The notes under the pieces are model-generated. The model made no database searches and was not told the origin of the DNA. It was given only the letters and a program-made list of their open reading frames with translations. Made by a program: the position numbers and the translations under genes. A DNA stretch of 41,199 nucleotides from Fidelibacterota bacterium. Lineage in GTDB: Bacteria > Fidelibacterota > Marinisomatia > Marinisomatales > TCS56. Where the stretch lies: assembly GCA_043822705.1 (NCBI GenBank), contig JBDRBK010000009.1, forward strand, positions 1-41,199, read 5' to 3'. Positions 1-41,199 of this stretch are shown here, in pieces (within the stretch, counting starts at the first letter, position 1; each line of letters begins with the position of its first letter).

Positions 1-1338
1 GCCCTGTCCGATTCCCATGTTCAGAATATGCCCTTTGGTCCAACCGGATTTGCCGTATTTCTCATCCATGAAATTCTTGTCAGGAACCACGCCGCTTAAT
101 TCGGCCGGCAAATCAATTCCGGTAATCTGGCCGAAGCCAAACGACCGGGCAATCACAGCCCAATCGTCCAGATCCATTAACTGCATCATATTGTAGAAAT
201 ATACGTTACACGATTGTTCCACCGCTTTACGCATATTCACCTGGCCATGCCCAGCAGTATTCCAACAGTCAAATGTGCGGCGACCCAGCCGGTACTTGCC
301 GGTGCAAACAATTGTTTTACTGGTATCAACCAGATTTTTCGCCAGCAGGCCAAAGGTCACAATTGGTTTGAAAGTGGATCCCGGTGGATAGGTACCATTT
401 ATTATGCGATTGACCATCGGTTTGTCATCATTCTGGGCATAGGAAAGCCACTCAACGTCAAGCGTCATCCCGGTAAACAGGTCCGGCGGATAATCGGGGT
501 AACTGGCAATCGCCAGGACTTCACCACTGCGCGGCTCAGCGACAATTACCGCACCGACATAATCCCTGGTTCCATCCTCTATCAGTTTCTGGATATCACT
601 GTCGATGGTCAGGTAAATATCAGCGCCCGGGATCGGCTTGCTATTTTTCTCGGGAGAAAAATCACCTACGACCCGACCAAATGCATCCACCTGCACATAA
701 CGCACACCATCCTGGCCACGCAGGATATTTTCATAGGTCTTCTCCAGTCCCTGCCAACCTTTGATGTCGCCGATTCGGTACTCACCGGACTGGGCACTGG
801 TTGTGAGAAAACGATCATCGACTTCGCGAATATAGCCAAGTACATGTGAAGCACGGACTTTGCCAGGATAAAATCTTTCCGGGAACTGCTCGTAATTGAT
901 GCCCGGCAATTCCGCCTTATGCTCGGCCAGCCGGCTCAACTGGTTGATTCCCAAATCTTTGGCGAGTCTGGTTGAATTGAATTTTCCGCGATAATATTTC
1001 CTGTAATTCAGATTCAGTTGTTCGGCGGAAATTCCCGCGATTTGCTCAATCCGATCAAATTCTTTCTCACGGTCGCGCATCTCGGTTGGAATCACCGTTA
1101 AAACATAGGTCGGATGGTTATCCACCAGGATCTGCCCATCCCGGTCGTAGATCAATCCTCTGGGCGCAGGAATACTTTGCGCCCGGATAATGTTGGCTTC
1201 GGACTGGACTTTGTACAATTCGTAATTGTACACCTGCAGCTGGAAAAAACGAAATAGCAACACCAGAATTACCATAACGACAGCACCGCCGACGATTAAT
1301 AATCGCTGGCGGGGAATAATATTTTCTACGACCAGCAT
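1..1338 (-). CDS. mrdA: Penicillin-binding protein 2 (3' end truncated by window edge; absent from ORF track)
   Basis: Manual translation from ATG at 1338: MLVVENIIPRQRLLIVGGAVVMVILVLLFRFFQLQV...IPAPRGLIYDRDG, with catalytic YPPGSTFK (SxxK) and QSCNVYFY (SxN). Start overlaps the mreD stop (TGATG). Confidence 0.95.
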   Translation of the reverse strand, partial: MLVVENIIPRQRLLIVGGAVVMVILVLLFRFFQLQVYNYELYKVQSEANIIRAQSIPAPRGLIYDRDGQILVDNHPTYVLTVIPTEMRDREKEFDRIEQIAGISAEQLNLNYRKYYRGKFNSTRLAKDLGINQLSRLAEHKAELPGINYEQFPERFYPGKVRASHVLGYIREVDDRFLTTSAQSGEYRIGDIKGWQGLEKTYENILRGQDGVRYVQVDAFGRVVGDFSPEKNSKPIPGADIYLTIDSDIQKLIEDGTRDYVGAVIVAEPRSGEVLAIASYPDYPPDLFTGMTLDVEWLSYAQNDDKPMVNRIINGTYPPGSTFKPIVTFGLLAKNLVDTSKTIVCTGKYRLGRRTFDCWNTAGHGQVNMRKAVEQSCNVYFYNMMQLMDLDDWAVIARSFGFGQITGIDLPAELSGVVPDKNFMDEKYGKSGWTKGHILNMGIGQG

Positions 1339-1814
1339 CAGTCAGGCCGACCAAGCGGCAGGAAATAATTAATTATGGCAACGAACGGAAGCGTATATAC
1401 TACCGAGAAACCGACCTGTCCCCAGAAAATGGAAATGTTTTGCTCGAGCAGATTCTGATGAATTACCAGCGCCCTGATAACAAAATGGATAAAAATTGCC
1501 AGCACCCAGCCACCGTGGAAGAACAGCGGTGACCACTTGCTGAAACGATTGTGCAGATTTCCCACCAGATAGGAAAAAATACAATAGGTCAATGCTGTCA
1601 GGCCGAAAAAAGACGCCACACCGAACAAGTCGACAACAATTCCCAGAATAAATCCGGCGATCACCCCAAAGAATCGTCCTTCCCATACCGACAGATACAG
1701 TACCAGTATCAGGATAAAATCGGGGCGGACCGACCAAACCGCCAACATATCGGCGAAGACAATCTGCAGAATCACGGCTGCGACGGCATAGACGATATAG
1801 CTACTCTTGTTCAT
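1338..1814 (-). CDS. mreD: Rod shape-determining protein MreD
   Basis: Hydrophobic membrane protein with VRPDFILIL and GFILGIVVDL motifs, lying between mreC and mrdA. Start re-placed at MNKSS (1814), overlapping the mreC end. Confidence 0.9.
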   Translation of the reverse strand: MNKSSYIVYAVAAVILQIVFADMLAVWSVRPDFILILVLYLSVWEGRFFGVIAGFILGIVVDLFGVASFFGLTALTYCIFSYLVGNLHNRFSKWSPLFFHGGWVLAIFIHFVIRALVIHQNLLEQNISIFWGQVGFSVVYTLPFVAIINYFLPLGRPD

Positions 1815-2601
1815 CAGGCTCGTGGATAATGACAAATGCGTATTGCAGGGTTCCGACATTGTAAAACAATTCGACGGTGAGACGCTTTTGAAAGCTTCCC
1901 CTTTCGTCATAAATCGCAATTACCTTGCCGACCGGCAGGTTTTCCGGATAAATATCGCTATGGGCCGATGTATACACCAGATCGCCGATTTTAATAACCG
2001 CGCTACGGGGTATTTCCCGCACCTCGCAACGATTATTGTCCAGCCAACTCAGGATACCGACTGAACCATCGGGAACCACCCGCACACTCAGGAAAAAATT
2101 GGGATCGCTGATCAACTGGACCAGACTGGAATGCTCACCGACGATAAGTGTCTTTCCGACCACGCCCTCCGGAATAACAACCGGATCATTGACAGATACT
2201 CCATCCTCCAAACCGACATCGATGGAAAACGACGATAAATTGCTGGTGATTCCTTTTCCGTGAATATTGGCCGGCAGCAGGCGATTGGTCGATTTTCGCC
2301 TAAAGTCCAGCATTTTTCGCAACTGCTGATTTTCCACTTCCTGATTCATCATCGAATCCAGCAGAAATTTCAACTGGATATTCTTTTCCCGCAACAGACT
2401 GTTTTCTTCCTGCAAGGAAACTTTGCTCTGCAGCCAAACGGACGGTATTTGTGTGAATTCCAGCAGTTGGTTGACTTTCAACCGAATATCGGTAATTTCC
2501 TGTGAATCATTGGAAAACAGGATAAACAGCGCAGCGATCAGGGCCAGGATAAAAATTACATGATCTTTGTTACGGATTAGGGCGAAATAAAATGACCGCA
2601 T
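1801..2601 (-). CDS. mreC: Rod shape-determining protein MreC
   Basis: N-terminal TM helix, coiled coil (ENSLLR...ENQQLRKML), IDVG..DGV, GVVGK, YPENLPVG; directly downstream of mreB. Confidence 0.95.
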   Translation of the reverse strand: MRSFYFALIRNKDHVIFILALIAALFILFSNDSQEITDIRLKVNQLLEFTQIPSVWLQSKVSLQEENSLLREKNIQLKFLLDSMMNQEVENQQLRKMLDFRRKSTNRLLPANIHGKGITSNLSSFSIDVGLEDGVSVNDPVVIPEGVVGKTLIVGEHSSLVQLISDPNFFLSVRVVPDGSVGILSWLDNNRCEVREIPRSAVIKIGDLVYTSAHSDIYPENLPVGKVIAIYDERGSFQKRLTVELFYNVGTLQYAFVIIHEPDEQE

Positions 2602-2607
2602 CCGCTA

Positions 2608-3636
2608 TTAGATTAAAACGGCTTCGTATTTCTTTACATCCTCCAGCACTTTCCCGCAACCGCGAACGACCGACAACAGCGGATCTTCGGCAACATTGAC
2701 AGGAATATTTGTCCGTTCGCGGATGATCTGATCGATCCCACGCAACAGGCTGCCACCGCCGGTCATAATTATACCGCGGTCAAGAATATCCGAGGCCAGT
2801 TCCGGCGGTGTCTGTTCCAGTGCCCGTTTTACCGCTTCGACGATACTGTTGATCGGATCTTTCAAGGCATGGCGGATTTCGTCCGATGATACTTCCGCTG
2901 TCTTGGGGATACCGGATACCAGATCGCGGCCTTTGACGAAAATCGGTTCTGATTTCATTCGCATGGCCGAGCCGACGGTCTTCTTGATCCGCTCCCCGGT
3001 GGCGAAACCAATATCAAGTTTATGTTCATTACGGAACCATTGAACGATGGCATCATCCATCTCGTCGCCGGCAATACGGATGGTTTCCTTGGTAACGACT
3101 CCGTTTAAAGCGATAACGGCGATTTCCGTCGTGCCGCCGCCAATATCAACGATAATATTTCCTACCGGCTGACTAATATCCAAACCAATTCCGATGGCCG
3201 CGGCTACCGGCTCTTCGATCAGGTACACTTCCCTTGCATTGGACCGATCACCGCTGTCTTTCACCGCGCGTCTCTCGACCTCAGTGACTCCCGAGGGGAC
3301 GCAAATCACCATCCGTGGCCGGGCCAGCCGGCTCAGATTCATCTTGCGGATAAAACCCTGCAACATGCCGTCGGTCATGTTGAAATCGGCAATTACGCCG
3401 TCCTGCAACGGCCGGACGGTCTCAATTTCCCGATGAGTTCTTCCCAACATGACTTTCGCGTCGTTACCGACGGCGATGATTTTACCATCATGGACGGACC
3501 GGGCGATGATCGATGGTTCGTTGATGACAATTCCGCGGCCTTTCAGCCAGATCAAGGTATTGGCCGTACCTAAATCCACGGCGATGTCACCGGAAACCCA
3601 GGAAAAAGTATCTTTAATTGTCGAAAAAAAACTCAT
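2608..3636 (-). CDS. mreB: Rod shape-determining protein MreB
   Basis: DLGTANTL, VPSGVTEVERRAV, DIGGGTTE, PPELASDI and TGGGSLL motifs. Confidence 0.98.
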   Translation of the reverse strand: MSFFSTIKDTFSWVSGDIAVDLGTANTLIWLKGRGIVINEPSIIARSVHDGKIIAVGNDAKVMLGRTHREIETVRPLQDGVIADFNMTDGMLQGFIRKMNLSRLARPRMVICVPSGVTEVERRAVKDSGDRSNAREVYLIEEPVAAAIGIGLDISQPVGNIIVDIGGGTTEIAVIALNGVVTKETIRIAGDEMDDAIVQWFRNEHKLDIGFATGERIKKTVGSAMRMKSEPIFVKGRDLVSGIPKTAEVSSDEIRHALKDPINSIVEAVKRALEQTPPELASDILDRGIIMTGGGSLLRGIDQIIRERTNIPVNVAEDPLLSVVRGCGKVLEDVKKYEAVLI

Positions 3637-3803
3637 AGCGTAACCGATTTATCCCTTAAGTGTCGAAATACCAGAGACAAAATTACTATGCATTAAGAAC
3701 ATTATCATCAGCAAAACGGCGGTCTGATAAGTTAGGTTCAAATACACATTAATACCGGATTCAAATCCGGATATCAGATATTGCCCCACGGCCGGGCCGG
3801 CAG

Positions 3804-4868
3804 CTAATGCAGTACCACCCGGCTCTGGTCTCCCAGAATGAAGCGGTGCGAATGCGGTTTTCGTTCCGCCTGGATGATTTCAACATCGGTCCCGATCAGG
3901 GATGAGTCGATCCGGCCCTTGACCTCCTTGACGGTGCAATTCTCCAACATAATTGTGAACTCGATTTCGCTGTTAATAATTTTACAGCCGTCACCAATCG
4001 CCGTATATGGACCGATATAGGCATCTTTCAACTCAACATTTTCACCGATTATCACCGGTCCGCGAACCCGCGAATTGATCACTCTGGTATTGCGACCGAT
4101 ACTGACCGCCCCGGATAGTTCGGAAGTGGCATCGACCCGGCCTAATTGGCGGGGTTGGATATTATCGAGTACCAGCCGGTTGGCCTCGAGCAGGTCGGAC
4201 GGCTTGCCCGTGTCTTTCCACCAGCCGGTAATTACCGAATAACTGACCGCCTTTCCGTGATCCAGCAGATATTGGTGGGCATCGGAAATTTCGAGTTCCC
4301 CGCGGGCCGACGGCTGGATGTTGTTCACTGCTTCGAATATCGATTTATCATAGATATAAATACCGGTAACCGCCAGATCGCTTTTAGGTGCTTGGGGTTT
4401 TTCCTCGATGCCGATTATGCGGTCCCCGGACAGTTCGGCCACACCGAAACGATTGGGATCCTGGACCCGGCTCAATACCAGGTGGCAGTTGGAGTGGTTG
4501 GACTTGAACGACTCAATATAGGATTGTACACCACCGACCAGAATATTATCTCCCAGGTAAAAAATAAACGGTTCATCGCCGATGAAATCCTGAGCGATCT
4601 TGACTACGTGTGCCAGTCCCAGCGGAGCGGATTGTGGAATATATGTCAGATTCAGACCGTATTTATCGCCATTCCCGAAGGCATCCCTGATTGACGTGTC
4701 TCCGGCGTTGATCACGATCCCCGCCTCGCGGATACCGGCCTCTGCCACATATTCCAATGCATAATCCAGCATCAACTTATTGGCGATCGGAATCAGATGC
4801 TTATTCTGAGTGTGGGTTATCGGTCGCAAGCGTGTTCCGTGACCGCCGGCGGTAATCAATGCTTTCAT
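3804..4868 (-). CDS. rmlA: Glucose-1-phosphate thymidylyltransferase, long form
   Basis: AGGHGTRLRP, YLGDN, EEKP, PSARGELEI, GWWKDTG and a C-terminal left-handed beta-helix. Confidence 0.85.
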   Translation of the reverse strand: MKALITAGGHGTRLRPITHTQNKHLIPIANKLMLDYALEYVAEAGIREAGIVINAGDTSIRDAFGNGDKYGLNLTYIPQSAPLGLAHVVKIAQDFIGDEPFIFYLGDNILVGGVQSYIESFKSNHSNCHLVLSRVQDPNRFGVAELSGDRIIGIEEKPQAPKSDLAVTGIYIYDKSIFEAVNNIQPSARGELEISDAHQYLLDHGKAVSYSVITGWWKDTGKPSDLLEANRLVLDNIQPRQLGRVDATSELSGAVSIGRNTRVINSRVRGPVIIGENVELKDAYIGPYTAIGDGCKIINSEIEFTIMLENCTVKEVKGRIDSSLIGTDVEIIQAERKPHSHRFILGDQSRVVLH

Positions 4869-5407
4869 TATATTTTCCCCTCGGACATGCCGGTTTTGCT
4901 CAACTGATCGGCTATTTTATTTTCGGTCCTCGGCACATGTTTTACGGACCATGAATCAAATTTCTGTAACAACGTCGTTGCTTGCCGGTAGAGTGGTTTC
5001 ATCCGTTCGTTTTTCACTTGGTACTGGCCGTTGATTTGGCGGACAACCAGTTCGCTGTCCATAAAAACGTTGACGGCGGCGAATCCTTGTTCCGCGGCCA
5101 ATTCCAATCCTTTGATCAGGGATCGATACTCGGCCTCGTTGTTGGTAGCCTGGCCGATATACCCGGCATGGCGGCTGATTTCATCGTCTCCCGCAAACAT
5201 TACGACCCCGATACCGGCAATTTCATTTTGCAGGTCGGCGGCGCCGTCGACGTAGATACTGACTGCGCGCGGTTCCGACAATCGCCGGATCAAAAGGTCA
5301 AGCGTGGTTCGCTCACTTGCGTCGAGTTCCTGCATAAGTAATTGCAATTTCTTATTTTTCAGGATTTTCAGCAAAGCCTGGGTTTCCAAATCGTTCAATC
5401 GTAACAT
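4868..5407 (-). CDS. rnhA: Ribonuclease HI family protein with N-terminal helical extension
   Basis: YVDGA, TNNEAEY, MDSELVVRQING, HVPRTENKIAD; the DEDD catalytic set is intact. Confidence 0.88.
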   Translation of the reverse strand: MLRLNDLETQALLKILKNKKLQLLMQELDASERTTLDLLIRRLSEPRAVSIYVDGAADLQNEIAGIGVVMFAGDDEISRHAGYIGQATNNEAEYRSLIKGLELAAEQGFAAVNVFMDSELVVRQINGQYQVKNERMKPLYRQATTLLQKFDSWSVKHVPRTENKIADQLSKTGMSEGKI

Positions 5408-5447
5408 TCTGTCAATTTCCTCGTGAATTATTCCCGGCGAGCGCCAC

Positions 5448-6488
5448 TTATTGCGCCAGTTCAGATATCTTGTTACAAATAAAGTTACCGATCTCCGAGG
5501 TTCCCATACTGCCGCCCATATCGCGCGTGGACCACCCGGCTGTCAGCGACTGAAGGACGGCTTTTTCGACGATCCGGCCTAATGGTTCGCGATTTACGAT
5601 CCGCAGGATATCTACCAGCGCCAGGATAGCACCGATCGGATTGGCCGCATCCTTGCCAACAAATCGGTCCGACGTGGGATGTAAAATCTGGTACAATTTT
5701 AATCCGTCCGGATTCAGGAACGCCTCGTACGCCAAGCCGTAGCTACCTTCGATGGCCGCACCGATCTTGGACAGGATTTCACCGAACGGTGGGCAGGTCA
5801 CGACTACATCCAGTTCATCCGGTTGATGCAATAACTTAAATGCCAACCGGTCGATGGACATGATCGTCACCGGAAACTCTCCCAAGTCCAATAGGCGCTT
5901 ATAGCGATTTACCCAGGGATTTTCCTTGACCAGGTTTTGCTCGGGCAGGGCAATCGTTAACTTATGCCGATCGCCGGCTGCGATCAGTTTTTGCGCATAA
6001 TCCAGAATTTTGTCGGCCTGTCGGTGGGAAGTCAACGCAAAATTCAACGATACGCGCTCGTCGGGGGATAAATTCAGCGATAATTCCTGGCATTGTTCGT
6101 TATAATTCAGGCAATCCTGAAGCACCAGGATGTCAAATATTTTGTCCGGCACCAGTCGTGCCTCGGTTGATACCGGTTTGATCCTGCGCCAAAAAACCGT
6201 CAAGTCCAGTTGACTGAGTAAATGCTGCAGCAAGTCCGCTTTAAAGCGAACTCCCGCGGCTGTTTTTTCAGTCAGCGGCCCGACCCAGATTGCGGCTGCC
6301 TGCCGGCATTCTTTCAACATCCCGGCTGGTACCAGTATTCCGGTATCCTGGTAATGCTGGAGTCCCAACTCGAAAGTCTGGATGTTGAACTTGATGTTGG
6401 TGTAGTTTTCCAGTGCCTGACAGATATCGTTCAGGACGGTGGATATTTCGGGTCCGACGCCATCACCCGGTATGAAGACAAATTTCAC
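5448..6488 (-). CDS. Isocitrate/isopropylmalate dehydrogenase family protein with degenerate active site
   Basis: IPGDGVGPEI at the N-terminus, GKDAANPIGAIL and TRDMGGSMGT at the C-terminus; several catalytic motifs are substituted. Confidence 0.85.
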   Translation of the reverse strand: MKFVFIPGDGVGPEISTVLNDICQALENYTNIKFNIQTFELGLQHYQDTGILVPAGMLKECRQAAAIWVGPLTEKTAAGVRFKADLLQHLLSQLDLTVFWRRIKPVSTEARLVPDKIFDILVLQDCLNYNEQCQELSLNLSPDERVSLNFALTSHRQADKILDYAQKLIAAGDRHKLTIALPEQNLVKENPWVNRYKRLLDLGEFPVTIMSIDRLAFKLLHQPDELDVVVTCPPFGEILSKIGAAIEGSYGLAYEAFLNPDGLKLYQILHPTSDRFVGKDAANPIGAILALVDILRIVNREPLGRIVEKAVLQSLTAGWSTRDMGGSMGTSEIGNFICNKISELAQ

Positions 6489-7738
6489 AAGCCGGAGCGC
6501 CCCAAATACGGCGTCGCCAAGCGATAGTCACCAAAACCGCTCTGATCGACGAAAATGAATGAACGGTTGATCGAGTAGTAGGTCCATCTTTGGCTGGAAT
6601 AACGTGTAGTCGAATTATTCTGTCGCTCGATGTCATCCGGTGGACCAAACAGGATGTAAATCATCCCCATGTCGGAGCGCCAGCCCGGCATGAAACTGGA
6701 AAAATTCTGGTTGGCGTACCAGACCCGTCGGTAATATTCATCCATCATTTCATTTTTTAAAGTATTGGGGGTCGGATCACGCTTTTCCCAATACTGGTGA
6801 AACAGTTTCTCGCGTTGATTTTTTTTTGTGGTTTTAAATTCCCGCTGTTCGGCATCGTTCAAAATATAAGTCATCTGTTCGATAGCTTCTTCCAGATTGT
6901 TGATCGTACTGGAGATGCCCGGATGTGATACCTGAATAGTTATGGTTTGACTGATTTCCTTGCTGTTCTGCGACAGACGGGCGGTCACTTTAACATTCAA
7001 TCCTTTCAGAATTTCGGTCGGTATCTGCAGGATGTGGTTAATGACAGTCGCACTATTTGCATAAGTCTGGGTGTCATTCCAGAGAACGCTGTCAATATTA
7101 TCCACCGCCTGCAGGTGCAGCGAGTAGTTAACGGGATTTACCCGGCCCCCCACCATCAGCCGATAGTTTTCATTGTCCATGGGAATTTTATTGGCGAAAA
7201 TCGGAATGTAATCGTCAGCCAGCCCCCAGTTCCCCGGCTTCTTCTTTAAAATCGTCAGCGGGAATAAAAATAAATCGGCGTTATAGCCGGATAAATCCAA
7301 TTCGATCATCTGCTTGCCGGTTTGCTTGGTATCCTTATCCAGTACTTCGGCATTTAATTCAAACTTCCCCGCCGGCATGGTCAACGTTGAAGTCAACGTG
7401 GTGTACAATATACCGGAAATGGACTCCTGATAGTCAACCACATCCACAGCACCGCTCCAGATGAATCGCCCCTGGTGGTCACCATCGACTTGCGAAATCG
7501 CAACCGCCGCTTCGAATTCGGCCTGAAATCCGGAGTCGGATTTTAGAAATTGCAGCGCCGCATTGGGAATCTCCAGATAGGTCAAAACCTGGATTGAGTC
7601 ACCGGCGGTAACGGCAATCGGCAGCGCCGCCAGTCGGAACTGATCGACGTTTTGTCGCTGCGTCCGGTCGCGCGGACCATCGGCGGAGGGACTGACACAA
7701 GCCAATATCAGAAGAATGAACAAATTTTTTAATTTCAT
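6485..7738 (-). CDS. GWxTD domain-containing exported protein
   Basis: YWEKRDPTP, EYYRRV..AN, GWRSDMGMIYILFGPPD. Signal peptide from MKLKNL (7738), whose ATG overlaps the upstream stop (ATGA). Confidence 0.88.
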   Translation of the reverse strand: MKLKNLFILLILACVSPSADGPRDRTQRQNVDQFRLAALPIAVTAGDSIQVLTYLEIPNAALQFLKSDSGFQAEFEAAVAISQVDGDHQGRFIWSGAVDVVDYQESISGILYTTLTSTLTMPAGKFELNAEVLDKDTKQTGKQMIELDLSGYNADLFLFPLTILKKKPGNWGLADDYIPIFANKIPMDNENYRLMVGGRVNPVNYSLHLQAVDNIDSVLWNDTQTYANSATVINHILQIPTEILKGLNVKVTARLSQNSKEISQTITIQVSHPGISSTINNLEEAIEQMTYILNDAEQREFKTTKKNQREKLFHQYWEKRDPTPNTLKNEMMDEYYRRVWYANQNFSSFMPGWRSDMGMIYILFGPPDDIERQNNSTTRYSSQRWTYYSINRSFIFVDQSGFGDYRLATPYLGRSGL

Positions 7739-9372
7739 AAATCGCTCCACCAATTGAATTTTATTAGACCTTCGCTGGTTCCAAGCCAAATCTCATCCCC
7801 GTTAATATACAAATCATTCAGGATTCCCATAAAATCATAATTATAAATACGTACTGTGTTATCGCCGCGATCTACCCGCCAGAGTGTGCGGGCGGACAGC
7901 AACCAGAAATAGTCATCGTCGACTGCCATTTTCCTGATGGTTTCATCGCTAAAAAGTGTGGGATTCAGCAACGGTTGCCACAGCCCGGTCTTGAAGTCGT
8001 AGGAAATCACCCCTTCGGCGGAAGCGACAAACAGCCGCTTGCGGAAAACCGTCAAGGCGGTAAAATAACGGTAGTTATCGATAGCGGCACCCAATCGGCT
8101 GGCATCGCCGACACGCTTAAAATCGCTCAGTGAATTAGTGGACTGATTATAGTATCGTAAGCTGAAATCGGACCCAATCCAAAGACCGGACTGATCCTGT
8201 TCCAGGGCGTAAATAAACTGTTCGTTGTAATACTTTTCGATTCCGGCGGGCGCAGGTTGTTTGGTTTTTTTCGTTATCCGGGCGAGTCCCCGCGTCGCCC
8301 CCAGCCAGACCCGGGTCGTATCTTGTGCCAAAGCAACGACCCACCCGGAGGGTACTCCGTCAAGTTCGGTCAAAGTACGCCAGAAATCAGATTTATAATT
8401 ATAGACCAGAACCTGCGATTCGCCGCCAAACCATAATTCTGTGCCGGTATCCAGCGCCGCAAATAGTGCCTGTGGCATCATGTTCGCATTGTAAGCGAAA
8501 TCAAAATGTTTATAGATATTCCGACCGGGATCGACAAACGACAGACCATTCCGTTCCGGGGAAACAGATCGGCCACCGACCCAGAAACCGCGCTTGTCCA
8601 AAATGAATTGGATATCGATATTGTTCAATCCCAGGGTCAGCGGGTCCAGTATCTTGATCTGCGGATCGGCGTGAAATACGACCCGTTGGGATGAACCGAC
8701 CCAGTAATCGGACCAGCGACCGGCGTATCTGGTCGTGATCGCCAGGTCCTGGCCTTGCGGGTTTAATAAGCCGTCGCCAAAAATATTCCAGTTCCCCGCC
8801 AACTGGTAATCACCGAGATAATCGGAACCGAATTCAACCGCGTTGATTTCCGCACTGCTCCAGTTTATTTCCGGGTCATCGGGATTCAACATCTGCCCCA
8901 GCAGAATACCGCTGGAATGATCGCATTTGACAAACAGCAGATCGGTCCGGCACCAGATATAATCGCGGCTGGACCCGATCTGTCGAATGACTGCCTGGCG
9001 CGTCAATCCCAAATCGTCGAAATCGATGGTGTACCAATCGCCTTCGCGGTTATAACTGTAGCTGAGATAGCCCGGACCGGCGACCCACAGAATGCCGGTA
9101 TCCCGATCAAGGTGAATGGCTGATACTGAATTGTCCGGCAATCCCTGCGCCGTAGTTAGCGGCTCTGCCAAATTCCGGCCATAATTATTGTAACGCCAGA
9201 CACCGCCGGTGGTTGTACCCAGATAAGTAAAATTAGGACCTTCGCTGATTGAACAGATCGCTCCCGTATCCCGATACAATACCCAGTCAAACGGGTCAAA
9301 CCGGGGATCCGGTTGGGCCGACAAAATCATCCCGGCGAATAGGGCGGCTGTCAGTATTTTTCTGAAATACAT
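7735..9372 (-). CDS. Exported beta-propeller protein (two-component regulator propeller-like repeats)
   Basis: Signal peptide MYFRKILTAALFAGMILSA; repeated blades such as QGLPDNSVSAI..D..GILWV, DGVPSGWVVAL..D..VWLGATRGL and IWLGTSEGL. Confidence 0.75.
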   Translation of the reverse strand: MYFRKILTAALFAGMILSAQPDPRFDPFDWVLYRDTGAICSISEGPNFTYLGTTTGGVWRYNNYGRNLAEPLTTAQGLPDNSVSAIHLDRDTGILWVAGPGYLSYSYNREGDWYTIDFDDLGLTRQAVIRQIGSSRDYIWCRTDLLFVKCDHSSGILLGQMLNPDDPEINWSSAEINAVEFGSDYLGDYQLAGNWNIFGDGLLNPQGQDLAITTRYAGRWSDYWVGSSQRVVFHADPQIKILDPLTLGLNNIDIQFILDKRGFWVGGRSVSPERNGLSFVDPGRNIYKHFDFAYNANMMPQALFAALDTGTELWFGGESQVLVYNYKSDFWRTLTELDGVPSGWVVALAQDTTRVWLGATRGLARITKKTKQPAPAGIEKYYNEQFIYALEQDQSGLWIGSDFSLRYYNQSTNSLSDFKRVGDASRLGAAIDNYRYFTALTVFRKRLFVASAEGVISYDFKTGLWQPLLNPTLFSDETIRKMAVDDDYFWLLSARTLWRVDRGDNTVRIYNYDFMGILNDLYINGDEIWLGTSEGLIKFNWWSDL

Positions 9373-9442
9373 CGTTTTACCGGGGATAATCCATGCTGCC
9401 AATATTGGACAAAATTGCCGGTACGATTAGTCCCCCGACGAT

Positions 9443-10441
9443 CTATTTGATCTCCGAATCCGTAAACTGAGCCTGATATATTTCCTCCAGCATCGCCGGA
9501 GTGATGGGCACGGCGCCGACTTCGGCGCATACCCGGCCGGCCGCCAGATTTGCGATCTGGGCCGCTTCCTCCGGCGTCGCTCCCGCCAAGTCGGCCAGGG
9601 TAAAAACGGCGATCACCGTATCGCCGGCACCGGAGACATCATGGACTTTCCGGGCGCGGGTCGGAATCGATCGGGAAGTACCGCCGTGAAACAACGTCAT
9701 CCCCTTCTCACTGCGGGTAATCAACACCATTTCGGCCTGCAGACGGTTTTGCAGTTCATGTCCCAATGATTGAAAATCATTATCCGCGGCACCGGCGGCG
9801 GCCATGACTCTCAGAAATTCCTTGGTATTCGGCTTGAACAGCCGGACCTGGCGGAAGGCAAAGAAATTGTCATATTTGGGATCGACATAGACCGGGATTT
9901 TGCGTTCTCCGGCCGCGGCCAGGATTGATTCGATCAGTTCAGTAAATAACAGGCCCTTGTTGTAATCGGCAATGATAATGGCTTCTACAGTGGACATTTG
10001 CGTCCTGATATTTGCCAATAACTGTCCGGATATTGAATCAGAGACTAGCGCAAGCTGCTCCCGGTCGGTGCGCAGGACTTGTTGACCGCGCGCCATAATC
10101 CGCGTTTTTACCGTAGTGGGGCGCGATTCATCGGCGATAATGCCGCCGTCGACAACACCATCGGCCTTGATTTCCCGGATCAGCTCTCGACCCTGTTCAT
10201 CCGCACCTACCAGACCGGCTAAAAAAGTACGGCAACCCAGATGTGCCAGGTTAACCGCCACATTAGCGGCGCCACCGGGCATGGTCGTCACCGAATCGAC
10301 CCGCACGATCGGAACGGGCGCCTCCGGTGATATTCTTTCCACCTCGCCCCAGTAATACTGGTCGAGCATCAGATCGCCAATTACCAGCACCGATCGATCG
10401 TGAAACCGTTCGACCAGGTATCTGAACCGCTGTTTATCCAT
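9443..10441 (-). CDS. hldA: D-glycero-D-manno-heptose-7-phosphate kinase (stand-alone RfaE domain I)
   Basis: GDLMLDQY, ERISPEAPVP, GGAANVA, DYNKG, VDPK, DVSGAGDTV. Confidence 0.92.
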   Translation of the reverse strand: MDKQRFRYLVERFHDRSVLVIGDLMLDQYYWGEVERISPEAPVPIVRVDSVTTMPGGAANVAVNLAHLGCRTFLAGLVGADEQGRELIREIKADGVVDGGIIADESRPTTVKTRIMARGQQVLRTDREQLALVSDSISGQLLANIRTQMSTVEAIIIADYNKGLLFTELIESILAAAGERKIPVYVDPKYDNFFAFRQVRLFKPNTKEFLRVMAAAGAADNDFQSLGHELQNRLQAEMVLITRSEKGMTLFHGGTSRSIPTRARKVHDVSGAGDTVIAVFTLADLAGATPEEAAQIANLAAGRVCAEVGAVPITPAMLEEIYQAQFTDSEIK

Positions 10442-10442
10442 G

Positions 10443-11081
10443 TTATACCGGATTATCCTGTTGAAACGACTTCAATTTGGGTAGCAGCAACGCTAAAATC
10501 AAATACAAAACTATTCCCGCCCCGGCACTCATGAATGTACCGAAGGTCCAGATGAAACGGACCAGGGTCGCATCCAGGTCCAGGCTTTCGGCGACCCCGC
10601 CACAGACGCCGGCGATCACCCGTTCGTCCCGGGAAAGATGCAGCGGCATCTTCGACCGGAGACCAATCGAACGCGCCAGATTGGTCCGGTGATTGGTCAA
10701 CAGATATAATCCTAAACCGATCAGCACCAGCGTGACCAGCAGATTGAAACCAAAGCCCCAGAACCGTGACAGCAGTGAACCGAACAGCTCGTTGTACTGA
10801 AAAATAAGCACCATTCCAATCACGATCAGGACGACGCCCCAGAGTCTGGAATGGTCGGAATCACAGGTCAGTTTTTTGTAGAACAACGTGTTTTCCCGTT
10901 CCGATTCATCGGGAATCAGCACCAGGCTTAAAACATAGGCGATGATTCCGGATCCGCCGAATATCGTTAAAAATATCCAGATCAGGCGTACCAGAATTAC
11001 ATCAACGGCGAAATATTCGGCGAATCCGCCACAGACGCCGGCCAGTACCCGCTGGCTACGGGAACGGTAGATTTTTTTCAT
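10443..11081 (-). CDS. PspC domain protein with two PspC repeats
   Basis: YRSRSQRVLAGVCGGFAEYF and LSRDERVIAGVCGGVAESL, separated by TM helices. Confidence 0.88.
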   Translation of the reverse strand: MKKIYRSRSQRVLAGVCGGFAEYFAVDVILVRLIWIFLTIFGGSGIIAYVLSLVLIPDESERENTLFYKKLTCDSDHSRLWGVVLIVIGMVLIFQYNELFGSLLSRFWGFGFNLLVTLVLIGLGLYLLTNHRTNLARSIGLRSKMPLHLSRDERVIAGVCGGVAESLDLDATLVRFIWTFGTFMSAGAGIVLYLILALLLPKLKSFQQDNPV

Positions 11082-11085
11082 TACG

Positions 11086-12021
11086 CTATTCCAGTTCTTT
11101 CAGATGGATTGCCACGCTTTCGGCCAGTCCCCGCAGATTGTAGCCGCCTTCGAGAATAGATACCACCCGACCGGCACAGCATTCATCGACGATTTTACGC
11201 AAGGTACGGGTGATTTCGCCGAAGCCGGCGGTTGTCACGACCATGCCGCCCAGCGGATCCAGTTCATGCGCATCGAAGCCGGCCGAGATCAGCAGCAATT
11301 CCGGTCGGAACCGCAGCAGTACATCGGCGGCCGAATTATTGAAGATATCCAGGTAAATCTCGTCATCACTGCCCTGGTGCAGCGGGTAATTCACGGTGGC
11401 GCCGATTCCGTTCCCGCGACCGGTTTCATTGCGGGCCCCGGTTCCCGGGAAAAACGGGTAGCGGTGCAGGCTTAGATACAGAACGTTGGGATCTTCCTCG
11501 AACAGATGCTGGGTGCCATTGCCGTGATGTACATCGAAATCAACAATCGCCACCCTGGTGATCCCGTAATTCAGGCGGGCATATTGGGCGGCGATGGCGA
11601 TATTATTGAAAATGCAGAAACCCAGCGCCTGATTGAATTCGGCATGATGACCCGGCGGACGGGGCAGCACCATCGCCCGGTTACCGGCATCATTCATGAC
11701 ATAGTCGACTGCCGCCGCCGAGGCATTGGCGGCCAGCAGTGCGACCTGGTAGGAATCATGGCAGATTGGATTATCGAAGGTATCCAGATATTCGTCACCG
11801 CGATCGCAGGTCAGACCCACCCGTTTCAGGTAGGCCGGATCGTGAATAATCTTGGGAAGGCCGGCATCCCTGATTTCCGGGATAATGTGTTCCAGCCGTT
11901 CCCATTGAGCACTGGATTTTAGTGAATCGACAATACTTTGCAGTCGTTCCGGCCGTTCCGGGTGGCCTGGACCGGTCAAGTGGTCCAGGAAGCGTGGGGA
12001 GTAAATCAAACCGATTGCCAT
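11086..12021 (-). CDS. Histone deacetylase family (Zn-dependent) amidohydrolase
   Basis: HPERPERL, RPPGHHA, GFCIFNN, DFDVHHGNGTQ, SAGFD, LEGGY. Confidence 0.95.
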   Translation of the reverse strand: MAIGLIYSPRFLDHLTGPGHPERPERLQSIVDSLKSSAQWERLEHIIPEIRDAGLPKIIHDPAYLKRVGLTCDRGDEYLDTFDNPICHDSYQVALLAANASAAAVDYVMNDAGNRAMVLPRPPGHHAEFNQALGFCIFNNIAIAAQYARLNYGITRVAIVDFDVHHGNGTQHLFEEDPNVLYLSLHRYPFFPGTGARNETGRGNGIGATVNYPLHQGSDDEIYLDIFNNSAADVLLRFRPELLLISAGFDAHELDPLGGMVVTTAGFGEITRTLRKIVDECCAGRVVSILEGGYNLRGLAESVAIHLKELE

Positions 12022-12036
12022 TATTGTTCCTGCCGA

Positions 12037-12735
12037 TCAGTATTGTTTGCGCGGGTTGCGGGGCGTCCGCCCTTTTCCGGGACGGATTTTGCAGATATGG
12101 CCGTTATCGAGATAGATCAGGACCGAGGCAATATTTTGAATATTATCATGTCCGGCGGCGGTCATGATAATCGTCGTCCCCAGCTCACGCATCATTCTGA
12201 TCAGCCGGCGGTTGAAATCCTGCTGCATGCTATTATCAAAATCGATCCCGTAATCATCGATCAGCAGGACCCGTGGATCGCTTTCGACGGCCAGGATCAT
12301 TTTCAACCAGGCGCGTTCGCCGGGGGTCCGCTTTTCCAGCGTTTCCGTCAGCATCTGTTTATGAAAAGCGGTGGTGAAATACTGGTTGGTGATACTGTCA
12401 GCCTGCTTGGGATAACGTTTTTTAATTATGCTGCGGACCGACTGGTTCAACGGCAATTCATCGACGCCCGAATGATATATCGACGGTTCCGGCTTGGGCC
12501 GGCCCAGCCAGTCTTTCTTGAAATCCTCGTTATCATATTTCAGTGTCCCGGCCGTCGGTTTTGCCCGGCCCGCCAGAATATTGAGCAGCGATGATTTCCC
12601 CGATCCGACCGGACCGATTATCCCATATACGGTTCCCCGGTGAATCTGCATATTGCCGATCTGCAAGACCGTCCGATCGCCGTAGGCCAGCTTCAGACTT
12701 TTTAAATCATAAATCAGTGTTGCTTTTTGATTCAT
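12037..12735 (-). CDS. ABC ATP-binding domain protein with degenerate motifs
   Basis: Walker A GPVGSGKSS; signature-equivalent RTPGE; Walker B VLLIDD. Confidence 0.8.
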   Translation of the reverse strand: MNQKATLIYDLKSLKLAYGDRTVLQIGNMQIHRGTVYGIIGPVGSGKSSLLNILAGRAKPTAGTLKYDNEDFKKDWLGRPKPEPSIYHSGVDELPLNQSVRSIIKKRYPKQADSITNQYFTTAFHKQMLTETLEKRTPGERAWLKMILAVESDPRVLLIDDYGIDFDNSMQQDFNRRLIRMMRELGTTIIMTAAGHDNIQNIASVLIYLDNGHICKIRPGKGRTPRNPRKQY

Positions 12736-12807
12736 CGTTCCATCCTTTCTTGTTTGCGACGGGTATGTCGAACGACGAACCGGTTTTCAGCAGGTCAATG
12801 TACTAGG

Positions 12808-13728
12808 TCAGGTCTCCAGAAAGCGCTCCGTATCGATGGCGGCCATACAGCCCGAACCGGCCGCCGTAATTGCTTGTCGATAGATATGATCCTGAACATC
12901 GCCGCAGGCAAAAACCCCGGGCAAGGATGTCAAAGACCTTCCAGGCTTGGTGACGATATAACCTTTTTCGTCCAGTTCCAGTTGTTCTTTAAACAATTCG
13001 GTGTTGGGTGAATGCCCGATCGCCAGGAAAACACCGTCACAGGCTTCTTCCCTGCTGGTGCCATTAACGGTATCGGTCAGAATCACACCGGTTACACCGG
13101 TTTCGCGTGTCCCCAGCACCTCGGTGATGGTCGAATTCCAGTGCATCTTGATCTTGGGATTAGCCAGAGCACGCTCCTGCATGATTTTCGAAGCGCGCAA
13201 TTCGTCGCGGCGGTGTACGATCCACACTTCCGTGGCAAATTTCGTCAGGAAATTGGCCTCTTCCACGGCGGAATCACCGCCACCTACAACCAGAACTTTT
13301 TTATCCCTGTAGAAAAATCCATCACAGGTCGCGCAGGCAGAAACGCCGAATCCCATCAATTTCTGCTCGGATTCGATCCCCATCCAACGGGCGGTTGCCC
13401 CGGTGGAAATAATAACAGCGTCGCTGGTGTACAATTCTTCCTCGGCCCAGACTTTAAACGGCCGTTGGGAAAAATCGACTTTGGTAATCTGCTTGAAAGC
13501 GGTCTCGGCGCCAAAGCGCTTGGCCTGTTCACGCAGGGAATCCATTAACTCCGGTCCGGTAATACCCTGCGGGAAGCCGGGAAAATTCTCCACTTCCGTC
13601 GTTATGGTCAACTGTCCTCCCGGTTGTTGACCCTCAAAAACCAGCGGACTCAAATTTGCGCGCGCGGTATAAATCGCTGCCGTCAAACCGGCAGGACCTG
13701 ATCCTATGATGATGACTTTCCGATTCAT
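12808..13728 (-). CDS. trxB: Thioredoxin-disulfide reductase
   Basis: [41 protein letters not shown]. Confidence 0.98.
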
Positions 13729-13741
13729 CGTATTAATTTGG

Positions 13742-14068
13742 TTAAATAACCTCGTCTAACAGTTTTGTAATATTGTTCTTGGGAACTGCTCCGACAATCT
13801 GATGAGCGACGGAGCCATGCTTGAAAATTAGTAAACTGGGAATACTGCGGATTCCGAATTTCATCGCAGTCTCCCGGTTATTATCAACATCTACTTTTCC
13901 AACCTTGATTTTTCCGGAATACTCCCCGGCAATCGCAGCAACTGTGGGAGCAATGGCTTTACACGGTCCGCACCACTCCGCCCAGAAATCGACTAAGACA
14001 GGAACGTCAGCTTTTAAAACCTCTTGTTCAAAATTCGCATCATTATACTCCACGACTTCCTGTGGCAT
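13742..14068 (-). CDS. trxA: Thioredoxin
   Basis: WCGPC active site and cis-Pro SIP motif; AGGAGG RBS upstream. Confidence 0.98.
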
Positions 14069-14387
14069 AATACCTCCTATCAGCTAAAACAATGATTCGT
14101 GATTCCAACTTAGAGCAAATAACGATAAGGGAGTTTCATCTTTGACCGACAAAATTCCCGCTGCTAATTTCGGACTGCCGCAGCAATTTTACCTACATCA
14201 TTTTTGGCAAAATTCGGAATTCGCGGACTACTGACCGACTTAAATATTTTCCCATTACCGTGCTGCGGTGCCGAGCCCGTCAGAGTCACTGGAATATTTG
14301 ATGGTTCGACTTTTGGATCGTTACCAGAAAATGCACACTCCGGATTCAAATCCCATTAGGGACGCTCTCGGCGTATAAATAATTACT

Positions 14388-15593
14388 TTATCGGATTTTC
14401 AGGAACCGCCGCTTGCCGACTTTCAGGATATGTTCCTTCCCGGGCGAGACCGTAAAATGAATGTCGCTGCATTGCTCCCCGTCGAGCCGGACCGCACCCT
14501 GGTCGATCATCCGGCGGGCATCGGAACGGCTGGACACCAGGTTATTTTCCACCATGATATCGACGATCGATCGGTCACCGGAAAGAACGAATTCCGGAAT
14601 ATCATCGGGATTACCCTTATTGATGAATATATTGTCAAAATGCTGTTCCGCCTGCAGGGCATCCGGTTCCGAATGATACAAAGTCACGATCAGGCGCGCC
14701 AGACGCCGTTTTACATCCCGGGGATTGACGCCGGGATCGGCCAGCTCGGCCCGGACCTGCTCCAGCAGTGCATCATCGGCATCGGCCCCCAGCCGGTAGT
14801 ACTTGTAAATCAGATCATCAGGAATCGAGAGCGTCCGCCCGTACATATCTTCCGGGTTGGCATGCAGACCGATATGATTGTCATAGGATTTGGACATTTT
14901 CTCCTTGCCATCGGTGCCCTCTAACAGCGGCAGGGTGATAATTACCTGTGGCTCCTGGCCATATTCGCGCTGTAGATCGCGTCCCACCAGCAGATTGAAT
15001 TTCTGATCGGTCCCACCTAACTCCACATCGGCATGCAATTCCACCGAATCCATTCCCTGAGCCAGCGGATACAGCAGCTCGTGAATCGAGATCGGAATTT
15101 CGGCTTTGAAGCGGTTAGTGAAATCGTCCCGTTCCAACATCCGGGCCACGGTATAGTGGCTGGTCAGCCGCACCACATCGTTGAATGACATTGCCCCCAG
15201 CCAGTCGTTGTTATAGACGATCCGCAGACTGCTGATATCGAGGATCGCCCGGGCCTGTTCCACATAGGAATCGGCATTTTTCCTGGTGTCCTCCAGGGTC
15301 AATTGCGGTCGGGTCCGGTTGCGTCCCGAGGGATCGCCGATCATGGCGGTAAAATCGCCGATCACCAGTACGGCCTGGTGACCCAGATCCTGAAAATGGC
15401 GCAATTTGCGCAAGACCACGCCATGCCCGATATGCAGATCGGGTCGGCTGGGATCGCAGCCGAGTTTTACCACCAGCGGCCGGTTATTTTTCGCTGACGA
15501 TTCCAGCTTCCGGATTAATTCCTCTTCCGGGATAATTTCTTCGATGCCGCGCTTGATCATTTGCAGTTGTTCGGCTGCCGCTAAAAATGCCAT
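14388..15593 (-). CDS. tyrS: Tyrosine--tRNA ligase
   Basis: HIGH, GGTDQKFN and KMSKS motifs plus a C-terminal S4 domain (KVGKRRF). Confidence 0.98.
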   Translation of the reverse strand: MAFLAAAEQLQMIKRGIEEIIPEEELIRKLESSAKNNRPLVVKLGCDPSRPDLHIGHGVVLRKLRHFQDLGHQAVLVIGDFTAMIGDPSGRNRTRPQLTLEDTRKNADSYVEQARAILDISSLRIVYNNDWLGAMSFNDVVRLTSHYTVARMLERDDFTNRFKAEIPISIHELLYPLAQGMDSVELHADVELGGTDQKFNLLVGRDLQREYGQEPQVIITLPLLEGTDGKEKMSKSYDNHIGLHANPEDMYGRTLSIPDDLIYKYYRLGADADDALLEQVRAELADPGVNPRDVKRRLARLIVTLYHSEPDALQAEQHFDNIFINKGNPDDIPEFVLSGDRSIVDIMVENNLVSSRSDARRMIDQGAVRLDGEQCSDIHFTVSPGKEHILKVGKRRFLKIR

Positions 15594-16051
15594 TAATACC
15601 TACCTATTTCTCTTTCGGTGTTACGTTTTAAATCTTTGGCCTTGATCGCCTCTTTTTTGTCATAGGAATGCTTACCGCGCGCCAGTGCGATCTCCAGTTT
15701 GGCCCAGCCGCCCTTGAAATACAATCGCAACGGTACGATCGTCATGCCCTTCTGGTCCACAGCCCGCTGCAACCGCATAATTTCCCGGCGATTCAGCAAT
15801 AGACGGCGATCGTGGACCGGCTCATGGCCCAGATAACCGGTATGCGAGTAGGGACTGATATGCAGGCCGACGGCCCAGACCTCGCGTTCCCGCACCTGAA
15901 CATAGCCTTCCTTCAGGTTGGCGCGTCCTTCCCGCAGACTCTTTACCTCGCTGCCGGTCAGCACGATCCCGGCCTCGAATTTTTCCTGAATGAAAAATTC
16001 GTGATAGGCCTTGCGATTAGTGGCGATATTTTTTGTGTCAGTATCCCGCAT
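15593..16051 (-). CDS. smpB: SsrA-binding protein SmpB
   Basis: NRKAYHEF, EAGIVLTGSEVKSLR, GKHSYDKKE. Confidence 0.98.
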   Translation of the reverse strand: MRDTDTKNIATNRKAYHEFFIQEKFEAGIVLTGSEVKSLREGRANLKEGYVQVREREVWAVGLHISPYSHTGYLGHEPVHDRRLLLNRREIMRLQRAVDQKGMTIVPLRLYFKGGWAKLEIALARGKHSYDKKEAIKAKDLKRNTEREIGRY

Positions 16052-16134
16052 ATGCTGGTACCTTTTCCCACGACCTGCTCAAACGGTTGAAAATGGTCAT
16101 GTCGTCGAAGTGGATTTTATCAGTATTCCATCCG

Positions 16135-16623
16135 CTATTCAATTCCAAAAACACGCTTCCAGACCTCCAGGTCGCCGGGCGCCATTTCCGGTTTTTGTTC
16201 CGCGTTTTCGGCTGTCGTCGAATTCCGACGCGGTTCCAGAAGCCGTGCGAAATCTTCCGATTTCACTGTGGTCGTACCATAATATTTGACGCCGTTGGCC
16301 ACCGCCCGATCGGATGTCACGACGGTGCAACGCCGCGGGTTCGGTTCGGCCTGGATCAGTTCGATAATTATGGTGTCGGCCTTTTTATGCGGCGGCGAAA
16401 ACCTGACCTGCACCCAGCGCGATACCGCCGATTCCATGGGAATGATATCATCCTGAACACCGTCGAAAACGATGATCACCTGTAATTTCCGGCGTTTACT
16501 GAACGGCGCAACAATCGCGATCAATCGTTCCCGGGCTTTTTCCAGGCTGCGCTTCTGGTATTTAAGCAGACCAGGCGTGGCGTGGATCAGGTTATAGCCG
16601 TCGATAATCAGTTTCTGTGACAT
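16135..16623 (-). CDS. NYN domain RNase, YacP/Rae1-like
   Basis: IIDGYNL, IVFDG, KADTII and VVTSD give the conserved acidic PIN/NYN residues. Confidence 0.88.
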   Translation of the reverse strand: MSQKLIIDGYNLIHATPGLLKYQKRSLEKARERLIAIVAPFSKRRKLQVIIVFDGVQDDIIPMESAVSRWVQVRFSPPHKKADTIIIELIQAEPNPRRCTVVTSDRAVANGVKYYGTTTVKSEDFARLLEPRRNSTTAENAEQKPEMAPGDLEVWKRVFGIE

Positions 16624-16813
16624 TTTCAGGATTCATTTATGAAGATTGAATTTTCAGTCACCCTACCGGTGATGAAAATGCGACAAATCGTTAAACGTAA
16701 CGAAATACCGACCACAAAGTTAAATTTATCTTCACTTAGTTAAAATCGCTATTCCCTGCGATTGATATATCGCCTAAATTCACGGCCGTTTCCGGTTGTT
16801 TTACAGAATAATT

Positions 16814-16897
16814 GCCCGGGTGGTGAAATTGGTAGACACGCTAGGTTCAGGGTCTAGTGGCCTCACGGCTGTGCTGGTTCGAGTCCAGTCCCGGGCA
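16814..16897 (+). tRNA. tRNA-Leu (anticodon CAG)
   Basis: Acceptor stem GCCCGGG/CCCGGGC with discriminator A, D-loop AATTGGTAGA, anticodon arm CTAGG-TTCAGGG-TCTAG, long variable arm, T-arm GCTGG-TTCGAGT-CCAGT. CCA is not encoded. Confidence 0.97.
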
Positions 16898-17113
16898 CAT
16901 TAATTATCATACCGGATAATTTTTCACTTTTAAGTCTTTCAATTCACGACCAATACGAAATAGTCACACCGCATACTTTACACTGTCCTGGAAGTATTGT
17001 CGTCCTTATTTTCCGCCCAGGGATAATCCAGATTTGCGTAAGAATTCCCTGCCGGGTCGGCCGGATCGGCGTCGACCCAAATCAGGTTATACATCAGCAA
17101 ACAGGAGTTAAAT

Positions 17114-17548
17114 ATGTCATCGGACAATCAAAATTTCTGGAAGGCTAAATCGTATGCCCTGCTGGGCTATCAGGCGGAACGAAACTTCCCGTTATTGACA
17201 CTCGCGGGACTGCTCAGGAATGGGAAAACAGTCTATCCGGTCGATCCGACGCAGGCAACAATCGACAGCCGACCGGCTTTCAAAGCGATCGCCGATTTGC
17301 CGGAGCCGGTCGAAGCAGCCGTGATCGAGCTGCCCCGGGAACGCACCGCCGCAGCCGTTCGTGAGGCCGTAGCAGCCGGAATCCGCAACATCTGGCTGCA
17401 TCAGCGCACCGAAACAGCGGAAGCGCTGGAAATTGCCCGGGAAGCCGGTGTCAATCTGGTACAGGGAACCTGTGCCGTAATGTACGTCAACACCAGTGGG
17501 ATGCATAAATTTCACTGCTGGATCATGAAACTTCTGAAAAAATTCTGA
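17114..17548 (+). CDS. CoA-binding domain protein (YccU-like)
   Basis: VYPVDP, IADLPEPVE, GIRNIWL, GVNLV..TC; AGGAG RBS. Confidence 0.8.
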   Translation: MSSDNQNFWKAKSYALLGYQAERNFPLLTLAGLLRNGKTVYPVDPTQATIDSRPAFKAIADLPEPVEAAVIELPRERTAAAVREAVAAGIRNIWLHQRTETAEALEIAREAGVNLVQGTCAVMYVNTSGMHKFHCWIMKLLKKF

Positions 17549-17605
17549 GCGAGACGGCCGGTTTAGTCGGTTCACAGTCAATTCGCCTATAACCCAGGGG
17601 AAACA

Positions 17606-18847
17606 ATGCAACCACTGATCACCAATGATGCCATTGTACTGGGAATCCTGATGGGAATCCTGGTATTCGTATTCCGGACTTCACGCAGCAGCCATCCATT
17701 CTGGAAAAAATTCTATAAATACGTGCCAACTCTGCTGCTATGCTATTTCCTGCCATCGATCCTGAATTCGCTGGGGATCATTTCCGGTGAGAAATCGCAA
17801 TTGTATTTCGTCGCCTCGCGCTACCTGCTGCCGACGAGCCTAGTTTTACTGACGATCAGCATCGACCTAAAGGAGATTCTGAAACTGGGACCGAAAGCAT
17901 TGATCATGTTCTTCGCCGGCACCTTCGGTGTTATCATCGGCGGACCGCTGGCGATCCTTATTGTGTCTGTCGTCGCCCCCGACATCGTCGGTGGCATCGG
18001 ACCCGACGCAGTCTGGCGTGGTCTGACCACGGTAGCCGGTAGTTGGATCGGCGGCGGTGCCAATCAGGCCGCCATGAAGGAAGTCTTCGGCGTCAGCAAT
18101 GATCTGTTTTCGGCGATGATCGCCGTCGACGTTATCGTCGCCAATATCTGGATGGCCTTTCTGCTGTACGGCGCCGGCGTCCATGAAAAAGTTGATGCCT
18201 GGTTCAAGGGCGATACTTCGGCCATTACCAGTCTCCAGAATAAAATCGAGCATTATCGGCTGCGGATCAGCCGGATTCCGGACCTGACCGATGCCATCAC
18301 CGTAGTCGGGGTCGGTTTTCTGGTCACGGCCGCCTCACACATGATCGCGGATCAGGTGGCGCCCTGGATCGGCGAACATGCTCCCTACCTGGCGAAATTC
18401 AGCCTCACTTCCGGATTTTTCTGGCTGATCGTGTCGGCCACAACGATCGCCCTGGGTCTCTCCTTCACCCCCCTGCGCAACCTGGAAGGCGTCGGCGCCT
18501 CCCGTTTCGGCAGCCTGTTCCTGTATGTGCTGGTGGCGACGATCGGAATGAAAATGAACATTCTGGCGATATTCGATAATCCGGGATTATTCCTGGTAGG
18601 CGCCATCTGGATGACTTTCCATGCACTGATCATGATTATTGTCGCCAAGCTGATCAAGGCGCCGTTTTTTTTCATGGCGGTCGGCAGTCAGGCCAATATC
18701 GGCGGCGCCGCCTCGGCCCCGATCGTGGCCTCGGCTTTTCACACTTCGCTGGCGCCGGTCGGCGTGTTACTGGCGGTGCTGGGCTATGCCGTAGGCACCT
18801 ACGGCGCCTGGATCTGTGGCATTATCATGCAGTCAGTCGCGCCCTGA
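17606..18847 (+). CDS. DUF819 family multi-pass membrane protein (putative transporter)
   Basis: About 10-12 hydrophobic segments; GSWIGGGAN and SQANIGGAASAP re-entrant motifs. Confidence 0.85.
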   Translation: MQPLITNDAIVLGILMGILVFVFRTSRSSHPFWKKFYKYVPTLLLCYFLPSILNSLGIISGEKSQLYFVASRYLLPTSLVLLTISIDLKEILKLGPKALIMFFAGTFGVIIGGPLAILIVSVVAPDIVGGIGPDAVWRGLTTVAGSWIGGGANQAAMKEVFGVSNDLFSAMIAVDVIVANIWMAFLLYGAGVHEKVDAWFKGDTSAITSLQNKIEHYRLRISRIPDLTDAITVVGVGFLVTAASHMIADQVAPWIGEHAPYLAKFSLTSGFFWLIVSATTIALGLSFTPLRNLEGVGASRFGSLFLYVLVATIGMKMNILAIFDNPGLFLVGAIWMTFHALIMIIVAKLIKAPFFFMAVGSQANIGGAASAPIVASAFHTSLAPVGVLLAVLGYAVGTYGAWICGIIMQSVAP

Positions 18848-18868
18848 ATCGATTAATCGAAGGGCCAC

Positions 18869-19396
18869 TCATTCCCTGCGGACCAGTTCGCCGCCGATGA
18901 TTTCGTAATCAGCAGTGTGCATCAACTGCGGTTCTTCCGCTATTGCCTGACCGGCCTCTCGATCGCGGTAAATCAGTCTGATTGATCCCGATTTAATCGT
19001 CAGTCCATCGATGTGGATACGATCACCAATAAAGGTCGTTGTTGTTGAGCTGACATGGTTCTTTTTAAAAATAATTGCCGCCAGATAATAAAAACTGCCG
19101 CTGCCGCCGGACGAACCGACCAGAATCAACGCCCCATCCGGCTGACCGTCCCCATCCAGATCACCGAAAACCGGATTACCCGCCAGTTGGATTCTTACTT
19201 TTATAGCTGAGCCGGGAACGGCCGCTTCTTCATAAACCACATTCACCAGCGTCGCCCAGCCGGTGGTAGTCATATCAAGTGGATAGCGGGCATTGAGTAC
19301 CAGATCAGTGAGAGCCGGATCGGCGATATTAGAGTCGCTGCAACCAGCGAAGATCAGACCGGTCCCGAATACCATCAGAAATTTTAATACATTCAT
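18869..19396 (-). CDS. Lipoprotein of unknown function
   Basis: Lipobox IFAG-C; DLDGDGQPD Ca-binding-like loop and GGSGSFYYL. Confidence 0.75.
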   Translation of the reverse strand: MNVLKFLMVFGTGLIFAGCSDSNIADPALTDLVLNARYPLDMTTTGWATLVNVVYEEAAVPGSAIKVRIQLAGNPVFGDLDGDGQPDGALILVGSSGGSGSFYYLAAIIFKKNHVSSTTTTFIGDRIHIDGLTIKSGSIRLIYRDREAGQAIAEEPQLMHTADYEIIGGELVRRE

Positions 19397-19416
19397 TTCA
19401 CAGCCTCGCAGAAAAT

Positions 19417-19445
19417 AAAAAGGGCATGATCACCATGCCCTTTTT
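19417..19445. terminator. Rho-independent terminator (potentially bidirectional)
   Basis: AAAAAGGGCATG-atcac-CATGCCCTTTTT perfect inverted repeat, just downstream of the 19465 stop. Confidence 0.9.
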
Positions 19446-19464
19446 ACGCCGTAAAGCAGGTTAA

Positions 19465-21657
19465 TTACAGATCGAAAGCCGTCTCGATCGTCGTCTGCCG
19501 GACCGGTTTCAGTCCTTCACCGGCATCACGATAGAATTGGCTGAAATTCCATACCAGGCTGACGCCGGGACTGACTTCGTAGCCCAGCCGGTAACCGATG
19601 ATCGTATTTACCGTGGGATTCTTGAAATCAAAGGGATTTGCATCATTGTTGCGCATGTAATAGGCGCTGGCTTCGCTGAGTTTGGGAATCCAATCGGTGT
19701 TAAGTCCCAACACCGCGGCAAAACTGCGGACCTTCACCGTATCCGATTTCATATTGGCATAGGACGCGCCCAGGTTGGCAAAACCGAAGATATCCCAGTT
19801 GAATGCACCGAAATACCCTGACAGCGTGGCGTCGTCGTTCAAAACCAGTTTATCCTTGGTCAGTACGATAGTACTGTCGTTGGCATCGGTCTGAGTGATA
19901 ACCCGGGATATATCATAAGACTGATCAAAGAAGCGCGGAACGAAATAACCCATTTTAATCCGGTATTCCAGGTTCAGTTGCACCATCTTGAATAACGATG
20001 CCCGGATGCCGGGGACGGTGATGCCGGTCCCGGTCTTGGAATCACGCGTGTATTGATCGCCGGTAACCTCCGGAACGATCAACTGGTTGAATTCGGAATA
20101 GACGTCAACGGCTACGATTTTATTAGCGAATACGGGATAGCCGACATCGAAGGCAATGCCAATGATGCTGGCCTTGGTTTCAGCCGTATTAAGCGGCTGT
20201 GCTTTCAGTCGTGGATCGTCCGTACCACCGGCCCATATGTCAAGTGTATTATTATTATTGGCATCTATGTCCCATTGCGAAGTATCGAGCCCGGGATGGG
20301 GATCGGGTAATCCATCACCATCGGTGTCATTCCATAATTTTTTATTATCGTCGAAATCGTCGAATACATCGGGAATATCATCACCATCCAGGTCTTTCAA
20401 GCCGGAAAACTGGTTCATGTCCACCACCAGATTGGCGCCGAAGGTCAGGGGCAGTTTCTCGGCGAGTTTATAGGAACCGCGCAGACCCATGATTGTGCCG
20501 CCGCGCATGAAATCCTTGATGTTGGACAGGAATATTTCGGTATCGATTTTCTTCATGAACCGCATACCGGCATTGACACCGGTCTGGCGCACCGACGGGT
20601 ATTCCATCATATTGGAATAACCATTCAGCAGACCGCCATAACCCAGGGTCACACTCGGCAGCGAACCGACCCGAGCCCAGAACGGATCGCCCTTTTTGGC
20701 CCAGCTCAGGTACAGGATTTTATCCAGCAGCATGCCGGGATTATTCTTGATATCCCAGTCATCCTTACGGAAATTGCCTTCGTTGTCGATATACAGCACG
20801 ACATCGAGACCGATCCCCAGTTTACCGAAACTGAATTCCGGTCGCAGTGCGAACTGGTTGTACATTATACCGTCGATCGTAACCGAACCGATCCCCAGGC
20901 CCAAACCGTAGGGTTTATCGGCTTTTGGTTCCGCTTCGGGCGCCGCTTCTTCCGGTGTCATTTCAACTTCGCCGGGCAATGGTTCGACTTCGGTCGGTGT
21001 GACCGTTTCGGTTTCTACGGCCGGTTCTTCTTCGATCACTTCTTCTTCGACCGCTTCCGGCTCCACCGTCTCTTCGGGATCTTCGGGATATTCATTTGGC
21101 ATGGCCGGCGCCTGGATGATCGCCCCGGCGGCATTGGAGATGGCTTTCTGGCCGGCGCTGATCGAAACGATCTGCTGGCTGATTACATTCAGCACTTCGA
21201 CCAGGCCGCTGCTGCCTAAAAACTGATCAACGCCGAACAATGTGTTGACGATGGCCGTGAATTCGGTTCCCTTGACTGACGCCACCGAAGTGGGGGTTTC
21301 AATCCGGAATGATTTGGTCCGTCCCTGTTCGGCAATCTTATTGAGCAGGGTCCCGTTTTCGATCTTCAGCGTCCGTGTGTTATCCGAATCGAGAAATTCA
21401 AATTCGGTATTTTCCTTGACCTTGATTACCGAACGGTCATCGATAAACACCACTACGGCGAATCCATCCGCCCCGACCTGCAGCGCATCACCATTTTCGA
21501 TGGCCGCCCCCGGCACGGCTGATTCGGAAAATTCGACGCCTCCCAGTCGTTTGAGCATGACCGCACCCTGGGCTTTCATCACCCGGGCGATTGATTCGGC
21601 TGCCACAAAATTCACAACCAAACTCAAAAGAATAAAAATGCCTGCTAATTTTTTCAT
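19465..21657 (-). CDS. FecR domain-containing exported protein with acidic linker and probable C-terminal beta-barrel
   Basis: Signal peptide; FecR motifs (NGDALQVG, FRIETPTSVASVKGTEF); Glu/Pro-rich linker; amphipathic beta-strands; Asp-rich inserts. Confidence 0.8.
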   Translation of the reverse strand: MKKLAGIFILLSLVVNFVAAESIARVMKAQGAVMLKRLGGVEFSESAVPGAAIENGDALQVGADGFAVVVFIDDRSVIKVKENTEFEFLDSDNTRTLKIENGTLLNKIAEQGRTKSFRIETPTSVASVKGTEFTAIVNTLFGVDQFLGSSGLVEVLNVISQQIVSISAGQKAISNAAGAIIQAPAMPNEYPEDPEETVEPEAVEEEVIEEEPAVETETVTPTEVEPLPGEVEMTPEEAAPEAEPKADKPYGLGLGIGSVTIDGIMYNQFALRPEFSFGKLGIGLDVVLYIDNEGNFRKDDWDIKNNPGMLLDKILYLSWAKKGDPFWARVGSLPSVTLGYGGLLNGYSNMMEYPSVRQTGVNAGMRFMKKIDTEIFLSNIKDFMRGGTIMGLRGSYKLAEKLPLTFGANLVVDMNQFSGLKDLDGDDIPDVFDDFDDNKKLWNDTDGDGLPDPHPGLDTSQWDIDANNNNTLDIWAGGTDDPRLKAQPLNTAETKASIIGIAFDVGYPVFANKIVAVDVYSEFNQLIVPEVTGDQYTRDSKTGTGITVPGIRASLFKMVQLNLEYRIKMGYFVPRFFDQSYDISRVITQTDANDSTIVLTKDKLVLNDDATLSGYFGAFNWDIFGFANLGASYANMKSDTVKVRSFAAVLGLNTDWIPKLSEASAYYMRNNDANPFDFKNPTVNTIIGYRLGYEVSPGVSLVWNFSQFYRDAGEGLKPVRQTTIETAFDL

Positions 21658-21760
21658 TTTATCTTCCTATTAATGTTCCAATAAACGGTGATAATAGTAC
21701 CCAACCAAGGAAAATAATACGATTGATACGTCTCATTTCCAAATGATTCCCCGACAATTT

Positions 21761-24568
21761 TTACTGTTCCAGGTAATCCCGTACCAGTATTGCAATCGAC
21801 AGATACTCATGCTCAGCCGCCGACATCATCCCCACCTCACAAGTACGACTCGAGGAATAGCCAATGGTATCGGCGGGCAAGGCCGGAATGGAAGCCGCTT
21901 CCTTTCTGGTGGCGCTGGCGGTCAACTCCGGGACCAGCATTCCCCGGTCCCCCGCGAATCCGCAGCAACCGAAATCCTCCGGCAGATGCACCTGTGTCGC
22001 GCATTTCTGCGCCAGCCTGACCATGATATCCACCTGCTCCATCTTCTGCGTCGAACAGGTGGGATGCAAAATCACCTGACGGTCCAGCGGCGGCAGATCG
22101 TTATCCTGCACGATCGTCGCCAGGAACGGTATAATATCGATGAAAGTGATCTTTTTCCACAGCGCCAGGACTTGCTGATCAACGATATTATCCCCCATCG
22201 TCCGGAACTGGTAGGTGCAGGGTGATGTATCGACCACCACGGGAATTTCACCCTGCCGGGATGCCTCGTACAAAAGCATGACCGCCCGTTCGGCCATCGC
22301 GGCGTAGGCTGGTTTGAAGCCCTTGGAACTGTAGGGCGTCCCACAACAGGTGTCGTCGATCCGTTCGGGGACGATCAGTTGGACGCCGGAGCGGGCGGCA
22401 ATCCGGCCGATGACGTCGGTGAGGTTGGTGCCGCCACCGGTGGCGCCGAAGGTACGATTAATACAGGAAGTGTAATACACATAGGGCTGGCCGCTGCCGT
22501 AGATTTCCTGCGACCGAAGGCGGGCACCGGCGGGCAGGCTGCGGTTCCAGGTCGGAATGGAATGGTTTGACCAGCGATTAATCCAGCGCAGAGGCCGGTT
22601 CAGCAGATAGTGAATGCCAAAATAACGGGCAAATTTCTGCAGGTTGAGCACTACCCGGATAACGCGTTGAATGAACCGGAAATTGCGGACTGTCCAGTCG
22701 GCGATCCGGTCCTGCCGGGTGCTGTGGCCCTCGAATCGCAGCTCTTTTACAAAAGCACCGGTGTTGATATTGACAGGACAGGCGGTCTCACAGAGGCCAT
22801 CCACGGCACAGGTCATCGTGCCCTGGTAATTGTAATCCGCGATCAGGTCGAAGCGCGTAGCAGCATCGAGCATTTCCTGGTGGCGAATCTCGCGGGCCAG
22901 GGTGATGCGGTTGCGCGGTGTCAGGGTCAATTCCCGCGACGGGCAAACCGGTTCACAGAAGCCGCATTCCACACACAGGTCGACTTTGGGATTGACCAGC
23001 GGCATCGGTTTCAGTGATTCGATATGAACCTTGCGGTTACGGTTTAGCTGAACGCCGGGATTGAGGATATTATCCGGATCAGCCAATTCCTTAATCCGCC
23101 ACATGATATCAGTCAGCGCGGCACCCCATTCCAGTTCCAGGTAAGGCGCCATGTTGCGGCCGGTGCCGTGTTCGGCTTTGAGCGAGCCGTTGTACTTGAT
23201 CACGGTTAAATCGGCGATATCATCCAACATGCCCTCGTAGGCCTGCACACCGGCGGGCGTCTCCAGATCGATCGAGGCGACGAAATGCAGATTGCCGTCC
23301 TGGGCGTGCCCGAAGATCACCGCATCCTCATAATTCCATTTTTCAAAAATGATATGCAGGTCGGCGACCACATCCGCCAGCTTGTCGACATCGAAACAGA
23401 TGTCCTCGGTAATCACACTGGTACCGGGCTTCCGTAGCGAACCGACGGTAGTAAACAGGCTTTTGCGCACTTTCCAGAGTTTGAGGCGAGTGGCCTCGTC
23501 GGTAAAAAATCCGGCGACGATCCGGCCGTGCAATTGCTCTAGTTGCTCATTGACGCCGGCAATTCCGGCCGCGATTCCGGCCGCGTCATGTTTCTGGAAT
23601 TCGCACAGCAGGGCTGCCGAACCGGGTTGCAGGATTTCCGGATCATAGGGCGGTTCCGCCAGGTAACGGGCTGTGGTCAGGGAGGCATAATCCATCATTT
23701 CCAGAGCGTCTACGCCGCAGCCTTTCAGCACCGGGATCGCCCGGCAGGTATCGGCCAGATTATCAAACATGACCAGGCCGGTTGCCTTAAAGCCCGGATC
23801 GGGGATGGTGTTGAGGGTGATTTCGGAAATGAAAGCCAAGGTACCTTCGGCACCGATCAGCAGATGGGCGAAAATATCCAACGGCTTTTCATGATCAAGG
23901 AACGCATTAAGTGAATAGCCTAATGTATTTTTGATGCGGTATTTATGTTCAATTTTTTCTTTTAACTCAGGGCTGCTGTGAATATTCTGTTGCAAATCGG
24001 CCAGACCCTGGGCCAGCGGTTTTTCATTGGTCAGAAATTTTTCGTAGTCGGCGGGAACGGCGGTATCGTAGATATTACCGTTCGCCAGTAAAAAGCGGAT
24101 ACTGCGCATGGTATTGTAGGAATTGTAGCGGATACCGCTGCTCATTCCGGAAGCGTTATTGGAAACGATCCCACCGATCCGGGCGGCCTTGATCGAGGCC
24201 GGGTCGGGACCAATCTTGCGTCCGTAGGCACTGAGAAAACGATTGGCATGATCGCCGATCACACCCGGCTGCAGCCGGATAGCCCGGCCTTCATCAAGTA
24301 TTTTAAAGCCGGTCCAATCCCGCACCGTTTCGGCGACAATTCCATCGGTGACGGTCTGGCCCGACAAAGAGGTCCCGGCGGCCCGGAAAGTGATTCCGGT
24401 CTTTTTCAATCGGGCATATTCGAAAAGCCGGATCAGCTCGGATTCATCCTTGGGCCGCACCACCGCACTGGGTACGATCCGGTAGATACTGGCGTCATGG
24501 GCGAAAGCCAGACGTTCGATTTGGCGGGTATGCACCCGCGCACCGGGTATAATATCAGTTAATTCCAT
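21761..24568 (-). CDS. FAD- and Fe-S-binding oxidoreductase, probable D-lactate dehydrogenase (Dld-II type)
   Basis: FRAAGTSLSGQ, GPDPAS, GAEGTL, GHAQDGNLHF, AEHGTGRNM, CVECGFCEPVCPS, CAVDGLCETACP and two CCG domains. Start placed at the ATG after AAGGTG. Confidence 0.9.
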   Translation of the reverse strand: MELTDIIPGARVHTRQIERLAFAHDASIYRIVPSAVVRPKDESELIRLFEYARLKKTGITFRAAGTSLSGQTVTDGIVAETVRDWTGFKILDEGRAIRLQPGVIGDHANRFLSAYGRKIGPDPASIKAARIGGIVSNNASGMSSGIRYNSYNTMRSIRFLLANGNIYDTAVPADYEKFLTNEKPLAQGLADLQQNIHSSPELKEKIEHKYRIKNTLGYSLNAFLDHEKPLDIFAHLLIGAEGTLAFISEITLNTIPDPGFKATGLVMFDNLADTCRAIPVLKGCGVDALEMMDYASLTTARYLAEPPYDPEILQPGSAALLCEFQKHDAAGIAAGIAGVNEQLEQLHGRIVAGFFTDEATRLKLWKVRKSLFTTVGSLRKPGTSVITEDICFDVDKLADVVADLHIIFEKWNYEDAVIFGHAQDGNLHFVASIDLETPAGVQAYEGMLDDIADLTVIKYNGSLKAEHGTGRNMAPYLELEWGAALTDIMWRIKELADPDNILNPGVQLNRNRKVHIESLKPMPLVNPKVDLCVECGFCEPVCPSRELTLTPRNRITLAREIRHQEMLDAATRFDLIADYNYQGTMTCAVDGLCETACPVNINTGAFVKELRFEGHSTRQDRIADWTVRNFRFIQRVIRVVLNLQKFARYFGIHYLLNRPLRWINRWSNHSIPTWNRSLPAGARLRSQEIYGSGQPYVYYTSCINRTFGATGGGTNLTDVIGRIAARSGVQLIVPERIDDTCCGTPYSSKGFKPAYAAMAERAVMLLYEASRQGEIPVVVDTSPCTYQFRTMGDNIVDQQVLALWKKITFIDIIPFLATIVQDNDLPPLDRQVILHPTCSTQKMEQVDIMVRLAQKCATQVHLPEDFGCCGFAGDRGMLVPELTASATRKEAASIPALPADTIGYSSSRTCEVGMMSAAEHEYLSIAILVRDYLEQ

Positions 24569-24851
24569 GAAAAATTGCACCTTGTTATCTGGCTAATCGT
24601 TACACAACCATCGAACGCAACCGATGATAATCTTTCGATTTCAGGCCACGTTTTCAACCGGCCTCCGGTTTTGCACTCACGAAGGGCGGGCGAATTTACC
24701 ATTTCCGGTCAATATGGCACCTGACGAAAAATTCATTTTTACCCCCTCATGTTTTCCGTACCAAGCAAATCACGGCTGATATTTTAATGGTCCCAACCTA
24801 AATTCACCGGACCAATTGAATCCTAAAATACTTATTCCGGTGACGTTAAAG

Positions 24852-26744
24852 ATGAAGTCGAGCAAATGTTCCCCCTTCCTGATTGCAATATTTATTGTGC
24901 TGACTGCGGTGAGCGCCCAGAACCCGAACATCCCCAAAAGTTATGCCAGCCTGGCCTTCGATGCACCTGATTCGTTGGTGTATATCAGTCCGGACGGCCA
25001 GCGAATTCCGGCGACCCCGCATAGTGACGGCTACCGCCTGAGCAGTCTGCGTTCGATCCCGGTTGCCAACGATTCGGCGGTGGTATTTGATTTTCAGGCC
25101 GCCGACCTCGACGGCTGGCTCTATTACGGCTTGATTCAGACTGAAGGTATCAAATATCATTATCCGGTGTTTTTTCACCGGCGCACCAAGATATCCGGCG
25201 GGAAGACGACAGTTAAGATCAAAGAGAACTTGGGCGGCTTGTTCGATATATCAGGCTGGGAAAAATCAGGTTTGCTGCGCCTGGGCTACCGGGTCGTCAC
25301 TTCGTCCGGCGATATTTTATATGACGGCAAGATTATCATCTCCGGGACGGGACCATTCCGGGTCGAACCATCGATAATCGAGGGACCGTTCGTCAACCTG
25401 CTGACGCCCGACGGTGCAACGATATCCTTCGTAACCAGCACATCCTTACAAGCCGAAATCACGGTTGGACGCCGGGTTTTCCGCGACGAACAGGTGGCAA
25501 GTTCACACGAAATAGCTATTTCCGGCCTTAAAGCCGATCAGGATTATGAATATATCGTCCGTTACGGCGATCTGACCGACAGCTATTCCTTCCATACCGC
25601 CCCGCAGCCCGGATCGCGGAAGCCGTTCACGTTCGCTTATGCCAGCGACGGCCGCGGCAATGCCGGTGGCGGCGAACGCGACATCAAGGGCACCAATGCC
25701 TATATTATGAAGCGGATCGCCGTTACCTCCGCCCTGAAAAACGCGCGGTTTTTCCAGTTCACCGGTGATTTTATCGACGGGTGCAAGACCGACACCGAGT
25801 CATTGAATCTGGAATACGCCAACTGGAAACGGGCCATCGAACCGTTCGCCCATTACCTGCCGTTTGTACCGGGGATGGGTAATCATGAAAGCCTGTGGAT
25901 CTGGTTCAGCTCCGGCGGCAAGCGGATTATTCTCGATAGTTTTCCCTTCGCCGAGCATTCCACGGAAGCGCTGTTCGCCCGTAATTTCGTCAACCCGCTG
26001 AATGGTCCGCAAAGCGAAGACGGTGCCGTCTACGATCCCGATCCGGAGACTACCGACTTCCCGACTTATCAGGAGAATGTTTACTACTATACTTATGATA
26101 ATATCGCTATGGTCGTCCTCAGCTCCGATTACTGGTACGCCCCGACGATCCGGCATAGTCCCGAGACCGGCGGCAACCTCCACGGTTACCTGCTGGACAA
26201 CCAGTTGCGGTGGCTGCGGGAAACGCTGGCGAAGCTGGAACAGGATCAGAACATCGATCATGTTTTCGTGACCCACCATGCCCCCATCTTTCCCAACGGC
26301 GGTCACGTAAGCAACGCCATGTGGTGGAACGGCGATAATTCCATGCGGCCCACCATTGCTGGTCAGGCTGTGGCGAAAGGCATCATCGAAAACCGCGATG
26401 AATATCTTGATATCCTGATGAATTCCAGTACGAAAGTGCTGGCGGTCCTGACCAGCGACGAACATAATTACCATCGGATGCTGGTAACGGCCAAGACACC
26501 GATTTACCCCGAGAATTACGAGCTGCCGCGCCTGACCCGCTTCCGCCCTTTGCACCAGATCAACAACGGCGCCGCCGGCGCGCCTTATTACGGGCAGGAA
26601 AAGACGCCCTGGTCATCAGCGGTAGATAAATTTTCATCGCAGTTTGCGGTGGTCTTCTTCCATGTCGACGGACGGGCAGTACGGGTCGAGGTGTTGAACC
26701 CCGATACAATGGAACTGATTGATTCATTCCACTTGGCTAAATGA
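24852..26744 (+). CDS. Secreted metallophosphoesterase (purple acid phosphatase-like, FN3 plus calcineurin-like domain)
   Basis: Signal peptide; ISGLKADQDYEY..YSFHTAP (FN3); ASDGR, TGDFID, GNHE, THHAP, SDEH. Confidence 0.85.
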   Translation: MKSSKCSPFLIAIFIVLTAVSAQNPNIPKSYASLAFDAPDSLVYISPDGQRIPATPHSDGYRLSSLRSIPVANDSAVVFDFQAADLDGWLYYGLIQTEGIKYHYPVFFHRRTKISGGKTTVKIKENLGGLFDISGWEKSGLLRLGYRVVTSSGDILYDGKIIISGTGPFRVEPSIIEGPFVNLLTPDGATISFVTSTSLQAEITVGRRVFRDEQVASSHEIAISGLKADQDYEYIVRYGDLTDSYSFHTAPQPGSRKPFTFAYASDGRGNAGGGERDIKGTNAYIMKRIAVTSALKNARFFQFTGDFIDGCKTDTESLNLEYANWKRAIEPFAHYLPFVPGMGNHESLWIWFSSGGKRIILDSFPFAEHSTEALFARNFVNPLNGPQSEDGAVYDPDPETTDFPTYQENVYYYTYDNIAMVVLSSDYWYAPTIRHSPETGGNLHGYLLDNQLRWLRETLAKLEQDQNIDHVFVTHHAPIFPNGGHVSNAMWWNGDNSMRPTIAGQAVAKGIIENRDEYLDILMNSSTKVLAVLTSDEHNYHRMLVTAKTPIYPENYELPRLTRFRPLHQINNGAAGAPYYGQEKTPWSSAVDKFSSQFAVVFFHVDGRAVRVEVLNPDTMELIDSFHLAK

Positions 26745-29599
26745 TCCGCTTCCCGAACGTCACTTTTATCGGTCGGCGGAGACTGACCGGATTATTGTCG
26801 GCCTGGCTGATTCTTTCCGGGCTGGCAGTCGGCCAATTGTCCCAGCGGGAACTGCTATTCCTGCCCTGGGGTACCGCTGACACGGCCATCGGTCTGCGGG
26901 ACGCGCCCGAAGCGCGCTACGGTCCCGCCGCCTTCGCCGTCAGCGGCGATTCGATTCGCCTGCTGGATGATGTCAATGGTCAACTAAAATTATATCACTC
27001 TGCGGTATTGGTCGACCGGACAGAGCTGCCGGACGGCTATCACGATGATTTCCTGTATGTCGGTCGGAACCATTTTTTTCTGTCGGCGGATAACCAGGTC
27101 AATGAGGTGCGCGACGGTACTATCCGCGCTACTTTCGCATTGCCGGACCGGCAAGAGACAATCGCCGACCTTTCGACCGGTCAATCAGGGCAGTTGCTGA
27201 TTCGAACGGGACGCTCACAGATTTACGAAATCGCCGCCCCCGGCCGATTGCGCCGCTTCGCTCCCCCGGCAGGCTCGTCGGTTACAAGATTTCCGGAAAT
27301 CACCAAGGAAGACTGGCGGACATTTCTTGTCCAGGTCAACGATCAGAACCAGTTTCGCATCACAGCCGACACCGATGATTTTGGTTCCGCCCGTATTCTG
27401 GGCCGCACGCCGACCGGATCGATCTATATCTACCTTGAAACGATCGCCCAAGCGGTGCCCCTGCGCGTCGAGCGGCAGGTCCGGCTGTATGCCCCCGGTG
27501 GCACGATTCAGGCCGTTTTTGAGGTACCAAACCATTCCTATGCCCGGGTGTTCCGGGAATTTCACATCGATCGCGCCGGGAATTTATATCACCTGCTGAC
27601 CGCCAGGGACGGTATCCACGTGCTGGGCTGGTTCCCCGATCCCGCTGGGCCGCCTGATCCGGTTCCGGTCCGCTATCCCGACCGATTCCGGCAATTCGAA
27701 CATTATAATCTGAAAGCATCCCCGGGGGAGATCGATCCGGTGGAGCGGACGGATCAGCGACTGAAATCCAACGATTTCCCGGCGGTCACCCGCGCCGCGG
27801 CACTGGCCATCGGCGATACCTATGTTCAGCATAGCTGGACCGCCACCAGCGCTAATATTACCGGCGGTCGGATTACCGATCCCGACGGCGTCGCCGTCGA
27901 AACGCCGGATTGGGTACGTGTTGGAACCAACAACAAGGTACCATATAAATGGGGTGGATTCGATACGCTGGACAGTTTCGACGCCGGTCTGCTGGCCGGT
28001 AAATATGCCGGTGATAATGCCACTACGGGCGTCAGCCGCTATTGCGTCGGTGTGGACTGTTCCGGGTTTGTTTCGCGCTGCTGGAAACTGCCGAACCATT
28101 ATTCTACCGCGATGATGGACGACGACATCACCATCGCCTATTCCAGCTGGAGCCTGGTACAGCCGGCCGATGCCGTCCACAAAGTCGGTCACGTACGGTT
28201 AGCGGTCAGCAATTACCCCAATGGGGAAATCCTGACCGTCGAATCCGCCGGCCGGGACTGGCGGGTCAGCTACCGTTCCTACAGCTACTATGAATTGACC
28301 GATTACACACCCCGCTATTACCGCTATATCGCCGATTCGACCAGGACGGCCCAACCACTACTGACTACCGTGACCTTCGACGCGCAGGTACATCTGACCT
28401 GGGATATCAGCGACACCAGCTTTCTGGCCGGCTATGCGGCCGATTATTTCGACGGCAGCGCCTGGCTGTCATTGACCGCCGACCAACTGCTACCGGCCGA
28501 CCGGACCAGCGTCAAATATGACTGGCCGATTGACGGAGCGCCACTCTACACCAGACTAGCCAGTGTCTCAACCGATGCTATCGTCAGTCCCCGTTCCGAC
28601 GGCTACGGTTGTTTTGATGCCGGCACAGCCGACCGGGTCCTGATCGTGGATGGTTTCGACTGCACCAGCGGCAGTTATTCCAAGACCAGTCATGAATTTG
28701 CCCTGTCCGTCGGCCAGAGCGTGGCCGCGGCTGGTATTGCGTTCGCCACCGCCGCCAATGACGCCCTGCTGGCCGGCACATTACAAGCAGACGATTATAC
28801 CGCCGTTTTCTGGCTGTTAGGCGACGAAAGCACCGCCGATGAAACACTGTCGTCGGAGGAACAGCAAATCGTCCGTGATTATCTGCGCCAGGGTGGCCGT
28901 TTGTTCATCAGCGGTTCGGAACTAGCCTGGGATTTGGACTGGCGCGGAACCACCGCCGATCAGGCTTTTATCCGCGACTACCTGAAAGTCAAGCTCGATA
29001 ACGATGACGCCAACAGTAACCTGGTCAACGGTGAAGCAGGTACGATCTTCGAAAATGTATCGCTGCAATTTGACGACGGCAGTCACGGCGTTTACCGTGA
29101 AGATTATCCCGATTCCTACCTGGTCCAGTCCGGAGGCGAGGTGCTGTTGCGCTATGACAACGACCAGGTGGCCGCCGTCGGCTTCCGCGGAAAGGTATCC
29201 AATGGTAAACAACCAGCCCGCGTGCTGGTTCTGGGCTTCCCGGTCGAGACCGTGTACGATCGAACTGAACGCGATCTGCTGGTTAGCAAGGTGCTGGAAT
29301 TCCTGGATGTGGACAGCACCACGGCGGTACCGCCGGAATCGTTTGCGCTGCAGGGTAATTATCCCAATCCGTTTCCGGACTACACCACTATCGCCTTCGA
29401 GAACCGGGTCGAGCAACAAATCCGATTAACAGTTTATGATTTGCTGGGCCGGCAGGTAGCAACCGTCACCGACGAGGTTTTTCCCGTCGGTCCGCAGACC
29501 GTCAAATTCGTCCCCGACCGTCTGGCAAGCGGTCTTTATATCTATGTTTTACGATCCGATAAATACCAGGAACAGGGGAAAATGGTCCTGATCAAATAA
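26741..29599 (+). CDS. Multidomain secreted protein with NlpC/P60-like cysteine hydrolase domain and T9SS-type C-terminal domain
   Basis: PYKWGG...GVDCSGFVSRCW...GHVRL..VES; C-terminal NYPNPF...VYDLLGRQV...SGLYIY...KMVLIK. ATG overlaps the upstream stop. Confidence 0.82.
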   Translation: MIRFPNVTFIGRRRLTGLLSAWLILSGLAVGQLSQRELLFLPWGTADTAIGLRDAPEARYGPAAFAVSGDSIRLLDDVNGQLKLYHSAVLVDRTELPDGYHDDFLYVGRNHFFLSADNQVNEVRDGTIRATFALPDRQETIADLSTGQSGQLLIRTGRSQIYEIAAPGRLRRFAPPAGSSVTRFPEITKEDWRTFLVQVNDQNQFRITADTDDFGSARILGRTPTGSIYIYLETIAQAVPLRVERQVRLYAPGGTIQAVFEVPNHSYARVFREFHIDRAGNLYHLLTARDGIHVLGWFPDPAGPPDPVPVRYPDRFRQFEHYNLKASPGEIDPVERTDQRLKSNDFPAVTRAAALAIGDTYVQHSWTATSANITGGRITDPDGVAVETPDWVRVGTNNKVPYKWGGFDTLDSFDAGLLAGKYAGDNATTGVSRYCVGVDCSGFVSRCWKLPNHYSTAMMDDDITIAYSSWSLVQPADAVHKVGHVRLAVSNYPNGEILTVESAGRDWRVSYRSYSYYELTDYTPRYYRYIADSTRTAQPLLTTVTFDAQVHLTWDISDTSFLAGYAADYFDGSAWLSLTADQLLPADRTSVKYDWPIDGAPLYTRLASVSTDAIVSPRSDGYGCFDAGTADRVLIVDGFDCTSGSYSKTSHEFALSVGQSVAAAGIAFATAANDALLAGTLQADDYTAVFWLLGDESTADETLSSEEQQIVRDYLRQGGRLFISGSELAWDLDWRGTTADQAFIRDYLKVKLDNDDANSNLVNGEAGTIFENVSLQFDDGSHGVYREDYPDSYLVQSGGEVLLRYDNDQVAAVGFRGKVSNGKQPARVLVLGFPVETVYDRTERDLLVSKVLEFLDVDSTTAVPPESFALQGNYPNPFPDYTTIAFENRVEQQIRLTVYDLLGRQVATVTDEVFPVGPQTVKFVPDRLASGLYIYVLRSDKYQEQGKMVLIK

Positions 29600-29602
29600 C
29601 GG

Positions 29603-31318
29603 TCATTCCACCGGACCGTCACCAGCATTCATCTCGTAACTGTCCTTCAGCGAATACACAAATTTATCCAGAATCCCCTGATAACGCGCCGGATCCACCG
29701 CCGGTTGGCGGATCATCCGGCGACAGAACCAGCGCTGGCGGACCGTGCTGCCGGTCTTGGAATACAGGTTCAATGCAAATTTCGAGAAATCCCTGATCAT
29801 GCAGTCGAAAATCTGGTCCAGCAGTTCCAGGTCGAGATGATCCAGCTGGAATTTCTCGATGATCAACTGGCCGTAGACCACCAGCGAGAATAATTCACCA
29901 AGATTGAGTAGAAAATCGAAATCGGTAATTTGGTTTTTATCGGGGCGGGCCAGCAGCAAAAAGCCCTTCAGCATGGCGATCTGCTTCCGGAAGATGTGGA
30001 CGTTGGGCAGGTCGACCGACCGATAGGCGATCCGGTAGTCATGGAACCTGATTTTGCTCAGCCCGCTGGTGGTACCCTGATCAAACAGGAAATCGTCATT
30101 GGCCGGATCGTTTCGCAGGGGAATATCGGCGTAGGCCTGGGAGCGGAAGAAATAATTGGCCATAAACTTGATGATCAGGGCCATATTGACGTGCACCGTG
30201 CCCTCCAGTTTGGGAAGTGCGCGGATGTCACGGGCCGCCAGCTCGAAATACATGTCCTTTTCGAAGCCCTTGGCGGCGATCACGTCCCACAGCAGGTTGA
30301 TCACTTCCTCACCCTGGGTGGTGACCTTCATCTTTACCATGGGATTGTACAGCAGGTAGCGCCGGTCCGCGGAATTGGCCGAACGCAGGTAATCGGCGGC
30401 GCGGGCGGCGAATAATTTCATTGCCGCCAGGCGGACGAAAGCATCGGTGAAATTCTGTTTGATATGAGTGAATTCGGTTACGAAGCTGCCAAACAACTTG
30501 CGCTGAGCGGCATGGTTCAGCGCTTCGTAAAAGGCGTGGGTGCAGATGCCTATCGAGGCCCAGCCCAGATTGTACTTGCCGACGTTGACGGTGTTCAGAG
30601 AAGCATCCCAGGCCGTCCGACCGGTGGAAAGAATATCATCCGGCGAAACGGGGTAATCATTCAGCCGGAATTCCGCCACATAATTCTGGGAATTGCAGAT
30701 GTTCTGGACGCACTCGAATTTTTCGTGCTGGGAATCGACGATGAAAAAAACATAATCATCACTGTCGGCGATCCGGCCGAAAACCGAAACTAGCGCCGCC
30801 TGGTTGGCATTGCCGATATAGTATTTTTCCCCTTCCGCCAGATAACTGCCGTCAGGCTGCGGTTTCAGCTTCATGGCGCTGGCATAGATATCGGCGCCGT
30901 GCTCTTTTTCCGACAGACCAAAGGCAAAGATGCCACCCCGATCCAGCAGGCAGGCCGTTTTCGTTTTGACCGGCTGATTGGCACTCATCCAGATCGGTCC
31001 CAGGCCCAGGATTGTCACCTGCCAGGTATACCAGTAGGCCAGACCATAGAAACCCAAAACTTCATTCATGGCAGCGATCCGGTTGGTATCCCAGCGCCGA
31101 TCGTTGTCGATTATTCCCGCCGGTGTCAGAAACGTAGCAAAGATCTTTTCACGGGCGACAAAATCCAGGAACTCCTGGTACCAAACCCGTTCGTGATCGT
31201 CGTGCTTGATCCAACGTTTACCCCGGTCTTCGAACCAGCGGACCGTTTTCAGCAACAACTCCCGGGTAACCGGATCGAATTGTTCAAAGCTTTCCTGGGC
31301 GGGATTCAGAAGGATCAT
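29603..31318 (-). CDS. Acyl-CoA dehydrogenase (FadE23/24-like)
   Basis: FGLSEKEHGAD, GEKYYIGNA, RKLFG, LPKLEGTVHVN (catalytic Glu). Confidence 0.92.
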   Translation of the reverse strand: MILLNPAQESFEQFDPVTRELLLKTVRWFEDRGKRWIKHDDHERVWYQEFLDFVAREKIFATFLTPAGIIDNDRRWDTNRIAAMNEVLGFYGLAYWYTWQVTILGLGPIWMSANQPVKTKTACLLDRGGIFAFGLSEKEHGADIYASAMKLKPQPDGSYLAEGEKYYIGNANQAALVSVFGRIADSDDYVFFIVDSQHEKFECVQNICNSQNYVAEFRLNDYPVSPDDILSTGRTAWDASLNTVNVGKYNLGWASIGICTHAFYEALNHAAQRKLFGSFVTEFTHIKQNFTDAFVRLAAMKLFAARAADYLRSANSADRRYLLYNPMVKMKVTTQGEEVINLLWDVIAAKGFEKDMYFELAARDIRALPKLEGTVHVNMALIIKFMANYFFRSQAYADIPLRNDPANDDFLFDQGTTSGLSKIRFHDYRIAYRSVDLPNVHIFRKQIAMLKGFLLLARPDKNQITDFDFLLNLGELFSLVVYGQLIIEKFQLDHLDLELLDQIFDCMIRDFSKFALNLYSKTGSTVRQRWFCRRMIRQPAVDPARYQGILDKFVYSLKDSYEMNAGDGPVE

Positions 31319-31463
31319 AGACACCCCCGATGATTATTATTTTGTTTCTTGCTGTCTGTCTTGGCGGATCACTGCTGCTTATTACCTTCGTTAATCTACG
31401 TCACCGGCACCAGACTGACAAGCGCAGGCACTGAATTAGGCTCGGGATAATATCGGTCAATCC

Positions 31464-32567
31464 TCACTTGACCAGAAGCAGTTTGCGATTAATGGTCTGA
31501 TTCCCCTGGCAGAGACGATAAATATAAACTCCGCTGCCTGCCTTCGAACCAAAATCGGTATCGCCGTTCCAAGTCGTCCGCTGAACTCCGGCTGTCTGGA
31601 CCTGGTTGACCAACGTGGCCAGCTTTTGGCCGGTCAGACTGTATACGGCCAGCGATACCGGTCCATTCATAGCTAATTCATATTCAATGGTCGTAGACGG
31701 GTTGAACGGATTGGGATAATTCTGATTGAGCCGGAATTGGCGCGGCAGGCGGGCAGCATCTGCCACCGATGTCGACAGACCGGCATCGACCCAGGCCGTG
31801 TACCAGATGCTGGCTAGATCGAGGATGGCGCGATGGATCGACGCTGTCGTGGCTGAATCCAGTGCGGCCCACATCAGGTTATAGTAGGTGCTTCCGTAAT
31901 TAGGATCATAGGATTTGGCATAATCATCGGCCTGCATCACAAGATCCACTGTCGGGTAAATTTCATCGATATAACCGAAAACCGAATCGATCGGACTGGC
32001 CCAGTAAAGCGCCTCACCAACCGGCAGCGGCAGTCCGCTGAGCCGGTAGTTTATCATCGTCGACTCATAACGCGAATGTATATAATCATTCCCGGTTAAT
32101 TGCCCGTTGTAATTCAGGGTCAGATGCAGCGCCTGGTGCGAATCGGCGATATAATGCCCCAGTTCGGCCGCAACCTGCATGGCATCGCTCCAGTAACCGT
32201 CAGCCAGCAGTTGCGTTAGCGTTGCGGTCCAGTCCTCGATCACCCAGGGCACCGTACCGTTGTTATTAACTGTGTACAGCGGATACAGCGCCGTTATCCC
32301 GGCCCAGGTATGCGGCAGCGTGCCGGCTAAGAATTCGGGATAATAGTCGATGTCGATATAATGATAATACGAGGGAAAAGAATCTCCATCCGGATCGGTA
32401 GAATGTTGCCGTAAAAATTCGCGATTTTCCTTGAAGGAAGTCATCTCGGCCGGCAGGTAATCGACGGCAGCGGCATTGATGTAGCGATGTGAATCCCAGC
32501 CCCAGCCGAAAAGCGGCCCGGTATTCACGGTGAGTAAAAAGATCAGCAGTGGTACTATATTTTTCAT
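31464..32567 (-). CDS. Zn-dependent phospholipase C / S1-P1 nuclease family enzyme with T9SS-type C-terminal domain
   Basis: Mature N-terminus W-GWDSH, YHYIDID, GHYIADSHQALH, IHSRYE; C-terminal QNYPNPFNPST...GVYIYRL...KLLLVK. Confidence 0.88.
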   Translation of the reverse strand: MKNIVPLLIFLLTVNTGPLFGWGWDSHRYINAAAVDYLPAEMTSFKENREFLRQHSTDPDGDSFPSYYHYIDIDYYPEFLAGTLPHTWAGITALYPLYTVNNNGTVPWVIEDWTATLTQLLADGYWSDAMQVAAELGHYIADSHQALHLTLNYNGQLTGNDYIHSRYESTMINYRLSGLPLPVGEALYWASPIDSVFGYIDEIYPTVDLVMQADDYAKSYDPNYGSTYYNLMWAALDSATTASIHRAILDLASIWYTAWVDAGLSTSVADAARLPRQFRLNQNYPNPFNPSTTIEYELAMNGPVSLAVYSLTGQKLATLVNQVQTAGVQRTTWNGDTDFGSKAGSGVYIYRLCQGNQTINRKLLLVK

Positions 32568-32738
32568 TATGTGCCTGGTTTTACAGCCGGAAATTTAGGC
32601 ACTTGACCGGCAGTTTGGTCAGTAAAAGTCCCGCGATAAATCCAGGAACGATGATTAAGCTGCACTTGTCCCGGGCAGTAATGTATATTTTCAGACAATT
32701 TTCACTGATTCAAGTCATTCAATCGGAGGTCGGACAAA

Positions 32739-34403
32739 ATGTCGCTTAAAAATGCTCCTCATTTTCTCCTGATACTACTACTGCTCACTGCTTGCGCCGT
32801 TGTAAAAAAGAATCCTGCCGAACAATCGTTCAACACCACCGATGTGGCGCGGGCGGAAAAGTTGATCGGCCTGGAATTTTCCGCGGCCAAGCGCGATTCG
32901 ATGCTGGAAAGTCTGGAATACAATCTGACCTGCTATAAAATAATCCGCGAACTACACCTTGAAAATGCCGTTCCGCCGGCGCTGCGATTCGATCCGCTCC
33001 CGGAAAATTTCAATCCTGATTACGTCCTTGCCACCGCGCCTCCGCCCCTTCCACGGGATGTGGCGCTGCCGGAGAATCCGGAGGATCTGGCCTTCTACAC
33101 GGTCGCCGAACTGAGCGAACTCTTGCGGACTCGCCAAGTCAGTTCGCGCCAATTGATGGAGCTGTACCTGGATCGATTGCAGCGCTACGGACCGGAGTTG
33201 GAATGCGTGGTCACCCTGACCACCGAGCTGGCCCGTGAACAGGCCGACCGGGCCGATGCCGAAATCGCCGCCGGTAACTATCGCGGTCCCCTGCACGGCA
33301 TTCCCTATGGCGCCAAGGATTTACTGGCGGTGGCGGGCTATCCTACGACCTGGGGGGCAGTCCCCTATCAGGAGCAGGTCATCGATGAAACGGCCACGGT
33401 AATCAAGAAACTGGACGAAGCCGGCGCCGTGCTGGTGGCCAAGCTGACCCTGGGTGCCCTGGCCTGGGGCGATGTCTGGTTCGGTGGCATGACCCGCAAT
33501 CCCTGGAACCTGGAACAGGGTTCCAGCGGCTCTTCCGCCGGTCCCGGCTCGGCCACGGCCGCCGGTCTGGTGGCTTTCGCCATCGGCTCCGAAACCTGGG
33601 GCTCGATCGTCTCCCCAGCCAATCGCTGCGGCGTCACCGGGTTGCGTCCGACTTACGACCGCGTCTGCCGGACCGGCGCCATGACGCTGAGCTGGTCGAT
33701 GGACAAGCTGGGACCGATGTGCCGGTCGGTGGAGGACTGCGCCTTGGTGCTGGCAGGCATTTACGGTCCCACGGAAACGGACAAGTCGGCGTTCGATATT
33801 CCGTTTGCTTTCAATCCGGAAGTTGACCTGAAGTCGCTGAAAATCGGTTATCTGAAGGAAGCCTTCGAGGAGGATTACCCTGCGCGGGAGAATGACCGCA
33901 AGGTGCTGGAAGTACTGACGAGCCTGGGGGCGGAATTGATCCCGATCGGCCTGCCCGATCTGCCGGTGGCGGAATTGGGCTTTATCCTGAGTGCCGAAGC
34001 CGCCGCTGCTTTCGATGATCTGACCCTGTCCGGCCGCGACGATCTGCTGGTCCGCCAGATCAAAAATGCCTGGCCCAACGAATTCCGCACCTCCCGATTC
34101 ATCCCGGCGGTGGAGTATATTCAGGCCAACCGCGTACGTTACCAACTGGTCCGGCAGATGCAGGAATTATTCCAAAGAATCGACGTCTATGTTGCGCCTT
34201 CATTCGGCGGTGATAATCTGTTACTGACTAATCTCACCGGCCACCCCTGCGTCGTTGTTCCCAACGGATTCGACGCCGAAGGTTCACCGACCAGCATCAG
34301 TTTTATCGGTCGGCTGTTCGACGAGAACACGACACTGGCGCTGGCGCGGCAATATCAACAGGCCACGGACTGGCACCGGCAATATCCGCCGCGCTACAAA
34401 TAA
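32739..34403 (+). CDS. Amidase-signature family lipoprotein
   Basis: Lipobox LTA-C; GPLHGIPYGAKD, GSSGSSAG and GSETWGSIVSP give the Lys-cisSer-Ser triad. Confidence 0.93.
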   Translation: MSLKNAPHFLLILLLLTACAVVKKNPAEQSFNTTDVARAEKLIGLEFSAAKRDSMLESLEYNLTCYKIIRELHLENAVPPALRFDPLPENFNPDYVLATAPPPLPRDVALPENPEDLAFYTVAELSELLRTRQVSSRQLMELYLDRLQRYGPELECVVTLTTELAREQADRADAEIAAGNYRGPLHGIPYGAKDLLAVAGYPTTWGAVPYQEQVIDETATVIKKLDEAGAVLVAKLTLGALAWGDVWFGGMTRNPWNLEQGSSGSSAGPGSATAAGLVAFAIGSETWGSIVSPANRCGVTGLRPTYDRVCRTGAMTLSWSMDKLGPMCRSVEDCALVLAGIYGPTETDKSAFDIPFAFNPEVDLKSLKIGYLKEAFEEDYPARENDRKVLEVLTSLGAELIPIGLPDLPVAELGFILSAEAAAAFDDLTLSGRDDLLVRQIKNAWPNEFRTSRFIPAVEYIQANRVRYQLVRQMQELFQRIDVYVAPSFGGDNLLLTNLTGHPCVVVPNGFDAEGSPTSISFIGRLFDENTTLALARQYQQATDWHRQYPPRYK

Positions 34404-34413
34404 AATTCCGCCG

Positions 34414-35259
34414 TCAGCGATTCGGTTTCTGGCCTAGGCGGTAGTGACCGGCGATGATCGCGGCGAACAATTTATCGGGCAGTAGCTTTTTCACCAGGAT
34501 CGATATTTTCTGATCCCAGGCGCCTACCCGGTAGCGCAGCCGCGGATTGCGGCAGGCTATAATCCGTTCGATCAAGCGTGCCACCTTATCCGGGTCTTTA
34601 CCGCCGGTTTCATCGGCCTCGATTACTTTCAGGACGGTCGGGAAATCCGGATACAGATCCGGTTCCGAGCGGACGCGCTCAATCCGGCGGCGACTTCCGG
34701 TAAATCCGGTGGAAAAGTCACCCGGTTCGACCAGCACGACCCGAATACCCTGCGGTCGCAACTCCTGGTAGAGCGCTTCCGAGAATCCTTCCAGGGCAAA
34801 TTTGGAGGCGCTGTAAAAACCCTGATATGGCAGACCGATCAGGCCGCCCAGCGAACTAATGTTGATTATCTGACCGCCGGCCTGCTGCCGTAGTACCGGT
34901 ATTACTGCACGACAGACCCGTTGAACACCGAAGAAATTGGTATCGAACTGGGCCTTGGCCTCAGCCGTCGATGTCAACTCCGCCGGACCGCAAATACCAA
35001 ATCCGGCATTATTGATCACCGTGTCCAGTCGTCCCGCCTCGTCCAGGAGGGCGGTGACGGCCGACCGAACCGAGGCGGATGAATTGACGTCCATTTCCAG
35101 CATTTTCACCGCCGGCAAATTACGGTCCGTGTCAACTGAATTGAGCCGCCGGGAACTGCCGTACACACGGTGGCCTGCACGTGCCAGCCGTAGCGCCGTC
35201 GCCCGGCCGATGCCGGAAGAGGCGCCCGTCACCAGGATCACCTTGGGTTTTTTATTCAT
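34414..35259 (-). CDS. Short-chain dehydrogenase/reductase (candidate 3-ketodihydrosphingosine reductase)
   Basis: TGASSGIG, NNAG, ISS, YSASK; starts 16 nt after the SPT-like stop. Confidence 0.92.
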   Translation of the reverse strand: MNKKPKVILVTGASSGIGRATALRLARAGHRVYGSSRRLNSVDTDRNLPAVKMLEMDVNSSASVRSAVTALLDEAGRLDTVINNAGFGICGPAELTSTAEAKAQFDTNFFGVQRVCRAVIPVLRQQAGGQIINISSLGGLIGLPYQGFYSASKFALEGFSEALYQELRPQGIRVVLVEPGDFSTGFTGSRRRIERVRSEPDLYPDFPTVLKVIEADETGGKDPDKVARLIERIIACRNPRLRYRVGAWDQKISILVKKLLPDKLFAAIIAGHYRLGQKPNR

Positions 35260-35275
35260 TTGAAATTACCCGCTA

Positions 35276-36559
35276 TTATTGCCGCAGGGCCGACTGCCAG
35301 GAACCGTTGATGCAACCGTATTTTTTACCGACCCGATGGAATTTATCCAGGCAAAAATCCAGTTGCTCGCGACTGTGGGTGGCCATGTAACTGGTCCGCA
35401 GCAGCGCCCGGCCCTTCGGTACCGCCGGAGCCACGATCGGATTGGTGTACACGCCTTCCGCCAGCAGTTCCTTCCAGATGTTGAAGGTTTTAACATCGGG
35501 TCCGATGATAATCGGGATTACCGGCGAGTCGCTGGTGCCGGTATCGTAACCCATCTGCTGCAGGTTGGCGCGCATATAGTTGGCGTTCTCCCACAGTCGG
35601 GCCCGCCGTTCCGGTTCCCGTTTCAGAATTTCCAGCGCTTTCCTGACCGTGGCCACGTTGACCGGCGGCAGGGCGGCTGTGAAAATCATCGTGCGCGTGT
35701 GGTGCTTGAGGTAATCGACGACAATATCATCGCCGGCGATGAAACCTCCTACTCCGGCCAGGGATTTGCTGAATGTTCCCATGATCAGATCGACTTCGGC
35801 GGACAACCCGAAATGTCCGACGGTACCCTGTCCCTGCGGACCGAATACGCCGATCGAATGGGCCTCGTCGACCATCGTCCGGGCGCCGTGCTGCCGGGCG
35901 ATCTTTACCAGTTGCGGCAGGTCCACGACGTCACCTTCCATGCTGAAAACGCCATCGGTAACCACCAGCCGGGCACGGGTGCGGTCGGCTACGGCCATGA
36001 CCCGGTCCAGGTCCTGCATGTCATTATGACGATAACGGACCACTTCGACCCGGGAAAAGCGGGCGCCATCGACGATCGAGGCATGATTCAATTCATCACT
36101 GAACAGCAAATCTTCGGGTGTCACCGTCGCTGCTATTACTCCCAGATTGACATTGAAGCCAGCGGAAAATACCAGCGCGCGGGCCTTCCCCACGAAAGCC
36201 GCCAGTTCCGCTTCCAATTGCTCGTGCAGGATCAGGTTGCCGTTCAGGAAGCGGCTGCCGGTAAGTCCGGACCCGTACTGCCGTAACGCCTGGACGCCGG
36301 CCTCGATAATTTCCGGATGATTGGTCAATCCCAGGTAATTATTCGAGCCCAGCATGATTTTCCGCTCACCGGCGATCGTTACGTCGGTGGCGTCGGAAAT
36401 GGCGATTTGGGGAAAATATGGATAGTAGCCCAGGGCGCGGGCGGTCTGGGCCCGCGTGAAGGCGTACATCTTGTTGAAAACATCGGGGTACTTCCCGAAA
36501 TACTGCTCCCTAGCAGCATGCATTTTTTGTAAGGCAATATCTTTAAATTCCAGTAACAT
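35276..36559 (-). CDS. Alpha-oxoamine synthase, serine palmitoyltransferase-like
   Basis: YYPYF, MLGSNNYLGL, NHASIVDG, DGVFSMEGD, DEAHS, GTFSKS (PLP lysine). These resemble bacterial SPTs more than BioF. Confidence 0.85.
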   Translation of the reverse strand: MLLEFKDIALQKMHAAREQYFGKYPDVFNKMYAFTRAQTARALGYYPYFPQIAISDATDVTIAGERKIMLGSNNYLGLTNHPEIIEAGVQALRQYGSGLTGSRFLNGNLILHEQLEAELAAFVGKARALVFSAGFNVNLGVIAATVTPEDLLFSDELNHASIVDGARFSRVEVVRYRHNDMQDLDRVMAVADRTRARLVVTDGVFSMEGDVVDLPQLVKIARQHGARTMVDEAHSIGVFGPQGQGTVGHFGLSAEVDLIMGTFSKSLAGVGGFIAGDDIVVDYLKHHTRTMIFTAALPPVNVATVRKALEILKREPERRARLWENANYMRANLQQMGYDTGTSDSPVIPIIIGPDVKTFNIWKELLAEGVYTNPIVAPAVPKGRALLRTSYMATHSREQLDFCLDKFHRVGKKYGCINGSWQSALRQ

Positions 36560-36565
36560 AACGAT

Positions 36566-36615
36566 CTCCCAAAGGTTAGCGATTCGACTCTGATAGCCCG
36601 AAATGCCGTTGGGAG
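36566..36615 (-). promoter_or_regulatory. RBS-sequestering hairpin upstream of the SPT-like gene
   Basis: On the minus strand, CTCCCAA (36615-36609) is complementary to TTGGGAG (36572-36566), which contains the GGGAG RBS 6 nt before the ATG. Confidence 0.6.
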
Positions 36616-36618
36616 GTG

Positions 36619-36996
36619 TTATAATCTTAAAACGACAAAAGCCTGGACTGGTGTAAGTTGTACAAAGCGAAGATGCCGGGGCGCTGATAATTCATTGCGC
36701 AACGGAACCAACGCTGAATAGCTGATATATTCGAAAAATATTTGGCGGCAGAGAAAGTCGTTGATCAGGATCAGCCGCAGGAACTGGGAATAATCGTCGG
36801 GCTGGAAGGAAATAGTCTGGGACGGAATCCACCAGGAGTAGCGCCATCTTAAAAAGTCTTCCAGATGCTGTAAGCGGTGACGATCACTGGTATTCAACAG
36901 CCGCGGATGGCGGGAATGGTAATGCATCCGCAGCAGCCGCAGATAGGCGCGGAATCTTCTCAGATTCATCTTGCCGTATGATCGGTTCATCTGCAT
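36619..36996 (-). CDS. Hypothetical Arg/Leu/aromatic-rich protein (candidate regulatory upstream ORF)
   Basis: Open frame of about 125 codons that fills the space between a predicted promoter and spt. No recognisable family; start uncertain (37020/36996/36990/36969). Confidence 0.5.
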   Translation of the reverse strand: MQMNRSYGKMNLRRFRAYLRLLRMHYHSRHPRLLNTSDRHRLQHLEDFLRWRYSWWIPSQTISFQPDDYSQFLRLILINDFLCRQIFFEYISYSALVPLRNELSAPRHLRFVQLTPVQAFVVLRL

Positions 36997-37003
36997 AGTA
37001 TAT

Positions 37004-37031
37004 ATTATATTGGAAAACATTACAATATCAA
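37004..37031 (-). promoter_or_regulatory. Sigma70-like promoter
   Basis: TTGATA (37031-37026), 16-nt spacer, TATAAT (37009-37004), oriented toward the uORF-spt-SDR unit. Confidence 0.55.
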
Positions 37032-37491
37032 AATAAAACTGTCCTGCCGGCTACTGGTAAATTCCTGGTAGCTCTCGTTGCCGCGCCCTTTATTCACTAC
37101 CGCAGCAGTATTTTTTTCAACCACTTCGTGGCTATCGGTGTGTCGCGGAACCTTGGGCTATTAACAATTAATCCCTTCGCGATTCAAATCATTAGCCCGG
37201 ATTATAACCACTACCAACCAGAACACTCCGATATACCACTATTTGCCGACGGGAACAATGGAATCAAACCGTGGCGACAGGAGACTCCCTGCGGGCTACC
37301 ACAGACCCCTTGGCGGATGTCCGCAAGACCTGTGGACGGCAATAAATCCAAGTGGGCACTGCCACAAGCTCGTTTGTGGAGGGGCACAAACCCTTCTGGG
37401 CCCGGGATTACCTAATCCGGAAGACTGATCGTGATGGCCCGGCTTTTCCGGTTCATTGAGAAAGGAACTGTTGATAGTTTTCAGCGGCAGA

Positions 37492-39075
37492 TTAATGCCC
37501 AAGAGCCTGCGCTAAAACTTCCTTTAATTCCTCAATTACAAATGGTTTTGCCAGGTAATAATTGAATCCTTGTTTCAATAATTCTTCTTTCTGTCCCTGC
37601 ATTGCATAAGCAGTTACCACGATCAATGGCACATTATCGTACTGGTTATTTGCCCGGACGGTTTTCATAAAATCAATTCCCGTCATTCCCCGTTTAAGGG
37701 CGACATCGATCATCATACAGCACACAGATTGATCCTTGAGCAGCGCAAACGCTTCCTCGCTGGTACCGGCGGTCAGGGGCTGAAGACCCAACGCTGTCAC
37801 GCCTTGTTCGATATAACTCAGGTTGTCAGGATGATCTTGAAGAATCAGGAGATTTCTTGTCTGAAGCTTATTCTGGTCAAACACCAAGTCAGATTCCGGT
37901 CGCTCCATCTGGTACTTTTCAATCTTGGCAGCAGATTTATCTTCTTTGTGCTCGGTTACATTGAAATAAAGCGTAAAAGTACTCCCCTTACCCGCTTCAC
38001 TTTCTACCTCTATTCGTCCTTTCATTAATGTCACCAGACGATTAGCAATTGAAAGGCCCAGCCCGGCCCCCTCATATTTTCGCGAAGGACCCTCATCGCC
38101 CTGACGAAACTGGGCGAATAAATAAGGTTTGAATTCCTCTTTGATTCCAATCCCGGTATCAGAGACTGACACGCTGTACTCATCCTTGTTCAGACTGGTT
38201 TGAATAGTAATCTCACCTGCATCGGTATATTTGACGGCGTTCTGCAAGATATTCAATATTGCCTGTTGGAATCGCAGTTTATCAATACTGATCTGAATAT
38301 CGGGCGCAGAATAATTCTCCCTGATTGTCAGTTCCTTGGCCTTGGCGGTAACGAAGATGTCCTGTACCGCTTTTTTCACCAAATCATCGGGAGAATGGGG
38401 CAAAATATTCAAAATAGTAGTATCGGCTTCGATATGCGAGATATCAAGGATATCATCGATTAAATCTTTCAGACGGTAACTATTACGTTTGATGGTATCG
38501 AGATACTTTCTTTGTTTTACTGCATCAATTCCATAATCAATCTGGGTTAACATCAAATCGGTATAACCAATAATAGCCGTCAACGGAGTCCGCACTTCAT
38601 GGGACATATTTCCCAAAAAGACGCTTTTCAGCCGGTCAGCCATTTCGGCTCGTTCACGAGCTTCAATCAATGCTTTTTCACTTTTCTTGCGCTCGATTGC
38701 ATATTGTATTGACCGGGACAATAAGTTACTGTCTAGTTGATCTTTGAATAAATAATCCTGTGCGCCCTCTTTGACCGCTTCTACGGCTAATTTTTCATCT
38801 TCATAGTTACCGGTCAGTACGACAATTGGCACCGAAGATTTCTTTTGCTTAAGCGGTGGCAATCCTTCGAGTCCCAGGGAATCGGGCAGTCCCAAGTCCA
38901 GCAGGATAATATCATAATGGGAATTGCCGAGCTCCTCCAGGGCAGCACGCAGACTTTCGACATGGGTCAATCCAAATTGAATTCCCGATCGTATTTCTTT
39001 TAATCTTTCCTGTAATATTCTGGCATCCGACGGATTATCTTCGACGAGCAGAATATTGATTTGATTATTGTCCAT
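37492..39075 (-). CDS. Hybrid histidine kinase (REC-HisKA-HATPase-REC)
   Basis: LLVEDN..LLDLGLPD; H-box MSHEVRTPL; NAVKYT, DTGIG, GAGLGL; C-terminal receiver (MIDV..VTA..AKP). Confidence 0.95.
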   Translation of the reverse strand: MDNNQINILLVEDNPSDARILQERLKEIRSGIQFGLTHVESLRAALEELGNSHYDIILLDLGLPDSLGLEGLPPLKQKKSSVPIVVLTGNYEDEKLAVEAVKEGAQDYLFKDQLDSNLLSRSIQYAIERKKSEKALIEARERAEMADRLKSVFLGNMSHEVRTPLTAIIGYTDLMLTQIDYGIDAVKQRKYLDTIKRNSYRLKDLIDDILDISHIEADTTILNILPHSPDDLVKKAVQDIFVTAKAKELTIRENYSAPDIQISIDKLRFQQAILNILQNAVKYTDAGEITIQTSLNKDEYSVSVSDTGIGIKEEFKPYLFAQFRQGDEGPSRKYEGAGLGLSIANRLVTLMKGRIEVESEAGKGSTFTLYFNVTEHKEDKSAAKIEKYQMERPESDLVFDQNKLQTRNLLILQDHPDNLSYIEQGVTALGLQPLTAGTSEEAFALLKDQSVCCMMIDVALKRGMTGIDFMKTVRANNQYDNVPLIVVTAYAMQGQKEELLKQGFNYYLAKPFVIEELKEVLAQALGH

Positions 39076-39080
39076 GGTGT

Positions 39081-39527
39081 TTATTCCGATGGTAATTTCA
39101 CTAAAGAAAGCCAGAATTCCTGTATCGTTTTAGCAACCCGGATGAATTCATTGAAATCTACTGGTTTTGTAATGAAGCAATTTGCACCAAGATCATAGGA
39201 CCGCTGAATATCATTTTCATTTTCCGAGGTAGTCAAAACTGCGACAGGGATTCGCCGCAAATTCACACTGGCTTTAATTTCCGCCAATACTTCCAGGCCA
39301 TTTTTCTTGGGCAGATTCAAATCGAGTAATATTATATCCGGTCGTGGAACATCAGTATAATCGCCCCTTTTTTCCAGGAAATCAATCGCCAGCTCACCAT
39401 TTTCCACTACATAAAGTTTGTTGTCAATTTCAGAATTTTTAAAAGATTCAATTGTCAGTCGGGCATCACTGGGATTATCCTCGACCAGTAGGATCTCTAT
39501 CGGTTTCTTAAAACTCCATTCCTTCAT
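39081..39527 (-). CDS. Single-domain response regulator, Rcp1-like
   Basis: LLVEDN, LLDLNLPKKNG, VLTTS, GANCFITKPVDF, EFWL..VKLP. Confidence 0.95.
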   Translation of the reverse strand: MKEWSFKKPIEILLVEDNPSDARLTIESFKNSEIDNKLYVVENGELAIDFLEKRGDYTDVPRPDIILLDLNLPKKNGLEVLAEIKASVNLRRIPVAVLTTSENENDIQRSYDLGANCFITKPVDFNEFIRVAKTIQEFWLSLVKLPSE

Positions 39528-40669
39528 ACGTCAGCTCCCTTGTCTGCTATAGTAAAATAAAATGTCGACCCTTTGTCAGGCTCGGACTCAATCCAGATGC
39601 GACCACCGTGGCGCTCAACAATTCTTTTACAGATGGCCAAGCCGATACCGGTACCGGAATATTCAGATTTAGGATGCAGCCGCTGAAAAATTAGAAAAAT
39701 GCGATCGGCATGTTTTTGATCGATTCCAATACCATTATCCTTTACCGAGAACAGCCATTCTTTGGCTTGTTTCACGGCGCTGACATGAATCTCAGGAGAT
39801 TTATCTTTTGTAAACTTCATGGCATTCGTAATAAGGTTCTGTAGTAACTGGTAAAACTGGGTCGGATCAACCGGTATCTGCGGCAGGGATTCATAGGTTA
39901 TAACGGCTTTAGTTTCTTCAATTGGAAGCTTTAAATTATCGAGAACGGTTTTTAGAATTGTTGAAGTATCAGATTTTTCCAGAGGCTTGCCTTGCCGACC
40001 CACACGCGAGTACGCCAGTAAATCCTTGATCAGTCCCTGCATGCGCTGCGCCCCGCTAACAGCGAAATCGATGAACTCCTGAGCATCGCTATCTAGTTTT
40101 TCTTTATACCGATTTTCAATTAGTTGTAGGTATAGTACAACAGCCCGCAGCGGCTCCTGGAGATCATGGGAAGCGACATAGGCAAATTGCTCCAAATCCG
40201 TATTGGAAAGCTGCAATTGTTTAGCCTGTTCGGCCAATTGTTCCTGGATTCGTTTACGTTCATCCAGTTCGGCACGAATTAGATTTTCCAGGTCGCGCAT
40301 ATGTCCGATAACTATCACAATCAATAGATTGGTCAACATCATGGCTGGTACCACTACCGAACCTTGATATTCCAGCAATTCAAATCCGTTTACTCCAACC
40401 AGATAGTACAGTAGTATAGCCAATGGTAAACTGAAGATTGCACTGATCAATCCGCGCCATAATCCGAGCAGCCAGGCTGACACAATAATTGGCAAAGCCA
40501 TGAATATACCAATTGCCACACCGATATAGGTATATAACGGGAAGAACAGCAGGGAATAGATTATATAACAGATTACCGTTACTGCAATTCGCCCAACCAG
40601 CGAGTCCCGATCGTAGGATCGTAGTAAAGCTTCAAATGTCCTCAATTTACTTTGAATATTTTCTTTCAT
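39524..40669 (-). CDS. Membrane-bound sensor histidine kinase with phytochrome-type kinase core
   Basis: About 4 N-terminal TM helices; LEQFAYVASHDLQEPLR, NAMKF, DNGIG, IFQRLH, GTGIGLA. Confidence 0.95.
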   Translation of the reverse strand: MKENIQSKLRTFEALLRSYDRDSLVGRIAVTVICYIIYSLLFFPLYTYIGVAIGIFMALPIIVSAWLLGLWRGLISAIFSLPLAILLYYLVGVNGFELLEYQGSVVVPAMMLTNLLIVIVIGHMRDLENLIRAELDERKRIQEQLAEQAKQLQLSNTDLEQFAYVASHDLQEPLRAVVLYLQLIENRYKEKLDSDAQEFIDFAVSGAQRMQGLIKDLLAYSRVGRQGKPLEKSDTSTILKTVLDNLKLPIEETKAVITYESLPQIPVDPTQFYQLLQNLITNAMKFTKDKSPEIHVSAVKQAKEWLFSVKDNGIGIDQKHADRIFLIFQRLHPKSEYSGTGIGLAICKRIVERHGGRIWIESEPDKGSTFYFTIADKGADV

Positions 40670-40723
40670 CCTTACGATCCTTTCACAAACCTGAAAACGG
40701 CTTTTATTACCTTGACAGGTGAA

Positions 40724-41113
40724 TCATCTGATAAAACGAAAAACCATTGAGATAACATCGCGTACAGTCAGCGGCTTGTTTAAATAACCATCGGCACCAT
40801 ATCTTATCGCTTGTTCAATTACGTCTTCTTTCAAGTAGGCGGAAATCATTATCACATGTATTTTGGGGTTATGATCCATTATCTTCTTCAAGACTTCAAT
40901 ACCATCATCCCGACCCAGTTTCACGTCCAGAAATATTACTGAATAGGGATTGTTAAGTGCTTTTTTCAGACCTGAATCACCATCATAAGCGACATCGACG
41001 TTGACACCGTAGACGGTGAATAAATCGATGAAAAATTCACAGATATTTACTTCATCGTCGATGACCAGCACTGTTTTTGAATTTGGTTTAGTAGAATTCA
41101 GTTTACTTTTCAT
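40724..41113 (-). CDS. Single-domain response regulator
   Basis: VLVIDDE, IFLDVKL, ISA, LNKP. Start placed at MKSK after AGGAAG. Confidence 0.92.
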   Translation of the reverse strand: MKSKLNSTKPNSKTVLVIDDEVNICEFFIDLFTVYGVNVDVAYDGDSGLKKALNNPYSVIFLDVKLGRDDGIEVLKKIMDHNPKIHVIMISAYLKEDVIEQAIRYGADGYLNKPLTVRDVISMVFRFIR

Positions 41114-41198
41114 TTTGTACTTCCTGCCCATTTTTTGGAATCATTAAATATGAATTGGGATTCATCTCCATTGATGAACTATCAATTATCTTGGGTGT
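41103..41198 (-). CDS. Possible 3' end of an upstream CDS truncated by the window edge
   Basis: Stop-free frame from the edge (..TPKIIDSSSMEMNPNSYLMIPKNGQEVQNEK*) whose stop overlaps the regulator's start region; too short to identify. Confidence 0.35.
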   Translation of the reverse strand, partial: TPKIIDSSSMEMNPNSYLMIPKNGQEVQNEK

Positions 41199-41199
41199 T

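Follow-up and report, generated by a model that had tools for sequence, protein, structure and literature searches.

A conserved leader reading frame and a Shine-Dalgarno-occluding hairpin as a candidate translational switch ahead of a serine-palmitoyltransferase-like gene in Fidelibacterota

The window analysed here is a stretch of 41,199 nucleotides from a Fidelibacterota bacterium (contig JBDRBK010000009.1), and the features of interest all lie on its minus strand. The gene spt (35276..36559) encodes a serine-palmitoyltransferase-like PLP enzyme of 427 amino acids and of the long N-terminal type, for which the best NCBIfam family is NF047600 (502 bits against a cut-off of 640), with other alpha-oxoamine synthase families scoring lower and also under cut-off. 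It is followed after 16 nt by a gene for a 281-residue 3-ketodihydrosphingosine-reductase-like SDR (kdsr; 34414..35259), best matched by NF049977 at 323 bits (cut-off 400). The nearest solved structure of the spt product is bacterial SPT (3a2b/8guh), at 405 bits compared with 300 for AONS/KBL, and H159, D231 and K265, which we take to be the PLP-site residues, are invariant in 21 SPT orthologues. The presence of a KDSR-like neighbour in genomes G000 and G004 supports assignment as a SPT, condensing serine with acyl-CoA or acyl-ACP, and judged by sequence the gene probably encodes serine palmitoyltransferase, likely the first enzyme of sphingolipid synthesis. In G257 no kdsr match was found at E <= 1e-30. 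Four f29 loci (L062, L063, L064 and L068) have two other genes after spt instead of kdsr, by their motifs presumably a Ppx/GppA-like phosphatase and a DUF47-like phosphate-transport regulator. The phylum has two SPT-like types, long and short, of which the long one is distinguished by about 22 additional, conserved N-terminal residues (M-F-x-E-F-K-D...); both types are present in several genomes of f27 and f28. Upstream, at 37492-41131 of the window, lies a two-component cluster (hybrid kinase, response regulator and sensor kinase) of lower GC content (0.34-0.50); the GC content of the leader region described below is 0.43-0.52, that of spt 0.55-0.65.

Ahead of spt is a reading frame of 125 amino acids (36619..36996, minus strand, stop codon at 36621-36619) that ends VQAFVVLRL-TAA and has alternative starts at Met3 (36990) and Met10 (36969). 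An initial annotation of the sequence had placed a promoter, an ATG, this ORF, two hairpin arms and the spt ATG here, and every one of these elements was found in its place. The sigma70-type promoter candidate TTGATA-N16-TATAAT (37004..37031, minus strand; TTGATA 37031-37026, TATAAT 37009-37004) agrees with consensus at 11/12 positions and overlaps a weaker candidate, TTGTAA-N17-TATACT (37025-36997, minus strand). A scan of 4 kb found five promoter-like sites where 3.5 were expected, so the TTGATA/TATAAT site alone is no proof of a promoter. The leader in G004 has TTGATT-N17-TATAAT-N6-ATG in the equivalent position. The ATG at 36996 lies 7 nt past the -10 box and lacks a Shine-Dalgarno (SD) sequence, as the suggestion of a possibly leaderless start would have it, but this arrangement is common to the nearest relative only and is not conserved. 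An SD is present ahead of the leader in three f29 homologues, and the Met3 ATG fits the N-terminal length of the homologues as well as the first ATG does.

The ORF had been regarded as an orphan, and in this respect the annotation was wrong, as a family of homologues exists from which 13 proteins could be aligned. Searching upstream of spt orthologues, as had been proposed, and further afield gave homologues in seven genomes of the phylum, and in all seven the leader stands directly upstream of a serine-palmitoyltransferase-like gene. The window's own family, one further family and f29 are represented among these genomes, lineages that amount to three orders. A single-protein word-index search with the leader ORF returned only a self-match, tblastn over spt neighbourhoods found homologues in G004 and G014, and a two-sequence profile added four more leaders, from family f29 in another order. 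Profile and exhaustive searches contributed more proteins, 12 being listed with partial copies of known ones among them, and one more at 51% identity; two homologue clusters are labelled Candidatus Marinimicrobia or Neomarinimicrobiota, one row also Lentisphaeria, and these labels point to Marinisomatota as the probable phylum. A six-sequence profile matched 8 of 401 sampled genomes, with six true leaders and two weak rows, while the G004 copy, which is broken by a run of 100 N, was detected by the earlier profile only. No credible leader match away from spt emerged from the HMM search of the 401 phylum genomes. The weak HMM matches L046 and L048-L050 were rejected on inspection, as they lacked spt or showed stops or other genes, and L057 and L058 (E about 1e-4), which have internal stops, were left out. 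Metagenome scans yielded no leader locus and then one among 224 candidates (L059, near-identical to G269), a genome-contig scan found the leader in 1 of 23, this being the G014 locus, and a scan of plasmids found none. Counts of leader context rest throughout on seven loci, with proteins P0006, P0008, P0009, P0011, P0013 and P0014 standing outside them.

That the ORF and stem are chance occurrences in an intergenic region is the easiest alternative to discard. In its favour could be cited the z score of the window hairpin (-1.08), a codon adaptation that ranks at the 10th percentile in the leader's own genome, and the fact that neither the leader nor the 13 homologues belong to any Pfam or NCBIfam family, there being only two weak Pfam rows (E 0.024 and 0.18). 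It is refuted, to near certainty, by the 13 homologues, by the fixed context, by a stem that recurs among loci and by a dN/dS of 0.11 between the G257 and G303 homologues (about 0.05 for spt), which places the leader frame under coding selection.

The distribution of the leader is patchy. It was found ahead of 7 of 67 long-type spt genes and of none of six short-type genes, upstream DNA having been read for all the long-type genes found and for 6 of the 37 short-type; at several leaderless loci less than 500 nt of upstream sequence were there to inspect. As 60 of the 67 long-type genes do without it the leader must be dispensable, and as only about three independent lineages carry it the locus counts overstate the evidence. 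On a tree of 33 SPT proteins three changes are needed to account for the genes that have a leader, and a single clade of them is rejected (AU p 0.03), a distribution that fits an old element repeatedly lost, or transfer, the tree being without a root. The genes 3' of spt vary among leader lineages (kdsr, ppx-like or none), and the leader therefore tracks spt alone. Leaderless spt loci of f26 (L074-L086, L088-L090, L100, L102 and L103) have features of their own. Within 230 nt upstream they have a promoter-like TTGTGT...TAGTATAAT and a near-invariant ACACAGGATGG, found within 2 mismatches in 18/19, and the exact CAGGATGG is present at 15/19 of these loci but at 1/54 other spt loci. The element ACACAGGATGG, which in our estimation resembles a CsrA/RsmA site, may offer another way of controlling spt at translation.

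Full-length leader proteins have 121-126 residues and fall into three parts. The conserved N-terminal domain (residues 12-96; 36709..36963, minus strand) is basic, is predicted to form four helices and shows a column identity of 0.55-0.66 over 12 sequences. No transmembrane segment was found in any of 13 proteins, the maximal 19-residue Kyte-Doolittle mean being 0.20-1.17. AlphaFold2 modelled the leader as four helices (12-96) with a disordered tail (pLDDT 65, pTM 0.59, one of five models above 50), and the model of another member was poor (pLDDT 50.6). Foldseek gave no match for the leader models at E <= 0.001, the best VIA-align Z scores of 6.7 and 5.2 are background for helical models, and an Atlas search gave no usable feature match (TM <0.5); such failed searches do not demonstrate a new fold. 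Net charge is +5 to +15 in 11 full-length leaders, which are rich in Arg and aromatic residues. This composition, together with weak structural matches (Z 4.9 or TM <0.5), antiterminator Q and sigma-like helices among them, would suit a basic RNA- or DNA-binding regulator that acts on the hairpin or on its own transcript to control spt, coupling being secondary. We consider such a regulator improbable, as no fold match rises above background, the loop and lower stem of the hairpin are unconserved in sequence and so offer no obvious binding site, and the stop-anchored motif described next would be left unexplained.

Between the domain and the C-terminus is a variable linker (residues 97-120; 36637..36708, minus strand), predicted to be disordered, with a column identity of 0.19 over 12 sequences. 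The distance it spans is nevertheless nearly constant, with 52-55 residues from the invariant Phe72 to the C-terminus in 12/13 proteins, those in which the FL anchor was found, but 29 residues if counted from where the last predicted helix stops; in Sec/YidC monitoring substrates the spacer between N-module and motif is of more than 30 residues. The protein then ends in VVLRL and the stop codon (36619..36636, minus strand), a candidate arrest motif with the family pattern [LIVA][VI]-L-R-[IL]-stop. The initial annotation had proposed looking for C-terminal conservation, and it is present at the protein level. In an alignment anchored on the stop L(-3) and R(-2) are invariant in 13/13 proteins, with I or L at -1 and V or I at -4 equally in 13/13. 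Column identity is 0.75 across the last five columns (12 sequences) and averages less than 0.3 at positions -40 to -6, and the SPT of the same seven genomes has no comparable C-terminal conservation. Among 22,475 open frames of at least 60 aa in the leader's own genome the motif occurs twice, one occurrence being the leader ORF itself.

Nucleotide identity over the last five codons at the seven loci is 0.42, 0.94 and 0.37 at codon positions 1, 2 and 3, and since second positions are kept while third positions are free, selection on these codons acts at the level of the peptide. Codon usage at the end of the leader has nonetheless some peculiarities. The stop is TAG at 6/7 loci, TAA at one and TGA never, TAG being the rarest stop in the leader's own genome (383/2404), and the bias to TAG or TAA may point to termination control specific to release factor 1. 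The Arg of the motif is encoded by AGA at 5/7 loci, a codon that makes up 3.4% of Arg codons in that genome. Both biases could be taken to mean that the ribosome is slowed by a rare AGA and a UAG stop while on a stem that reaches the first spt codons, LRI being a by-product, and folding does pair the LR codons with the first spt codons at 4/7 loci. Because of this pairing RNA selection may add to the conservation of the LR[IL] motif. As the whole explanation, control by codons and RNA is less probable still than a nucleic-acid-binding regulator, since G004 and G014 use CGT and CGA without such pairing yet retain L-R-[IL], and since third codon positions vary freely.

The stretch between the leader and spt can fold into a hairpin that covers the spt SD. 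The anti-SD arm CTCCCAA (36609..36615, minus strand) begins at the fourth nt after the leader stop, with 'cac' between, and the 3' arm TTGGGAG (36566..36572, minus strand) contains the SD GGGAG and is followed by 'atcgtt' and the ATG at 36559, so that the hairpin, with its anti-SD arm directly after the stop, is as originally reported. Folding gives the window SD a pairing probability of 1.0 and an opening cost of 8.7 kcal/mol, which falls to 3.5 once the footprint of a terminating ribosome is blocked. The further expectations of a fixed spacing and of changes in the stem were both borne out, the distance from leader stop to spt start being 59 nt in the window and 47-59 nt over seven loci, and an SD-occluding stem recurring with different sequences in 7/7. 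In all seven the partners of the SD core GGAG sit 4-11 nt past the leader stop, the flanking pairs differ by lineage, and the sequence of loop and lower stem is not conserved between loci. RNAalifold on a plain MAFFT alignment gave no consensus pair, the arms sliding by up to 4 nt, and Rfam over 36300-37600 returned two chance-level rows only. A close relative, represented by two low-depth metagenome contigs of one study, has one listed change in the spacer, adjoining but outside the 7-bp core, against 23 in the 173 nt that precede the promoter; its contigs leave a gap in mid-ORF.

The cost of opening the SD has a median of 9.4 kcal/mol at the seven leader loci against 3.2 at 60 leaderless spt loci (66 less 6 in which an SD was absent), of which two fall within the leader range. 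Blocking the footprint lowers this cost by 3-9 kcal/mol at the seven loci. A drop as large was seen in 4 of 400 spacer shuffles for the window and in 0-9 of 400 per locus over the seven, while the opening cost itself was equalled by 3-81 of 400 per locus. The stability of the window hairpin is unremarkable (34 of 200 shuffles fold as well), as is mostly the case across leader loci (z +0.44 to -2.7). What lies above chance in the window hairpin is thus its position relative to the ribosome footprint and not its stability. When the model footprint was moved along the last codons, the cost came down to its low level only where the A site stood within 0-2 codons of the stop. A releasable stem of this sort is found in 3 of 106 comparable gene pairs of the leader's own genome, on crude ORF calls. 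At another gene pair of this genome, on G000 contig C106 (plus strand, after 9371), a strong post-stop stem lies over the SD of the next gene, and release by the footprint takes its opening cost from 17.9 to 6.1 kcal/mol.

The reading first offered for this locus was that translation of the ORF gates SPT synthesis, and comparison supports it well, in that the ORF, its C-terminus and the spacing are conserved and the stem recurs. Initiation at spt very probably depends on a ribosome at the end of the leader, that is on translational coupling. Whether the peptide does more than bring the ribosome there is a separate question. The strongest rival takes the leader product for a small SPT partner, an accessory or inhibitory subunit, whose synthesis is matched to that of the enzyme by common RNA-unfolding coupling; the hairpin would then give no more than constitutive coupling, and the LR[IL] tail would be a docking motif or C-terminal degron. 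Eukaryotic SPT has small regulatory subunits, the leader gene is always beside spt, its conserved, predicted folded domain of 85 residues exceeds the needs of a bare leader, and the hydrophobic C-terminus would also suit a degron or docking tail. Coupling by RNA unfolding is moreover known at about +50 nt, in rpmI-rplT (PMC12548453). Against it, 60 long-type SPTs, close relatives in the same family among them, have no leader upstream, and none was found elsewhere in their genomes. Nor would docking or degradation require the core to stay at a nearly constant distance from the stop when the linker between them is saturated. A small partner is on balance unlikely, if less so than any other alternative.

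The gating model can be taken a step further, by analogy with SecM, MifM and CliM, from which we infer stalling and release by pulling. The LR[IL]-stop end of the leader would stall the ribosome at termination, and, once stalled, the ribosome would keep the anti-SD arm from pairing and let another one load on spt. Programmed stalling at the leader stop by LR[IL] is a proposition on which we are evenly divided. The ribosome exit tunnel holds roughly 30-40 residues, so that during a stall the conserved domain would be found immediately beyond its end. There the helical domain could be the sensor that releases the stall, by pulling on the chain once it folds or binds a cue. A termination-type arrest peptide of this kind, comparable to NSP-stop or DGMK-stop and released by a soluble N-domain, has in our view the same even chance as stalling itself. 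The cue, first suggested to be a lipid or envelope signal, might report pathway status as a long-chain base, as an acyl carrier or through a membrane rich in sphingolipid. By SecM-like logic a cue that is abundant when the pathway is sufficient would shut spt off, as the stall would be shortened and the hairpin would close. We favour this negative feedback, under which a shortage of product would turn spt synthesis on. Of all the steps the choice of cue is the weakest, and we put it forward as doubtful. Equally speculative is the claim that the leader represents a new, force-sensing class of arrest peptide. Here a soluble domain with no assigned fold would read sphingolipid-pathway status while emerging from the ribosome and would switch synthesis of the first enzyme of the pathway.

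How bacteria tune sphingolipid synthesis has been little described. Marinisomatota, not previously known as producers, were recently named as abundant carriers of Spt-like proteins and potential marine sphingolipid producers (PMC11334938). No earlier report of leader control of a bacterial spt was found in the open-access literature, subscription papers being mostly outside that search, and the conserved cis-regulatory module ahead of spt is in our judgement real and apparently undescribed. If the stalling model is true, the module would switch the making of a membrane lipid by means of a stalled ribosome, and if its domain also reads pathway status it would be a co-translational bacterial counterpart of the eukaryotic feedback on SPT. 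An LR[IL]-stop behind a soluble domain would be a new arrest motif, extending the monitor design to lipid metabolism. The hypothesis can be addressed without culturing the organism, with reporters and cell-free toeprinting.

SpeFL is a leader ORF of a metabolic gene that stalls at its stop codon. The same holds for TnaC, PepNL and NanCL (PMC11890864), and these four are among the systems closest to the spt leader. PepNL and NanCL are peptides of 14 residues and TnaC detects tryptophan within the tunnel (PMC11890864), whereas the spt leader has 125 residues and is predicted to hold its conserved domain outside the tunnel and to act on an SD hairpin. In E. coli rpmI-rplT coupling operates at a spacing of +52 nt by RNA unfolding (PMC12548453). 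The leader spacing similarly leaves room for a second ribosome and there is likewise an inhibitory structure over the RBS, but plain coupling of this sort would need neither a peptide motif anchored on the stop nor a linker of fixed length.

In the cited work, long arrest peptides use a signal or transmembrane segment to monitor Sec or YidC (PMC10987492 and PMC13183943). The spt leader resembles SecM, MifM, VemP and CliM as presented there, each being a uORF with an N-terminal module, a spacer and a conserved C-terminus, and CliM of C. difficile arrests at termination (PMC13183943). The conserved C-terminus expected of a Sec/YidC monitor is present in the leader. In those systems the next gene has its SD within a stem-loop that a ribosome at the end of the uORF opens; this is predicted for the leader too, and folding models place such a stem-loop, a general mark of arrest peptides, in reach of a stalled ribosome in 7/7 loci. 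By comparison with the same accounts the leader differs in having, judged by hydropathy, no signal or transmembrane segment, its N-module being a predicted soluble helical domain, and in having a lipid-synthesis enzyme as its target and not sec or yidC. A monitoring substrate of Sec or YidC was accordingly rejected as an identity, on the low maximal hydropathy of 13 proteins and because the seven leaders precede an spt-like gene, not secA, secDF or yidC; LudP, too, is Sec-linked, unlike the spt leader.

As regards sequence the C-terminal motif is unrelated to RAPP-like or KYxIW motifs, and membership of the RAPP-like, NSP-stop, NAP-stop, DGMK-stop, KYxIW and LPPP groups was rejected, the leader C-termini reading [LIVA][VI]LR[IL] instead (groups as in PMC10987492). 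The short terminal motifs NSP, NAP and DGMK were seen by toeprinting to arrest at the stop (PMC10987492), so that for them arrest is experimentally shown, whereas for the leader it is predicted. The leader motif differs from them, in the forms there given, in lacking Pro, Gly, Asp and Asn, and the leader has no localisation signal, belongs to another phylum and has another target. It shares with these peptides, as that text presents them, a conserved motif of 3-5 residues right before the stop of a protein of about 100-140 aa.
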